Source: Candidatus Poribacteria bacterium
GTDB taxonomy: Bacteria; Poribacteria; WGA-4E; WGA-3G
Length of the DNA: 64,000 nt
NCBI GenBank assembly: GCA_963665235.2
Contig: CAXXLX010000001.1
Location: forward strand, 2,624,001-2,688,000
Reading direction: 5' to 3'
Each line of letters opens with the position of its first letter. The stretch's first letter is position 1. The notes beneath the pieces were generated by a model. It searched no databases, had not been told where the DNA came from, and saw nothing but the letters and a program-made list of their open reading frames with translations. The position numbers were made by a program, and so were the translations under genes. Shown here in pieces: positions 1 through 64,000 of the stretch.

Positions 1-270
1 AAGTAGTTCTGGTCCCAGTTGTGCTGGACAGTCTCTATCGCTGTCAAGAATGATAAATATAGCACCTTGCCCGCCAATCTGGTGAGCGGCTAATTCGACC
101 TTTCGCTCAAGTTCATTTGACTCAACAACCTGATTTCTCTTAACACGAATTGGACGCGGCAGGTCAATCACCAATTCTGGATAAAGCTCCGCCGCGATGC
201 GACGAATCAAGATTGGAACAGCTGCCACCTCACCCTGGCCCTCAACAATGCAACCGATTTTAACTAGCAT
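1..270 (-). CDS. DUF4276-family TOPRIM-like protein, copy 3 (partial, runs off window start)
   Basis: Not in ORF track; ATG at 270 overlaps the ATPase 3' end; translates MLVKIGCIVEGQGEVAAVPILIRRIAAELYPE...IFIILDSDRDCPAQLGPELL, paralogous to 1583..2182. Confidence 0.85.
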   Translation of the reverse strand, partial: MLVKIGCIVEGQGEVAAVPILIRRIAAELYPELVIDLPRPIRVKRNQVVESNELERKVELAAHQIGGQGAIFIILDSDRDCPAQLGPELL

Positions 271-1504
271 CTCCGCTTTCCCTTATGCTTTGTTGACTAG
301 AATTTCTTCTCTCAAAATTGAAAAAGCGGAGTTGTTTTGCCTCTTCAGCGGAAACGACAGATGCCGGCTCGGGTTGAAGCTGATCACAGCGTAGGAGTTC
401 GCCTATTGTAAACAGTTTTTTACGGACCACAGACCTGCTTACAGCATCCACAGGAGCAATCACTGTCCCACCATCAAGGACTTCAGCAACAAGAAGTGTT
501 TCTATATCCACCCTCTTTTCATCAAGCAGAGCTGCACTGTGGGTAGGGACAATAACCTGCAAGTTTTGGGAGGCGTGTTGAAGTTCAGGCAACAACGTTC
601 CCACTACCATAGGATGTATCCCGCTTCCTGGTTCCTCAATCCCTACAAGTGACAAGTGCCCTGGGGTCTCGTGATTTGTCTGAAACAGTGCCACCATAAT
701 TCCCAATATACGGAAAGCACTATCAGCCATATTTTTGGCAAAAAATCGCAGAGGGGGTTTGCCCTCTCCTACATCCTGCCTGAACACCAACATCTCCTTG
801 GGCCCAAACTTTTCAACTTCTACGCTACTAACCCCCGGCACAACTATTGTGAGATATTCCTCAATACTCTGCTTCACGATAGGGGGAAGTCTATTGAAGA
901 CACTCGTAAAATTGCTACCATCGCGAGCAAGCACATCGCGCGAATCTGGCGTTTGCAAATCTCGAATTTTATCGGGGTTGAGGTTATAGAATCCCATCCG
1001 AGAAAGGGCATCGTAGACAGGTCTAAATTCAGGTAAACCGGAAGCATTTACCAAGTAAAGCCGCTCGGTTGTAGCCGCTGGGGCAACTTCTACACTACTA
1101 TCGGTCACAGTTCCGTTATCCACACGGAAGTATACCTCACCCTCATTCAGTATTTTACACTCTTCTGTCTGAACCTCATAGCCTCCGGGTGAACGGGTGC
1201 CGATCCGGAAGGCATAATGGCCTGTTGAACCATCGGGCAGAACGAACTCAAGCCGAACACTAAAATGGGTTGGCGGTTCGCAGGAGCGACGGTGGACATC
1301 GTTAATACCGCCTCGGTCACGAATTGCATGCTCCAGCGAGGTATTTAACGCATCCGAAACGAATCGCAGCGCATCCAGAAAATTGCTTTTCCCCGTACCG
1401 TTACGACCGACGATGAACGTCAACGGGCCTAGCTGCACATCACACGCAGCAATGCTTTTATAGTTTTTCAAAATAACTCTTGTAATAAACGTTGAATCTT
1501 TCAT
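260..1504 (-). CDS. ABC/AAA_21-type ATPase, copy 3
   Basis: Walker A GRNGTGKS, Walker B IEEP, H-loop THS; signature degenerate (MADSAFR). Confidence 0.9.
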   Translation of the reverse strand: MKDSTFITRVILKNYKSIAACDVQLGPLTFIVGRNGTGKSNFLDALRFVSDALNTSLEHAIRDRGGINDVHRRSCEPPTHFSVRLEFVLPDGSTGHYAFRIGTRSPGGYEVQTEECKILNEGEVYFRVDNGTVTDSSVEVAPAATTERLYLVNASGLPEFRPVYDALSRMGFYNLNPDKIRDLQTPDSRDVLARDGSNFTSVFNRLPPIVKQSIEEYLTIVVPGVSSVEVEKFGPKEMLVFRQDVGEGKPPLRFFAKNMADSAFRILGIMVALFQTNHETPGHLSLVGIEEPGSGIHPMVVGTLLPELQHASQNLQVIVPTHSAALLDEKRVDIETLLVAEVLDGGTVIAPVDAVSRSVVRKKLFTIGELLRCDQLQPEPASVVSAEEAKQLRFFNFERRNSSQQSIRESGDAS

Positions 1505-1582
1505 GACATCTTTTAAACCTTGTTGCGCTCCGGGAAATCTGTCTCCGATTTCGTTGGTAAGATTGTTTTTCCTTAGAGCGGT

Positions 1583-2182
1583 TCACTCATTTTGCAATTC
1601 TCCGAGGAGACGGACGATATCTCGATAGCACTTGTCAAACGAATCTGCTTGCCGTGCTTGTTCAAGGTCGAAGAGGGCAGTGAAAGCGGGCTGGTCCTCC
1701 TTAGCACTATATTTTTTGCCTTGCACCATGTGCTGACTCAACCACTCCTTTGCCCCACGGATTGCCTCTGGGTCATTCGGCGGATGAATATCGTTTTTTA
1801 ATCCTCTTTGGCCACGGAGCGACTCGGCTGCTGCAAGAAACCATGCTTCGAACTCGTGCTTGGCAAGCACAACGGCAATCGGCAAATTGCCTTGTGCTTG
1901 TGTTGCCCTATGAAGTAGTTCTGGTCCCAGTTGTGCTGGACAGTCTTTATCGCTGTCAAGAATGATAAATATAGCACCTTGTCCGCCAATCTGGTGAGCT
2001 ACGAATTCAACTGCTCTTTCAAGTTCGTTCTCTTTAACAACCTTATTCCGGGGACGGCGAATAGGTGGTGGCACAACAATCGGCAATTCTGGATAAAGAT
2101 TCGCAGCGATTCGGCGAATCAGAAGGGGGACAGTTGCTACCTCGCTTTCCCCTTCGACAATGCAACCGATTTTGACTGTCAT
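1583..2182 (-). CDS. DUF4276-family TOPRIM-like protein, copy 2
   Basis: VEGxSE and LDSD acidic motifs, EFEAWFLA; ATGA overlap with upstream ATPase. Confidence 0.85.
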   Translation of the reverse strand: MTVKIGCIVEGESEVATVPLLIRRIAANLYPELPIVVPPPIRRPRNKVVKENELERAVEFVAHQIGGQGAIFIILDSDKDCPAQLGPELLHRATQAQGNLPIAVVLAKHEFEAWFLAAAESLRGQRGLKNDIHPPNDPEAIRGAKEWLSQHMVQGKKYSAKEDQPAFTALFDLEQARQADSFDKCYRDIVRLLGELQNE

Positions 2183-3414
2183 TCGTGCTTTCCTTTACTC
2201 CTTGCTTTGGCAGACTTTGACTTATCAAAGATAGGCAGAAGCAGTTGTTTCTCCTTTGCCGCAGGAAGAGCTGCCGGATCTGGTTGCAATTGATTACTCC
2301 GTAAAAGTTCTCCGGCCGTAAACAACCGATCTTGTACCGCAGCTCTGCTTACAGCATCCACAGGAGCGATCACTGTCCCACCATCATCCGCTTTAACTGC
2401 AAGGATTGACTCCACGTCCACCCTCTTTTCATCAAGCAGAGCTGCACTGTGGGTAGGGACAATAACCTGCAAGTTTTGGGAGGCGTGTTGAAGTTCAGGC
2501 AACAACGTTCCCACTACCATAGGATGTATCCCGCTTCCTGGTTCCTCAATCCCTACAAGTGACAAGTGCCCTGGGGTCTCGTGATTTGTCTGAAACAGTG
2601 CCACCATAATTCCCAATATACGGAAAGCACTATCAGCCATATTTTTGGCAAAAAATCGCAGAGGGGGTTTGCCCTCTCCTGCATCCTGCCTGAACACCAA
2701 CATCTCCTTGGGACCAAACTTTTCAACTTCTACACTACTAACCCCCGGCACAACTATTGTGAGATATTCCTCAATACTCTGCTTCACGATAGGGGGAAGT
2801 CTATTGAAGACACTCGTAAAATTGCTACCATCGCGAGCAAGCACATCGCGCGAATCTGGCGTTTGCAAATCTCGAATTTTATCGGGGTTGAGGTTATAGA
2901 ATCCCATCCGAGAAAGGGCATCGTAGACAGGTCTAAATTCAGGTAAACCGGAAGCATTTACCAAGTAAAGCCGCTCGGTTGTAGCCGCTGGGGCAACTTC
3001 TACACTACTATCTGTCACAGTTCCATTGTCCACACGGAAGTATACCTCACTCTCATTCAGTATTTTACACTCTTCTGTCTGAACCTCATAGCCTCCGGGT
3101 GAACGGGTGTCGATCCGGAAGGCATAATGGCCTGTTGAACCATCGGGTAGAATGAACTCAAGCCGAACACTGAAGTGGGTTGGAGGTTCGCAGGAGCGAC
3201 GACAGACATCGTTAATACCCCCTCGGTCACGAATCGCATGGTCCAACGAGGTATTTAACGCATCCGAGACGAATCGCAGCGCATCCAGAAAATTGCTTTT
3301 CCCCGTACCGTTGCGACCAACGATGAACGTCAACGGGCCTAGCCGCACATCACAAGCAGCAATGCTCTTATAGTTTTTCAGAATAACTCTTGTAATAAAC
3401 GTTGAATCTTTCAT
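2179..3414 (-). CDS. ABC/AAA_21-type ATPase, copy 2
   Basis: Near-identical to 260..1504 except the C-terminal ~75 aa. Confidence 0.9.
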   Translation of the reverse strand: MKDSTFITRVILKNYKSIAACDVRLGPLTFIVGRNGTGKSNFLDALRFVSDALNTSLDHAIRDRGGINDVCRRSCEPPTHFSVRLEFILPDGSTGHYAFRIDTRSPGGYEVQTEECKILNESEVYFRVDNGTVTDSSVEVAPAATTERLYLVNASGLPEFRPVYDALSRMGFYNLNPDKIRDLQTPDSRDVLARDGSNFTSVFNRLPPIVKQSIEEYLTIVVPGVSSVEVEKFGPKEMLVFRQDAGEGKPPLRFFAKNMADSAFRILGIMVALFQTNHETPGHLSLVGIEEPGSGIHPMVVGTLLPELQHASQNLQVIVPTHSAALLDEKRVDVESILAVKADDGGTVIAPVDAVSRAAVQDRLFTAGELLRSNQLQPDPAALPAAKEKQLLLPIFDKSKSAKARSKGKHE

Positions 3415-3492
3415 GACATCTTTTAAACCTTGTTGCGCTCCGGGAAATCTGTCTCCGATTTCGTTGGTAAGATTGTTTTTCCTTAGAGCGGT

Positions 3493-4092
3493 TCACTCAT
3501 TTTGCAATTCTCCGAGGAGACGGACGATATCTCGATAGCACTTGTCAAACGAATCTGCTTGACGTGCTTGTTCTATATCAAAAAGTGCTGCAAGTGCAGG
3601 TTGGTCTTGTGTTTCAGTATACGTTCTACTGCTCTCCATTTGATGCCTCAACCATTCCTTTGCCCCACGAATCCCCTCTGGATTATCTGGTGGATTAAGA
3701 TCATTTCTTAATCCTCTTCGACCGCGAAGTGACTCGGCTGCTGCGAGAAACCATGCCTCAAACTCATGCTTGGCAAGCACAACGGCAATGGGCACATTCC
3801 TAAAAACTTGTGAAACCCGATGAAGTAGTGCCGGTCCTACTTCTGCCGGACAATCATCATCACTGTCAAGGATAATGAATATAGCACCTTGCTTCCCAAT
3901 ATTCTGATATGCCAAACCGACTGCTCGTTCAAGTTCACCTATCTTAAAAACCTTATTCCTGGGAATGCGGATAGGGACTGGAATAACAGGTTCCAATTCA
4001 GGATGATGGATGGCTGCTACGCGTCGAATCAAAATTGGCACCGATGCTACCTCGCTTTTTCCCTCAACAACACATCCAATTTTGACTGTCAT
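3493..4092 (-). CDS. DUF4276-family TOPRIM-like protein, copy 1
   Basis: VEGKSE, LDSDDD, EFEAWFLA; ATGA overlap with ATPase. Confidence 0.85.
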   Translation of the reverse strand: MTVKIGCVVEGKSEVASVPILIRRVAAIHHPELEPVIPVPIRIPRNKVFKIGELERAVGLAYQNIGKQGAIFIILDSDDDCPAEVGPALLHRVSQVFRNVPIAVVLAKHEFEAWFLAAAESLRGRRGLRNDLNPPDNPEGIRGAKEWLRHQMESSRTYTETQDQPALAALFDIEQARQADSFDKCYRDIVRLLGELQNE

Positions 4093-5339
4093 TCATACAT
4101 CCCTTTATTCTTGGTTCCAGCAGAGCTTATCTTGTTGAAATCAAACAAGTTAGGTTGTGTTACCTTTTTAGCATGATCCACGGATGCCTGATTTGGATCA
4201 GGTTGCAATTGATCACAGCGTAAGAGTTCGCCTATTGTAAACATTTTGTCATGTACCACAGATCTGCTTACAGCATCAACAGGAGCAATCACCGTATTCC
4301 CTTTATTTGCTTCAACTGCAAGAATCGAGTCCACATCCAGATGCTTGTCCTCAAGCAGCTCTGGGCTGTGAGTAGTGACGATAACCTGCGTTCTGTGGGC
4401 AGCAGCTTGAAGTCCATCAAGCAACACGCCCGCTGCTGCAGGATGAAGTGCTATCTCTGGTTCCTCAATTCCCACAAGTGGTACGCGTTTTTGTTCACCC
4501 TGAGTTCCTTGAAACAGTGCGACAAGAATTGCCAACGCGCGGAGGGTACCATCGGACATATTGTTTGCCAAAAATCGCCAATAGTGCTTATCTCCTGCGA
4601 CATCCTGCCTGAATTCTAATGTCTCTTTGGGACCTAGATTTTTGACTTCTACTTTGTGCACCCCAGGTACAACCACAGCTAGAAACTCTTGAACGCGTTC
4701 CTTCATAGCAGTAGAAAATTGACCAAAAACACTCGTAAGATTACTACCGTCACGAGCAAGCACATCACGCGGATCCGGTGCTTGCAAATCTCGAATCTGA
4801 TCGGGATTTAGATTGTAAAATCCCATCCGGGAAAATGCATCGTAAACAGGACGAAATTCAGGTAAACCGGAAGTATTTACCAAGTAAAGTCGATCGGTTG
4901 CAGCCGCTGGAGCGACTTTTACACTACTAGTCACAGTCCCGTTATCCACACGGAAGTATACCTCAGGTGCGAGAATCTCATTCAGTATTTTACACTCTTC
5001 TGTCTGAACCTCATAGCCTCCGGGTGAACGGGTGCCGATCCGGAAGGCATAATGGCCTGTTGAACCATCGGGTAGAATGAACTCGAGTCGAACACTGAAG
5101 TGGTTCGGGTGCCCGCGGGAGCGACGGCGGACATCGTTAATACCGCCTCGGTCACGTATTGCATGGTCCAGCGAGGTATTTAACGCATCCGCAACAAATC
5201 GCAGCGCATCCAGAAAATTGCTTTTGCCTGACCCATTGCGCCCTACGATGAACGTCAACGGGCCTAGCCGCACATCACAAGCAGCAATGCTCTTATAGTT
5301 TTTCAGAATAACTCTTGTAATAAACGTTGAATCTTTCAT
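4089..5339 (-). CDS. ABC/AAA_21-type ATPase, copy 1 (canonical motifs)
   Basis: GRNGSGKS, MSDGTLR signature, IEEPE, TTHS. Confidence 0.9.
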   Translation of the reverse strand: MKDSTFITRVILKNYKSIAACDVRLGPLTFIVGRNGSGKSNFLDALRFVADALNTSLDHAIRDRGGINDVRRRSRGHPNHFSVRLEFILPDGSTGHYAFRIGTRSPGGYEVQTEECKILNEILAPEVYFRVDNGTVTSSVKVAPAAATDRLYLVNTSGLPEFRPVYDAFSRMGFYNLNPDQIRDLQAPDPRDVLARDGSNLTSVFGQFSTAMKERVQEFLAVVVPGVHKVEVKNLGPKETLEFRQDVAGDKHYWRFLANNMSDGTLRALAILVALFQGTQGEQKRVPLVGIEEPEIALHPAAAGVLLDGLQAAAHRTQVIVTTHSPELLEDKHLDVDSILAVEANKGNTVIAPVDAVSRSVVHDKMFTIGELLRCDQLQPDPNQASVDHAKKVTQPNLFDFNKISSAGTKNKGMYE

Positions 5340-5357
5340 GACATCTTTTAAACCTTG

Positions 5358-6209
5358 TTACGCTACGGGAAATCCGTCTCCGACAAGCGGCTCACCATCG
5401 GCAACCTCAATCGTGGGAACGAGTATGTGCCCAGGGGATTGCGCGTTGTTATAGCAGACATCCTGCGCCATAAAAATCATCACGAAGGCACGACGCTGCT
5501 GCTCTGTAACGTTTGGGGGTGTGCCGTGCCAGTTCAGGCAGTGATGGAACATACACTCACCCGCTTTCAATTCCACCGGAATGCCGTGGCTGATGTCTAG
5601 ACCTCGTCTTTCTGCCCAGGGGTTCGGCGGGGGTTCGCGACCCTCTTCGCGCGCTTTGGCGGTTTCTGCGTCAAATGCCGCTTTCGCTGCGACAGAAAAA
5701 CGTTCATCTTTGTGGCTCTTCGGCATAACGTGCATGCAACCGCTATCCACCGTGGCATCATCCAGCGCAAGCCAGCAACTGACAATGTTCGGCGGGCTGA
5801 GGGGCCAGAAGAAAAAGTCGTGGTGAAACCCAAAATGACCGTTATCGTGTGGCGGTTTGGAAATAATCTGATCGTGCCAGAGGCGCACTTCAGGCGTATC
5901 CAGTAAAGCGCGGACTGTCCCCGCAATCAGCGGGTGATGGATAGCCGCCTCATAGTGCAGCTCGCGTTTCCACATATTGACGTATTGATGAATTGCACGA
6001 GGATGTCCGCTACCCCGCTTGAGACGGTCTTCCTTCCGATCATGTCCGTATTTGAATTCTGGTGATGAATCATCGCCTTCGTTGAGTTCCACTTCGATGA
6101 TAGTGTCTAACCCGGCGCGCATGGCTTCAACGCCGTCGCTATCTAAAACTCGCCCGAATTTGAGGTATCCGTTCTCCTGAAAAAAATCGATCTGCTCCTG
6201 TGTTACCAT
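5358..6209 (-). CDS. Phytanoyl-CoA dioxygenase (PhyH) family 2OG-Fe(II) oxygenase
   Basis: QIDFFQENGYL start, HHD iron motif, WLALDDAT, GCMHVMPKSH, distal His (WHG). Confidence 0.9.
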   Translation of the reverse strand: MVTQEQIDFFQENGYLKFGRVLDSDGVEAMRAGLDTIIEVELNEGDDSSPEFKYGHDRKEDRLKRGSGHPRAIHQYVNMWKRELHYEAAIHHPLIAGTVRALLDTPEVRLWHDQIISKPPHDNGHFGFHHDFFFWPLSPPNIVSCWLALDDATVDSGCMHVMPKSHKDERFSVAAKAAFDAETAKAREEGREPPPNPWAERRGLDISHGIPVELKAGECMFHHCLNWHGTPPNVTEQQRRAFVMIFMAQDVCYNNAQSPGHILVPTIEVADGEPLVGDGFPVA

Positions 6210-6254
6210 TCTGTTTCTCCTTCGAAATTTGATAAAATTTCTGCTGTTGCTTTT

Positions 6255-7031
6255 TTAAATCGGAAACTGATGATTTCCCGCAGTTAACCCACCATCAATC
6301 ACAAAAACCGCACCTGTTGCAAAACTCGCCTCATCCGAAGCGAGGAAAAGCGCAGCATTCGCTATGTCCACCGGCTTACCGATACGACCAAGCGGATACC
6401 ACGGCGTAATCTCGTCCAAGATATGTGGGTTGCGTGCAAGCATCGGCTCCCAAACCTCCGTTTGCACAGTGCCGGGACAGATACAATTGATACGGATATT
6501 GTCTTTGCCGTGCGAAACTGCCATTGAACGGGTTAGCGCAATAACGCCACCTTTCGCTGCTGAATAGGCGTGAATACCCTGCAACCCGATAAGCGCATTG
6601 ACAGACGCAATATTGACAATGCTGCCGCCCCCGGCCTGCTGCATCACCGGGACCACCGCTTCGGCGCACTGACTCGTGCCGCGAAGAGCTACCGCCAAGT
6701 TTGCCTCCCAGTTATTGTTCAGCACATCCGCTGTAGAACAGATAGCATTGTTCACAAGAATGTCAACTGTGCTGTAGGTATCAACCGTTTCAGCGATAAG
6801 CCTTTCCGCATCAGTAGCATCGGAAACATCCGCGTTGACGAACAGTGCTTCTCCGCCTGCATCCGTAATGACAGAAACGGTATCCCCTCCGAGGGCATCG
6901 TTCACGTCATCAACGACGACCTTTGCCCCCTCTTCGGCGAACCGAATCGCAATTGCTCTTCCGATACCGCGTCCGGCCCCAGTGACAATGGCAATTTTGT
7001 TATTTAACCGCACTTTATTTCTCCACTGCAT
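6255..7031 (-). CDS. Short-chain dehydrogenase/reductase (SDR)
   Basis: TGAGRGIG, NNA, YSAAK, ICPG motifs. Confidence 0.95.
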   Translation of the reverse strand: MQWRNKVRLNNKIAIVTGAGRGIGRAIAIRFAEEGAKVVVDDVNDALGGDTVSVITDAGGEALFVNADVSDATDAERLIAETVDTYSTVDILVNNAICSTADVLNNNWEANLAVALRGTSQCAEAVVPVMQQAGGGSIVNIASVNALIGLQGIHAYSAAKGGVIALTRSMAVSHGKDNIRINCICPGTVQTEVWEPMLARNPHILDEITPWYPLGRIGKPVDIANAALFLASDEASFATGAVFVIDGGLTAGNHQFPI

Positions 7032-7078
7032 TTATTCTTTACTAAACTTTGGACGATTTCTTGTAGCAATCACCATCA

Positions 7079-7654
7079 TTAATCAGGAAATGCGACGCGT
7101 GCGTAAATATCCTCTAAAGACAACTTGCATTCAATTGAATTGAGCAACAGAACATCTTCGGACGCGTGAAACGTTTTCCCGACCCACTGTGGCTCAATAA
7201 TCCGATAATGATCGACCTGAACCCTATCCTGTGAAACAAGGATATATTCTCACAAGGAGGCAAGCTCTTGATAGTGTGCAAATTTCTCACCCCTGTCGGA
7301 CACTTCGGTTGATAGGGAAAACACCTCTACGATAAGGGTGGGGTTGAGAAGCGTATCAAAAACGTTATCCTCAAAACGGGGTTTCTCACAAACAACAACG
7401 ACATCCGGGTAGAAGTAGGAGCCTGTTGGGCTAGTACGAACGCGCATATCGCCGCTGTAGATTTCACAACCGTGTCTGCGCAATTGGATATTCAGTTCAG
7501 TAGTTATATCCACCGTGATTATGTTATGTGCGCGACTTGCCCCGGACATCGCGAGGATTTCTCCGTGGATGTATTCGCTTTTGTATTTTGCCCGGCGTTC
7601 CGAAGCGAGATATGCCTCAGGGGTGATGTACGCCTCCGCTGCAGCTGATGACAT
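7079..7654 (-). pseudogene. Uma2-family PD-(D/E)xK endonuclease with in-frame premature stop
   Basis: YPDVVV and LIVEV motifs; TGA at 7250-7252 followed in frame by EYILVSQDRVQVDHY...LEDIYARVAFPD and TAA at 7079. Confidence 0.85.
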
Positions 7655-7685
7655 GTTTTCGCCTCTCCTGAATGGGATTTATCAA

Positions 7686-7714
7686 ATTATAGCACCTTAC
7701 AAGCAAAATTGCAA
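7686..7714 (-). promoter_or_regulatory. sigma70-type promoter for the Uma2 gene
   Basis: TTGCAA-17-TATAAT on minus strand. Confidence 0.6.
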
Positions 7715-7764
7715 CGAGCGAGCGCGTAATAGGTGTGTAAAGTTTTTGTACAAACAGTCCGATG

Positions 7765-7993
7765 TCTTCTGTAGAAGCCTGCTTCGCACGCGACCTAAAA
7801 AACGCGTACGCATATTATGATAAAGCGATGTCTTCTGTAGGAGCGTGCTTCGTACGCGACACAGTAGTGTTGTGGAAGCATGCTGCTCTTGGAAGATCTT
7901 CTGTAGGAGCGTGCTTCGCACGCGACGTGTACTGTAACGGTTGCTCGTCAACCTCTTGCACGCTCTTCTGTAGGAGCGTGCTTCGCACGCGAC
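7765..7993. repeat. Four 30-bp GTAG-type REP direct repeats with unique 36/36/37-bp spacers (CRISPR-like spacing)
   Basis: TCTTCTGTAGGAGCGTGCTTCGCACGCGAC at 7765, 7831, 7897, 7964. Confidence 0.85.
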
Positions 7994-8011
7994 CCCCCTA
8001 ACACAACTTGA

Positions 8012-8338
8012 GGGCAACAGTCCGCGTACGTCTCGTTTGCACCCGGCGAACATGCGACAGGCATCGAATTGACTTCCCACATTTTGCTGCGTCTCAATAA
8101 ACAGGAGCGTAGAGCTGTTGGTTTGACTTTTTTAGAGTACTCTTTGCTTTCCCAGAAGACCGACATGGGGCCCCGAAGTTTTCCCCTCACCCGCTTAGCC
8201 GAATTATCTGCGGACCTCCGGACCCTTGTCTTGGATATTCTTCAACGTCCACCGGTCAGTGATGTGCTTTTGCTTTCATCGTATACACCCTCAATTTCCG
8301 AGACGATTCCGATTACACTCCTACAGACGGTTCGCTAA
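8012..8338 (+). pseudogene. 5'-truncated DUF2283-like protein
   Basis: Frame reads YVSFAPGEHATGIELTSHILLRLNKQERRAVGLTFLEYS; N-terminus lost at the repeat array. Confidence 0.5.
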
Positions 8339-8428
8339 GCAAACCTGCTTGCAGATTTTACGCTATCCTTTGCAGGCGTACTGACAAAGCACGCCTACAA
8401 AGGTTACAGAAAACCTGCTTGGTTGCTA

Positions 8429-9037
8429 CTACAGCGATTTGATTTTGATGTTTCGGCACCAGATTTTTCCACCATGGTCCTGGATACCGATATGTCCGTT
8501 ACGTGGAAAATCTTTGAGGGCAACACCGAATTTGTTCCGGCTCCCATCAGGATTCTGGTGGGGTGTATCCCACAAATCCAAATCGGCGCGAACAATTTCC
8601 TCACCGTTCATCTCCACGATAACAAGACTTTCGTCACACGTGATACGCATTTCGTTCCACTCGCCTGCGGGTTTAGAAACGTTGCGTGTCGGTTCAAGTG
8701 CATCGTAAAGCGCGCCGCAGTCATGTTTCGTAGCAGGCTCCTTACCGTGCGTATCCAATATCTGGATTTCCAGCCCGGTTTGCACCGGACGATTTAGGTC
8801 TGCCCACCGGATGAAAATTCCGCTGTTGACGTTGGGTTCGGTTTTGAAATCTAGTGCCAACGTGAAGTTATCAAATTGCTCTTCAGTGTAGAGATATTGT
8901 CCCCCCTGTACGGTGCAGAGAATACTGCCATCATCTACAACCCATCCTTCGTCATTTCCGGTGGCACCCCATCCGGTTAACGTTTCGCCATCAAAAAGAG
9001 AAATCCAACCATCAGCCTGTTCTTTTGCTGTTAACAT
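8429..9037 (-). CDS. DUF1080 (3-keto-disaccharide hydrolase-like) protein
   Basis: GWISLFDGETLTGW, NSGIFIR, EIQILD, GHIGIQDHG, RNIKIK; start chosen at ATG behind RBS. Confidence 0.9.
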   Translation of the reverse strand: MLTAKEQADGWISLFDGETLTGWGATGNDEGWVVDDGSILCTVQGGQYLYTEEQFDNFTLALDFKTEPNVNSGIFIRWADLNRPVQTGLEIQILDTHGKEPATKHDCGALYDALEPTRNVSKPAGEWNEMRITCDESLVIVEMNGEEIVRADLDLWDTPHQNPDGSRNKFGVALKDFPRNGHIGIQDHGGKIWCRNIKIKSL

Positions 9038-9083
9038 TATATTTTCCTTTCGCGTGGGCAACTTAGGAATCAGTGCCCGTGTG

Positions 9084-10202
9084 TTAATTCGCTTCGTGCA
9101 AACTCTTCAGAAAAAGCCTGCCGACATCAAGATTATAGTCAAAATCGGTTGCTGCCCAAGGGCTGTTATACCCGATAATAGGCACATAACTTTCATGCCG
9201 CGAGCCGTGTGAACGGACAGAAGCCGGTTCCACTGCCGTGTCCAATTCGCCGAAGACCGTGTTTTTATCTGCAAGCACAAAAATGTCGCCAATCCGCTCA
9301 GGGTGAAGACGAAATGTGTTTGCGGCATCTTCAGCCGTGTATACCTCTTCAACACCGGGGGTATTCAGCAGCCGCTGCACTGCTTGTTCGGTATCCGTTC
9401 GGTTTTCCAGAAAAATGTATGCCGCGCCGCCCAAGTTGCTGTGATGTGCGACATATCGGTCTTTGATAATCGGGATAGCGTTTGCAGGTATACCGTGCTG
9501 TGTTAGCACACACCCCGGGTCAATAGCAGTTGTTTTGGGTAGCATACCGTGGTCAGCGGTGATGTATATCTCGCGTTCCGGGTCATCATCAACGATATCC
9601 CCGATGATTCGGTCAAGTTCTGCAGTATGCTGCTGTGCCAGTTCCGCCTCCGGTGGATATTTATGCTGAACCCAATCCGTTGTTGAACAGTAGACCAGCT
9701 CCGGATTATACACTCGTAACGTATACCGCACAGCACGTAGTAGCCACCAATTGATTTCAACGGAGTAAATCGGCTCCGCTGCCCCAACCGCTTTGACGTA
9801 TTCAGTGGGAGGGGCTTCAGCGGCAACTGCAATATCAGCACCCGCTGCTAGCATCCGTAACAACTTTTCCTTAGTGACAAATAGGGCAGTTTTATCGGCA
9901 AATTTTGTGGATTTAGCAACCTCAAACAGTGTTGGGGCGAGGAGAAAACGGTTATCCTCAATGAATTCCCCCTTTCCGGTGCGTCTATCCACGTGATAAT
10001 TTGTCGTAATACCGTGCGTCATCGGAAACGTTCCCGTTGCAATGCTGACGTTATTGACATTCGTCACAGATGGAATAACGGCGTTAGCGTGCCGATAGAA
10101 ACCGGCTGCTGCCAGCTTTCGGATGTTAGGAATTTCGCTCGCTGCCAGGTAGTCGTGGCTACCCGCATCAATACAGAGGATGAGAATTTTCCGTTTTTTC
10201 AT
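9084..10202 (-). CDS. phnA: Phosphonoacetate hydrolase-like alkaline phosphatase superfamily protein
   Basis: IPSVTNVNNVSIATG, TTDWVQHKY, TADHGM, RSHGS motifs. Confidence 0.7.
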   Translation of the reverse strand: MKKRKILILCIDAGSHDYLAASEIPNIRKLAAAGFYRHANAVIPSVTNVNNVSIATGTFPMTHGITTNYHVDRRTGKGEFIEDNRFLLAPTLFEVAKSTKFADKTALFVTKEKLLRMLAAGADIAVAAEAPPTEYVKAVGAAEPIYSVEINWWLLRAVRYTLRVYNPELVYCSTTDWVQHKYPPEAELAQQHTAELDRIIGDIVDDDPEREIYITADHGMLPKTTAIDPGCVLTQHGIPANAIPIIKDRYVAHHSNLGGAAYIFLENRTDTEQAVQRLLNTPGVEEVYTAEDAANTFRLHPERIGDIFVLADKNTVFGELDTAVEPASVRSHGSRHESYVPIIGYNSPWAATDFDYNLDVGRLFLKSLHEAN

Positions 10203-10498
10203 GCGATGTGTGTGCTCCGTTATCCCTTTTTTCTGCCCATTTGTCCTACCTGCCTTCTGAAAAAAATTATAGCACAATTCTTTTTAATTGCCAATTGATA
10301 TTGTGTTGTGGGTGGAAGAGGGGAAGGATGGAAAATTGAAAGGCAGAAGAGTGGAAGCCGCAATATCCTTGCAATATATCACTACGGTATCAGCATTTTA
10401 CAAAGCACGGCAAAGTTGCCTGCAATGAACGTGTAGAAATACACGTCACCGTGACCAATTCACCCGCTTGGTTCTTACCCACCCAATACGCACCACGT

Positions 10499-11340
10499 CT
10501 AAGGTTCAAGTTCCCACAAAAGAATAGTGCCATCATCACTCCCACTAGCGATGGTATTCCCATCCGGACTAAACGACACACTATTGACCCAACCCGTATG
10601 TCCTTTGAGTGTTGTGATAATTTTTCCAGTGTTTGTGTTCCATAGCCGAATAGTCTTGTCCCCACTCCCACTAGCGATGGTATTCCCATCCGGACTAAAC
10701 GACACGTTACTGACTCCTGCCGTATGTCCCGTGAGTGTTGTGATAAGTTGTCTAGTGTTTGTGTTCCATAGCCGAATAGTCTTGTCCATACTCCCACTAG
10801 CGATGGTATTCCCATCCGGACTAAACGACACGCTAAGGACCGGTCTTGTATGTCCTATGAATATTGTGATAAGTTCTCCAGTGTTTGTGTCCCATAGGTG
10901 AATGGTAGCGTCAAGACTCCCACTAACTATAGTGTTCCCATCCGGGCTAAACGACACGCTTTCGACATTATACTTATCTTCTAGTAGCGTTCTGATAATT
11001 TTTCCAGTGTTTGTGTCCCATAGGCGAATAGTTCCATCATCACTCCCACTAACGACGGTATGACCATCCGGGCTAAACGACACGCTATTGACATCACCCA
11101 TACCTCCTTTGAGTGTTCTGATGAGTTCACCTGTGCTTAGGCTCCATAAACGAATAGTTTTGTCCACGCTTCCACTAACGATGGTATTCCCATCCGGACT
11201 AAACGACACGCTTTCGACTATATGCATATCTCCAGTGAGTGTTGTGATAAGTTGTCTTGTGTTTGTATCCCATAGGTGAATGAGACCGTAACGGTTAGAA
11301 GCGCAAACAAAATCGTTAGCGTCAAAAACCCGTTTTTCAT
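10499..11340 (-). pseudogene. WD40-repeat protein with signal peptide in a different frame from the repeats
   Basis: Six ~42-aa WD40 repeats (VSFSPDGNTIASGSxDxTIRLW); AAGGAG + ATG at 11340 encodes MKNGFLTLTILFALLTVTVS out of frame. Confidence 0.75.
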
Positions 11341-11588
11341 GAGGGGTGTCTCCTTTTATCTTCTTATGCGCATCTTTCGTGTCGTGGTAAAGTTGCCTGT
11401 GGTAAGCACTCTGATAGATACCCATAGACTTATGCCCAAATCTAACAAGCGAACCAACTATATAGGAAATAGTACAACACCTTTGACAGATATTGTCAAG
11501 GAAAAAGAACGGACACCGAATCAGGATAGTCCTATCTTGCGGATGGAAGGATGGAAGATTGGTAAGGGTGAAGGAGTGAAAGAACCGT

Positions 11589-12662
11589 TCACGTTGACAG
11601 ATAGTATTGCAGTTCATCCAACACAACTGTCGCATAGCCGCCCGGGGGCAACGTAAAACAGATACCTAATCCCAAGTCAACAGTCGTAACCTGATGCAGT
11701 TCCATAGGCATACGCAGTGAGCGGCGCGTTCCCGGCAACCGGATTCCCACAGCTTCGCGAAACGCTTCGAGCTCAACGCCTTCCGCTGCGAGGCATTCCG
11801 CCTCTAACGCCTCCACTACACCGACCGGTTGACGCATCTTGTAACCGAAAATGGGGCCCGAAGGACTAATCTCAAACGCATCTGCCCGCGGCTGCTCCAG
11901 GGCAGCGTTTTCGACAAGAAACGGCGCACCGTTGCTGTGTTTCACCGCAATGTCGCCAGGGAGAAGGTTCCCCAAGTTAGGCAGTCGCTTCTCCAAAACA
12001 GCGTTAAACAGATATGCCTGATATGCCGACAGAAACAGTTTCCGCAGCCGATGTGGAATGCGGGTGACCGCTTTCTCGAAAGCTCCCCGCTTCGCTTTTC
12101 GCTCCACCTGGCTTGCGAATCCGCTGAACTGTACGGGGTCATCAGCAAGCAGATAACGCACGGCTGTCTCCCATTCCGCTTTCAGCAACGCCTTCCCAAT
12201 CAGGTGTGTGTTCTGCTTATTCCCGAACCGTTGTGCACCGAATCGATTCGGCACACCTTCAGTTGCTAAGCGCGTCATCGCCTTTTTAACAGGCAGCAGG
12301 ACCCTTGGAGAGACATCACACACTGTTATCTCGAACCGGTTGCCCCGGAGCTGTCCTACCCGTAATTTGCGCAGGTGCCGTTCCGCCCACAAAACTTCAA
12401 TATTAGGGAGTGCCAATGCCAAAACCTGTTCAGGCGAGACATCCTCTACGGACAAAACCTGTGTTGTCACAGCGTTTTTATCCTTTAGACCTGCGTATCC
12501 AAACTGACGTGTATTCACCTGCAATGCTTCTGCAAGCTGGTTAATCGCCTTCAACGTGTCCAGATTGCGTTTCCGGATAGCAAAAAACGTGTGTTTGCCT
12601 GTTCCGGAAGGTTCATAAAGTGGTAGTTCTTCAACGATGAAATGTTCAGGTTCAAACTTCAT
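11589..12662 (-). CDS. truD: tRNA pseudouridine(13) synthase TruD
   Basis: YAGLKDKNAVTTQ, GNRF, PNRFGAQRFG, FTLPPGGYAT. Confidence 0.95.
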   Translation of the reverse strand: MKFEPEHFIVEELPLYEPSGTGKHTFFAIRKRNLDTLKAINQLAEALQVNTRQFGYAGLKDKNAVTTQVLSVEDVSPEQVLALALPNIEVLWAERHLRKLRVGQLRGNRFEITVCDVSPRVLLPVKKAMTRLATEGVPNRFGAQRFGNKQNTHLIGKALLKAEWETAVRYLLADDPVQFSGFASQVERKAKRGAFEKAVTRIPHRLRKLFLSAYQAYLFNAVLEKRLPNLGNLLPGDIAVKHSNGAPFLVENAALEQPRADAFEISPSGPIFGYKMRQPVGVVEALEAECLAAEGVELEAFREAVGIRLPGTRRSLRMPMELHQVTTVDLGLGICFTLPPGGYATVVLDELQYYLST

Positions 12663-12703
12663 ACTCCGTTTGCTCCTTGTGATACCGAACTTATAGGTAT
12701 CGT

Positions 12704-14440
12704 TTACGGTTTTTTGGACGCGCCCCTATCTTTCGACGATGGAACCGCTGGCTCCACATACAACGTCTTCTCGCGTGAGTAATGCACATACCCCGGCGCG
12801 CTGCCCTTCCGCTTGATAACGTACCGCACCCACGTATAATCCACGGGGACATTACCCGCGTGATGCGCTTTACTGAAATAGGCCGCAAGTTGCGCCGCTT
12901 CCAATAAGGTCGGCATCGGAATATCGGGACGGTTTTCAGGGTTCCGGACAATAACGTGTGACCCTTGCGCCTGCTTCGCGTGGAGCCACATATCGCGCGG
13001 CTTAGCAACTTGGCGCAGAAGCAGGTCGTTGGACTCACTGTTGCGACCGACATAAATCTGAAATCCGTTGGAAGAAATATATTTTCGGAAGGGGCCCTCA
13101 CTCAGCTCCTGCTGTTTTTTACCCCGTTTTTGTGCCTTGATATACCCCTTTTCAATAAACTCGGTATGAAGGCGACGCAGCACGTCCAGTGTATCAGCCG
13201 CCTCAACCCTCAATTCATAAGCGTGGAGGACCGCCTGCGTTGCCTCAAGTTCAGCGAGCCGCTGTTGAATTTGTGAATGCCCGCGTTTCGCCTTGCTGTA
13301 TTTTTTGAAATAGGTTTGCGCGTTTTGGGAAGGGGTCAATTGCGGGTCAAGCGGAATTGAAATCGTCTCGAGTTCTGGACTGTAGTAATTTTGCAATTCG
13401 ACCTGTTTCTGCCCGCGTTTCATAGTGTGTAGGTTTGCAAGGAGCAGCTCCCCCTGAATTCGGAAATCTTCCGCTTTCTCTGCCTGTTCCAAGTCTTTCC
13501 ATAGAGCGTTCACCGTTCGCTGGCATAAACGTTGCTGTTTTTGCAGGGCTTGCGTCAGGGTACGTTGTTGCGATGCAATTTTCTCCTTTAGGTTGATAGC
13601 ATCGTAATAAGCCGTGAGTGCCTCGCTCATCGTTTCAAACGTTTGTGCGGTGGCATTCGGAAATTGCTGCAACGGCATAGAGGACGCGGCTATCGGGGTG
13701 TCGTTTTCTGTGAGCAGTTGAGGCCTAGCATGCATCGGTTCAAAATAGTCGATAACCTGCTGATAGGCATTCCACATATCTGTCTGCTCTGCCCTCGCCA
13801 CAATTTCCTTTGCAAGCATCGGACTCAGCCCATCAATTTGACTAAAGAGCGATTTCCAGCGCACAGTTTCAACGTTAGACGACAGGAAAAGCTCTCTAAA
13901 CGTTTCCCTATCTAATGCCAACGGGTCCAATTTTTCCTGTTGCGGAGGCAAACGGTATATTTCGTCCGGGAGCACTACCCGGTGGCGGCTCATCGTGTCA
14001 TCAATGTGTTTCAGACACTCCAGAATTCTGTCATCTGCTGTGTCAATCAGGATAAGATTGCTGTGTTTCCCCATAAATTCAGCGATAATTGATTTTGGTG
14101 ATGCTGGAGGTGAGTCATTCGCTTCGGGCTGGACAGTTATTTTTAGGATTCTATCATAACCTATCTGCTCAATTTCAACAATCGTTCCCTGTTTAAGATG
14201 TGTCCCTATAAAATCCGCTATATAGGACTGCTTTTGCCTGGGCGGCGGTTTCTGAATGAGGTGGGCACGGGCATGCACGGGATGTGCAGATACGGTGAGC
14301 CAATAGGTTTGAGCATCGCGAACCACCTTAAATGAAAAGGTGTTCGCGTTCGCTTGTTCAATATGCCGAATTGTACCATGCAGCAACGTTTGACGCAATT
14401 CGTCTGTGACAAGCCGTAAAGCTAAACTATCATAAGACAT
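12704..14440 (-). CDS. rqcH: NFACT/RqcH (FbpA-like) ribosome quality control protein
   Basis: EFMGKHSNLIL, NAQTYFKKYSKAKR, VGRN, WLHAK-GSHV, AAQLAAYFSKA; start set at MSYD. Confidence 0.9.
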   Translation of the reverse strand: MSYDSLALRLVTDELRQTLLHGTIRHIEQANANTFSFKVVRDAQTYWLTVSAHPVHARAHLIQKPPPRQKQSYIADFIGTHLKQGTIVEIEQIGYDRILKITVQPEANDSPPASPKSIIAEFMGKHSNLILIDTADDRILECLKHIDDTMSRHRVVLPDEIYRLPPQQEKLDPLALDRETFRELFLSSNVETVRWKSLFSQIDGLSPMLAKEIVARAEQTDMWNAYQQVIDYFEPMHARPQLLTENDTPIAASSMPLQQFPNATAQTFETMSEALTAYYDAINLKEKIASQQRTLTQALQKQQRLCQRTVNALWKDLEQAEKAEDFRIQGELLLANLHTMKRGQKQVELQNYYSPELETISIPLDPQLTPSQNAQTYFKKYSKAKRGHSQIQQRLAELEATQAVLHAYELRVEAADTLDVLRRLHTEFIEKGYIKAQKRGKKQQELSEGPFRKYISSNGFQIYVGRNSESNDLLLRQVAKPRDMWLHAKQAQGSHVIVRNPENRPDIPMPTLLEAAQLAAYFSKAHHAGNVPVDYTWVRYVIKRKGSAPGYVHYSREKTLYVEPAVPSSKDRGASKKP

Positions 14441-14463
14441 GGCATCGGTTTTCCTTAACAAAA

Positions 14464-14616
14464 ACGTGAGCTTGATAATAAATATCCGTTTGCTCTAAAC
14501 CTTTTTTCATCGCGAAAAAAGCGGTATAATTGTAGCATAAACTTCCTAGTTTGTGCTGTTTTTTGCTAAAACTACCAGAGAACGCTGTAGGTCAAAACTT
14601 TTTTTCAAACTCGCAT
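14464..14616. mobile_element. MITE (ACGYGAG ends) carrying one GTAG REP
   Basis: Imperfect TIRs, 8-bp target duplication TAACAAAA; inverted sister copy at 57437..57588. Confidence 0.85.
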
Positions 14617-14656
14617 TAACAAAACGGACAGTTAACGGGCCGTTTATCCTATCCGC

Positions 14657-15595
14657 TTAATGATATTTTTTCAATTTTTGCGTTGCCTTGAGAATTTTTT
14701 CCCGAATTTCGGAGGGTACACGTGGGTTAAATGGACCCCCAGTGCCCGCCTCAATATCGTCAAATTCGTTTAAAATTATTGCCTCTACCACGGCAGAATA
14801 GTTGTAAATCCGCTCATTCATAAAACGGATTTCTTCAAAGGGGGAAAGCTCTGCTTCAATGTTTGCAGCAGCGTCGTAATCGCCGCGTCGGTGGGCATTG
14901 TTAATTTCGTCCGAAGCGCGGGCATAAGCGATAGCTATGCCCGAAGTGTGCCCTTTCGTGCCTAAGACTGCGGGATACGTACACCGGTCACCGATACCCC
15001 ATATAACCAAACCGTTATCGCCAATACCCTCCACAAGTGGGGTTACATCTTCGTTATCGGTCCCAACTTTCACAGCGATGAAATGCGGTGAATCGTTTAG
15101 CAATCGGATGACAGCAGCCAGGTCGCGCTTTTGTCGAAAATAGTAGATAAACTTGGCGTTGCTGTTTTCGCCGTAACGTTCACCAAATTTCATATACTGT
15201 TCATAAACGCCTTGTGGGCAGGATATACCCGCCAGCGGCATCAACAGATATGCATCGGGGGGTTTGCGAAGTTCAGCTTGTGCCGCAATCAGTTGTCCAG
15301 CCTGATTGATTGGGTTCGGCACGATACCCGATATGAGGATACCGTCTTCCCCTATCTGCTGTTTTGTTTCTTTGATGAGGCGAAGTTGCTCTGTAGCATT
15401 GATATGATGAATGAGGCTCGTTCCCGCAATAGCGATAACCCGTTTACGACCCCCATCTAGGACGTTAGTCCGCATCAAATAGTCAATGTTTTTTGCGTGC
15501 CCTGCGTAATCGATTTTGTCCCCGTTGAAAGGGATAATAGGTATTGCTGTGACAGAGTTAAGTGCATCCAAAAGCGATTGTGTCTCTAGTGCCAT
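14657..15595 (-). CDS. Dihydrodipicolinate synthase-family (class I aldolase/lyase) protein
   Basis: AIPIIPF..KIDY start, IYY and IAVKVG Schiff-base Lys region. Confidence 0.75.
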   Translation of the reverse strand: MALETQSLLDALNSVTAIPIIPFNGDKIDYAGHAKNIDYLMRTNVLDGGRKRVIAIAGTSLIHHINATEQLRLIKETKQQIGEDGILISGIVPNPINQAGQLIAAQAELRKPPDAYLLMPLAGISCPQGVYEQYMKFGERYGENSNAKFIYYFRQKRDLAAVIRLLNDSPHFIAVKVGTDNEDVTPLVEGIGDNGLVIWGIGDRCTYPAVLGTKGHTSGIAIAYARASDEINNAHRRGDYDAAANIEAELSPFEEIRFMNERIYNYSAVVEAIILNEFDDIEAGTGGPFNPRVPSEIREKILKATQKLKKYH

Positions 15596-15606
15596 AATTT
15601 CTCCAA

Positions 15607-16474
15607 CTAAAATCTTTTTCGGAAAAGGAGTGTGCTTACCAAAGCACCCGCGGTGACGTTGGTTTGCACATCTATCTCAAAAGCGTTGAATCGTCCCTGT
15701 TTTAAATTACCGACCTGCTCAGCTTGCTGGCGCACCGTGTTGGAACGTTTTGTTGTGATACGGGCTTCAACTGCACTAATAGCGTGATTTAAAATTACCA
15801 ACCCCAACAAAGTGCGAGCGCGTTCAAAGGTATTATTGGCTTTCTCGCGCAAATCGAAAGCCTCCAGACGCAGTTTTGACCTTGAACCAACAGGAATGTC
15901 GATATCCTTTTCATCTTTTAACGCAGGGTCAAGATCAGCCCAATACCACTCTCCGGTGCGAGCGCGGGTCGCCTCCGAGTCATAGACGTGGTTCCAGTTT
16001 TCATATTGCGTGGCATGTTCAAAATCTTCAACCGGATCCCAATCATCGAACGAACCGAGGCCATCGAATATAACATTTTTCCTCACAAGAGCCCGGTAGT
16101 CGTCCCGTGTATTTGCAGCGGTATGTCGGAGGATGAAGTATGTTGTGAGCAGTCCGACTTCAGCGGCAGCATATAGATAACCGCGCTTTGCCCCTGTATA
16201 GAGTTGTCCTGCTCCGGGCAGGATCAGGCGGCAGCGAATAGAGAAACGCTTCGTTCGGTGATTTCCGAGCTGAATCAGGCGGCATTGCGGGACGCAGGTC
16301 AGCTGTATCCACACCGGAATTAGGAGTTTCATTTGCCATGAAACGTTTTCCCAGTGCAGAGTCAAGATAGAAGGTCGTCAAAGGATTCGGCCCGGAAGCG
16401 TGAGACGCAACGGACAAGCAGAATGATATGCAGCAGACTGTTACGACCGTCAAAATTTGTGTTTTCAGTATCAT
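15607..16474 (-). pseudogene. Frameshifted signal-peptide membrane protein (DUF5683-like)
   Basis: KSPNEAFLYSL (ORF 16160..16474) joins ILPGAGQLY (ORF 15607..16365) across a shift at ~16226-16234. Confidence 0.75.
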
Positions 16475-16486
16475 TTCTTTTCCTTA

Positions 16487-16902
16487 TACCATTTCTAATT
16501 GAAAATGTCTCTTTCTAGTAGCATAAACTTCCAGTTTGTGTTCTTTCTAGTAGCATAAACTTCCAGTTTGTGTGCTTTGTTGTAGCATAAACTTCCAGTT
16601 TGTGTTCTTTCTTGTAGCATAAACTTCCAGTTTGTGTTCTTTCTAGTAGCATTAAACTTCCAGTTTGTGTGCTTTGTTGTAGCATAAACTTCCAGTTTGT
16701 GTGCTTTGTTGTAGCATAAACTTCCAGTTTGTGTGCTTTGTTGTAATAAACTTCCAGTTTGTGTTCTTTTAGTAGCATAAACTTTTGTGTTCTTTCTAGT
16801 AGCATAAACAGTTTGTGTTCCAGCATAAACTTTTAGTTTGTCTTCCGTTCTCCGTTTCATTTCTAACAACCGGTAATGATAGAATAATTAATAAAAATGG
16901 TA
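16487..16902. mobile_element. MITE (TACCATTT ends, TTA target duplication) containing ~11 tandem REP units of ~32 bp
   Basis: Same ends and body as 29637..29785; internal GTAGCATAAACTTCCAGTTTGTG array at 16518-16842. Confidence 0.85.
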
Positions 16903-18030
16903 TTAGAAGACGACGCTTCCTGTTGCTTCAAGAAGTTGTTCCCGATTTGGACCAAGTGACGGCCTGTATGTCAAATCCAATTTGAATATGTAGGCGTGTA
17001 CGCCGATGCCGTAAGTGAGATGGTCTGTGAAGCCTGGGAGGATAATCCCGGGCTCAATTTTGTAGCCTATCCGGAGGGAGAGTAGGTTGCCGAGCAGATA
17101 TTCCACGCCGAGGTTTTTCTGTAGATGTCGCCATTCAAAAGCGCGGATACCGACTCCCCTGTCGGAGAGAAGTTGTTCCCGCGTCAGTTTCTCCGCTTCC
17201 CCTCTTTCAGCGTTGAGCCGTTCCAAATCCGAGACAAGCACCTCTTCATCTTCTGCTAGCTTATCAATGTATGCGGTGATACCGCTAACGAGAAGAAGGT
17301 GGTTAAATCTATCTCGGTAAATGCTCGTTGACGTGCCGAGTCGAAGCAACCGCGGCAACGGATCCGCTTGATTTTCATCAATAAAGGAGATGCTGGGACC
17401 GACATTCTGTATCGCTGCACCGATAGTCGTCGGGGTTAGATGGAACGGCAACAAGTACTGCACACCAAGGTCTATGGCGTAGGAGCTTCCGCTTTCTCGG
17501 CCGAGGACCATGCGAATCATTTTACCATTAATTCCTGCTGACAGAGAGTCAGTAATTTTGTCCGCATAAGATAATGTTAATGCGAAGTTTGTGCCGAGGC
17601 TCTCTTCTCGGATTATCTCCGGGGAGTCCGCTGTTACAGCAATTGTGCCTTGGCCCTGGATTTGAAGTGTCGCGCCGATAGTTCCGGCAGTGCCGAGGGG
17701 CATCGCGCCAGAAAGGAAGGTATAATATAATCCCGCGCCTGCCTCACCAAAGAGTCCGCTATAATCTGCGTAGAACATTGACGCTTGCCAAGCCTTTTGA
17801 CCTGAACGGATTTTACTGTCAGGCATATCTGCTAAACCGCTTGGGTTCCAGAGCGATGCCGTTACGTCCCCAGACATGGCGGAGAAGGCATCCCCAAGGG
17901 CCCTTGCACGCGCCCCACCACCTAAACTCAAAATTTGTGCACCTGTACGCCCCGGCCCCGCCAAACCTGTGGCAGGTAAAAATGTAACTAGCCATAAAAG
18001 AAGTAAAGTGAAAAATCTAATCCTAATCAT
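16903..18030 (-). CDS. PorV/PorQ-family outer-membrane beta-barrel protein
   Basis: Signal peptide; GAQILSLGGGARARALGDAF...WNPSGLA; QNVGPSISF..QADPLP; C-terminal Phe. Confidence 0.8.
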   Translation of the reverse strand: MIRIRFFTLLLLWLVTFLPATGLAGPGRTGAQILSLGGGARARALGDAFSAMSGDVTASLWNPSGLADMPDSKIRSGQKAWQASMFYADYSGLFGEAGAGLYYTFLSGAMPLGTAGTIGATLQIQGQGTIAVTADSPEIIREESLGTNFALTLSYADKITDSLSAGINGKMIRMVLGRESGSSYAIDLGVQYLLPFHLTPTTIGAAIQNVGPSISFIDENQADPLPRLLRLGTSTSIYRDRFNHLLLVSGITAYIDKLAEDEEVLVSDLERLNAERGEAEKLTREQLLSDRGVGIRAFEWRHLQKNLGVEYLLGNLLSLRIGYKIEPGIILPGFTDHLTYGIGVHAYIFKLDLTYRPSLGPNREQLLEATGSVVF

Positions 18031-18237
18031 GGAAAAAGCCTGCTGATATATCGTAGCTGTAATGAGTATCCTGCTACGAAAAATCGCTTCTCCTCCTTGC
18101 TTACCTGAATTCAATATTTATTTAACATTTATAATAACGTAAATTGCCCTAATTAAGTTTACTTTTATTGGGAGATGAGGTCTATATAGGGCAAATTCTT
18201 GAAGGGTGTGTGAAGAATATTTTATAGTAAATGGTTC

Positions 18238-18373
18238 GAGGGTTTTCGTTGAAATAATGATGAGGTGAGTGCCCTCATACCCCTCTATTCCATCTCCGTT
18301 TTAAGATAGAAGGGTCTCATCACGATTTTGTCCACTTATCCTAAAGTGTATCACAAGTGTGCAAAAATGTCAA
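18238..18373 (-). promoter_or_regulatory. sigma70 promoter plus ~110-nt structured leader, copy A
   Basis: TTGACA-17-TACACT (18373-18345); leader nearly identical to 19847..19960 in inverted orientation. Confidence 0.7.
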
Positions 18374-18506
18374 GTCCCAATCAAAAAAGGGTGTGTAAAG
18401 TTTTTGTACACCTGTTTGTAGTAGGGCGATTCATCGCCCGTCGTGTCCGATCGTTTCTCTATTCGTCCACCGTTTATAGTCCAGCATATACTTATTGGGA
18501 CCTTTT

Positions 18507-19038
18507 GTAGCACATACTTCCCAGTTTGTGTGTTTTTTGTAGCACATACTTCCTAGTTTGTGCAGGTTTGTAGTAGCATAAACTTCCTAGTTTGTGCGTA
18601 TCTTTTGTAGCACATACTTCCCAGTTTGTGTGTGTTTTTTGTAGCACATACTTCCCAGTTTGTGCAGGTTTGTAGTAGCACATACTTCCTAGTTTGTGCA
18701 GGTTTGTAGTAGCATAAACTTCCTAGTTTGTGCGTATCTTTTGTAGCACATACTTCCCAGTTTGTGTGTGTTTTTTGTAGCACATACTTCCCAGTTTGTG
18801 CAGGTTTGTAGTAGCACATACTTCCCAGTTTGTGCAGGTTTGTAGTAGCATAAACTTCCTAGTTTGTGCGTATCTTTTGTAGCACATACTTCCCAGTTTG
18901 TGTGTGTTTTTTGTAGCACATACTTCCCAGTTTGTGTGTGTTTTTTGTAGCACATACTTCCCAGTTTGTGTGTGTTTTTTGTAGCACATACTTCCCAGTT
19001 TGTGCAGGTTTTTTGTAGCACATACTTCCCAGTTTGGG
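18507..19038. repeat. Tandem array of 16 GTAG REP units, 34-bp period
   Basis: GTAGCAYAWACTTCCYAGTTTGTG at 18507, then 18539, 18573 ... 19015. Confidence 0.95.
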
Positions 19039-19140
19039 CAGATGCGGACACAAACCAAATGAAGATTAAAGAAGTGATCCGGTAATTGCCCAACCCTAGA
19101 CATCTGCTCTAATGTTTCTCGGGTGTTCTGAATCACGGAA

Positions 19141-19445
19141 GGCACGGAGAACGCGGAGAACGCGGAGTATGTTGTTCTTTCTATAAAGATATCGCCCCGA
19201 TGGGGCTAGGTTGTGGGATGTTTGGGTTTTCTATAAAGATACCGCCCCGATGGGGAAACCGCGCTTCTGTCCAAGCGTATTCGCCCAAATGCAACGGGCA
19301 TTCTGACAAAAAAACGCACAGATGTTAACAAAAAACCTCTGCTTTCCGCGTTCTCCGCGTTCTCCGTGCCTCCCGCGATTTGCAGCGTATTCGCCCAAAT
19401 GCAACGGGCATTCTGACAACACACGCGCGAAATCCATCCTGCCCT
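19141..19445. repeat. Composite cluster: 9-mer CRCGGAGAA runs, CTATAAAGATATCGCCCC hairpins and two copies of a ~45-60-bp element
   Basis: Same modules recur at 34240-34440 and 50043-50200. Confidence 0.75.
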
Positions 19446-19475
19446 CTATTATAGTACAAAAACTTTACACACCCC

Positions 19476-19504
19476 TTGACATTTTTGCCCGCTTGTGTTA
19501 CACT
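19476..19504 (+). promoter_or_regulatory. sigma70 promoter, copy B (separated from its leader by a MITE)
   Basis: TTGACA-17-TACACT; spacer nearly identical to copy A. Confidence 0.7.
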
Positions 19505-19506
19505 TT

Positions 19507-19847
19507 ACTAAACTTTGGACAATTTTATGTTAGTCATTAGCAATTGGCGATTTGGCAATTGGAAACTAGATGTTGTGATTCCAATACGCGGTTTGATGCG
19601 CGTGGATCTCCCTCTTCCTCTTGCTAAATGCTAACAACCATAAGCCAACCTGCTATAAAGATATCGCCCCGCTGGGGCTTGTTTGTGGGGGCTCACCTTT
19701 GCTATAAACATTCCGCCCCGCTGGGGCTGCGTTTTCGCACATTGGAGCCTATTTTCTACTGTTTGTCCTTGTGTGAGGACCTTAGAGAAAAATCAGAAAT
19801 GCTTTGAAATCGGGCATCAACCGGACAGATATTGTCCAAACTATAGT
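19507..19847. mobile_element. 341-bp MITE inserted in the -10 box
   Basis: Ends ACTAAACTTTGGACAA / TTGTCCAAACTATAGT; 7-bp duplication ACACTTT; related single ends at 7041 and 34186. Confidence 0.8.
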
Positions 19848-19960
19848 ACACTTTAGGATAAGTGGACAAAATCGTGATGAGACCCTTCTATCTTAAAACG
19901 GAGATAGAATAGCGGGGTATGAGGGACCTCCCTCTCATCATTATTTCAACGAAAACCCTC
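19847..19960 (+). ncRNA. Candidate structured leader RNA, copy B
   Basis: Pairings TGATGA/TCATCA, TTCTATCT/AGATAGAA, GAGGG/CCCTC; duplicated at 18238-18350. Confidence 0.4.
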
Positions 19961-20001
19961 AACGATAAGTATAGAAGAAAAATGTGAGGGAACATTTAAA
20001 T

Positions 20002-21168
20002 ATGAGTATAGGCAAAGAACGCGGTGGCATTCTTTTCGGTTTTGTTGCGGCAACATTTCTTTTTCTCCTCACGCTCTTGGTGTTGAGTGGGTGCGATGAG
20101 GGAATGAATATGATGCCGCCACCACCGGTGGTGGAAGAGCCGACGGATCCGGTAGGTCCGACGACCGAGCCGACAACCAACGGCGAGGTCAAGAAGCCGG
20201 ATGACGAGAAACCAACGGAGCCAGAGGAGCCGGCGCCGCAGCCGACAGTAACGATTAGCGCAGCGGTGCAGACAGACGATGGCTCCATTGTTGTTGCTGG
20301 AGAGAGTTCTAACTTGCCGGAAGGGACAACAGTAACGGTAACACTTGGTGAAACCATTACAGCAACCGCAACGACTGATGCCGCGGGTGCATGGACAGTA
20401 ACCGTGCCATCCACGGAAACGAAAAAACTGTCCGCAAGGACGGTGGCGATAACCGCTGCGGCGACAGGTGCGACTACTGGCACTGGCAGTGTGGAGTACA
20501 TGCCGGTACCTCAGCCGATGGTGACGATTAGTTCGGCGACCCAGAATGAAGATGGGTCTGTTACGGTGTCCGGGGTGAGTACTGATTTGTCGGAAGGAAC
20601 GCCTGTTACTGTTACCTTGGGTTCCGGTATCACTGTAACGACGACAGTTGATGCCACGGGTGCGTGGACGGTAACCGTCCCCGTCACAAGAGCGAGGAAA
20701 CTTGGTGCTGGGATTTCTTCTGTTACGGCAAGCGCAGTAAATACCACCGTCAGTACTGGCACGATTGAATATGTGCCGTTGACAATAGAGGAAGAGGTTG
20801 TGCGGGAATATGCGCAATACAACTTTTCTGATGAGGTGGTGCAACGACTGGTTGAACGATTGGTTGAAATGCAGAAGAATTGGGATGAGTACGATGCTGG
20901 CAAAATTACTGCCCAGGAGATATCCAGAAGGGCTGATGTATTGTATGAGAAAGCATACGGTATCTCTGACGCTGAAGCATATGAGCTTTTACAAATTTAC
21001 ATTGAAGAAAATCCGGAAGAAGAGTACTTATTTGGTGGGTGGAATGGAGATGATGTCGGTCTCGCCTACCTTATTATCAAACGAGATCATCCGGATACCA
21101 CCTGGGAAGAGGTTAAGGAACTGTTCCGGCAAGGTTCCAGAGACGGCAGTATCACCATTTCCGGTTAA
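20002..21168 (+). CDS. Surface lipoprotein with Pro/Glu linker and two Ig-like repeats
   Basis: Lipobox LSGC; two ~90-aa Thr/Val-rich repeats with GAWTVTVP; helical acidic C-terminus. Confidence 0.8.
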   Translation: MSIGKERGGILFGFVAATFLFLLTLLVLSGCDEGMNMMPPPPVVEEPTDPVGPTTEPTTNGEVKKPDDEKPTEPEEPAPQPTVTISAAVQTDDGSIVVAGESSNLPEGTTVTVTLGETITATATTDAAGAWTVTVPSTETKKLSARTVAITAAATGATTGTGSVEYMPVPQPMVTISSATQNEDGSVTVSGVSTDLSEGTPVTVTLGSGITVTTTVDATGAWTVTVPVTRARKLGAGISSVTASAVNTTVSTGTIEYVPLTIEEEVVREYAQYNFSDEVVQRLVERLVEMQKNWDEYDAGKITAQEISRRADVLYEKAYGISDAEAYELLQIYIEENPEEEYLFGGWNGDDVGLAYLIIKRDHPDTTWEEVKELFRQGSRDGSITISG

Positions 21169-21176
21169 GATCTTTT

Positions 21177-21208
21177 AAAAACCGACCTACAATAGTAGGT
21201 CGGTTTTT
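21177..21208. terminator. Bidirectional intrinsic terminator
   Basis: AAAAACCGACCTAC-aata-GTAGGTCGGTTTTT between convergent genes. Confidence 0.85.
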
Positions 21209-21212
21209 CTGT

Positions 21213-23582
21213 TTAAGAGCATTGTCCACTGGAGCAGGTTTGTCCGGATGGACAGTATTTTATTTCATACCTTCTGACTGTGCCACCAGCGTCACAATCT
21301 TCCTTATTACTACTTGAAGAGCAGTACCAAGCTCTACAATTTCTTCTTGCTCTGTCGTTTTTATTTTTAGGACAATACCACCCTTTCCATGTGCAACTTT
21401 GGCAGGACCCAGCACCCTTGCAACCGTTTTGATTGCCGGAAGTGTGGCAGCTAGTGCAGTATTCGTTGGCACCACAATCACTGTGAGAGGTGCAAGGGGT
21501 GCAGCTTCTGTGTACCCATTTTTTATCTCCGTTACAGGTATACCACCCTTGTGTGTGTACAGCATCGGTACCAGTGTGGGTGTGTCCTGGACCTTTTCCG
21601 GCACCTGTATGTTCGTGTGTGTTGTCACAGAATGAGACCCAACTTATTTCTGAATCGTCCGGGATTGGGCAGTTAACGCATCTGTTGCTGCTGGAGCAGA
21701 TTTTTCCGGGGAAGCAGTGGGAATCTTCTGCGCAGACGACACAGGCGGTTCTGTTGGTGTTGCAATATGATTTGCTACTGTCGATGTCTGAACAGAGTTT
21801 TCCTGATTCCACATCCTTTCTACAGGAAATACCAACAGAGTACACTGTGTCAACCTCACAAACTGTTCCAGCAGTACATTTATACGGATCATCAGTAGTT
21901 TCGTTAGTGCTACCGCCCCAAGTACCTTTGCAGGTCCATTTGATGTCTTTGTCATATTCGTGAGCAGGGGCGGTGTAGATATTGTCGTTTGTGCCGGAGG
22001 AGCAGCCGTCAGTGTTGTCGGAGCGGCTGTTGATACCTACCACGACGGTCTTGGTTTGTGGTGAGTCGCCGCTGTAGCCGCATTCGTTTGGTGTGCAGGT
22101 GAATGACACGGTTGCGCCGTCGTAGGTCTTTGTTAGTAGGTAGTTTTTGTGCGGCGTTGTGGTCTTATCTATGTGTGGAGCGGTGTTTTGCCGGAGTATT
22201 GGTGTTGTGCTTGTTACTTTAGTGGGGGTGATTTTATACTTATACCCACAATAACTGTAGCAATACTTCTTATAGGTGTAAGAGTAGTTTTGGTATTCTG
22301 AATAAATTCTGTCATAGGTATACTGCTGTGTATCTGCCGGACATTTTTGCGTATTTGGCACCGATGGACAAGAGTCGTTGTAATTTTCTGCTGTTGAGGT
22401 GTGGTAGAGGGATCCGTGGCTTTTCTGAGAGTGAATGGTGCTTCTCACATCATCACTTGTTGTTTCAGTGAAGTCCGTTGCGGTGCCACTGCTGTCTTTG
22501 TAGTAGTAATGCACCTCCTTTGCCACTGAATAGTCATTACACCAGTCGGTGGCAGTGTCGCTGTATGTGGACATTGCTCCCGCATAACCAAAAACAAGAG
22601 AGGTGCAGGATGTGCAGTTGCCGTTGTAACATACATTACCATAGCCGCATTGTGTGCCATTCACAGATTGAGCGACACCGGAGCAGTATGAACCACCACA
22701 AGAGGGGGTGGGGTTGTTGCATTCGGTGTATTGCGTGATACCGCAGGCGATGGTGGATGCATCAGGAAGGGTACTCCATCCGCCGTCCACGGCGGTGCAA
22801 CAAGTGCTGGTGGATGGGGTGCTTGCCCAAGTGCCATTGCTGTTGCAGCTATAGGTCGCTGAACCGGTTGGTGAACCTGTGCTGTCGTTTACGGTGGTGG
22901 AGCTGCCGGCGTTGGTTGTCGCGCGCTTGCCATAGCAGGTGTTTGAGCCGACGGTCCAGCTGATGTCGGTGGTGTCTGCGGGGCATTGGGGGGAGGTGCA
23001 GGTCGCGCCTGAGTTGAGTGTCCAGCTGCCGGAGGTAGTGCAGGTGTATCTGGCTGTGCCGGTGGTACCGGTGCTGTCTGTGAGAGAGCGGGCTTGTCCT
23101 GGGTAGCCGACAGTGAGGGAGGCGGTGCAGGAACTGGAGTTGACTGTCCATGTGGCGGTCTTGGCGGCACACTTGGTGCCGCAGACACCGGACTGTTTGG
23201 TGAAGGTGCCGTCGTAGCAGCGGTACTGCGCGGTGCCGGTGTGAGGGTCGGTTGAGTCAACAACATTCTTGTATCCTCTATGGTTGGTTGTGGTCAGGGG
23301 TGCGGTGCAAGAGGGAATGCCGTAGGTCCATGTGGCGGTGGTGGCAGCGCATCTTTGTCCGGCGACACATTGACCACCTTTACAGACATCGCTGCTGGAA
23401 CAGGAGAGGGTCTGGGTCTTTTTGATGGTACCGTCGGAGAGGCGGCAGTGTCTGATGCGTCTTCCTTGTTGGTTACAGGTGTAGGTGGTGTCCCAGACAC
23501 AGGTCTCACACTTGTTGAGGTCAGTGCGGCAGTAGTCATCGGCACCGGAGCAGTGGCTGTCTCTGGTGCATTGGACACAATT
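21213..23582 (-). pseudogene. 5'-truncated Cys/Thr-rich repeat protein (~790 codons) with TSP1-like module
   Basis: Frame of ORF 21213..22790 stays open to ~23603 with no upstream start codon; CVQCTRDSHC-type and TWTV..C..TGTAxYxC repeats; VDGGWS...CNNPTPSCGGSYCSG. Confidence 0.8.
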
Positions 23583-23725
23583 AGCCCAGTATGGGCGATA
23601 TGTTTATAGAAGCCGAGCCCCCCCACACCTTAGTCCCATCGGGACGATATGTTTAGAGAAGCCGAGACCCCCCGCTAGTATATTTCTGGTTGCCACTTGC
23701 TAATAACGATATGTTTAGAGAAGCT
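23583..23725 (-). repeat. Cluster of CTMTAAACATATCG hairpin repeats
   Basis: CGATATGTTTAKAGAAG at ~23596, 23645, 23707. Confidence 0.75.
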
Positions 23726-23780
23726 AGAGAAAAAACGGGTGCGTTTCTTAAGAGGGGTAATACTTCCCCCAAAACAACAC

Positions 23781-24063
23781 CATATTTTTTGTGAAGGAAA
23801 ATTAAACATTTAGCAACTAACCTAACAGAACCCCGAACCCTTTTTCGGAGGAAAGCGGTGCGTTTTGCCACTCCCCTGCTTATCCCCCGATAGCGAAAGT
23901 GTGACATTTCACTTTTTTCGAAATCGTCCAAGGCAGGTGCAAACTGCTTACAAAGATAGACGTGGCGGGCGTTTAGGCGAATGCAGAACCGAAAACCCAA
24001 TGTTACACTTTGTGTCAAAAGTGTAATATTTACACCGGTTTTGGACAAAAATGTTACACACCC
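23781..24063. mobile_element. Diverged partial copy of the element at 29515..30133
   Basis: Shared AAGCGGTGCGTTTTGC, ATAGACGTGG, AATGTTACACTTTGTGTCAAAAGTGTAA and terminal TTACACACCC. Confidence 0.7.
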
Positions 24064-24070
24064 CAGCGCC

Positions 24071-24302
24071 CAGGGCCATTTAGTTTTAAGAATTATCAAT
24101 TAATGTGTATTACTAACGTTATATTGTAGGTCGGGTTGAACGGCAGTGAAACCCGCCAAATGCCATACGCGCATTTGGCGTTGATTTGGACAAACCCCAA
24201 CGTGTCGGGTATCGCTTCGCTCAACCCGACCTACAGGAGTCTCCTGTCCGATTAACGATAGAGATAAAATTTGGTAGAAATATGGAAAACTAAATAGTCC
24301 TG
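24071..24302. mobile_element. 232-bp MITE (CAGG ends) enclosing an inverted GTAGGTCGGGTTGA REP pair
   Basis: 10-bp duplication CCCCAGCGCC at 24061 and 24303; REP pair 24127-24233. Confidence 0.85.
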
Positions 24303-24351
24303 CCCCAGCGCCTACATTCCGTTGAAATCGAGGCGTATTGTACGGTATCAT

Positions 24352-24519
24352 TAGACATTATGCCGGTTTAATTGTAGTCCTTCTGTTTCGTTAGGAGGTG
24401 CGGTGCGTAGGGGCGGGGAAACCCCGCCCGATTTGAAGTTTGCCGTGTTTACAAGGCGAGGTCCCCTCGCCCCTACAATGTTCGCGGGCATCCTTCTGAT
24501 TAAATCATTATAATGTCTA
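24352..24519. mobile_element. MITE (TAGACATTAT ends) enclosing an inverted GTAGGGGCG REP pair
   Basis: TAGACATTAT...ATAATGTCTA; sister copy at 32244..32506. Confidence 0.75.
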
Positions 24520-24600
24520 ATTCTTAAAACTAAATGGCCCTGCCATTCTTGAATTTTAGATTGACACCCTCCAAGAAAACATGTTAATATATACCTAAAC

Positions 24601-26226
24601 ATGTACATTTGTTGTTTGTCGATGGTAAACATTTTGAATTTTGTGAAACGTTACCAAAATTGGATACTTGCTGTAGGCTCAGCAGGTCTGTTGTTTTGTA
24701 GTTTTCCGAACGTTAATTTCTTTCCATTTGCGTGGTTTGCGCTGGTTCCGTTATTGGTTGCATTGAAACGTGCCTCAAGTTGGAAATCGGCGTTTTGGAG
24801 CGGTTATTTAACAGGCGGGCTCTTTTTCGCGGGACTACTTCTCGCAATTGCACGCCTCTATCCGTACGCTAACATTTTTGTAACCCTCCTCGGCTATCTG
24901 CTTTTGGTTGGATATACAGCACTTTATTTTGCTATTTTTAGCGTGATTGTCTATCGGTTACGGGAGCAGCAATCCGGTATACTCTTTGCGTTAGTCGCTG
25001 CATCTGTCTGGGTTGGCTTAGAATGGGTGCGAAGTTGGCTGCTAACGGGATTTCCGTGGGGCAATATCGGCTACTCACAGTGGAACAATCCGCCTGCAAT
25101 ACAAATTGCTTCGCTTACAGGGGTTTACGGTGTTAGTTTTGTGATAGTTTTTCTCAATGCTGGCATTGCAACGTTAATTTGTAAGGGACGTGAGTGGCGG
25201 AAGGAATGGGTCGCTGTGGCAGTGCCGTTGCTCTTAACAATTATCTGTTTGAGTTACGGATTTATCGCATTAAGGCGGGTTCAACCCGTTTCCGAGAAAC
25301 ATTTGAAGGTTGCCCTTATCCCTGGGAACATTCCGCAAATAGAAAAATGGCAGCAGGCGAGTTTTCCGGGTATATTTAGACGTTACCTGACACTGACGCG
25401 CGCTGCTGCGCTTGAACAGCCAGACGTGATTGTTTGGCCAGAAACGACTGTCCGAGGCGAGATATTGTCGGGCAAATATCCGGAATACCACAAAGCGTTC
25501 AAAAAGATGCTGCAGGACATCAATTTACCGATGCTGCTCGGGGCAACCGATCCGGATGCGTTCGGGGATATCTATAACCGCGTTTTGTCGGTGTCCCCGC
25601 AGGGTGAAATTTTAGACAAGTATGCGAAAATGCATCTGGTGCCGTTTGGCGAATACGTGCCTTTGGCAAGTTTTCTCCCCAGCTTTGTGCAATTTAAACC
25701 GTTTGAACATGGAAAAACAGTAAACCTTTTACCTATTGCTAACGTTGAAACTGTAGAATCAGGTATTGAGAAAATAGAGGTTGGAACTTCAATCTGCTTT
25801 GAGTCCGCTTTTCCGAATCATTTTCGGCAGTTTGTGAAAAAAGGCGCGGCGGCGATGGGTATCCTGACGAACGATGCATGGTTTGAAGGCTCCGCCTTTC
25901 CAGAATTGCATTTAGCCATGGCACCGCTTCGGGCGGTAGAAAATCGGATCACTGTGTTTCGATGTGCAAATGGCGGATTTTCATGTGTGATTGATAGAGG
26001 CGGACGAATTGCAACAGCAGCGGTTACACCTGATACCGAAACGGAATTTCTCATTGCACGGGTACCATTATCGGATGGAAACCGCACGCTTTACACCCGA
26101 TACGGAGATTGGTTCTCAATACTTTGCACGCTGCTCAGCATCGCATGGATAGGCGGCGGAATTGTAGGACAACGTACCGGTAACGTTTTTCGTGTACGTC
26201 CTGAAACTGAAACTGAGGAGGAATAG
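24601..26226 (+). CDS. lnt: Apolipoprotein N-acyltransferase
   Basis: GFPWGNIGYSQ, VWPET, YAKMHLVPFGEY, ICFES, TNDAWF. Confidence 0.95.
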   Translation: MYICCLSMVNILNFVKRYQNWILAVGSAGLLFCSFPNVNFFPFAWFALVPLLVALKRASSWKSAFWSGYLTGGLFFAGLLLAIARLYPYANIFVTLLGYLLLVGYTALYFAIFSVIVYRLREQQSGILFALVAASVWVGLEWVRSWLLTGFPWGNIGYSQWNNPPAIQIASLTGVYGVSFVIVFLNAGIATLICKGREWRKEWVAVAVPLLLTIICLSYGFIALRRVQPVSEKHLKVALIPGNIPQIEKWQQASFPGIFRRYLTLTRAAALEQPDVIVWPETTVRGEILSGKYPEYHKAFKKMLQDINLPMLLGATDPDAFGDIYNRVLSVSPQGEILDKYAKMHLVPFGEYVPLASFLPSFVQFKPFEHGKTVNLLPIANVETVESGIEKIEVGTSICFESAFPNHFRQFVKKGAAAMGILTNDAWFEGSAFPELHLAMAPLRAVENRITVFRCANGGFSCVIDRGGRIATAAVTPDTETEFLIARVPLSDGNRTLYTRYGDWFSILCTLLSIAWIGGGIVGQRTGNVFRVRPETETEEE

Positions 26227-27331
26227 ATGTTAGTTGATTTAAAAACACAAGTTGATGATATGGTTACACGGCTCCTTGAACTCTGGGGGTATCTTTGACC
26301 TTACCGATAAACAGAAGGAGTTGGCTGGACTTGAAAAGGAGATAGCCGCCCCCGATTTTTGGCAAAATCCGCAGCAGGTTCAAAAGGTCAATCAGCGAAT
26401 CGCTGCACTCAAAAATGAAGTTGAGGATTATGGGAGCTTGCAAGCGGATATTGAGGACCTACAGGTCCTCGTCGAACTTGCTATTGAAGAAGATGAAACC
26501 GGGCTGCAAACGGAAATAGAAAACGGATTGGAAACGATTAAGACCCGATTCGATAAAATAGAACTCCGATTAATGCTCAACGGGGAGTTCGATGCGAACA
26601 ATGCAATTCTTAGCATACACCCCGGAGCAGGCGGTGTTGATGCCCAAGATTGGGCTGGCATGTTAATGCGGATGTACCTCCGCTGGTGCGACCAGCGCGA
26701 GTATACAACTGAAATCATTGACTTAACCCCCGGCGACGAAGCTGGCATTAAAGGGGCAACGATTTTGGTGAAAGGCACATCAGCCTACGGTTATCTGAAA
26801 GCGGAATCAGGGGTACATCGACTCATTCGGTTATCGCCGTACGATTATAACAAGCGGCGGCATACGGCCTTCGCTGCGGTGAGTGCTATGCCTGAAATAG
26901 ATGAGACTGTCAATGTCGATATTCATACTGAAGATTTACGAATAGAATGTTACCGCGCAAGCGGTGCAGGCGGACAACACGTTAATGTCACGGACTCGGC
27001 TGTCCGTATTATGCACAAACCGACAGGGATTATGGCGCAGTGTCAAAATGAACGCTCCCAGCACAGAAACCGGGAAATCGCTATGAAGATATTGCGCTCC
27101 CGATTGTATAACCATTATCAGGCACAACGCGACGAAGAACTCGCGAAACTACAGCCTGAAAGACGAAATATCGACTTCGGAAACCAAATCCGCTCCTATG
27201 TACTGCACCCGTACCAACGTGTTAAGGATACACGGACGAACGTTGAGACCGGCAATGTCAATGCGGTCCTGGATGGTGCTATAGATATGTTCATTGAAAG
27301 TTATTTGAAAATGAAACCTGCGGAGAAGTGA
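26227..27331 (+). CDS. prfB: Peptide chain release factor 2, programmed +1 frameshift
   Basis: ATG at 26227; GGGGG-TAT-CTT-TGA-C at 26285-26299; GGQ motif; SPY anticodon-mimic. Confidence 0.95.
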
Positions 27332-27338
27332 TAGTAAC

Positions 27339-27490
27339 ACCCAAGTTGCTACTTATAAGTTTTTAGACCTGGAAACACCGTCTTTAATGAAAATATGCTG
27401 ATAATTAGCTAATATTTGTCCCGTTCACTTCCAATTTGCACACAAATATGCACAATCTGGAAGATTATGCTACTATGTGGCAACTTAGGT
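27339..27490. mobile_element. MITE (ACCYAAGTTGC ends)
   Basis: 7-bp duplication TAGTAAC; related to 56074..56226. Confidence 0.85.
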
Positions 27491-28094
27491 TAGTAACGCG
27501 AGCTTGATAGTGAATGTCCGTTTGTTCCAACCCGTATGTTGAAACAAGCGTTGTGATTGTGTGTAGTAGGGAAACCATTCATTGCCCGTCGGTCGAACTA
27601 TTTGTTTAAGCTTCATTATGCGTAAACTCTGAGGATGGTGAAATATGCAACATTTTTGCACACAAATATGCACAATCTGGAAGATTATGCTACTATGTGG
27701 CAACTTAGGTTAGTAACGCGAGCTTGATAGTGAATGTCCGTTTGTTCCAACCCGTATGTTGAAACAAGCGTTGTGATTGTGTGTAGTAGGGAAACCATTC
27801 ATTGCCCGTCGGTCGAACTATTTGTTTAAGCTTCATTATGCGTAAACTCTGAGGATGGTGAAATATGCAACATTTTTGCACACAAATATGCACAATCTGG
27901 AAGATTATGCTACTATGTGGCAACTTAGGTTAGTAACGCGAGCTTGATAGTGAATGTCCGTTTGTTCCAACCCGTATGTTGAAACAAGCGTTGTGATTGT
28001 GTGTAGTAGGGAAACCATTCATTGCCCGTCGGTCGAACTATTTGTTTAAGCTTCATTATGCGTAAACTCTGAGGATGGTGAAATATGCAACATT
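27435..28094. repeat. Perfect 220-bp tandem triplication
   Basis: Units start at 27435, 27655, 27875; each ends with GAGGATGG and ATGCAACATT. Confidence 0.95.
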
Positions 28095-29479
28095 ATAAAT
28101 TACAGGTGTATCTGACGTTGATTCTGGGGCTACTTTTTCTGAACACGTTAGTATTTGCCAAAACGATTCATGTCCCCGCAGCGCAGCCTACAATCCAAGC
28201 CGGTATTGACGCTGCAAAAGATGGCGACACGGTCTTAGTGGCAGATGGAATCTATAAAGGTGACGGAAATGTCAACATCGATTTTAGCGGAAAGCGGATT
28301 ACCGTTAAATCGCGCAATGGGGCAGAAGCAACACTCATCGACTGTGAGGAAAACCCAGATACCCGAGGCTTCATCTTTCAAAACCAAGAATCGAATGATT
28401 CGGTGTTGGATGGATTTACGATAAAAAATGGTATCCATACACTCGGAGCTGGAATTTACTGCAATGGGGCTTCACCGACAATTAAAAATTGTGTCGTTAC
28501 GAAAAACCGAGCCGGGAATCCAGCGAACTTCACAGGGAAAGGTGGCGGAATTTATTGCAAAAATTCTAGCGCGTTGATAGAAGAATGCACAATTACGCAC
28601 AACTTTGTAGGTTCAAAGTTCGGCGGTGGGGTTCATTTAACAGGAGAATGGAGTGGAGAACTCCCCACCCGAGCTAAACCGCGCCTAATCAATTGCACGA
28701 TTTCAGAAAATACGGGCAGCGGTATTTATAGTGAGGGACGGACCACTACCGTTATAAAAGGTTGCACGATTTCTAAAAACACGAGCCGAGGGGTAGTGTG
28801 TACCGGCAATTATTCGTGGGATAGTAATCTTATTATCAATTCCCGTATTGAGCAAAATGCAGATGGCGGTATTGAGGTCTCTCAAGAAACAGCTATAGAT
28901 ATTACTGAGTCTATTATCAGGCAAAATACAGCCGACTCAGGGGGCGGAATTTCCTGTAGTCGAACATCAACGCTTAACGTTTCTGAGTGTATCATCGCGG
29001 AAAATACAGCGACCAAATGGGGCGGCGGATTAGATATTGAATCTTGGTCAGGGAAAGCAACTATTACACATTCTACAATAACACGGAATACGGCTGGTAA
29101 GTGGGGCGGTGGAATCTTTTTCAGTTCTACGCCAGCATCTAATATCCACCTTACGTTGACCAATTCAATCGTTTGGGGAAATACATCCGAGGGCAGCTTC
29201 GATGAGGCTGCATTAGGCGGTAATAAGATAGTTATCAGAACTTGCGATATCGGAGGGGGACTTGAAGGCCTCAAGCGGGAGGCACATCCGGATGAGTTAA
29301 TTTATGAAGACAACATTGATGAAGACCCACGCTTCGTTAATGCGGACAGCGGCGACTATAGACTGAAACCTGGAAGTCCTGCTGCTGCAATGGGCCCACA
29401 ATCGTCACTTGGGGGTTTACTCAGTGTCGCTGCGGTTGGAAAACGTCTTGTAAAGTGGGCAGAACTGAAACGCAGATAG
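28085..29479 (+). CDS. Secreted right-handed parallel beta-helix protein
   Basis: Signal peptide; TIQAGIDAAKDGDTVLVADGIY; GGGI repeats; DPRFVN..GDYRLKPGSP; C-terminal W-K motif. Confidence 0.9.
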   Translation: MQHYKLQVYLTLILGLLFLNTLVFAKTIHVPAAQPTIQAGIDAAKDGDTVLVADGIYKGDGNVNIDFSGKRITVKSRNGAEATLIDCEENPDTRGFIFQNQESNDSVLDGFTIKNGIHTLGAGIYCNGASPTIKNCVVTKNRAGNPANFTGKGGGIYCKNSSALIEECTITHNFVGSKFGGGVHLTGEWSGELPTRAKPRLINCTISENTGSGIYSEGRTTTVIKGCTISKNTSRGVVCTGNYSWDSNLIINSRIEQNADGGIEVSQETAIDITESIIRQNTADSGGGISCSRTSTLNVSECIIAENTATKWGGGLDIESWSGKATITHSTITRNTAGKWGGGIFFSSTPASNIHLTLTNSIVWGNTSEGSFDEAALGGNKIVIRTCDIGGGLEGLKREAHPDELIYEDNIDEDPRFVNADSGDYRLKPGSPAAAMGPQSSLGGLLSVAAVGKRLVKWAELKRR

Positions 29480-29514
29480 CTCTGATACAGAAACTTTACA
29501 CACTCCTACGAACA

Positions 29515-30133
29515 GGGTGTGTAAAGTTTTTGTACAAGTTGTTCAGTATTAGTGGTTTAATCGCTAAACATAGCCAATGGTTTCCAACGCGCCAATACTA
29601 TTTTTTATGAAGAAAAATCAAACAGTTCGCAACTAATACCATTTCTAATTGAAAATGTCTCTTTATCGTAGCATAAACTTCCAGTTTGTGCGTGTATTTT
29701 GTAGCATAAACTTCCAGTTTGTGTCTTCCGTTCTCCGTTTCATTTCTAACAACCGGTAATGATAGAATCATTAATAAAAATGGTATAATATAACAGCACC
29801 CCAAAACATTTTTGGGAGGCAAGCGGTGCGTTTTGCAACTCACCGGATTGGACACCGATAGCGTTTGTGTCGAAAGTGTAACTTATGCACTGGAGCCGCA
29901 CAAAAAAATATGAGGCAGAATGGTCCGAAAAGTAGGCGGAACTGATACCCGAAAACCGGCGGTTGAAATGACACATTTTGTTTTTTTTGTGTTGCGAAAA
30001 AGATAGGGGTAAATCGCTTGAAAACATAGACGTGGTATGAGTTTGTGCGACTGCAGCACTGAGAAGTAAATGTTACACTTTGTGTCAAAAGTGTAACTTA
30101 TGCACCGGTTTTGTACAAAAACTTTACACACCC
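29515..30133. mobile_element. 619-bp non-autonomous element with perfect 21-bp TIRs
   Basis: GGGTGTGTAAAGTTTTTGTAC...GTACAAAAACTTTACACACCC; 9-bp duplication CTACGAACA. Confidence 0.85.
29637..29785. mobile_element. Nested MITE (TACCATTT ends, TAA duplication) with 2 REP units
   Basis: Short version of 16487..16902; empty site visible in the homologue at ~23820. Confidence 0.85.
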
Positions 30134-30204
30134 CTACGAACATAACGGTTTGCATATAATCGGATATAAGGGTATAATTAAAAGTGGAGAAAGGAGAAGA
30201 ACGC

Positions 30205-31680
30205 ATGGAAGAAGCAAATGACTTAATACGACAACGTAAAGAAAAATTAAAAGAAATTCGCGAGGCGGGTATTGAACCGTATCCGCATAAATACGCCCCG
30301 ACACATACGACATCAACGATTCATGAGGAGTTTGAAGAAAATGTTTCGGAAACGCCTGACGAGGCACATCGTGTCGTTATTGCGGGCAGAATTATGACGA
30401 AGCGTGACCACGGCAAAAGCAGCTTTGCACATTTGCAAGATGGCGAAGGACGCATCCAAATCTATGTGCGTCGAGACGACATCGGCGCGGAGGTCTACCG
30501 AGTTTATCGACGGTTTGATATCGGTGATATTATCGGTGTGAGCGGGGTTGTCTTCCGTACCCGTACAGGGGAACTCACTGTGCTTGCGGATGAGGTTCAA
30601 CTGCTCTGTAAGTCCATCCGGCCGCTTCCCGAAAAATGGCACGGTTTACAAGATAAACAGACCCGATATAGGCAGCGTTACGCGGATCTAATTATGAATC
30701 CTGAGGTGAAAGCGGTCTTTATCAAACGAACGCAAATTGTCAAAGCCATTCGGGACATGCTCGACGCGGATGGTTTTATTGAGGTTGAAACGCCAGTGCT
30801 TCAACCTATCTATGGTGGGGCGAGTGCGCGTCCCTTCACGACCTATCACAACACTTTGGATCAGCCGCTTTATCTGCGTATTGCCAATGAATTGTATCTC
30901 AAGCGATTGATAGTCGGTGGGTTCGACCGGGTTTACGAATTTTCGCGTGACTTTCGGAACGAAGGCATGGATCGTGATCACAATCCCGAGTTCACGATGC
31001 TTGAACTTTATCAGGCTTACGCAGACTATCGCCAGATAATGGAGCTCACGGAAACCCTCATCACGAAGACAGTGGAAGCTATCCATAAGACAACGAAAAT
31101 TAGTTATCAAGAAAAAGAGATTGATTTTACCCTGCCCTGGTGCAGACTTTCCATGGTTGAAGCGGTTCATGAGTACAGCGGTATTAATCCGGAGGCGTTG
31201 TCAGCCGATGAGCTTTACGCCGCGGCAGTTAGTGCGGACGTTTCATTGGCTGGCGATGAGTCTAAGGGTGAAATTATCGTGGAGCTTTTTGACGAATTCG
31301 TTGAGCCGAAATTAGTCCAACCGACCTTTATCTATGATTACCCGATAGAGGTATCCCCCTTCGCGAAGAAGAAACCGGAGGATCCGGAGTTTGTAGAACG
31401 TTTTGAATTTTTCATTTGCGGGATGGAAATCGGCAACGCCTTCAGCGAGCTCAATGACCCACTCGATCAGCGGCAACGTTTTCTCGAACAAGCAAGCAGT
31501 TTAGAAGCGGGAAATGAGGAAGCCTTCATGGTAGACGAAGATTATCTACGTGCGTTAGAATACGGCATGCCACCCACAGGCGGCCTCGGCATAGGGATTG
31601 ATAGGTTGACAATGCTGTTGACCGATCAGTATTCTATTCGCGATGTTATCCTATTTCCGCAGATGCGTCAGGAGAATTAA
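30205..31680 (+). CDS. lysS: Lysine--tRNA ligase (class II)
   Basis: RQRYADL, YLRIANELYLKRL, FRNEG, HNPEF, YGMPPTGGLGIGIDR. Confidence 0.97.
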   Translation: MEEANDLIRQRKEKLKEIREAGIEPYPHKYAPTHTTSTIHEEFEENVSETPDEAHRVVIAGRIMTKRDHGKSSFAHLQDGEGRIQIYVRRDDIGAEVYRVYRRFDIGDIIGVSGVVFRTRTGELTVLADEVQLLCKSIRPLPEKWHGLQDKQTRYRQRYADLIMNPEVKAVFIKRTQIVKAIRDMLDADGFIEVETPVLQPIYGGASARPFTTYHNTLDQPLYLRIANELYLKRLIVGGFDRVYEFSRDFRNEGMDRDHNPEFTMLELYQAYADYRQIMELTETLITKTVEAIHKTTKISYQEKEIDFTLPWCRLSMVEAVHEYSGINPEALSADELYAAAVSADVSLAGDESKGEIIVELFDEFVEPKLVQPTFIYDYPIEVSPFAKKKPEDPEFVERFEFFICGMEIGNAFSELNDPLDQRQRFLEQASSLEAGNEEAFMVDEDYLRALEYGMPPTGGLGIGIDRLTMLLTDQYSIRDVILFPQMRQEN

Positions 31681-31681
31681 T

Positions 31682-32263
31682 ATGGAAACTGCACCGATAC
31701 TCCGGACAGAAAGATTGATACTCCGTTCCTTTACACTTTCGGATGCCCCGGAGGTACAACGGCTTGCTAGCGACCCCGATGTGGCATTGATGACAGCAAG
31801 GGTACCGCATCCTTATGAAGATGGAATGGCGGAGGCGTGGATTAGTGGAAACGCAGCAAAATTTGAAGAGGGAGCCGGCCTCTATTTCGCAATTACCAGC
31901 AGAACCGAACAAACGGCACAAGCCCTCCCTTTGATTGGAACAATCAGTTTAGAAATTGACCACGCTGAAAAAACGGCTGAACTCGGTTATTGGCTGGGTA
32001 AGCCGTATTGGAACCGTGGATATTGTACGGAGGCAGCGACCGCGGTTGTCAGGTACGGTTTTGAGGTGAAGAAGCTCACCTATATTCACGCCTGCTACCT
32101 CGAGCGAAATCCCGCATCGGGCAGGGTACTCCAAAAAATTGGGATGCAATACGAAGCCCATTGCCCGAAAGCGATTAAAAGAGGTGACGTGCCTGAAGAT
32201 GTCATTCAATACGGTATGCAAAGATCAGCATTCGATAAAGTAATAGACATTATACCGTTTTAG
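31682..32263 (+). CDS. GNAT N-acetyltransferase (RimJ/RimL family)
   Basis: LRTERLILR, ELGYWLGKPYWNRGYCTEA, NPASGRVLQKIGM. Confidence 0.9.
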   Translation: METAPILRTERLILRSFTLSDAPEVQRLASDPDVALMTARVPHPYEDGMAEAWISGNAAKFEEGAGLYFAITSRTEQTAQALPLIGTISLEIDHAEKTAELGYWLGKPYWNRGYCTEAATAVVRYGFEVKKLTYIHACYLERNPASGRVLQKIGMQYEAHCPKAIKRGDVPEDVIQYGMQRSAFDKVIDIIPF

Positions 32264-32506
32264 GAGCGCGGCTGTTCCGTTAAGAGGCATGGTGCGTAGG
32301 GGCGGGGTCCCCCCGCCTTTTTTAGGAGCGCGGCTGTTCCGTTAAGAGGCATGGTGCGTAGGGGCGGGGTCCCCCCGCCCGAGTTGAAGTCGTGTTTAGT
32401 CGTGTTTTGGGCGAGGCGATGTCGCCCTTAGAGGAGCAGGGAACCTGTAGCCCGAATACTGATGTTCGAGGCCTACTCTGATTAAATTAAATCATTATAA
32501 TGTCTA
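32244..32506. mobile_element. MITE (TAGACATTAT ends) with internal 62-bp tandem duplication
   Basis: Ends match 24352..24519; overlaps the GNAT stop codon. Confidence 0.75.
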
Positions 32507-32709
32507 ATGTGATTGGCAGAATGGTGATGGCATTTCTGCCACGGTTACCTGTTTATAGAGAGGAATAGGTTTCATGAAATTCGCCTTATCAAACCGCAAG
32601 GAGATATCGCTTATGGTTGGCGTTTCTGCCTGCAGCTGTCTGTCTATGGAGATGGATAATAAGTTTTAGGAAATTCGCCTTATCAAACCGCAAGGAAACA
32701 TCAAAAATT

Positions 32710-34167
32710 ATGAAATTTGAATGGTTTGTCGCCCTGCGATATCTGTTATCGCGCCGAAAACAGTCATTTATCACTGTGATTAGCATTATCTCTATTGCAG
32801 GGGTCGGGCTCGGGGTTGCTACAGTAATTTTGGTTATTGCTGTTTTAGATGGGGTTGAACAGGGGCTCAAAGATCGATTCCTTGCAAATGAGGCGCATGT
32901 GATTCTGCGGGTGTTAGGGAACGATTTCTTCGGTGATTACGAGAATAGGATTAAGAGAATTAAGGCGATTGAAGACGTTGTTGCTGCCTCGCCAGTTGTC
33001 TATACGCAAATAGGTGTTTTCCAAAAAGATAGCAAAGGGATTGATGATGTTATTTACATCAAAGGGATTGAGCCTGCGCTGGAGGAGGAGGTAACGGGAT
33101 TCTCCCAATTTGTATCCGGTTCAGTTGATTTCAAGGAGTCCCCCTTAATAGCGGAGGCACGGTTCTTGAAAGACATCACTATCACCGGAGGCATAGTAGT
33201 CGGTTCGCGTTTAGCTGCCCGGCTCGGTATCATCGAGGGAGATGTGCTGCGGCTCGTGGTTGAATTGGTAGAGATTCGGGAGGGGGAGTTCCACCCCCGT
33301 ATCAGGAACTTTGTTGTCATCGGCCTGTATGAATCGGAATTAGCAGTTTATGATAACCGCCTTGGGTTTATCCATATTGACGCGGCACAAAAGATTCAGA
33401 AAGCGGAAGGCAAAGCGAATGTGATTTTGGTTCGGCTATCGGACCCCGAGTTGGCAACCGACATCGGGCCGCTGATCGAGGAGGCAGCTGATTTCTCTAT
33501 ATTTGAGGGGGCCCCGATAACGACGACGTGGATGGAGACACATGCCCCGCTGTTCACCGCGCTGGAGCTGGAAAAAATGGCGACTATCATTATTGAGGCA
33601 CTGATTATTTTGGTAGCTGCCTTTAATATTGCCAGCACCTTGATTATGGTGGTTATGGAAAAGACGCGCGACGTTGGCATGTTACGCACCCTCGGTGCTT
33701 CACGCGGAGACATTATACGCATCTTCATGATTCAGGGGAGCGTTATCGGCACGTTGGGAACAATTGCTGGCACTGTGCTAGGGCTTGGAATCTGTTGGCT
33801 GCTAAGCACGAATGTTATGCGGCCCTCCCCTTGGTTCGCGTTTGGTGTGTTGGGCGTGCTTATCCTCTGTCAGCTCTTTATTGCATTCCGCCGGATTGTG
33901 CCGCTGCCAAAAGGCGGTAAGCTCGGATTAGTTATCTTCTGGCTTCTGGCAATAGGGTTCGGGCTTTACTGTCTCGTTGAACCTATCTCTTTACGAGAGT
34001 TGAAGTTGAGTGAAATCTACCAAATGAATCAACTTCCGATAAAAATAAATTGGTTCTTTGTAATTTTCATCAACGCTCTCTCATTAGTTCTTTGCTGGCT
34101 TGCGACGCTATATCCTGCATGGCAAGCATCAAATTTGAAACCGATTGAGGCGTTACAATACGAATAA
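32710..34167 (+). CDS. Lipoprotein-releasing ABC transporter permease (LolC/E family)
   Basis: FEWFVALRYL, AAFNIASTLIMVVMEK, LYPAWQAS.LKPIEAL. Confidence 0.9.
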   Translation: MKFEWFVALRYLLSRRKQSFITVISIISIAGVGLGVATVILVIAVLDGVEQGLKDRFLANEAHVILRVLGNDFFGDYENRIKRIKAIEDVVAASPVVYTQIGVFQKDSKGIDDVIYIKGIEPALEEEVTGFSQFVSGSVDFKESPLIAEARFLKDITITGGIVVGSRLAARLGIIEGDVLRLVVELVEIREGEFHPRIRNFVVIGLYESELAVYDNRLGFIHIDAAQKIQKAEGKANVILVRLSDPELATDIGPLIEEAADFSIFEGAPITTTWMETHAPLFTALELEKMATIIIEALIILVAAFNIASTLIMVVMEKTRDVGMLRTLGASRGDIIRIFMIQGSVIGTLGTIAGTVLGLGICWLLSTNVMRPSPWFAFGVLGVLILCQLFIAFRRIVPLPKGGKLGLVIFWLLAIGFGLYCLVEPISLRELKLSEIYQMNQLPIKINWFFVIFINALSLVLCWLATLYPAWQASNLKPIEALQYE

Positions 34168-34239
34168 TTGCGGTAGGTACGCTATACTAAAGTTTGGGCA
34201 ATTTTAGGGGTGGGTAACGTTCTTGTCAAAGGGATAGGT

Positions 34240-34440
34240 GGAAGGGGGGAAGGATGGAAGGATGGAAGGATGGAAGGATGGAAGGGTGGAAGATTGGATT
34301 TCGCTTGTGTTGTCAGAATGCACGTCGCATTTGGGCGAGTACTCCGCAAATCGCGGAGAACACAGAGAACACAGAGGACGTGGAAAAAAGAGGGGTTTGG
34401 CTAAAATCTATAAACATATCGCCCCGATGGGGCTAGGTTG
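34240..34440. repeat. GGAAGGAT 8-mer run + ~60-bp element + 9-mer run + CTATAAA hairpin
   Basis: Directly visible; modules shared with 19141-19445 and 50043-50200. Confidence 0.8.
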
Positions 34441-34491
34441 TGTGTCGTTCGCGTTTGCTATGCAACGTTTTTAGACATCAAATTAAGATTA

Positions 34492-35199
34492 ATGGAAAAA
34501 CTCATACGGATAGTTGATTTACATAAATCCTTTTATGATGGTGAGATGGAGTTGAAAATCCTTAAAGGCGTAAACCTCGATATTCACACATCGGAGGTCC
34601 TTGCGATTATGGGGGCATCAGGTGTCGGGAAAAGCACGTTGCTGCATATCCTCGGCACGCTTGACCGTCCCACATCTGGGAACATTTTTTACGAGGGGCA
34701 GGATATCTCCGCGTTTTCGGAACGTGAGCTGACTCGGTTCAGGAATGACGCTATCGGATTTGTGTTTCAGTTTCACCAATTGTTGCCGGAATTTACCGCT
34801 TTGGAAAATGTTGCAATGGGCAGATTAATCAGGGATGCGAAAAACCGTAAGGACGCAGGAGCGAAAAACGGAAACTGGGACAGTGCTTATGAAAACGCCG
34901 CAGAACTTCTTGCTGAGGTCGGGCTCTCTGAACGATTGGAACACTATCCGAGTCAACTTTCCGGCGGGGAGCGACAACGGGTCGCCATCGCGCGTGCATT
35001 GATTAACCAACCCAAAGTGGTCCTGGCGGATGAACCTACTGGGAATATTGATGATAAAACGAGTGAAGCAGTGTTTGACGTTTTCCGAGCTATCAATATG
35101 CATTTGAATCAAACATTTGTTATTGTGACACACGATGTACGCCTGGCAGAACGCGCGGACCGAACAGTTCATCTTGTTGATGGTATAATCGCTGACTGA
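34492..35199 (+). CDS. lolD: Lipoprotein-releasing ABC transporter ATPase
   Basis: [36 protein letters not shown]. Confidence 0.9.
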
Positions 35200-35250
35200 A
35201 ACATATTGCTAGGAGGGCAACACTGTAAAATTCGAAAGATGCAAATTTGA

Positions 35251-35280
35251 TTGACATTGAACCGTAGTGTATGCTATACT
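35251..35280 (+). promoter_or_regulatory. sigma70 promoter upstream of ilvE-bamA
   Basis: TTGACA-18-TATACT with extended TG. Confidence 0.65.
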
Positions 35281-35379
35281 CCTTTAAAGTCAAATTCGAC
35301 ATCATGTATATTACAGAAAAGGCCCCTACGGCTTGAAAATAGATGGGTTTTGCATGAACTACTTAGGAAGGGATAGGTT

Positions 35380-36261
35380 ATGTTGATTTATATCGACGGA
35401 GAGTTTCTACCGAAGGCAGAAGCAAAGATTTCTGTCTTCGACCATGGACTACTGTATGGCGATGGTGTTTTTGAAGGTATTCGTTGCTATAACGGTAGGG
35501 TTTTTAAGTTGGATGAACACTTGGAAAGGCTCTATGATTCTGCGAAGTCGCTGAGATTGCAGATTCCGATGCCGATTGCGGTTTTAAAGGAAAAGGTGCT
35601 GGAGACGCTCCGTCGAAATCAGCTGAGAGAAGCATATATCCGATTGATTGTGACTCGTGGCATTGGCGATTTAGGTCTCGATCCGGATCTGTGTGAAACT
35701 CCCTCAATTATCATTATTGCAGACGAGATTTCGCTGTACCCGCAGCATTTCTATGAAAACGGGTTGGAAATTGTGACGGTATCCATTCGGCGGAATTATC
35801 CGGAGGCTATCAATCCTCGCATTAAATCCCTTAATTATCTGAACAACATTCTGGCGAAAATTGAGGGAAAACAGGCTGGGGCAGTTGAGGCATTGATGCT
35901 CGATGCAGATGGTTACGTTGTGGAATGTACCGGGGATAACATTTTTTGGGTTAAAAATGAGATGATTGTCACGCCACCAGTTCATATCGGAATTTTAGAG
36001 GGTGTGACCCGTAATAGTGTGATTGCACTTGCTCGCGAGGCAGGATTCCAGGTTGAAGAACGGCTTTTCACCCGGCATGACCTATACATTGCAGATGAGT
36101 GCTTTCTGACAGGCACCGCAGCGGAGGTTATCCCGGTGGTTAAACTGGATCAGCGGGTTATCGGAAACGGGTGCCCTGGAAAGGTGACGCGGAAACTTAT
36201 TGCTGCCTTTCAGCAACTTGCGAACAGTGTCGGGACTCCGATACGCCCAGAGGACGCTTGA
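35380..36261 (+). CDS. ilvE: Branched-chain amino acid aminotransferase
   Basis: DHGLLYGDGVFEG, KSLNYLNNIL, ILEGVTR, GTAAEV. Confidence 0.95.
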   Translation: MLIYIDGEFLPKAEAKISVFDHGLLYGDGVFEGIRCYNGRVFKLDEHLERLYDSAKSLRLQIPMPIAVLKEKVLETLRRNQLREAYIRLIVTRGIGDLGLDPDLCETPSIIIIADEISLYPQHFYENGLEIVTVSIRRNYPEAINPRIKSLNYLNNILAKIEGKQAGAVEALMLDADGYVVECTGDNIFWVKNEMIVTPPVHIGILEGVTRNSVIALAREAGFQVEERLFTRHDLYIADECFLTGTAAEVIPVVKLDQRVIGNGCPGKVTRKLIAAFQQLANSVGTPIRPEDA

Positions 36262-36329
36262 AATATACTAGAACTTCGGAAGCGAGCAGCCGCTGCTTGC
36301 ATTTAACACTTCAAGTTTAAGGAGAACGG

Positions 36330-38780
36330 TTGAGCATGGATAGCATCAAACATTCTACGTTGACTTTCGTTTTGCGATTAGCCGCTGTGGCTATCTTGTT
36401 TGTGGTGAGCTTGGCAGGAGCAGAGGAGCCGGCGGATACGGCGAAGCAACCAGAGCAACCCACCGAAGAAGGACAACAGGCAGCCCCTACAACACCTGAG
36501 GAACCGACTTCAACACCGGCTGTTGATGAAGCATTTGTGGTGAAAAAAATCACCTTCAAAGGCGTACAAACACTCCACGAGGAGATGTTGTTGACACTCA
36601 TTCAAACCCAAGTTGGGCACGAAATCTCCGGAGAGTTGCTCACAAAAGATATCGGAAGTTTGTACAAGGATACCGGATTCTTCTCCGATATAGCGGTGGA
36701 GCCACTTCCTGCTGAAGGCGGCGGTTTTGAGGTTGTCTATCATCTTGTGGAACGACCCAAAATTGAGGGGATCAGTATCACCGGCAACGAGAAGCTAGAT
36801 ATAGGCAATCTCATGAAGTTGGTGACCTTGAATCCTACGGAGATTTACAGCGAGCGGCACCGCTGGCAAAGTGAACGGGCAATCCGAAAACTTTACCACG
36901 AAAAAGGCTACTACCTTGCGGGTATCCAGGTTCACCTGGATAAAAACGCGGAGGAGAATAGCGTCCAGGTAACGTTTGAAATTGATGAGGGCCCACGGGT
37001 GCGAATTAAGGAGATTAACTTTATCGGAAATGAGCGGGTGTCAGCGAAAAAGCTGCGGAAGCAGATGAAGACGCGTATCGGCAAACATTTTGATGAGATG
37101 CTCTTCGAAGAGGAGGATTTAGGCTTAAATCTTCGGAATTACTATCAGGACCGCGGCTTTGCCTTAGTGAAAATTTTGGGACATACCAAAAGTTTCAACG
37201 CGGATAAAACCGAATTAATGCTGGACATCACCGTTGACGAAGGTCCGGAATTTGTCGTCGGCACGTACACCCTAAATATTCAGGCAGGTGCCAAAACCGT
37301 TTTTTCCGAGAAAAAAATACGGCGGATGGTAGACCCAGCAGAAGGCGAAATTTTCAACCGCGCAATCTTTGACGAATCCATTCAAAAACTACAGCAAGCC
37401 TATCTCGATAAAGGTTACCTGCTTTCAAGCGTAGCACCGATACCCGATTTTGATGAAGCAGACGGTTTGGTCAATATCACCTTGAACATAGATGAAGGGG
37501 ATGTGATAGTTATTAATAACGTCAGGATTACCGGTTTAGAAAAAACGAAGGAGAATATTGTCAGGCGTGAGCTAGATTGGCTTGACATCAAACCGGATGA
37601 GTTGCTTGACGTAAAAGCCCTTCGGAAAGCGCGCCAACGTTTGTTCCAGATGGGCTCGTTTATTCGTGCGGTGGATTTTGTTCCCAGCGACACTGAAAAT
37701 GACAATAGTAAAGATTTGGTCGTCAATATTGCCGAAACGCCTAGAACCGGTATGGTCCAATTGGGTGGCGGTTATGGCAGTGAAGGCGGGATTTTCGGCA
37801 GTGCGGAAGTCGGGCAGAATAACCTGTTCGGCCGCGCCTATCGTGTGCATGTCAAAGGGGAATTAGGCACACGTGACCATCACACCGCCCAAATTAGTTT
37901 CGGTACCCCCTGGATTTTGGGGACCCCTACACGCCTAAATGCACAGATTTATGATAACCGACGTTTCCGAAGCTATTACGGAACGGTCGGAGCTATTCTC
38001 AATAATGAGGATGTCGGCAGGTATGTTTGGGGACGACGGGGTGCATCTCTAACACTCGGTCGGCCAATCGCTTACGACATTGACCTTTCGGTCAGGTTAC
38101 GGAATGAACGTGTGAACGTCGAAAAACCGGATCAGGATGCGGACCCGATTAATCGTTCCACCCGAAGTATTCTCTTTGCTGTGGGCAGAGATACACGCGA
38201 TTATCGCACATCCCTGTTTGATCCGACTGCTGGCTCCTTTAATACCCTCTCTTATGAATACTCAGGCGGAATCTTAGGGGCGGACAACCATTTCCAGAAG
38301 TACACGGCTGACAGTAGCTGGTTCGTTAGTCCGTGGTGGAATCATGTTATTGCTGTTCATGCCCGCGCGGGGTATATGCGAAGTAGGCGGGCGGATTACC
38401 AAGATTTCTTTTACGAACGTTTTTACCTTGGCGGTGTTGACACGATTCGCGGTTACGAGAACTTCGAAATTTATCCGGACCCTGATGAAAATGGCAAATA
38501 CAATCCGTACGGCGGTGACAAAGTGTTTTTTTCCAATTTGGAGTACCGAATTCCCGTTTCCCCACAGCTCACTGCAGCCCTTTTCTTTGATATGGGCCAA
38601 GTCTGGGATGAAAGTGTCAGCAATGTTTTTAACCAAATCAACTTGAAACGCGGGGTTGGGGCAGAAGTCCGTTTTAACATGCTCGGCATGTTGGCACGTT
38701 TGGGCTGGGGATATGGCCTCGACCGAGCCAGTGGTCAAGCAAGCGGTAAGTTCCATTTTACAATTGGGCCCGGTTTCTAA
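36330..38780 (+). CDS. bamA: Outer-membrane protein assembly factor BamA
   Basis: POTRA repeats, FYLGGVDTIRGY, terminal FTIGPGF. Confidence 0.95.
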   Translation: MSMDSIKHSTLTFVLRLAAVAILFVVSLAGAEEPADTAKQPEQPTEEGQQAAPTTPEEPTSTPAVDEAFVVKKITFKGVQTLHEEMLLTLIQTQVGHEISGELLTKDIGSLYKDTGFFSDIAVEPLPAEGGGFEVVYHLVERPKIEGISITGNEKLDIGNLMKLVTLNPTEIYSERHRWQSERAIRKLYHEKGYYLAGIQVHLDKNAEENSVQVTFEIDEGPRVRIKEINFIGNERVSAKKLRKQMKTRIGKHFDEMLFEEEDLGLNLRNYYQDRGFALVKILGHTKSFNADKTELMLDITVDEGPEFVVGTYTLNIQAGAKTVFSEKKIRRMVDPAEGEIFNRAIFDESIQKLQQAYLDKGYLLSSVAPIPDFDEADGLVNITLNIDEGDVIVINNVRITGLEKTKENIVRRELDWLDIKPDELLDVKALRKARQRLFQMGSFIRAVDFVPSDTENDNSKDLVVNIAETPRTGMVQLGGGYGSEGGIFGSAEVGQNNLFGRAYRVHVKGELGTRDHHTAQISFGTPWILGTPTRLNAQIYDNRRFRSYYGTVGAILNNEDVGRYVWGRRGASLTLGRPIAYDIDLSVRLRNERVNVEKPDQDADPINRSTRSILFAVGRDTRDYRTSLFDPTAGSFNTLSYEYSGGILGADNHFQKYTADSSWFVSPWWNHVIAVHARAGYMRSRRADYQDFFYERFYLGGVDTIRGYENFEIYPDPDENGKYNPYGGDKVFFSNLEYRIPVSPQLTAALFFDMGQVWDESVSNVFNQINLKRGVGAEVRFNMLGMLARLGWGYGLDRASGQASGKFHFTIGPGF

Positions 38781-38884
38781 GAAAACCCCCGCAGGAAGGT
38801 TTCGAAAGTATACATTTTTAGAGACACTGTGTCTCGTTAAGATGGGCAATCGAGAATCACCCTCGGTTGCCCAAAGGATAAACT

Positions 38885-39436
38885 ATGAAACGTATTTTGT
38901 TACTGATTTTCTGCATCTCCCTATTTAGTTTTATCTCTAACAGCACCGGCCAAGAGGCATTCAAATTAGGGGTTGTAGATGGCCAGCGAGTTTTAGAGGG
39001 TTACCACAAAGCTGTCGAGGCTAATAAATTGCTGGAAGCCGCGAAGCAACGTTTAGTCGATAAGCTGGAGAGCCTCGTTGAAGAAATCCGAACCCTCGAA
39101 GAAAAAAAGACCAAAACCGAACTTTTTAGATCTGAAGCGGAGAGTGCTGATTTAGTACAGCAAATTCGACTCAAACAGGAAGCATACGGACGGGAGCGAA
39201 ATGCTGGCGAGGAAGCACTCTTTACAAAACAGCAGGAACTCATGGTCCCCATCTTGAAAGAAATTGAGGAACTCATCATCAAAACAGGCGAAGCGGAGGG
39301 GTATGACCTCATTCTTAACAAAACAGCTGTCCTGTATGTGAATGAGAAATACGACTTGACCGATAAACTCATTAAATTGATAAATGCAGGAAAAGAAGCC
39401 GAGCCAGAAACAGAGACAGAGCCGGCCCCCGAATAG
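38885..39436 (+). CDS. skp: OmpH/Skp periplasmic chaperone
   Basis: Signal peptide, KLGVVD, GYDLIL, YDLTDKLI; bamA-skp-lpxD synteny. Confidence 0.92.
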   Translation: MKRILLLIFCISLFSFISNSTGQEAFKLGVVDGQRVLEGYHKAVEANKLLEAAKQRLVDKLESLVEEIRTLEEKKTKTELFRSEAESADLVQQIRLKQEAYGRERNAGEEALFTKQQELMVPILKEIEELIIKTGEAEGYDLILNKTAVLYVNEKYDLTDKLIKLINAGKEAEPETETEPAPE

Positions 39437-39561
39437 CTATATCCGCTGTCTGAGCTGCCAGTTCAAACGTTTGGTTGCATGCGATTTGGAACGGCGCAAC
39501 ATGCCGAACAACATCCGAACTCATCCGTGCTTAGCTTAAGCAGCTACGTGATGTGCCCTAA

Positions 39562-39695
39562 ATGGTTCACTCGGTAATTAATTTGGGTTCTGCTCGTTCT
39601 AAATACCCCCCTAACCCTCCCGCAGGCGGGGGGGATGGACTTTTGGCTGTATTCCGCGAGTTCTATATATCAGAGATATTTAGCGATTAAACCAC
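39562..39695. mobile_element. 134-bp MITE with TAA duplication
   Basis: Absent from the duplicated spacer at ~40320; right end matches 29551 GTGGTTTAATCGCTAAA. Confidence 0.75.
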
Positions 39696-39709
39696 TAAAT
39701 GAGGTAAGT

Positions 39710-40201
39710 ATGAGTATCAAAAACAGCACCGGCCAAGAGGCATTCAAATTAGGGGTTGCAGATGCCCAGCGAGTTTTGGAGGGTTACCACAAAGCCATAG
39801 ATGCTGATAAGTTGCTGGAAGCCGCGAAGCAACGTTTAGTCGATAAGCTGGAGACCCGTGTTGAAGGAATTCGAACCCTCGAAGAGAAAAAGACCAAAAC
39901 CGAACTTTTTAAATCTGAAGCGGAGAGGGCGGATTTAGAACAGCAAATTCGACTCGAACAGGAAGTATACGTACGGGAGCGAAATGCTGGCGAGGAAGCA
40001 CTCTTTGCAAAACAGCGGGAGCTTATGGTCCCCATCTTGAAAGAAATTGAAGAACTCATCATTAAAACGGGTGAAGCGGAGGGGTATGACCTCATTCTTA
40101 ACAAAACAGCTGTCCTGTATGTGAATGAGAAACACGACTTAACCGATAAAGTCATTGAATTAATAAATGCGGGTCCAGAGCTAGAGCTGGCCCCCGAATA
40201 G
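39710..40201 (+). CDS. skp: Second Skp copy lacking signal peptide (lpxD-start chimera)
   Basis: MSIK and RBS identical to lpxD start, fused to NSTGQEAFKLGV of skp. Confidence 0.8.
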   Translation: MSIKNSTGQEAFKLGVADAQRVLEGYHKAIDADKLLEAAKQRLVDKLETRVEGIRTLEEKKTKTELFKSEAERADLEQQIRLEQEVYVRERNAGEEALFAKQRELMVPILKEIEELIIKTGEAEGYDLILNKTAVLYVNEKHDLTDKVIELINAGPELELAPE

Positions 40202-40332
40202 CTATATCCGCTGTCTGAGCTGCCAATTCAAACGTTTGGTTGCATGCGATTTGGAACTGCACAACATGCCAAACAACATCCGAACCCATCCGTGCTTAAC
40301 CAGCTACGTGATGCGTCCTAAATGAGGTAAGT

Positions 40333-41391
40333 ATGAGTATCAAACTCAAGGACATCTGTGAACACCTGGGTGGCGAACTCTCCGGAGATGGTGCTATTGA
40401 GATTACTGGAATTGCTGGAATTAAAGAGGCTACCCCTAATCAGATTACCTTCGTCGCTAACGCAAAGTATTTGTCTGACATAGCTACGACACAAGCGTCA
40501 GCAATTATCATCGGTCCCGGCGTGTCCGGTAACGGCAAACCGACGATTTGTGTTGAGAACCCGTACTGGGGTTTTGTCAAGGTTGTAGAACTATTCGCTC
40601 GGGATAAAGGGCAACAGCTGCAACCGGGTATCCATGAAACCGCCATTTTAGGGGAGAACGTTAAAATCGGGGAAAGAGTCACAATTCAAGCCCTTAGCGT
40701 CATCGCGGATAACGTCGAGATTGGGGATGATACCGTTATCTACCCGTTCGTCTATATCGGTGCTCGGAGTAAAATAGGAGATAATGGGTTAATCTATCCA
40801 CACGTGAGTATTCGGGAGGACGTGACTATCGGAGCGCGCGTCATCATTCACAGTGGTGCGGTCATCGGAAGTGATGGATTCGGATTCACGCCTCACCCTG
40901 AAACCCACAGCCCCTACAAAATTCCCCAAATTGGTACAGTTGTTATTGAGGACGATGTCGAAATTGGGGCGAATACCACAATTGACAGAGCGACACTTGC
41001 CGAAACGCTTATAAAACGGGGAACAAAACTCGATAATCTTGTTCAAGTTGCACATAACGTTGTTATCGGCGAGGACTGTTGCATCGCTGCGCTTGCTGGG
41101 CTTGCCGGAAGCACGACATTAGGCGACCGTGTAAATGTGGCTGGACAGGCAGGGGCAGTCGGACATCTAACCCTCGGCTCGGATAGTGTGCTTTATGCCA
41201 AATCCGGCGTAACGAAGGATATGCCCCCCGGAAGCCACCTCTTCGGCTTCCCCGCCCGCACACATAAACAGGAATTGCGCATTCACGCCTCCACCCGAAA
41301 ACTCCCTGAACTGCTAACTGAATTCAACAAACTCCAAAAGCAGGTTCAAGAACTTGAGGAAAAACTACAAAAATTAGAGAAGACCTCGTAG
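40333..41391 (+). CDS. lpxD: UDP-3-O-acyl-glucosamine N-acyltransferase
   Basis: IGSDGFGF, EIGANTTIDRA, KLDNLVQVAHNV, hexapeptide repeats. Confidence 0.96.
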   Translation: MSIKLKDICEHLGGELSGDGAIEITGIAGIKEATPNQITFVANAKYLSDIATTQASAIIIGPGVSGNGKPTICVENPYWGFVKVVELFARDKGQQLQPGIHETAILGENVKIGERVTIQALSVIADNVEIGDDTVIYPFVYIGARSKIGDNGLIYPHVSIREDVTIGARVIIHSGAVIGSDGFGFTPHPETHSPYKIPQIGTVVIEDDVEIGANTTIDRATLAETLIKRGTKLDNLVQVAHNVVIGEDCCIAALAGLAGSTTLGDRVNVAGQAGAVGHLTLGSDSVLYAKSGVTKDMPPGSHLFGFPARTHKQELRIHASTRKLPELLTEFNKLQKQVQELEEKLQKLEKTS

Positions 41392-41430
41392 CAGCACCGA
41401 GACCTTAGCGGACACGTAAGGAGCAGAGAA

Positions 41431-42276
41431 TTGAAAACTTTGTTCGCCTATATAGAGCTCGCGCGCCCGCTTAACGGACTTATCGCCTTTATTTCCGGAT
41501 GGTTAGGCGGGATGTTCGCAAGCAAACACCCCCTGGAAGACTTGGCTAATCCGAAACTTTTGTTGGTTGCAAGTGCTGCATGGATATTGCTCTCCGCTGG
41601 AAACACAATAAACGACTACTGTGATTACAACATCGATAGGGTCAACAGACCTGAACGTCCCCTCCCCTCCGGACGAATTCCGAAACGAAACGCACCGATT
41701 TTCACTGTAATCCTGCTCGGAATCGGCATTGTCCTCGGTACACTTATCGGTACTTGGGCAATAGTCTTTGCGCTTCTCGTATCTGGTAGTGTCGTCAGTT
41801 ATGCTTTCTATTTGAAACGTGTCCCCTTCATCGGAAATATAGTTGTCAGTGGGTTGACCGGTGTAACCTTCATCGCTGGTGGAATGGCGGTGGATTCGGT
41901 GGAGGGTGCCCTTATTCCGGCGACCTTTGCGTTCCTATTCACAACGGCGCGGGAGATTGTTAAAGACCTTGAGGATACGGAGGGGGACCGGAGGCATAAC
42001 GTTAAAACGCTTGCTATTCTGAACCCGCGGCTTGCAGTCGGAGTAGCGTTGGGGTTCATGGCAGCGGTTATCCTATTTAGTCCTATCCCGTATCTATTTG
42101 GATGGTATTCGTGGTACTATTTTGTGGCAATTGCACTCGGTGTTGACCTTGTGCTTATCGGTTTAGGCATTCGTCTCTGGCGAAACAGCGCAAAGGCGAG
42201 CTGCGCGTCTATACAGTGCTGGATGAAGTGGGACATATTTGTCGGGCTTGGAGCAATCTATCTAGGGACTTTTTAG
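41431..42276 (+). CDS. UbiA prenyltransferase, DGGGP-synthase-like subfamily
   Basis: RPLN, NDYCDYNIDRVNRPERPLPSG, REIVKDLEDTEGD. Confidence 0.85.
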   Translation: MKTLFAYIELARPLNGLIAFISGWLGGMFASKHPLEDLANPKLLLVASAAWILLSAGNTINDYCDYNIDRVNRPERPLPSGRIPKRNAPIFTVILLGIGIVLGTLIGTWAIVFALLVSGSVVSYAFYLKRVPFIGNIVVSGLTGVTFIAGGMAVDSVEGALIPATFAFLFTTAREIVKDLEDTEGDRRHNVKTLAILNPRLAVGVALGFMAAVILFSPIPYLFGWYSWYYFVAIALGVDLVLIGLGIRLWRNSAKASCASIQCWMKWDIFVGLGAIYLGTF

Positions 42277-42281
42277 CTCGG

Positions 42282-43232
42282 CTACAAAAACTGCTCAATT
42301 TCAGCAGGGGTTGGCAGCGAGGGGATTACACCGACCTTCTGGGTTGCTAACGCCCCGGCAGCATTTGCATACCGCATAATTTCGTCGAGCTCCGCTGTGT
42401 CAAGCGTCTGGAGGGATTCATGGCGTATCAGTTGGGAGAGCATTGCAGCGACGAACGCATCGCCTGCCCCAAGTGTATCAACAACGTCAACGCGGAACCC
42501 CTCGACATGCGCCTCAGCAGTGCCGTTTGTATAGTAGCATCCATGCTCCCCAAGCGTGACGACAAGCAGGGTTATGCCGAGGTCGAGGATACGTTCAACC
42601 CCAGGTGCCAGGGCAGAATCGCCTGTGATAAATTCCCATTCCTCTTCCGATATTTTGACAACGTCAGCATAGTGCATCACTTCCCAAATCCAATGTTTGG
42701 CATCGTCAGCATTGTCCCAGAGCATCAATCGCAAATTGGGGTCGTAGGAGATGAACGCGCCGCCGGCTTTGGCGCACTGAATGGCTTTGAGCGTTGCCTC
42801 ACGAGTCGGTGAATGACTTAAACTAACAGAACCGTAGTGGAAGAGCTCCGCGGCTCGGATATAGTCCGCATCAATTTCGTCCGGTGTGAGTAGAATGTCG
42901 GCTCCTGGGTGTCGATAGAAGGTGATATCCTTCATGCCATCAGAGCGGGTGGCAACGAAGGCTAAGGTGGTCCGAGCCCCTTCTCCCGCGATGAGGTATG
43001 TGGTATCAACGTCGTTCTGTTGAAGGGTTTCTCGGAGAAAGTCGCCAAACGGCTCGGTGCCGACTTTACCGATAAATCCAGCATCTATGCCGAGTTTGGC
43101 TAGGCCAACGGCAACATTCGCGGGCGCGCCACCGGGGGCTTTGACAAATCCGGGGGCTTCTGCCAGTGTTACATCAGGCGTTGTGGAGACAAAATCGATG
43201 AGAAGTTCACCGATACATAAGGCTTTTGGCAT
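42282..43232 (-). CDS. PfkB-family carbohydrate kinase (fructokinase-like)
   Basis: GGAPANVAVG, YDPNLR, DTLGAGDAF. Confidence 0.93.
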   Translation of the reverse strand: MPKALCIGELLIDFVSTTPDVTLAEAPGFVKAPGGAPANVAVGLAKLGIDAGFIGKVGTEPFGDFLRETLQQNDVDTTYLIAGEGARTTLAFVATRSDGMKDITFYRHPGADILLTPDEIDADYIRAAELFHYGSVSLSHSPTREATLKAIQCAKAGGAFISYDPNLRLMLWDNADDAKHWIWEVMHYADVVKISEEEWEFITGDSALAPGVERILDLGITLLVVTLGEHGCYYTNGTAEAHVEGFRVDVVDTLGAGDAFVAAMLSQLIRHESLQTLDTAELDEIMRYANAAGALATQKVGVIPSLPTPAEIEQFL

Positions 43233-43298
43233 GACGGTTTATTCCTGTTATAATTTTCAAAAAATAGACGGGTATCACAACGATACCTTTCTCAGCTG

Positions 43299-44366
43299 CT
43301 ACTCACTGACAGGTTGCTTCAACGTTCCCCACGTTACTTTTTTTTTGCCTACGGGTGAGACCCATAGCAAATCATCGTCTATCCAATCTAATAGATTAGT
43401 CGTGCCTAAATGGTCTGTTAGCGGCGTAATCTTCTCTGTCCGAATACGATACTTATAGATTTTGGCAGGTGGAAACACAAAACCGCGCCATAGCGGTTTG
43501 TTCAAGGGAATGTCGACCTGAGCACCGAAAACGATGGATTTACCATCATCCATCCAGTCCATACCGGCTCCTCTCCAGTCCTCCGGTATTTGGAGTTCTC
43601 TGATGTTCTCACCGTTCAAATCACATATCATATACCGAAACGCCCTAAAAAAAGGAAAGTTCCCTTCATTCGGTATTAGCACGCGTTTATACTCTTCTTC
43701 TTGAAACAGTATCTGTTTACCGTCGGGGGACCAGCGCGGTCTCAATCTATGAATCGCGAATTCTTCTTGAATGGGTGCGGGAAGAAGGGGGCGCGGGTTC
43801 CGACCATCTGAACGCATAATCCAGATTGTGCTATTTTTGCTGAATCCTCTCGGTTTTGCGAATACAATATGCTTACCATCTGGCGACCAATTGCATTGGA
43901 TACCCCATTCATCCGATATTTTTCTCATCTTTCCTGTTTTTATATTTAACACGTAGATGCCGACTTCTAACGCGTCGTTTATCAGCATGCTCCTTTTAAA
44001 GACGATATATTTGCCATCCGGTGAAAATGAACCCCCATTGATAGAACCCATTTCATCGTCCTCTATTGGGAGCTGTCGAACGTTCGTGCCATCCGCATTC
44101 ATTAGAAATAGGCCAGCGACTCCCTGCTTGATGCGTCCCTTAAACAGTATCTGTTTACCGTCGGGGGACCAATAAAGGGGGAATGGTCTCGACACTTCGT
44201 TTTCTAAGATAAGTGTCTGGTTGCTGCCATCATCGTCCATAACGTAGATACCATAAACACCAACACCATCGCGTTGTGAGCCAAAAACGATTTTGGCATC
44301 TGCTACTGTTGATAGAAGCAGCAGTCCTATCAGACAAAGCAAACCGACAACTTTTCGTCCAAGCAT
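43299..44366 (-). CDS. Secreted TolB-like (PD40) beta-propeller protein
   Basis: Signal peptide; WSPDGK repeats; C-terminal W-K motif. Confidence 0.88.
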   Translation of the reverse strand: MLGRKVVGLLCLIGLLLLSTVADAKIVFGSQRDGVGVYGIYVMDDDGSNQTLILENEVSRPFPLYWSPDGKQILFKGRIKQGVAGLFLMNADGTNVRQLPIEDDEMGSINGGSFSPDGKYIVFKRSMLINDALEVGIYVLNIKTGKMRKISDEWGIQCNWSPDGKHIVFAKPRGFSKNSTIWIMRSDGRNPRPLLPAPIQEEFAIHRLRPRWSPDGKQILFQEEEYKRVLIPNEGNFPFFRAFRYMICDLNGENIRELQIPEDWRGAGMDWMDDGKSIVFGAQVDIPLNKPLWRGFVFPPAKIYKYRIRTEKITPLTDHLGTTNLLDWIDDDLLWVSPVGKKKVTWGTLKQPVSE

Positions 44367-44380
44367 AGCGAACCTCCTTG

Positions 44381-44411
44381 AAAAAAATGGCAGGGGAACG
44401 TGTTCCCCGCC
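44381..44411 (-). terminator. Intrinsic terminator
   Basis: GGCGGGGAAC-ac-GTTCCCCTGCC then T7 on minus strand. Confidence 0.7.
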
Positions 44412-44422
44412 GTTACAACAGA

Positions 44423-45292
44423 TTACGGTTTTGGATTGTCTTCATCAGTAAACGTAATAATAAAAGGAACCGAATCCACGTGCCTGTCGTCCTGCCCCGT
44501 TTCGAGGTGGATGTGAGCATTCAAATAATACTCGTCATCCGGGCCGATCGGTCCTCCGACGAAATAATCTGTCATGGAATTGGAGTAGGCATAATAGGTC
44601 GAATCGTATTTCGGATCGCCAGTCCGAATTGTTTTGGAGGGGCCATTACTTATTCGTTTCCACCCAGTGGGTTTGGCCTGTTTGCCGTTTCCATCGTATT
44701 CCGTATGTCGGAACCAGGATTCGCATTGAATGCCTGTATTGGTTGGGTTACTTGCATGGACATACCCATCCATGATGATATTCGTGCCATCAAAGTAATG
44801 GCCTGTGAGTGCTACATAGCCGTAGACACCGGGATGTAGTATTATCCCGTTATTTCCGGTTACAGCGCTGGTAGATATAGGTTTATAGACCGTAAAATTG
44901 TAGGTTTCACTGTCTGCATGTAAAATAACCCGCCCTAGCGGGAAAGCGACTGCTTTTATCTTATACTTTTTGCCTTTTAGGTTGCCGGGTAAATTGGAAA
45001 AACTGAAATAATCTTCGGTTTTGGTACCATCCCCCTCACTTCTACCTTCAAGAACATTGTCAACATACCAGAGGATAAAAGCATATGGTTTATCTGTTCT
45101 GATATAGAAAGTGAAGTACGGATCGCCGTAATCGTATTCTGTGGTTGTTCCGTTGTAAGACCGCAGTTCTTCAATTTCGATCGGTTCCCCGATGGGACCC
45201 AATGCCCCGATGGCATCATTGATACCGACAAAACCTATTAGTAGGAATGCAGCGAATACTACTGCGATTGTAAAGGTCTTATATTTCAACAT
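44423..45292 (-). CDS. Hypothetical secreted beta-rich protein
   Basis: RBS AAGGAG; signal-peptide-like N-terminus; no family recognised. Confidence 0.75.
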   Translation of the reverse strand: MLKYKTFTIAVVFAAFLLIGFVGINDAIGALGPIGEPIEIEELRSYNGTTTEYDYGDPYFTFYIRTDKPYAFILWYVDNVLEGRSEGDGTKTEDYFSFSNLPGNLKGKKYKIKAVAFPLGRVILHADSETYNFTVYKPISTSAVTGNNGIILHPGVYGYVALTGHYFDGTNIIMDGYVHASNPTNTGIQCESWFRHTEYDGNGKQAKPTGWKRISNGPSKTIRTGDPKYDSTYYAYSNSMTDYFVGGPIGPDDEYYLNAHIHLETGQDDRHVDSVPFIITFTDEDNPKP

Positions 45293-45463
45293 TTTGCGCT
45301 CCTTTATATTTATCAAATTTTTTCTATTTGCCGTTTGTAACAAGTGAACTATTGTTAATCGGGAGCACCATAGGTTGGAGCACCCTGGCTACCAAATCAA
45401 TATGCTCTAAATAAACGTTGAGGAGAGATTCATCTTGAAAGTATTGTTTTGGTGGTTATTGGT

Positions 45464-45491
45464 ATTATACCTTTTTTGACTTTTTTGTCAA
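45464..45491 (-). promoter_or_regulatory. sigma70 promoter
   Basis: TTGACA-16-TATAAT. Confidence 0.7.
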
Positions 45492-45537
45492 GATTTTTTT
45501 GTAAATTGTCGAGTTCTTACGGTCTTTCGTCAAAAAG

Positions 45538-45772
45538 TCGCGAGCACAGCTCGCTCCTACAGATTATTATAGTAGAGCCTGTAATTATTTGCACACGCGG
45601 TTGGTATCACGCGGGCTGGGGAACCCAGCCCCTACGAGTAATTATTTAGACCCACGTTGGCATCGCTATCATGGCGTGTTCACATATTTTCAAAATTTAC
45701 TATATATCGCGAGCACAACTCGCTCCTACAGATTATTATATCGCGAGCGAAGCTCGCTCCTACAGAAGACAT
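45538..45772 (-). repeat. Cluster of GTAG REP hairpins
   Basis: TCGCGAGC..GCTCGCTCCTACAGA at ~45538, 45707, 45741; GGGCTGGGGAACCCAGCCCCTAC at ~45613. Confidence 0.85.
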
Positions 45773-45807
45773 GTCACTAGCCCAGATGAACTACGTTATG
45801 AACGGTA

Positions 45808-46887
45808 TCAAAATGTAGTCCGCAAAGTTTGGGCTTTGCCCGTCTCGGCTGAGCGGTACCCTGCATCGAAAATCTCTATGACATGCCGTGCATGTTCGGC
45901 TGTAACGATAGTCGGTTTATCCTCCCGGATCCAGTCAACAAGCTGCATAATGTCTTCGAACACATGCGCTTCCTGAATGCTGCGGTGCGGTCCCACGACG
46001 TGAGGCAGTTCTCTTTTGGGTGCGTGAATCGGTTTTCCGTTGAGGGTACTGCCCTCAATCGCGCCCGCTGTTCCGTGAATTGCTAACCCCCCTTTGATAG
46101 CGTGTCCCGCCGCCGCACCGTAGATGAACCCAAAGAAGGCTTCACCGAAGTCAAGCAAAATAAAGGTGTTGTCGTCCATGTCGCAGGGAAGCATTTCGCC
46201 TCGGAATTCCCGTTCCTTGACGCGCACGCCAGAGAAAGCGGTCACCCGTTTCACGGGGCCAAGGATGCCTGTCATTGTATGCAAACCGTAGACCGTCATG
46301 TCGTAGAGGGGGCCGCCGCCGGGTTTTCGGAAATACCATGCGGGGTTGATGTTTGTGAGGACATCGTCGCCGTGCCGGACCGCTTCGCTTTCGTGATACC
46401 GTCCGAAGGATGCACCGGTGGCTGCCCAGGTCGGTGTCCCAATTGCGCCCTCATTGATAACCCTCCGAATTTCTTGATGAATTGGACGCAACATTTGCCC
46501 GGGGGAGGCGACTAATTTGACTCCCTTCTGTGCTGCGGATTCAATGAGGTCATCGGCTTCAGCGACGGTGGTTGTCATCGTTTTGTTGAAATGTGCATGT
46601 ACGCCGTGTTCAATAGCAAGTTTACCCTGTTCGTAATGGAGTCCGATCGGTGATGCAATGCTGACAGCGTCAACATGCCCATCTGCCAAGAGTGCTTCGT
46701 AAGTTTCGTAGGCGTACGGGACGTTGAATTTTTCAGATGCGGCTTGTGCCCTGCCGGGGACAGGGTCACAGACAGCTGTTACCCGTAACCTATCCTGCAC
46801 GTCGTCCTGTGTGAGGTGCGGAAGGATGCCGCGTACGGCAATGCTCCCGACACCGATAACGCCTATACGTATTTTGTCGGTTGCCAC
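45808..46887 (-). CDS. Gfo/Idh/MocA oxidoreductase
   Basis: IRIGVIGVGSIA, VDAVSIASP..LH, GGGPLYDMTVY. Confidence 0.9.
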   Translation of the reverse strand: MATDKIRIGVIGVGSIAVRGILPHLTQDDVQDRLRVTAVCDPVPGRAQAASEKFNVPYAYETYEALLADGHVDAVSIASPIGLHYEQGKLAIEHGVHAHFNKTMTTTVAEADDLIESAAQKGVKLVASPGQMLRPIHQEIRRVINEGAIGTPTWAATGASFGRYHESEAVRHGDDVLTNINPAWYFRKPGGGPLYDMTVYGLHTMTGILGPVKRVTAFSGVRVKEREFRGEMLPCDMDDNTFILLDFGEAFFGFIYGAAAGHAIKGGLAIHGTAGAIEGSTLNGKPIHAPKRELPHVVGPHRSIQEAHVFEDIMQLVDWIREDKPTIVTAEHARHVIEIFDAGYRSAETGKAQTLRTTF

Positions 46888-46917
46888 AATATTTCCTCCA
46901 AAGGGTCTGAAGATGTA

Positions 46918-47802
46918 TTAGTGCCGCCACGATGTTTCATGTTGCCACCCGACAGCGTTTTTGAGTTTGTCACAATTGATGAAGGATTGATGTCCCTGCA
47001 GCGTTCGGACTTTCGGAAGAAATTCCGGTTTAAAACGTTGAACCAATTCTTGAGAGGGCTCCAACGCGGAGGTATCGTCAGCGTTGAGAAAATAGACATC
47101 GTGCGGGGGTAGTGTATCTGCCTTTTCCATAAGGAGACGATGTGCACTGGCGACATCTTCACTGCCGACCCAACACCAGAGCCACGGTGTCCACCCGTTT
47201 GTCGGTTTTGCGTTTTGTGCCATCTGCGTTCTACGTTCCTCTGGGCAAATTCCAGCGGGCCGAGTGATGTACGTGCGGATACCGTAAGCACGTGTATAAC
47301 TTGCTAATAGGTCTTCACCGCAGCGTTTGGAAAAGCTGTAGGAATCTTCCGGATAGCAGGGATGTTCTTCATCTATAGGCAGATAATCTATCGGTATATG
47401 GGTTTTGCTTATGCGGAATCCGTGTCCTAAGGCGCAATTACTGCCGGACATTACAACCGTTTGAACATCGGCTTCAATTGCTGCTTGCATCAGGTAGTAG
47501 GTGCCGAGCATATTGGTTTTGAAGGTTGCATCGAAGCGGATACCCCGCTCTTCGGCCCCTGCGCGTAAATCTGGGTGGTCGACAGGCCCCGGCTGTGCGC
47601 CGAGGTGTTGTATTGCGTCTACGCCTTCTACAGCGCGTTGGCAGTCCTCAAAATTGTTGAGGTCGCCTTGAATGAATGGCAGGTGTGCAAATTCATCGGG
47701 GGGTTGCCTGCGAGACATCAGCACAAGCGTGTGCTGCGCCGCCAGTTCCCGAATGACAAACGCGCCGAGTCTGCCGCTTGCACCCGTTATTAAAACTTTC
47801 AT
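46918..47802 (-). CDS. NAD-dependent epimerase/dehydratase-family oxidoreductase
   Basis: TGASGRLG, YSFSK. Confidence 0.9.
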   Translation of the reverse strand: MKVLITGASGRLGAFVIRELAAQHTLVLMSRRQPPDEFAHLPFIQGDLNNFEDCQRAVEGVDAIQHLGAQPGPVDHPDLRAGAEERGIRFDATFKTNMLGTYYLMQAAIEADVQTVVMSGSNCALGHGFRISKTHIPIDYLPIDEEHPCYPEDSYSFSKRCGEDLLASYTRAYGIRTYITRPAGICPEERRTQMAQNAKPTNGWTPWLWCWVGSEDVASAHRLLMEKADTLPPHDVYFLNADDTSALEPSQELVQRFKPEFLPKVRTLQGHQSFINCDKLKNAVGWQHETSWRH

Positions 47803-48064
47803 GAAAAACCTCCGATTTCAAATCCTGAACAATGGTCATGTTGAATTCAATTGACAGATGTTGCAATATCGTTTATTATTTTGTATGGTTAATGGTTGTT
47901 GGAAACCTATGGAAACCAGAAGTCTCTGACGCGTGTCAAGAACCTGCTTAGAATCACAACATCTTGCTAATAGCCAATAGCCAATAGCCATTTGCTAATA
48001 AATATTATACCACTGTTGCAAATTTTGTCAAGCAAATTGAGAAGCACTGGAGGAGAAAACGCTT

Positions 48065-49108
48065 ATGTATAATGCAGATACACATTTTGAGAATTTATAT
48101 GCCACTGTTCCACGGAAATATGAGTTTCAGGAAACGTCACGGGAAGGGTTGCTGGCGTGGCAAGCCAATTTTCGTCCGGAATTGCAAGCGGCCCTCGGTT
48201 TGGATAACATGGAATCTGATCTTGCTGGGTATGTCCCAAAAGCGGACCGGCTGGAGGTCTTGGACCTGGACACCCATATTCGGGAAAGTTGGTATTTGTG
48301 GGTGGAGCCAACGGTGCCGCTGCCGTTCTACCTGCTTCGTCCAAAAGAAATTTCGGGAGCTCAGCCGCTAATTCTTACGCCACATGGGCATAATCATCCG
48401 CATATCTACGTGGGTATTGCGCATTCTGAAAAAGAGGAAAAGGAGATGCTGGAGGGTGAACGCGATATTGCCCGGCAGGCAGCCGTTGAGGAGGGGTATA
48501 TCGCTATCGCGCCAACGACCCGCGCATTCGGTGAAACACGCACAGAAGCCGATAAGAAAAATAGTAGCACACACTCCTGCCGACACCAGTTAGTGCATAG
48601 CTTGCTTGTCGGTCGGACACCTATCGGTGAGCGGGTGTGGGACATGTCACGCCTAATTGATTGGGCATTGGAGAATTTACCGATAGATGGAGAACGGATT
48701 GCGATTACTGGCAATTCTGGGGGCGGCACGGTATCGCTTTTCGCTGCAGCGTGTGAAACCCGCATCGCCGTAGCCGTGCCGAGCTGTTATTTCTGTACGT
48801 TTGAAGGGAGTATCGGCACGCTTCGGCATTGTGAGTGCAATTATGTGCCTGGGGTAATGCGATTAGGTGAGATGTATGATGTTGCAGGCTTAATCGCGCC
48901 GCGTCCATTTTGTGCAATTGCCGGCCGAGATGATCGAATTTTTCCGATTGAGCAGGTCAAATTGGCTTATGAACGGTTGAAGACTATCTACACGGTTGCC
49001 GGTGTTCCAGCGGATTGTGAGCTCTTTATCGGTCAAAGTGGACATCGGTATTACAAAGCGGGGGCATGGCCCTTCGTGCGGCGATATTTTGCCAAACCTG
49101 AAGAGTAA
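48065..49108 (+). CDS. Alpha/beta hydrolase (dienelactone hydrolase-like)
   Basis: HGH, GNSGGG nucleophile elbow, IAPRP, GH. Confidence 0.88.
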   Translation: MYNADTHFENLYATVPRKYEFQETSREGLLAWQANFRPELQAALGLDNMESDLAGYVPKADRLEVLDLDTHIRESWYLWVEPTVPLPFYLLRPKEISGAQPLILTPHGHNHPHIYVGIAHSEKEEKEMLEGERDIARQAAVEEGYIAIAPTTRAFGETRTEADKKNSSTHSCRHQLVHSLLVGRTPIGERVWDMSRLIDWALENLPIDGERIAITGNSGGGTVSLFAAACETRIAVAVPSCYFCTFEGSIGTLRHCECNYVPGVMRLGEMYDVAGLIAPRPFCAIAGRDDRIFPIEQVKLAYERLKTIYTVAGVPADCELFIGQSGHRYYKAGAWPFVRRYFAKPEE

Positions 49109-49109
49109 G

Positions 49110-49922
49110 CTAACGCAACCGGATTATAGGAATGCCACCAAAGGCGCGCACAACTGTGCCACTACTGATAAATTCGGAGGGTTCGGCAAGGACGTTGATT
49201 TGGACAGGTAACGCTTCACAGGCGCGGAGAATCTGTGGGACAGTGTCAGACAGGACGATGAAAAGCACGTCAAGCCGGTGCGTTTGTACAAGTTGACGTA
49301 CCTCATCAATTCGTCCAAGGTGAACGGTGTCGCTGTGTTGTGTTTCGACTTCAGGCCGGTCAGCAATTATTCCTACCAATTGATATCCGCTGTTTTCATT
49401 GACGTTGAAGCTATGGATGAACGTTTCCATGTGTGCCTCATCATCCTCTGGCGGATTTGCATTGCAAATAAGGGCTACGCGGCTTATGCCGACTCCTATC
49501 GCGTGGATTGCCTGCCGAAAACGGTGCAGGGAAAGCCGCCCTAAGGATATCGAGAAAAGACTCAAAGCGGTAGCAAGAAGCATCACTACACGGGAATAGT
49601 CATCTTGGGGGAAGATGAGAGAGAACGCGCCTAACGTTATAAGGAGCGTGATGCCCGCAGCTTTACAGCGGGACCAGAATGCAGCAGCAGTCGCATAGTC
49701 CTCCGGACGATAACGTTTCAAAGCTAGTAATACCCCAAACCAGATAATTGCCATCAACGGGATAAGTTTGAAATAGATTTCAAGCGAGGGGGTGGTATCG
49801 TCAGGCGATGTGGTTGTTTCAAACCGGAGCCAATATGCCACTAGAGTTGAGGTGGCGATGAAACCGACATCGAATAAAACTGTGAGTGTGATAAGGAGAC
49901 GGTCGAGCGTTTTTGTATTCAT
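49110..49922 (-). CDS. N-terminal half of a WcaJ-like polyprenyl sugar phosphotransferase, catalytic domain absent
   Basis: 4 TM helices, AYWLRF, CoA-binding-like domain; ends at GGIPIIRLR where the Bac_transf domain normally begins. Confidence 0.7.
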   Translation of the reverse strand: MNTKTLDRLLITLTVLFDVGFIATSTLVAYWLRFETTTSPDDTTPSLEIYFKLIPLMAIIWFGVLLALKRYRPEDYATAAAFWSRCKAAGITLLITLGAFSLIFPQDDYSRVVMLLATALSLFSISLGRLSLHRFRQAIHAIGVGISRVALICNANPPEDDEAHMETFIHSFNVNENSGYQLVGIIADRPEVETQHSDTVHLGRIDEVRQLVQTHRLDVLFIVLSDTVPQILRACEALPVQINVLAEPSEFISSGTVVRAFGGIPIIRLR

Positions 49923-50013
49923 TATCCGGGACATCACGATGTTTTTACAATCAAAAGTTGATGACATATTAGCAGATTTAGGAAGGATTTGTCAAGAAAA
50001 AAAATGGAGGGTC

Positions 50014-50276
50014 GGGCGCGTGAAGTTTTTGTACTATGATAGATGGAAGGGTGGAAGGGTGGAAGAGTGGAAGAGTGGAAGGGTGGAAGAGTGGAAGGGT
50101 GGAAGAGAGGATTTTGCGTGTGTTGTCAGAATGCACGTCGCATTTGGGGGAGTACGCCGCAAATCGCGGATTATCGCGGATTTCACGAATTTCGCGCGAC
50201 GGGCGATGAATCTCCCTTGAGGAGCGGGAAACCGTTTGCCCGAATACTAAATGGGTGTGCAAAAATTTTACACACC
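50014..50276. mobile_element. Degenerate TIR-bounded repeat composite
   Basis: Inverted GGxGxGTxAAxTTTTTGxAC ends around GGAAGRGT run and ~60-bp element; no target duplication seen. Confidence 0.55.
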
Positions 50277-50348
50277 TCGCGTGTGTTGATAAATTATGGT
50301 TGATGTGGTATGCTATGGCTATCAACTTTTGTAGCGGAGGATTACATT

Positions 50349-51440
50349 ATGGCGAATCAACTGAAGGTAGGAATTGTCGGGGCACATCGGGGGAGCTCTT
50401 ATGTGTCACCTTTCAAAGCAATAGCGGAAACCGATGTGACGGCGTTTTGTGACATCAATGAAACAACACTTCAAAACGTCACGGAACGGTTTAATACCCC
50501 GCAGCAGTTTACAGATTATACGGAAATGCTGGATGCAGTAGACCTTGTCGTGTTAGCAACCCCTGAAAATCTGCACGTACCGCAAGCAATTGAGGCGTTG
50601 GAGGCGGGAAAACATGTCATTAGTGAGGTAACGGCTGCTGTCAAGTTAGCGGAATGTTATGAGCTGGTTCGGGCAGTTCGGAAGTCATCTGCTAAGTATA
50701 CGATGGCTGAAAACACGTGCTATTCTAGGTCAAATGTGCTAATTCGCAGCCTTGTATCGGCAGGCAGGTTCGGAGATGTCTATTTCGGAGAGGGGGAATA
50801 TCTCCACAACGTCAAATCACTCCATCACGATACGGGTGGCAACCCGACGTGGCGTTATTATTGGCAGGTGGGGATTAATCGGTGCAATTATGCAACGCAT
50901 AGCCTCGGCCCTGTGCTGCAGTGGTTCGGTGAACGGGTTGTGAGCGTCTGCTGCCTCGGCACTGGGGTGCACACCGATGCGGAGCATGCGATGGAGGATA
51001 CAGTGATGATGCTGTGTAAAACGGAGAGTGGCGGGTTAATTAAGATACGCATCGATATGCTCTCAAATCGTCCTGCGAATTCCTATTTCAGTCTGCAAGG
51101 GACAAAAGGGTGTTACGAGAGTTCGCGCGGATTCGGCGGCCAACCCAAGATTTGGTTGAGCGAATTTGACTCAGGCGAACAGTGGAGACCCCTCTCCGAA
51201 TTTGAGGCGGATTTTCTGCCGGACCGGTGGAAAAATCCACCGGATGAAGCACAAAATGCTGGGGACCTGGGGGAATATTTTAAGGTGCGGGATTTTGTGG
51301 ATAGCATTCTCACCGATACACCACCCCCGCTTGATGTCTACACAGCGATGGATTTCACGGTGCCGGGGTTGGTTTCGGAGCAGTCTATTGCAAATGGCGG
51401 TGCGCCGGTGGAAGTCCCCGATTTTCGGAAGATTGAATAG
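50349..51440 (+). CDS. Gfo/Idh/MocA oxidoreductase
   Basis: KVGIVG, ATPENLH, GKHVISEV, YATHSLGP. Confidence 0.9.
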   Translation: MANQLKVGIVGAHRGSSYVSPFKAIAETDVTAFCDINETTLQNVTERFNTPQQFTDYTEMLDAVDLVVLATPENLHVPQAIEALEAGKHVISEVTAAVKLAECYELVRAVRKSSAKYTMAENTCYSRSNVLIRSLVSAGRFGDVYFGEGEYLHNVKSLHHDTGGNPTWRYYWQVGINRCNYATHSLGPVLQWFGERVVSVCCLGTGVHTDAEHAMEDTVMMLCKTESGGLIKIRIDMLSNRPANSYFSLQGTKGCYESSRGFGGQPKIWLSEFDSGEQWRPLSEFEADFLPDRWKNPPDEAQNAGDLGEYFKVRDFVDSILTDTPPPLDVYTAMDFTVPGLVSEQSIANGGAPVEVPDFRKIE

Positions 51441-51728
51441 AGAGCTGACACCCGAGTGCATTAAGGAGAGTCGTTAGTGTGCTAATCCGGGGTAGGTCGT
51501 CGCTGGTGAGCAATTCCGAAAGCGTTTGTGGAGATGTGTCGGTTTGCTTCGCAAGCTCGGAAATCCCGCCTTGTGATTCTACAACAGTTTGAAGTGCTAG
51601 CAGAAATACAGCAGCGTCCCCGTGGATTTGGTATATTCCAATGCCGCTTGGAGGTATCCGCCTGCCCTACTAGGGTCGGCAGCAAGTCGTTTGATTAAGT
51701 ACTCGCGCCAAGTTCGCAATTTTTTCAT
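51436..51728 (-). pseudogene. Frameshifted addiction-module antidote / HTH protein (HI1420-like)
   Basis: MKKLRTWREYLIKRLAADPSRAGGYLQAALE, 1-nt loss at ~51633, then YQIHGDAAVFLLALQTVVESQGGISELAKQT...PRISTLTTLLNALGCQLSI. Confidence 0.75.
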
Positions 51729-51747
51729 CTTTTAGAATAAATGTTTT

Positions 51748-51930
51748 CTATAATGCCTTATCTTCTTCTACAGGCTTGAAGACGAGTCCGCAGCTGCTGC
51801 AGCGGTATCCACTTTCCGGTTTGGATTCCACGGCGGGGAACAGCATACCACAGCAGATGGGGCACGGTTCATCAATTTCCATGTCAGCTTGTTCTAATTC
51901 GCCGGAGCGGTTTTCAAATTCAACGCGCAT
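51748..51930 (-). CDS. Small zinc-ribbon protein
   Basis: CPICC...CSSCG; follows the upstream stop by 3 bp. Confidence 0.65.
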   Translation of the reverse strand: MRVEFENRSGELEQADMEIDEPCPICCGMLFPAVESKPESGYRCSSCGLVFKPVEEDKAL

Positions 51931-51933
51931 GTT

Positions 51934-52647
51934 TTAATATCTCCTTAAGGTTGAATCAATTTCGGCTGCCCATCGGTCAATGCCGCCGGTGAGGTTTTTG
52001 ACGTTTCGGAACCCGTTTCGCTGTAGATAGGCGGCAGCGTACAAGCTCCGTTGCCCGTGGTGGCAGTAAACAACGATTTCCTGTTCGGCGGGTTGAAGTT
52101 CGTCCAATCTTTGGGGCAGCGCGTTAAGCGGGATTAAAATCGCGCCTTCAATATGCACGATGTCGTATTCGGTCGGCTCGCGAACATCAAGCAGCAGGAC
52201 CGGGTTTTCATCTAGTTGCTGTTTGAGCTCGCTCGGAGAAATTTCGATTGGGACTTGTGTTGTTTGCATATTTTCCTCGGTTTCATCGGCTGCTAAGGGC
52301 GCGCACGCCGGACAGGGACAGGTTTCGCGCAGCACTTCAAACGGATAGATGCCGGTGTTGTGGCCATCGTTCCAACTGAATTGAAGGGCATACCGCCCGA
52401 CTAGTTGAACGTCAAGCGGTGCGATATCCTCCACGACCTCAATTAGCGTTACATCGCCATCGCCTTGTGGTGAGAAGAGGGAATGGACATCTCTCCCTTG
52501 ATGCCGAATGATGGCGCATTCCGCACACGGACACATCTGTCTGAGATAGTGATACGGATACCAGCTGACATGCCCATCTTTCCATTCAATTTGGAAGGCG
52601 TTGGCATGTTTTTTGAGAAGTTTTGGGCTTTTTTTAACTGTATTCAT
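51934..52647 (-). CDS. DUF971 (GBBH-N-like) + rhodanese fusion
   Basis: WKDGH, LRQMCPCAEC, VGRYAL, WNDGHNTGIY; LLDVREP, YCHHGQRS, LTGGIDRW. Confidence 0.88.
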   Translation of the reverse strand: MNTVKKSPKLLKKHANAFQIEWKDGHVSWYPYHYLRQMCPCAECAIIRHQGRDVHSLFSPQGDGDVTLIEVVEDIAPLDVQLVGRYALQFSWNDGHNTGIYPFEVLRETCPCPACAPLAADETEENMQTTQVPIEISPSELKQQLDENPVLLLDVREPTEYDIVHIEGAILIPLNALPQRLDELQPAEQEIVVYCHHGQRSLYAAAYLQRNGFRNVKNLTGGIDRWAAEIDSTLRRY

Positions 52648-52947
52648 TACTCACGTTACCATACTTCATTCGGTGTCTATTTCATCATGTGACCTGTTTT
52701 CTTTATTGGCGATTAGCAATTGGCGATTGGCAATTTAGCAAGAGGTTTGTGCTTCTAAGTAGAAAACCGAAATATGCTATCACAGTCAAGCATTCAGTGA
52801 AAGAAAATGTTTTTTCTGACATAATATCCTCTTTATATCTGAAGCGCGTCAGAGTTCTCTTTCTCTTGCTAAAGGTTTCCATAGGTTTCCAACAGCCAGC
52901 GAGGTTTCCAATAGTCAACATTCTATAAACATACCACCCATACTGGA

Positions 52948-53199
52948 CTAAGAAGGAGGAGCAGATACCACTGTTTCTAACCACACGAGGCTCTTTTTAT
53001 CAGAAATCTGGATGTTTTCTGGCAATGAACGTCCTAGCTCTTCATAGAGCTCCATGACTGCCTTAAAAGCGTCTTTGACATTTTCTAATGACTCGTCTAA
53101 CGAATCGCCCTCGGTAACCAACTCAGGCAACAGTGGAGAAGTCACTGTATACCCGCCTTCGGGCTGTGGTGTTAGAACAAGGGGTATTTTGTATTCCAT
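52948..53199 (-). CDS. hicB: HicB-family antitoxin (no adjacent hicA)
   Basis: PEGGYTVTSPLLPELVTEGDSLDESLEN. Confidence 0.85.
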   Translation of the reverse strand: MEYKIPLVLTPQPEGGYTVTSPLLPELVTEGDSLDESLENVKDAFKAVMELYEELGRSLPENIQISDKKSLVWLETVVSAPPS

Positions 53200-53217
53200 C
53201 AGAAGCTCCTAAACTTG

Positions 53218-53520
53218 TTAAAAAATGCCGAGTTCGTCTTTTGCGTCCTCGCTCATCAGTTCGGGGGTCCAGCGGGGGGTCCAGACGACCTCGATGTTGA
53301 CTTCGTCGATGCCATCCATCTGTTGCGTGACGAGCTGGGTGCCGTTAATAATCTGTCCGCCAGCGGGACATCCTGGGCTCGTTAAGGTCATCGTAATATC
53401 GACGGTGGTGTCGTTGATGTCAACGCCGTAAATCAGGCCCATGTCAACGATGTTAATACCGATTTCTGGGTCGATAATGTTTTCTTTGATAGTCTCTAAT
53501 ACAGATTCTTCTGATACCAT
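53218..53520 (-). CDS. sufT: DUF59/SufT metal-sulfur cluster assembly factor
   Basis: DPEIGINIVDMGLIY, TLTSPGCP. Confidence 0.9.
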   Translation of the reverse strand: MVSEESVLETIKENIIDPEIGINIVDMGLIYGVDINDTTVDITMTLTSPGCPAGGQIINGTQLVTQQMDGIDEVNIEVVWTPRWTPELMSEDAKDELGIF

Positions 53521-53545
53521 TTGAATTTCCTCCTATGGAATGCAA

Positions 53546-53761
53546 TTAATTGTTGGTTAGCGCGATAATTGAGACAATGAGTGCCGCAATTGCACAAGTA
53601 GCAATTATCCAATCCTTGAGCATTGAAAAACCTATTTTACGGCCGCGCAATTCAGCAACATCCGTTTCAACGTTCCGAAGTCGTTCATCAATGCCTGCTA
53701 ACGTTGCCTTAATTTCATCAAAACCTTTTCCCATCAGGTCGTATAGTGCCTCTATTGTCAT
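53546..53761 (-). CDS. Small coiled-coil protein with C-terminal TM helix
   Basis: IDERLRNVETDVAELRG followed by hydrophobic tail. Confidence 0.65.
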   Translation of the reverse strand: MTIEALYDLMGKGFDEIKATLAGIDERLRNVETDVAELRGRKIGFSMLKDWIIATCAIAALIVSIIALTNN

Positions 53762-53836
53762 TTTACTTTCCGCCGGCGTTTAAGGGGTTGTTTCGCGCCA
53801 AAGGTGTGGACATTATAGCACCTTTTTTTGCGATTG

Positions 53837-54148
53837 TCAATCAATGCTTACCAAAACATCGTCGTCCTCAATTTTGACAGGAAAACATTCGATGTCTTCG
53901 ACGGCGGGCATACAGAGTGCTTTTCCGGTTTTGATGCAAAATCGTGCGCCGTGTCGTGGGCATTCTATTTCGTCATCGTTAAGGAAGCCTTCGCCAAGCG
54001 GGCCGCCGTCATGTGTGCAAACGTCTTCCATGGCGTAAAATTCGCCTTCTACGTTAAAGAGTAGCACAGGAACGAAATCTACTTCAACCAATTTTTTTGT
54101 GCCGGGGGGGGTTTCGCTAACTTTTGCGACTTTGTAATATTCTGGCAT
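53837..54148 (-). CDS. Rieske [2Fe-2S] ferredoxin
   Basis: CTH...CPRHG. Confidence 0.93.
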   Translation of the reverse strand: MPEYYKVAKVSETPPGTKKLVEVDFVPVLLFNVEGEFYAMEDVCTHDGGPLGEGFLNDDEIECPRHGARFCIKTGKALCMPAVEDIECFPVKIEDDDVLVSID

Positions 54149-54200
54149 GATGTTCCTTTCTTAATGTGAGTTTGATAATAAATGTCCGTTTTCCCTAACC

Positions 54201-54356
54201 TCTATAAAGATATCGTCCTTAAAGAGCGGGCTGCTTGCCCGAATACTGGGACTAAGCACCCGGGGGTATCTGCTGTTTCTATAAAGATATCGTCCTTAAA
54301 GAGCGGGCTGCTTGCCCGAATACTGGGACTAAGAGCCCGGTGGCATCCGCTGTTTC
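54201..54356. repeat. ~78-bp tandem duplication built on the CTATAAAGATATCG repeat
   Basis: Two near-identical units at ~54202 and ~54279. Confidence 0.85.
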
Positions 54357-54746
54357 TTATTGCTCTTCTTCGCCGGGCCAGCCTTTGATACCGTAGGCAC
54401 CGGCTTTCAGTACCTTGAGTGCTAATAAAGCACATTTTACACGGACTGGACCTAACGGGATACCAACCATGTCCAGAATGTCATCCCTTGAGAGTTTTTT
54501 GACTTCGGTGAGCGTTTTGCCCTCGATCTCTTCGGTTAGCATGGAGGCGGAGGCTTGACTGATGGTGCATCCGTATCCAGAAAACCGCACCGCTGTGATA
54601 ATATCGTCCTCAACAATCAGGTCAATCCGAATTTTGTCTCCGCATAACGGATTATCCTCTTCATGCGAAATATCGGGATTCGGCAACGTGCCGTAGTTGC
54701 TGGGGTTTTCGTAATGGTCAAGCAGCTCCTCTTGATATATGTTCAT
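54357..54746 (-). CDS. sufU: SufU/IscU scaffold
   Basis: NPLCGD, GCTISQASAS, RVKCALL. Confidence 0.92.
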   Translation of the reverse strand: MNIYQEELLDHYENPSNYGTLPNPDISHEEDNPLCGDKIRIDLIVEDDIITAVRFSGYGCTISQASASMLTEEIEGKTLTEVKKLSRDDILDMVGIPLGPVRVKCALLALKVLKAGAYGIKGWPGEEEQ

Positions 54747-56002
54747 CTTTTTCTCCGAGTCATGAGCTCTCGCGCTTTGCGAAGTCCATCACATAAGCGG
54801 TCTACGTCTTCCAACGTGTTGTATAGGTAAAAACTGGCGCGGACGGTTGCGATAACATCTAATTTTTTCATGAGCGGTTGCGCGCAGTGATGACCTGCAC
54901 GGAGGGCTACATTATGTGTATCCAAAATACCAGCGACATCATGCGGATGGATGCCCTCCATATTAAAGGAGATAACCCCGGCTTTCTGATGCGGTGCCGG
55001 CCCATAAAAGGTAATGCCGTCAATTTCTTGTAGCCTTTGATGTGCGTATTTCAGGAGCTCCTGTTCATGGACATGAATTGAGGCTAACCCCGCTTGTGTA
55101 ATATAATCTACGGCACTTCCAAGTCCAATGGCTTCGGCAATGCTGGGGGTGCCTGCCTCAAATTTTGCAGGGACATCCGCGTAGGTTGATATGTCACGTT
55201 CAACGCTCCGAATCATTGAGCCGCCCCCGAGAAAGGGTGGCATCTCCTCAAGTAGTTCCAATTTGCCGTAAAGTACACCGACACCGGTCGGACCACACAT
55301 CTTATGCCCAGAAAATGCGAGAAAGTCGCAATTGAGCTGCTGCACGTCAACATGAAAGTGCGGGACAGATTGGGCTGCATCCACGACGACCTTTGCACCA
55401 ACGCCATGCGCCGCGTCAATGACAGATTGTATCGGCGTGATTGTGCCGAGTACATTAGAGACGTGCGTTATGGCGACCAGTTTGGTTTTTTCGGAAAACA
55501 GCTCGCTGAGTTGTGTGAAGTCAAGCAAGCCTTCATCGGTTATCTCAAGGTATCGAAGTTTCGCGCCGGTGCGTTGGGCAAGCAGCTGCCACGGCACAAG
55601 ATTGCTGTGGTGTTCAAGGACAGTGAGAACGATTTCATCTCCCTCCCGAATATTCGCGCTGCCCCAGCTGTAGGCGACGAGATTGATGGACTCCGTGGTA
55701 TTCCGCGTGAAGACGATTTGACTCGAACGTTGCGCGTTAATGAGTTTTGCCACTTTCTGCCGTGCCTGTTCGTATTGTGCCGTGGCTTCTTCCGAAATTC
55801 GGTAGATGCCGCGGTGGATATTGGAACGGTAGGTGTCGTAATACGCATCCATCGCCTCAACGACAGGACGCGGTGTTTGTGTTGACGCGGCACTGTCGAG
55901 GAATGCTAACGGGGGCTCGTCCGCGAAGATTGGAAAATCTTGGCGGATGGCTTGAACGTCAAGTGGACGAAAGTCGGAGGTGTGTTTTGTTTTTTGTGTC
56001 AT
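54743..56002 (-). CDS. sufS: Cysteine desulfurase SufS
   Basis: EHHSN, FSGHKM, RAGHHCA. Confidence 0.95.
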   Translation of the reverse strand: MTQKTKHTSDFRPLDVQAIRQDFPIFADEPPLAFLDSAASTQTPRPVVEAMDAYYDTYRSNIHRGIYRISEEATAQYEQARQKVAKLINAQRSSQIVFTRNTTESINLVAYSWGSANIREGDEIVLTVLEHHSNLVPWQLLAQRTGAKLRYLEITDEGLLDFTQLSELFSEKTKLVAITHVSNVLGTITPIQSVIDAAHGVGAKVVVDAAQSVPHFHVDVQQLNCDFLAFSGHKMCGPTGVGVLYGKLELLEEMPPFLGGGSMIRSVERDISTYADVPAKFEAGTPSIAEAIGLGSAVDYITQAGLASIHVHEQELLKYAHQRLQEIDGITFYGPAPHQKAGVISFNMEGIHPHDVAGILDTHNVALRAGHHCAQPLMKKLDVIATVRASFYLYNTLEDVDRLCDGLRKARELMTRRKR

Positions 56003-56073
56003 ATTATTATATCCAAACAGATTTAATTATCGTTTTGTCGTAGTCTTTTGTCATCACAACTGCTCCTATCTCA

Positions 56074-56226
56074 ACGCAAGTTGCCACATAGTAGCACAAA
56101 CTTCCTAGTTTGTGGCATAAGGGCGCAAACTAGGAAGTTTACGCTACAAAACCCCGGAGCAGCACGATAGTTTTCAATAGAAGCCGGTTCTCGCATGCCG
56201 AAAATCCTGTCCCTAACAACTTGGGT
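56074..56226. mobile_element. MITE with inverted GTAGCACAAACT REP pair
   Basis: ACGCAAGTTG...CAACTTGGGT; 7-bp duplication TATCTCA. Confidence 0.85.
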
Positions 56227-56240
56227 TATCTCATGAGCCG

Positions 56241-56750
56241 CTAAAAAACAGTAATCACCGGGTGATTCGTTTTAGGAATCACCGGCGGATCAATTTTATG
56301 TGTGGCGAACTTGAGGCATGCCACAATATCTTTGGAATTAAGGGCCGGCATTTCCTCAAGAATCTCTTTAAAAGAGAGCCCGCTGGCAAGTAGGTCTAAA
56401 ACATCTGTGACCCGAATCCGCATGCCTCGGATGCAAGGTTTGCCACCACACTGCTCTGGATTGGAGGTAATCCTCAACCTTAAGGTGAAATGGGTGCACG
56501 TTTTTGCCCAATCAGCTCCTTCTGAATAGATGCTGCCAGGTCCAGGCACGAAAAAACTCAGGTTTGTAGACTTTTCTAATTTGTTGCGTATTTTCCCACT
56601 GATTTCAAAATCACGTTCGGTATCAGGGGCGGTTACTTTTACGGACAGCGCATCGTCCTTAGAACGATCTTCATCGTATTCGAGATAATCGTAATCTTTT
56701 AGAATTCGCTTGAGAGTCTCTACGATTTCTGGATTTTCTGATAGTTTCAT
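56241..56750 (-). CDS. Protein with C-terminal DUF433 domain
   Basis: RITSNPEQCGGKPCIRGMRIRV..EILEEMPAL. Confidence 0.8.
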   Translation of the reverse strand: MKLSENPEIVETLKRILKDYDYLEYDEDRSKDDALSVKVTAPDTERDFEISGKIRNKLEKSTNLSFFVPGPGSIYSEGADWAKTCTHFTLRLRITSNPEQCGGKPCIRGMRIRVTDVLDLLASGLSFKEILEEMPALNSKDIVACLKFATHKIDPPVIPKTNHPVITVF

Positions 56751-56827
56751 GGTATTTTTATCTGAATCGCGGATTTCACGGATTATGTCGGGTTTTGCAA
56801 GCTCAACGCGACATACGACTTTTCTGA

Positions 56828-57136
56828 CTATTGTGTAGCATGTTCATGAAGAATCTCAACGATTTTGCGGGCAATTGGTCGTAGTTTTTCTTCTAACACA
56901 TCGTCATCAATAGTAAAGAATATACCTTTGTCTACATCCAGCGGAAACGCCTTATCCTGTTTTACACCGTTCAGGGCGTAACGAACCCGTACGAAGGGAC
57001 TATATCTACGGCCTTCCCGATAGGGTTCTTCTACACTCAGAAACTCAATTGAATCGGTGCCGGGGACGCGCCCTTCCAAATCTATGGTCTTGAATGTGAG
57101 TTCAAGTTTATTGACATTATCAACTATATGTTTCAT
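56828..57136 (-). CDS. Hypothetical protein
   Basis: 102-aa co-oriented ORF; no family recognised. Confidence 0.65.
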   Translation of the reverse strand: MKHIVDNVNKLELTFKTIDLEGRVPGTDSIEFLSVEEPYREGRRYSPFVRVRYALNGVKQDKAFPLDVDKGIFFTIDDDVLEEKLRPIARKIVEILHEHATQ

Positions 57137-57151
57137 GAAAGTGCTTCTTAT

Positions 57152-57409
57152 TTATTGTGAGAGATGCATATCAACATAGACATCAAAACAGTTCACAACA
57201 CAAGTTGCGGGAATAGTTCCATAAGCAAGAATTTCGGCATCTCGTAAGGCTCTAACAAATGTTAGACGTCCAATTGAAATATGTTGAATTAGACGGACAG
57301 TTGTGGGCGCTACTTCTGGTGCCCTTGCTGTAAAACCAATCTCTGTAGGATTGTTATTGTTGAGGGACCAGTAAGTATCAATACCCACTCCTCGGTAGAA
57401 TATCGACAT
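57152..57409 (-). CDS. Hypothetical protein, possibly an internally deleted ART-fold remnant
   Basis: IFYRG at N-terminus and DAEILAYGTIP near C-terminus. Confidence 0.45.
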   Translation of the reverse strand: MSIFYRGVGIDTYWSLNNNNPTEIGFTARAPEVAPTTVRLIQHISIGRLTFVRALRDAEILAYGTIPATCVVNCFDVYVDMHLSQ

Positions 57410-57436
57410 AAACTATCTTTAAGCGTCCTTGCATTA

Positions 57437-57588
57437 ACGCGAGTTTGAAAAAAAGTTTTGACCTAGAGCGTTCTCTGGTAGTTTTAGCAAAAAACGGCAC
57501 AAACTAGGAAGTTTATGCTACAATTATTCCGCTTTTTTCGTGATGAAAAAGGTTTAGAGCAAACGGATATTTATTATCAAGCTCACGT
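57437..57588. mobile_element. MITE, sister of 14464..14616
   Basis: 8-bp duplication TTGCATTA; near-identical inverted sequence. Confidence 0.88.
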
Positions 57589-57638
57589 TTGCATTAGTAA
57601 TGGCGAGGCATGAACGCCTCGCCTAGGGTGAAAAACGA

Positions 57639-57980
57639 TTACGCGCCCGGAAAACCAATATTGACAGGAGACGGCCCGTGATCCTCACACGCCTGATCGG
57701 TGGGGACATCCGTTTCGGCACTGTTCGGGACGACAATGCCTTCCTCAAGCAGATATAACTCCACTTCGTCGCCGCTGACATCGGCAAGCATGACATCGTC
57801 GATTTGGACACACGGCTGGTAAGGTTGCCGAGTTTTCTGGACCATTTCACGATAGTTGTTTTCATCATTGATGATATCCCTGTCTTCATATTCCAAACCG
57901 TATTTGGCGAAGATGGCACGGACACCGTTGCTCCAGCCACAGACAGGTTTCATATAAGCGATAATTTTCGGTTGATTCAT
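57639..57980 (-). CDS. Monothiol glutaredoxin-like protein
   Basis: KPVCGWS, QPCVQID. Confidence 0.85.
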   Translation of the reverse strand: MNQPKIIAYMKPVCGWSNGVRAIFAKYGLEYEDRDIINDENNYREMVQKTRQPYQPCVQIDDVMLADVSGDEVELYLLEEGIVVPNSAETDVPTDQACEDHGPSPVNIGFPGA

Positions 57981-58035
57981 TGTGTATAACTCCTTCCTTT
58001 TTGGTATATGGTTAATGGCACACCGAGTGTGCTGA

Positions 58036-59397
58036 TTAATTTGATAGTTTACGTGAAATAAATGTTTGTAGCTCTTCCCGGACAGCCTCTAAAGGGATGC
58101 GTTCCATAACGGGTTGAAAAAATCCGTCGACAATCAGTTTTTCGGCTTGTGCGTAGGGTAGTCCGCGGCTCATCAGGTAGAAAACCTGCTCAGGGTCAAT
58201 TTTTCCTGCGGTGGCACCGTGTGTGCAACGGACCTCATGCGCCTGAATCTCTAATCCCGGTAAGGTATCGGCATGTGCGCGTTCGCTAAGCAACAAATTG
58301 TCGTTTTTCTGATACGCATCGGTATAGTTCGCATCCGGATAGACATATATATTTCCACCCCAGGCAGTCTGTGACCTATCTTTCAGGACAGCTCTATATA
58401 GCAGGTCGCTGGAGGTATAGGGTGAAACGTGTTCTTGTGCCGTGCTGACATCCAAGTGCTGCCGCGCGTCGGTGAAAACTAGTCCCAACATTTGTGCGGT
58501 GCACCCTGTTCCCTCTAGAACAATCGCTTGGTTTAGTTTGTTCAATCTCCCGCCAAAAGTGGCTGTAACCCAGCAGAGTTGCGCGTCTTTACTGACGATG
58601 GCTCGGTGTGAGGCGAAATTCCAGACGTGCCGATTGTAGTTTTGCACCTGTACGTAGGTGACGTTGGCGTTCTGTCCGGCGAAAATTTCAACCGCGCCAC
58701 AGTGCAGCCCGCCCGCGTCCTGAGCTGTAGAGGTATTATCCTCAAAAATGACAACCTCGCTGTTTTCTTCAGCGATGATGAGGACATGTGATAAATCAGC
58801 GTGTTGTGCCTCGGCGAGCTTGATATAGACACGCAGGGGCACTTCCACTCTGACACCCTTCGGTACGTATAAGACGTAACCGCCTTGCCAGAATGCCCCA
58901 TGGAGTGCGTCAAACGCGTTCTGGGTGGCGATATTTCCACTTTTTAACGTTGTCTGTAGTGTAACCGCCTTCGTCATGAAGTGGTCACGGATTAATTCTT
59001 CGTGTTCGTTTAGTGCAGTGTGGAGGTCGGCGAAATAGACATCCTGTTTTTCCAACGGTGCAGACACGGTGGTGTGTTGAAGTTGCCCATCTACTTGGAC
59101 GAGCACGCCTGCGGCATCCTCAGTGGCTTCAGGTATGTCAACCGATGTTCCACCGTTAATTTCAGCGGCGGTCTGATAATTCTCAACTGCGAAGCCGCGG
59201 AGATGTCGTCGAGTTCGCCGCCAGTAATCCTGGGTACGCATATCGACGGTACGTCGCCAGACATCGTCTTCGGTAGTGTGCGGCATGGGTGAAGATTGGT
59301 AGAGGGCGTACGCCTCTAAACGTCTTTCGCGCATCCACTGCGGTTCGGTTGCCGCTATTTTTTCAAGAAATTCTTTTGACAAATCGCCTTTTTGCAA
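58036..59397 (-). CDS. sufD: Fe-S cluster assembly protein SufD
   Basis: PGLEIQAHEVRCTHGAT, FYLMSRG. Confidence 0.93.
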   Translation of the reverse strand: MQKGDLSKEFLEKIAATEPQWMRERRLEAYALYQSSPMPHTTEDDVWRRTVDMRTQDYWRRTRRHLRGFAVENYQTAAEINGGTSVDIPEATEDAAGVLVQVDGQLQHTTVSAPLEKQDVYFADLHTALNEHEELIRDHFMTKAVTLQTTLKSGNIATQNAFDALHGAFWQGGYVLYVPKGVRVEVPLRVYIKLAEAQHADLSHVLIIAEENSEVVIFEDNTSTAQDAGGLHCGAVEIFAGQNANVTYVQVQNYNRHVWNFASHRAIVSKDAQLCWVTATFGGRLNKLNQAIVLEGTGCTAQMLGLVFTDARQHLDVSTAQEHVSPYTSSDLLYRAVLKDRSQTAWGGNIYVYPDANYTDAYQKNDNLLLSERAHADTLPGLEIQAHEVRCTHGATAGKIDPEQVFYLMSRGLPYAQAEKLIVDGFFQPVMERIPLEAVREELQTFISRKLSN

Positions 59398-59409
59398 TTT
59401 TTTATCCTT

Positions 59410-59577
59410 TGAAAATCGCGAGCGGAGCTCGCTCCTACAGAATATGGTATCCTATGAAAATCGCGTGCACAGCACGCTCCTACAGAATATGGTATCCTAT
59501 GAAAATCGCGAGCGGAGCTCGCTCCTACAGAATATGGTATCCTATGAAAATCGCGTGCACAGCACGCTCCTACAGAA
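59410..59577 (-). repeat. Four 45-bp tandem REP units alternating between two variants
   Basis: TCGCG at 59416, 59461, 59506, 59551. Confidence 0.95.
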
Positions 59578-59612
59578 GAGAATCGCGAGGGTTTCCAATA
59601 GCCAATAGCTAT

Positions 59613-61031
59613 TTAACCGACTGAACCTTCCATCTGAAGTTGGATGAGCCGGTTCATTTCGACAGCATATTCCATCGGCAGCTCTTTGACCAACGGTTCA
59701 ATGAATCCGTTGACGATCATCGTGGAGGCTTCCTCTTCTGAAAGCCCACGGCTCATCAGGTAGAAAAGCTGCTCTTCACCGATTTTACTGACCCGCGCCT
59801 CATGCTCAATACTGGTGTCGTTCTCAGCGATTTCAATGACCGGATAGGTGTCCGAACGGGAATCTTTGTCCAGAATAAGGGCATCACAAACGACATGCGA
59901 CTTACACCCTTTCGCACCCTTGGCGACATCGACCCATCCACGGTAGCTGGAACGTCCGCCATCTTTGCTGATGGACTTGGACGTAATCTGTGACGTGGTG
60001 TGCGGTGCGCAATGGTAGACCTTCGCGCCAGCGTCTTGGTGTTGTCCCTTGCTTGCAAATGCGATGGAGAGAATATCCCCGCGCGCGCCCGGTTCCATCA
60101 TATAGACACTCGGGTATTTCATCGTTAACTTACTGCCGAGGTTGCCATCAACCCACTCCATTTGCGCATCTTCGTAAGCCAGTGCGCGCTTGGTGACGAG
60201 ATTATATACGTTGTTTGCCCAATTTTGGATAGTGGTATAGCGAACCCGTGAACCCTTCATGCAGATAATCTCAACGACAGCACTATGTAAGGATTCACTG
60301 CTGTAGGTTGGTGCCGTGCAGCCTTCAACGTAATGCACTTGCGACCCTTCGTCAGCGATGATGAGCGTGCGTTCGAACTGTCCCATGTTTTCGCTGTTGA
60401 TTCGGAAATATGCCTGCAACGGGTATTCAACCTTGACTCCGGGGGGTACATAGACGAAACTGCCGCCGCTCCAGGCCGCACTGTTCAGCGCAGCGAATTG
60501 GTTATCGGCAGAAGGTATAATCGTTCCGAAGTATTTTTTGACGAGGTCCGGATATTCCTTGACAGCCGTATCTGTATCCAGAAAAACGACCCCGATTTTA
60601 TCCAATTCTTCGACGATGTTATGGTACACCACCTCGGAATCGTATTGTGCGCCGACTCCTGCGAGGAATTTCCGTTCAGCTTCAGGGATACCGAGTCGGT
60701 CGAAGGTTTTCTTGATGTCCTCTGGTACATCGTCCCAGCTGCGTTCGCTTCGGTCGGAAGCCTTGACGTAGTAGTATATGTCATCAAAGTCGAGCTGTGA
60801 CAGGTCACCGCCCCATTTGGTCATGGGTTTCTGCTTAAAAATTTCGTAGGCGTTGAGCCTATATTGGCGCATCCACTCGGGTTCACCTTTGATGTCGGAC
60901 ATCTGATTGATGACCTCCTCGTCCAATCCTTTTCGGGATTTGAAGGTGGGTTTAACATCATCGTGGAACCCGTATTGATACTCCTTACTAATTCCGAGTT
61001 CGTCAAGTTGTTGCGTTTCGGGAGTTGCCAT
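59613..61031 (-). CDS. sufB: Fe-S cluster assembly protein SufB
   Basis: [30 protein letters not shown]. Confidence 0.97.
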
Positions 61032-61126
61032 TATGTTTTGTTCTCCTTTGTTGGTGTAATCGTGGATATCGAAACCCTCATCGGGTTTTTAAAATATCTC
61101 CGCGCATAGTTCAAAACGCGCCTGCT

Positions 61127-61915
61127 TTAAGCGGTTTCAGCGATGCCATGTTTTTCACGTATCGGCTCGTAGCCTTCTGACTCTAACATCTGTGTAAGTT
61201 CCCACCCGCCCGATTCGACAATCTGTCCATCAAGCAGTATATGTACAAACTGCGGACGTATATAGTCCAGCAATCTCGGGTAGTGTGTGATGATTAAGAC
61301 ACCGAGTTCAGGCCCGACCAAGCTGCTGACGCTTTCCCCGACGATACGGACCGCGTCAATATCGAGCCCGGAGTCGGTTTCATCAAGGATAGCGATTTTC
61401 GGTTCAAGCATTGCAAGTTGCAAGATTTCGGCGCGTTTCTTCTCACCGCCAGAAAAACCGTCGTTGAGATACCGCCTTGCGAACGAGTCATCTACACCGA
61501 GTCGTGCCATTTTTTCGCGTAGCTCTTTGCGAAACTCCCGCATCGGTATCAGTTCCGTGTTTTCGGACCCGTTCGTTTGTGCGGAACGGACAGCACTGAC
61601 AGCGATACGTAGAAAATTCGCTAAACTGACCCCCGGAATAGCGGTCGGATATTGAAAAGCAAGGAAAAGTCCTAGTTTCGCGCGTTCATTCGGATCCAAT
61701 TCCAGAATGTCAACGCCACTAAATATCACCTCACCTGAATCAACATCGTATAGGGGGTGTCCCATCAATCCGTTTGCAAGTGTACTTTTTCCTGAACCGT
61801 TTGGCCCCATGAGGGCATGAATCTCGCCCTGTTTGACAGTTAAATTTAATCCTTTGATAATCGGTTTGCCTTGCACGCTGATGTGAAGGTCTTTAATTAC
61901 CAAATCTTTGCTCAT
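61127..61915 (-). CDS. sufC: Fe-S cluster assembly ATPase SufC
   Basis: GPNGSGKS, FSGGEKKR, LDETDSGLD. Confidence 0.97.
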   Translation of the reverse strand: MSKDLVIKDLHISVQGKPIIKGLNLTVKQGEIHALMGPNGSGKSTLANGLMGHPLYDVDSGEVIFSGVDILELDPNERAKLGLFLAFQYPTAIPGVSLANFLRIAVSAVRSAQTNGSENTELIPMREFRKELREKMARLGVDDSFARRYLNDGFSGGEKKRAEILQLAMLEPKIAILDETDSGLDIDAVRIVGESVSSLVGPELGVLIITHYPRLLDYIRPQFVHILLDGQIVESGGWELTQMLESEGYEPIREKHGIAETA

Positions 61916-61972
61916 GTTTCGGTTCGGACTCCTTTAAATTAGATGTATATGTGTTGTGTGTATTGCCATTTT

Positions 61973-62968
61973 TTATCCGCCAATTCTTGACATATTCCGT
62001 TCCGGTTTTATAAAGTCGTTGGCATTAATCTTATGCCCCGCCTCTTTTTGTTCGATTGCATCGAGAATTAAGTCGACGATGGTGTCATCTTTTGCCCCCT
62101 CCCGTAGGGGTGTAAGCAGGTCGGTCTCGGTCAGTGAAAAGAGACAGGTCCGGAATTTGCCATCCGCTGTGAGGCGGACTCGGTTGCAATTTTCACAAAA
62201 CGGCTCGCTGACAGACGGTATTACGCCTACTTCGGCACCGTTATCCGCGAATCGGTAACGTTGCGCGGTATCGCTCTTAGCATCGCCGTTGAGGACTACT
62301 CGCTCAAGCGGGTAAACGGAGCTAATTTTTTCTATAATCTCTTTTCCGGGGATGAACATGTTTCGTCCCCAGATATCATCGGCATCGAGGGGCATGAATT
62401 CTATGAACCGCAATTGATAGCTATTTTCGCGCGCGAAAGTAGCTAAATCGACGATTTCATCGTCGGTAAACCCGCGCATGGCGACTGCGTTGACTTTAAT
62501 CGGGTTGAACCCACATTCGTGAGCAGTTTTAAGGCCTTCAAGGACACGGGCGAGGACTTTGCGCCGGGTCATCTGCTCAAATTTCTCCTCGTTGAGCGTG
62601 TCAAGACTGACATTAATGCGTCGCAGTCCAGCAGCGTAAAGTGCTTTCGCTTGCGAAACTAGGCCGATGCCGTTGGTTGTTAAACTAATGTCCTTCAACC
62701 CGTTTATTTGTGAAAGTTGCTCGATGAGTTGCGGCACGCCCGGCCGGACGAGCGGTTCGCCCCCGGTGATACGAAGTTTGCTAACGCCTAACCCGACGAA
62801 GATATGTGTGAACCGCAGAATCTCGTTGAACGTCATCAGTGCAGCATCCGGCATGAATACCATATCTTCAGGCATACAGTAGATACACCGAAAGTTACAC
62901 ACATCTGTGACAGATATTCTAAGGTTTGTATGGACACGGCCAAAACGGTCGAGTAGTTGTTGTTTCAT
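61973..62968 (-). CDS. moaA: GTP 3',8-cyclase MoaA
   Basis: CNFRCIYC, CENCNRVR, C-terminal GG. Confidence 0.97.
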   Translation of the reverse strand: MKQQLLDRFGRVHTNLRISVTDVCNFRCIYCMPEDMVFMPDAALMTFNEILRFTHIFVGLGVSKLRITGGEPLVRPGVPQLIEQLSQINGLKDISLTTNGIGLVSQAKALYAAGLRRINVSLDTLNEEKFEQMTRRKVLARVLEGLKTAHECGFNPIKVNAVAMRGFTDDEIVDLATFARENSYQLRFIEFMPLDADDIWGRNMFIPGKEIIEKISSVYPLERVVLNGDAKSDTAQRYRFADNGAEVGVIPSVSEPFCENCNRVRLTADGKFRTCLFSLTETDLLTPLREGAKDDTIVDLILDAIEQKEAGHKINANDFIKPERNMSRIGG

Positions 62969-63182
62969 ATTTTTTTAATTAATGGTGGTGCGGCTTATTT
63001 TTATCTGTTTTAGTCTGTTCAATTAATAGTATACCATATTTTTATCTCGTTTGCAAGTTTTTTATAGTAAAAGCTTTAAAAAAGATTTTGGGAGAGGATG
63101 TTTAGTGTAAATATCGTGGAAAAAGGTTTGCGCAAGGGTAGGTAATAGGAAACGCCAGCAGCGAAGATACGGACTGCTGGCA

Positions 63183-64000
63183 TCAATCCACTTGCTTGAT
63201 ATGCCCCCATTGGATAGCGAGCTTGTCCAACGGGAACACACTTAGAAAACCCGGAGACCAATGCGGATGGTAGTCCCCCTTCGGATGTTTCGTTAGGTTT
63301 GTTAGCTTACGACTATCCAGTCTATACCGATAGATTTCATAATTCGCGCCCGGCGTGCTAAGGTCAGCTTTCATAGATAAAAGGACTGTCCGGTCGTCAC
63401 CCATCCAACACTGTGTAGCGATGAGTGCGTCGTTCCCGAAATGGTGTTCCTCACGATGTCCTGTAAATACGTTCTGAACGATGAGACGCACAGCAATGAT
63501 ACTCCAATCCCCATTCCCCTTCCGTTCTGTTTCGCGATACATGATATACGTGCCTGATGGAGACCAGCTGGGGCCCCCTAAAAAGAAGTTGTGAGGTTTT
63601 CGGGGGCTGAACCGTTCTTTCCTTGTGCCATCCGCTTTCATAATCCAAATGTTTTCGCCATTCTTCCCCTCGTATTCATAAGCAAGCTGATTGCCTGATG
63701 GAGAGTAGTCCAGCCGGTGAACCCATCCTTTCCCAATATTGTCTGTCAGTTGGCGCAGGTTTGTGCCATCTAAGTCCATCACATAGATATCCGCCTCGCC
63801 GGAACGATAACTCTTAAAGGCAATCTGTTTGCCATTTGGCGACACAACAGGGTGGCTATCTGTCGGATGGGTGTTCGGCACCTGGTCTGCCTCCGGAGCC
63901 CCTTTGACAGAGAGAATATAAAACTCGGAATCTTTGCCGATAGCTGCTCCTTTTGTTAGGTCTCGCACAAACAGGACCTGTTTACCATCCGGAAACCAGC
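63183..64000 (-). CDS. TolB-like (PD40) beta-propeller protein (partial, start beyond window)
   Basis: SPNGKQ / WSPSG repeats; C-terminal W-K motif. Confidence 0.85.
   Translation of the reverse strand, partial: WFPDGKQVLFVRDLTKGAAIGKDSEFYILSVKGAPEADQVPNTHPTDSHPVVSPNGKQIAFKSYRSGEADIYVMDLDGTNLRQLTDNIGKGWVHRLDYSPSGNQLAYEYEGKNGENIWIMKADGTRKERFSPRKPHNFFLGGPSWSPSGTYIMYRETERKGNGDWSIIAVRLIVQNVFTGHREEHHFGNDALIATQCWMGDDRTVLLSMKADLSTPGANYEIYRYRLDSRKLTNLTKHPKGDYHPHWSPGFLSVFPLDKLAIQWGHIKQVD

Follow-up and report, generated by a model that had tools for sequence, protein, structure and literature searches.

A short C-terminal tail on exported proteins of Poribacteria as a candidate sorting or tethering signal

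Three genes in the window end in a shared motif

The window, the whole 64,000-nucleotide stretch of DNA analysed here (contig CAXXLX010000001.1, Candidatus Poribacteria bacterium), holds three genes whose products end in a common tail, together with a gene for an outer-membrane barrel:

16903..18030, minus strand: PorV/PorQ-family outer-membrane barrel gene, 375 aa, candidate T9SS-like component
28085..29479, plus strand: Sec-exported right-handed beta-helix protein gene, 464 aa, open reading frame with N-terminal signal peptide
29426..29476, plus strand: tail of the beta-helix protein; core V448-K462 at 29426..29470, basic 2-residue extension at 29471..29476, stop at 29477..29479
43299..44366, minus strand: Sec-exported PD40 beta-propeller gene, 355 aa; core V336-K350 at 43317..43361, 5-residue extension at 43302..43316
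63183..64000, minus strand: 3' part of a second PD40 propeller gene; core at 63195..63239, 3-residue extension, start outside the window

As an earlier note on this DNA had read them, the three ORFs end in ...SVAAVGKRLVKWAELKRR (28085..29479, plus strand), ...WVSPVGKKKVTWGTLKQPVSE (43299..44366, minus strand) and ...SVFPLDKLAIQWGHIKQVD (ending at 63183, minus strand). The signal peptides that it described on both complete genes are present, and we found that of the third ORF upstream in the genome, outside the window; all three N-termini are of the M-(K/R)-hydrophobic-AxA type. The second propeller has an open frame of 375 codons and measures about 342 aa counted from its predicted signal peptide. 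Pfam identifies the bodies of the two complete proteins as Beta_helix (76.5 bits) and PD40 (56.5 bits, TolB-like). The general tail profile matches the two propellers at 23.4 bits (43299..44366, the match ending 5 aa before the stop) and 25.8 bits (the ORF ending at 63183), and the beta-helix tail weakly, at 15 bits. Homologs of the beta-helix protein keep a variant of their own, LSVxPVGKRLVxW[AG]ELKR[KR], in 119 of 120 cases, the single homolog without it being apparently truncated; among 68 homologs at about 55% identity, W458 is invariant, and conservation is 90% or more at V448, K453 and K462. One metatranscriptome run (X1) covers the beta-helix gene with contigs at 28109-28254 and 28435-28811 and has none over the tail region.

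The motif is strictly C-terminal and common in the genome

The tail takes the form V-x-[PA]-x-x-K-x-x-x-x-W-[GA]-x-[LIVM]-K, followed by an extension of 1-10 mostly basic or polar residues (23% Arg, the last residues mostly R, K, Q or other polar ones) and the stop, with core and extension together spanning roughly 19 residues. Searching all 30330 six-frame ORFs with a tail HMM, we obtained 136 matches of at least 9 bits, of which 128 end within 12 aa of the stop. These 128 tail-bearing ORFs correspond to about 2.8% of the roughly 4500 ORFs of the genome, and the motif is far commoner than the earlier, window-only reading saw. A relaxed version of the core, K..[TVI].W[GA].[LIVM]K, scanned over a gene set of 4504 ORFs (1.59 M residues), returned 115 matches, with 110 lying within 12 residues of the stop, four at 30-43 residues, one at 96 and none further, against a near-stop share of about 3.8% expected by chance (binomial p about 5e-149). 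The proposal of a portable motif confined to the C-terminus therefore holds genome-wide, at a length of about 15-19 residues.

The same position recurs elsewhere. Among the 128 DNA-pattern matches listed from other genomes, a sample of at least 128 such loci, 127 have a stop within 12 codons, most commonly at a distance of 3. A library of 1.84 billion representative proteins yielded 394 tail matches at E<=0.001, and in 147 of the best 150 of these the core lies within 12 aa of the protein end.

Tail proteins are exported and of unrelated folds

Of the 122 tail genes that encode 200 aa or more, 120 passed a signal-peptide heuristic, compared with 996 among 3160 other gene-like ORFs (odds ratio 130, p 2.5e-55 by Fisher's test); the HMM matches are thus both C-terminal (128/136) and enriched for signal peptides, as the earlier note had expected of such a scan. 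Signal peptides are missing from a few tail ORFs, which are fragments. Clustered by BLAST once the tails had been cut off, the bodies form 29 groups that are mutually unrelated in sequence, and at least 11 Pfam families score over their cut-offs (Laminin_G_3, PD40, 3keto-disac_hyd, LTD, NPCBM, CBM_4_9, CBM9_1, F5_F8_type_C, Kelch, Ldl_recept_b and Beta_helix), so that the claim of one motif on exported proteins of unrelated folds extends well past the window. In fold the bodies are soluble lectins, propellers or beta-helices, and nearly all of them are lectin-like or CBM-like binding modules encoded in carbohydrate-utilisation neighbourhoods.

Selection acts on the protein

Some tail genes lie beside abundant repeat DNA, as at 29.5-30.1 kb of the window, where BLAST of 29400-30300 revealed dispersed repeats and Tandem Repeats Finder returned 0 rows over the same interval. 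Together with the signal-less fragments among the tail ORFs, this could suggest that the tail is no sorting signal at all, being instead a translated DNA repeat or terminator, the last structural strand of the fold, the remnant of a lost CTD or a degradation tag. The codons speak strongly against a translated repeat: position 3 of the tail codons carries 5.9 bits of information, compared with 15.6 bits at position 1 and 19.1 bits at position 2, and we reject that reading because the first two positions are constrained and the synonymous ones free. Selection is on the protein and not on a DNA repeat, and the tail is a genuine short linear motif at the protein level, portable between folds. A recent loss of the CTD, or read-through into one, was likewise rejected, with 0 CTD-HMM matches in the 450 nt downstream of 128 tail genes.

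Nor does the tail look like part of any one fold, sitting as it does on at least 11 Pfam folds and being modelled as a disordered appendage. In the AlphaFold (AF2) model of the 464-aa beta-helix protein, whose body is a confident beta-helix (mean pLDDT 89.9), pLDDT falls below 50 at residues 441-458 and 462-464. In front of a confidently folded CTD the tail also stays below 50, only the CTD folds in the tail+CTD model, and packing of the tail onto the CTD is not predicted in this model, which was built from an alignment of only 12 sequences.

Our taxon survey covered sampled genomes of two phyla, finding the tail in 121 of 121 Poribacteria genomes and in 0 of about 100 genomes of the second phylum. 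Four key residues are kept across the whole of Poribacteria, again at odds with a tail devoid of a sorting role, a reading that is largely refuted here and that we consider very improbable.

No described signal class covers the tail

The outer-membrane protein beta-signal is an aromatic residue, F in most cases, that closes a beta-barrel protein; the extensions described here end in R, K, Q or another polar residue, on soluble bodies. A sortase-type signal finds no counterpart in the 1-10 polar or basic residues that follow the motif, which have no NCBIfam match. The type A CTD folds into an Ig-like beta-sandwich, about 70-100 residues long, that ends the protein, and the tail, at about 19 residues and pLDDT below 50, has no such fold. 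The CTD profiles TIGR04183 and PF18962 match none of the three window proteins and none of 24 cluster representatives, and the 67 CTD ORFs and 128 tail ORFs of the genome form disjoint sets; by every membership test the tail is not a T9SS CTD.

The earlier note had left room for a characterised family that already contains the motif, but no NCBIfam or Pfam model covers it: 0 of 27 tails have an NCBIfam match at E<=10, and the Pfam matches among the 27 come to two isolated ones, unrelated or spurious. In the literature searched on secretion and sorting signals of Poribacteria, we found no description of the tail. Judged by sequence, it appears to be a previously undescribed address or tethering label of exported Poribacteria proteins.

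The tail stands in fixed register with T9SS CTDs

In a few conserved families, the tail is placed exactly 3 residues before a type A T9SS CTD. We detected this arrangement in 75 of 121 Poribacteria genomes with the pattern W-G-x-[LIV]-K + 3 aa + [LV][FLY][QP]NYPNP, the reversed pattern giving 0 matches in every genome. Translation of 12 fusion loci showed the full motif upstream of the CTD in most of them; their bodies are orthologous to the genome's own tail+CTD proteins, and none matches a tail-only protein of that genome. The fused architecture is therefore stable, which argues that tail and CTD are not redundant. Given this spacing, tail-only proteins resemble T9SS cargo that has already been processed; in the portion of the Prevotella intermedia study used here, T9SS cleavage is placed within the flexible linker directly N-terminal of the CTD (PMC11969387). 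About 59 of the 62 CTD proteins over the TIGR04183 cut-off in the genome have no motif in front of the CTD, so the motif cannot be the site that the T9SS-like system generally recognises or cleaves.

The tail might itself be an export signal. According to the same portion of that study, T9SS signals of P. intermedia can shrink from seven strands to a three-stranded sheet, modelled on PorV (PMC11969387), and a tail reduced further, to a one-strand 'mini-CTD' read by a PorV-like shuttle and a SprA-like translocon, would allow small proteins to take the T9SS-like pathway without a folded 90-residue CTD. Tail ORFs are indeed small (median 280 aa) and CTD ORFs large (median 872 aa) in their disjoint sets, both tail and CTD end in [LIVM]-K, and the PorV/PorQ family is expanded, with 8 paralogs scanned. 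However, a redundant second signal would be expected to decay, and the tail persists before full CTDs in conserved families phylum-wide; neither its sequence nor an HMM comparison relates it to CTD motifs B, D or E, it is predicted to be disordered, and, as described below, PorV-like genes are unlinked to tail genes. We regard such an ultra-minimal outer-membrane export signal as unlikely.

Candidate T9SS-like genes are phylum-wide, without clear linkage to tail genes

The PorV-like gene that the earlier note had pointed out at 16903..18030 does encode a true member of the PorV/PorQ family, its product scoring 183 bits with NF033709 (cut-off 90) over model positions 2-307 of 326 and 28.5 with Pfam PorV (cut-off 27). 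The PorV equivalog model NF033710 (T9SS_OM_PorV) gives 91.8 bits, below its cut-off of 250, and spans 23-345 of 367; this is the only one of the 8 PorV-like paralogs scanned to match that model over its full length. Homologs are 74-93% identical. The idea that this gene is a special partner of the tail by its proximity fails, however: it lies 10.1 kb from the beta-helix gene, its Pfam-annotated neighbours include no T9SS genes, and genome-wide 2 of 15 PorV-like matches lie within 3 kb of a tail gene, where 14.5% is expected by chance. Seven PorV/PorQ matches in the genome score over cut-off, one of them only when neighbouring same-frame matches are added.

SprA-like ORFs (2100-2300 aa) and PorU-like ORFs each occur in 41 of 41 sampled genomes, all scoring below the curated cut-offs, and two PorU-like peptidases are found phylum-wide; PorV-like genes, too, occur throughout the phylum. 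Searches for GldL and GldM found neither, the control searches being equally silent. The SprA-like gene is 58 kb from tail genes, with no linkage, and its neighbourhood, judged by ORF ends, contains nothing recognisable. PorU-like genes lie within 3 kb of a tail gene in 2 of 3 cases, too few to weigh. The T9SS relation that the earlier note had suggested is partly supported, by the fixed register before CTDs and by the ubiquity of SprA-like and PorU-like genes, although the tail is not a CTD and the PorV-like genes are not linked to it.

We also collected the 538 genes within three genes of tail genes, clustered and annotated them and tested for enrichment, finding no universal partner, no repeated receptor domain and no dedicated sorting enzyme gene beside the tail genes. 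No enrichment was seen for TPR proteins, a natural class of reader for C-terminal peptides, with 13 observed against 10.6 expected. The enriched neighbours are specific to single families: an uncharacterised family beside PD40 tail genes (9/14) and FG-GAP/ASPIC proteins (6/10).

The lack of linkage to T9SS genes, the 2 of 3 PorU-like genes excepted, could be taken to favour a T9SS-independent docking or retention peptide, one that might bind LPS, peptidoglycan, a periplasmic receptor or a scaffold in the manner of dockerin and cohesin, with tail proteins remaining periplasmic or leaving by another route such as the single secretin encoded in the genome. The basic and aromatic character of the motif (invariant K, W and K, with the Arg-rich extension) and its carbohydrate-binding cargo would suit such a peptide. 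Yet it is difficult to account for so exact and recurrent a register with type A CTDs unless the motif is functionally tied to the processing of the CTD, and neither a repeated receptor domain nor an enriched universal neighbour emerged from the neighbourhoods. We think it improbable that the tail acts independently of the T9SS.

A proposed handle for sorting or tethering

We put at about one in two the probability that the tail is a sorting or tethering handle that needs a free, or nearly free, C-terminus and is coupled to the T9SS-like system of the phylum. Across Poribacteria, Sec-exported and mostly small glycan-binding or propeller proteins carry it as a flexible C-terminal extension. PorU removes the CTD in Bacteroidota; if CTDs are cleaved in Poribacteria in the same way, presumably at the boundary between tail and CTD, tail+CTD proteins would be left with a C-terminus of exactly the kind that the genes of the roughly 128 tail-only proteins specify from the start. 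Some component of the envelope would next process the tail or, probably by beta-strand pairing, bind it, and the proteins would be held at the outer membrane or cell surface. Candidate readers are a PorV/PorQ-like barrel and one of the two phylum-wide PorU-like peptidases; both this choice of reader and a role in tethering rather than export are inferred.

A bolder version, which we hold to be doubtful, would make the tail a new class of secretion or attachment signal of a non-Bacteroidota T9SS-like system, a single-strand motif with a dedicated PorV-like barrel or PorU-like peptidase as its reader. More than 100 small lectin-like proteins per genome would then be exported, covalently tethered or both without a folded CTD, and the rare tail+CTD proteins would represent an ancestral or two-step form.

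Significance

The tag occurs in every sampled genome of Poribacteria, a dominant sponge-symbiont phylum, on proteins that are mostly predicted glycan binders and probably meet host or environmental polysaccharides. Its destination would tell how these uncultivated bacteria build their surface, and the tag would extend knowledge of T9SS-like systems beyond Bacteroidota; single-cell genomics in 2014, in the text consulted, reported CTDs on poribacterial proteins and no Por structural genes (PMC3909097). For annotators the tag is a simple new signal model, and if it does tether proteins it would make a very compact surface-display tag.

Comparison with known systems

Sortase-type signals resemble the tail in being short, near-C-terminal motifs on many unrelated exported proteins of one genome. 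In LPXTG, PEP-CTERM/exosortase and GlyGly-CTERM/rhombosortase, the short motif precedes both a hydrophobic transmembrane segment and a basic cluster, and such signals are lineage-specific, often with tens to hundreds of unrelated exported proteins per genome. The tail differs in having no hydrophobic segment, no NCBIfam match and no adjoining sorting enzyme gene. A dockerin, at about 70 residues, is a folded domain that binds calcium, whereas the tail is short, and we identified no repeated cohesin-like receptor domain here; as in dockerin-cohesin systems, a C-terminal add-on on many carbohydrate-binding or carbohydrate-active proteins could assemble its cargo on a common partner.

The type A CTD of the T9SS (TIGR04183 / PF18962; FlgD_ig-like) is also C-terminal on Sec-exported proteins of many unrelated folds. 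It occurs in the same genomes (62 CTDs here), adjoins the tail in a minority of proteins and, like the tail, closes in [LIVM]-K. It is a folded beta-sandwich of about 85-91 residues (modelled pLDDT 90-97), in contrast to a disordered tail of about 19 residues that has no HMM match to it, and, the fusions excepted, no protein belongs to both sets. The terminal K or R is the very end of a CTD, while 1-10 further residues follow the tail core.

Signals of P. intermedia may also be compared, as far as the portion of the study considered here describes them (PMC11969387). Its short, three-strand CTDs keep motifs B, D and E and are roughly three times as long as the tail, its cleavage motif PT/GI is unrelated to the tail in sequence, and its linker motif, in that portion, occurs alone on no protein, unlike the tail (PMC11969387). 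The short CTDs show, however, that T9SS signals may be much reduced, and in P. intermedia, too, the flexible linker just ahead of the CTD contains a short conserved motif, at the place where PorU makes its cut and the newly formed C-terminus receives a modification (PMC11969387).

A conserved C-terminal tail on three exported proteins

Three genes of the window encode proteins that end in the same short peptide, here called the tail:

28085..29479, + strand, right-handed beta-helix protein of 464 aa (Pfam Beta_helix, 76.5 bits)
43299..44366, - strand, PD40/TolB-like propeller (NCBIfam and Pfam profile matches)
63183..>64000, - strand, PD40/TolB-like propeller running past the window edge (NCBIfam and Pfam profile matches)

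When the ORFs were rechecked, their C-terminal sequences were exactly as the earlier note gave them, and all three proteins have a classical Sec signal peptide at the N-terminus; for the gene that leaves the window, the signal was taken from the genome sequence (5.31 Mb, 4 contigs), in which the window occupies C1:2624001-2688000. The last 20 residues of the three proteins matched no Pfam or NCBIfam model. Among homologs of the beta-helix protein, 119 of 120 keep the tail in its family-specific form. In a 68-sequence alignment with ~55% overall identity, W458 is found in every sequence and V448, K453 and K462 each in at least 90%. The AlphaFold2 model built from this alignment has a mean pLDDT of 89.9, with residues 441-458 and 462-464 below 50, so that the tail is predicted to be a flexible appendage on the protein body. 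A disordered terminus that is strongly conserved is the mark of a short linear motif read by something else.

The intergenic DNA between the beta-helix gene and a lysS-like gene at 30184 (29500..30130) consists of dispersed repeats, in which Tandem Repeats Finder found no array. The repeat core (29660..29740) matches ~820 places in the genome and its flanks 40-230; translated, this DNA gives ...HKLEVYAT... pseudo-ORFs, and clusters of these are found next to other tail genes as well.

Strictly C-terminal occurrence across the genome

A first regular expression matched 98 times among 30330 six-frame ORFs of at least 60 aa, 91 of these within 12 residues of the stop. We used the matches to seed a 19-column HMM, which gave 136 matches at 9 bits or more in the host genome; in 128 the match ends no more than 12 aa from the stop, and the others lie 30-43 aa (six), 23 aa (one) and 96 aa (one) before it. 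The HMM scan proposed in the earlier note thus returned overwhelmingly C-terminal matches. A relaxed core pattern, independent of the HMM and applied to 4504 non-overlapping ORFs (1.59 M residues), matched 115 times, 110 of them at most 12 aa from the stop and the remainder no more than 96 aa from it, against a near-stop share of ~3.8% expected from position alone (p ~5e-149). Aligning 27 tails of different families gave the motif V-x-[PA]-x-x-K-x-x-x-x-W-[GA]-x-[LIVM]-K, in which V, W and the final K are invariant and the first K is at least 90% conserved. The extension beyond the final K is 1-10 residues long, most commonly 3 (53/128), and Arg-rich (23%).

In one PD40 subfamily of seven ORFs on contigs C1 and C2 (for example C1:1627247-1628434 (+) and C2:387757-388917 (+)), 23-43 residues separate the tail core from the stop, making this a non-terminal variant of the motif; after the core, a ...[FL][LIV]P.YR... 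extension is shared by five of the seven.

In the 124 distinct DNA sequences that encode the tail, the information content is 15.6, 19.1 and 5.9 bits at codon positions 1, 2 and 3, a pattern that points to selection on the protein and not on the DNA. Remnants of the T9SS type A C-terminal domain (CTD; TIGR04183) were absent within 450 nt downstream of all 128 tail genes. Given the low information at position 3 and this absence, the tails are neither translated repeats nor fresh truncations, and both explanations were ruled out. That the tail is no signal at all is very improbable beside such codon-level conservation.

Tail proteins are exported and varied

Of the 122 tail genes of at least 200 aa, 120 passed a crude signal-peptide score, versus 996 of 3160 other gene-like ORFs (odds ratio 130), which bears out the expected enrichment; the few failing tail genes are short fragments. 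With the tail removed, the bodies form 29 BLAST clusters (largest 47, 23, 7 and 7 members). Eleven of 24 cluster representatives scored above a Pfam cut-off, 3 only below it and 10 had no match. Families above cut-off were Laminin_G_3, PD40, 3-keto-disaccharide hydrolase, LTD, NPCBM, CBM_4_9, CBM9_1 (two representatives), F5/8 type C, Kelch and LDL-receptor class B, making 11 domain families with the window beta-helix. With these families and a median length of 280 aa, the cargo consists mostly of small, single-domain, lectin-like or propeller proteins. Tail genes adjoin one another in 54 of 126 cases.

The PD40 tail gene 43299..44366 is immediately preceded by a gene (44423..45343, - strand) for a signal-peptide protein of ~300 aa with no Pfam match; nine of the 14 members of its family in the genome adjoin PD40 tail genes (p ~7e-6), an arrangement that looks like a conserved two-gene unit. 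Of the 10 genes with FG-GAP and UnbV_ASPIC domains, 6 have a tail gene no more than three genes away, versus 1.2 expected (p ~4.5e-4; for example C1:3660414-3662090).

The tail occurs throughout Poribacteria

Tail profile matches were found in all 121 sampled genomes of the phylum (20/20 genera, 8/8 families), with 37-364 first-look candidates per genome, of which up to 70 were scored with the profile. Searching one genome per species (~185,000 species) with a degenerate DNA pattern for the commonest tail core gave at least 128 loci. Among the loci listed, 114 of 128 come from MAGs titled Poribacteria, ten from five 'uncultured bacterium' MAGs with 114 to 150 or more tails each, and four from three MAGs titled Synechococcus, Pseudomonadota and Deltaproteobacteria; a stop follows within 12 codons in 127 of 128, and V-x-[PA]-x-x precedes the core in 111. 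By profile, the Synechococcus genome had 0 matches, the Pseudomonadota bin 5 tails and the Deltaproteobacteria bin one remnant within a frame of 28 codons; in the phylum of the latter bin, none of 100 additional genomes gave a match. The tails in these two bins (loci L081/L082 and L158/L186) most likely sit on mis-binned poribacterial contigs. Among 1.84 billion representative proteins, 394 matched the profile at E<=0.001, and in 147 of the best 150 of those no more than 12 aa separate the core from the protein end. Judged from record titles alone, some tail-bearing MAGs derive from deep water or other non-sponge settings, so the tag probably does not depend on a host-associated lifestyle.

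Tails also precede T9SS-type CTDs

The host genome has 62 TIGR04183 matches above cut-off, 91-residue domains that open ...NYPNPFNPETW. None of the 67 ORFs found with a CTD HMM built here is among the 128 tail ORFs. In three host CTD proteins, however, the CTD directly follows a tail core, in the order K, three residues, then [LV][FL]QN[YF]PNP. Searched as a DNA pattern, this junction was matched 1-6 times per genome in 75 of the 121 genomes of the phylum, versus 0 matches for the reversed pattern in the same genomes. Its spacing is identical in nearly all matches and equals the commonest extension length of stand-alone tails, and most of 12 translated loci show the full motif (e.g. ...V-x-P-x-G-K-x4-W-G-x-[IV]-K-x3, then the CTD). 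The fusion bodies vary, some WD40-like and some subtilisin-like, and are orthologous to the host's own tail+CTD proteins, not to its tail-only proteins. In an AlphaFold2 model of one fusion, the CTD is confident (pLDDT 90-97) and the preceding tail disordered.

Since the fused form is retained in the same families phylum-wide, tail and CTD are probably not two versions of one signal. An alternative is that the tail is itself a one-strand minimal export signal; with the retained fusions against it, we consider it unlikely. A docking peptide unrelated to the T9SS, against which the fixed junctions speak, is judged equally unlikely.

Large genes with CTDs (650-2400 aa) also form two long tandem arrays, at C2:61000-130000 and C2:212000-233000, and the members of each array share a conserved pre-CTD module of their own, ...SY.RGI..LE.L.RALTP... 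or ...FKVTPEH.ANAVL....

T9SS-like machinery

The earlier note proposed that the tail may serve a T9SS-related pathway that uses a nearby PorV-like gene:

16903..18030, - strand, PorV/PorQ family gene (183 bits, cut-off 90)

The score places it in this family. Alone among eight scanned paralogs it aligns full-length to the PorV equivalog model, and its product is highly conserved (homologs 74-93% identical). Its proximity to tail genes carries no weight. It lies 10.1 kb from the beta-helix gene, where a random 1-kb segment has a median of 18.7 kb to the nearest tail gene, and 2 of 15 PorV-like matches are within 3 kb of a tail gene versus 14.5% by chance. Its Pfam-matched neighbours encode a DHDPS-like protein, NFACT, TruD and a WD40 protein; the others have no match.

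A 2014 study noted TIGR04183 domains on poribacterial proteins and reported finding no Por structural genes (PMC3909097). We found a SprA-like ORF of 2100-2300 aa, matching in collinear segments, and PorU-like C25 peptidases in 41 of 41 sampled genomes, so T9SS-like parts appear to exist in Poribacteria, contrary to that report, with all matches below curated cut-offs. Two PorU-like classes are phylum-wide (~2100 aa) and a third (~1750 aa) is confined to the host genome's family. PorU-like C25 peptidase and SprA-like giant barrel loci of the host are:

C1:378637-383706
C1:444850-450333
C1:2707432-2712627

Searches for GldL and GldM gave no match, and control searches were equally silent. The host genome has one secretin gene.

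Proposed role and comparison with known systems

In Bacteroidota, PorU cuts the CTD off within the flexible linker before it and the new C-terminus is joined to a surface glycan (PMC11969387, PMC4560394, PMC5562754). If PorU-type removal occurred likewise at the tail-CTD junction, processed fusions would end just like tail-only proteins. The 1-10 residues that follow every stand-alone tail suggest that it functions only near a free C-terminus. We favour, at roughly even odds, a division of labour in which the CTD would direct export and the tail would act later, as a handle. Two points weaken this reading: most host CTD proteins have other sequences before the CTD, and it gives tail-only proteins no route across the outer membrane.

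A full-text search of the literature found no description of the tail, and no Pfam or NCBIfam model covers it in the window proteins, the cluster representatives or the tails themselves. Set against known systems, it fails the membership tests both for the T9SS CTD and for sortase-type tripartite signals, and we class it as a C-terminal protein-sorting tag.
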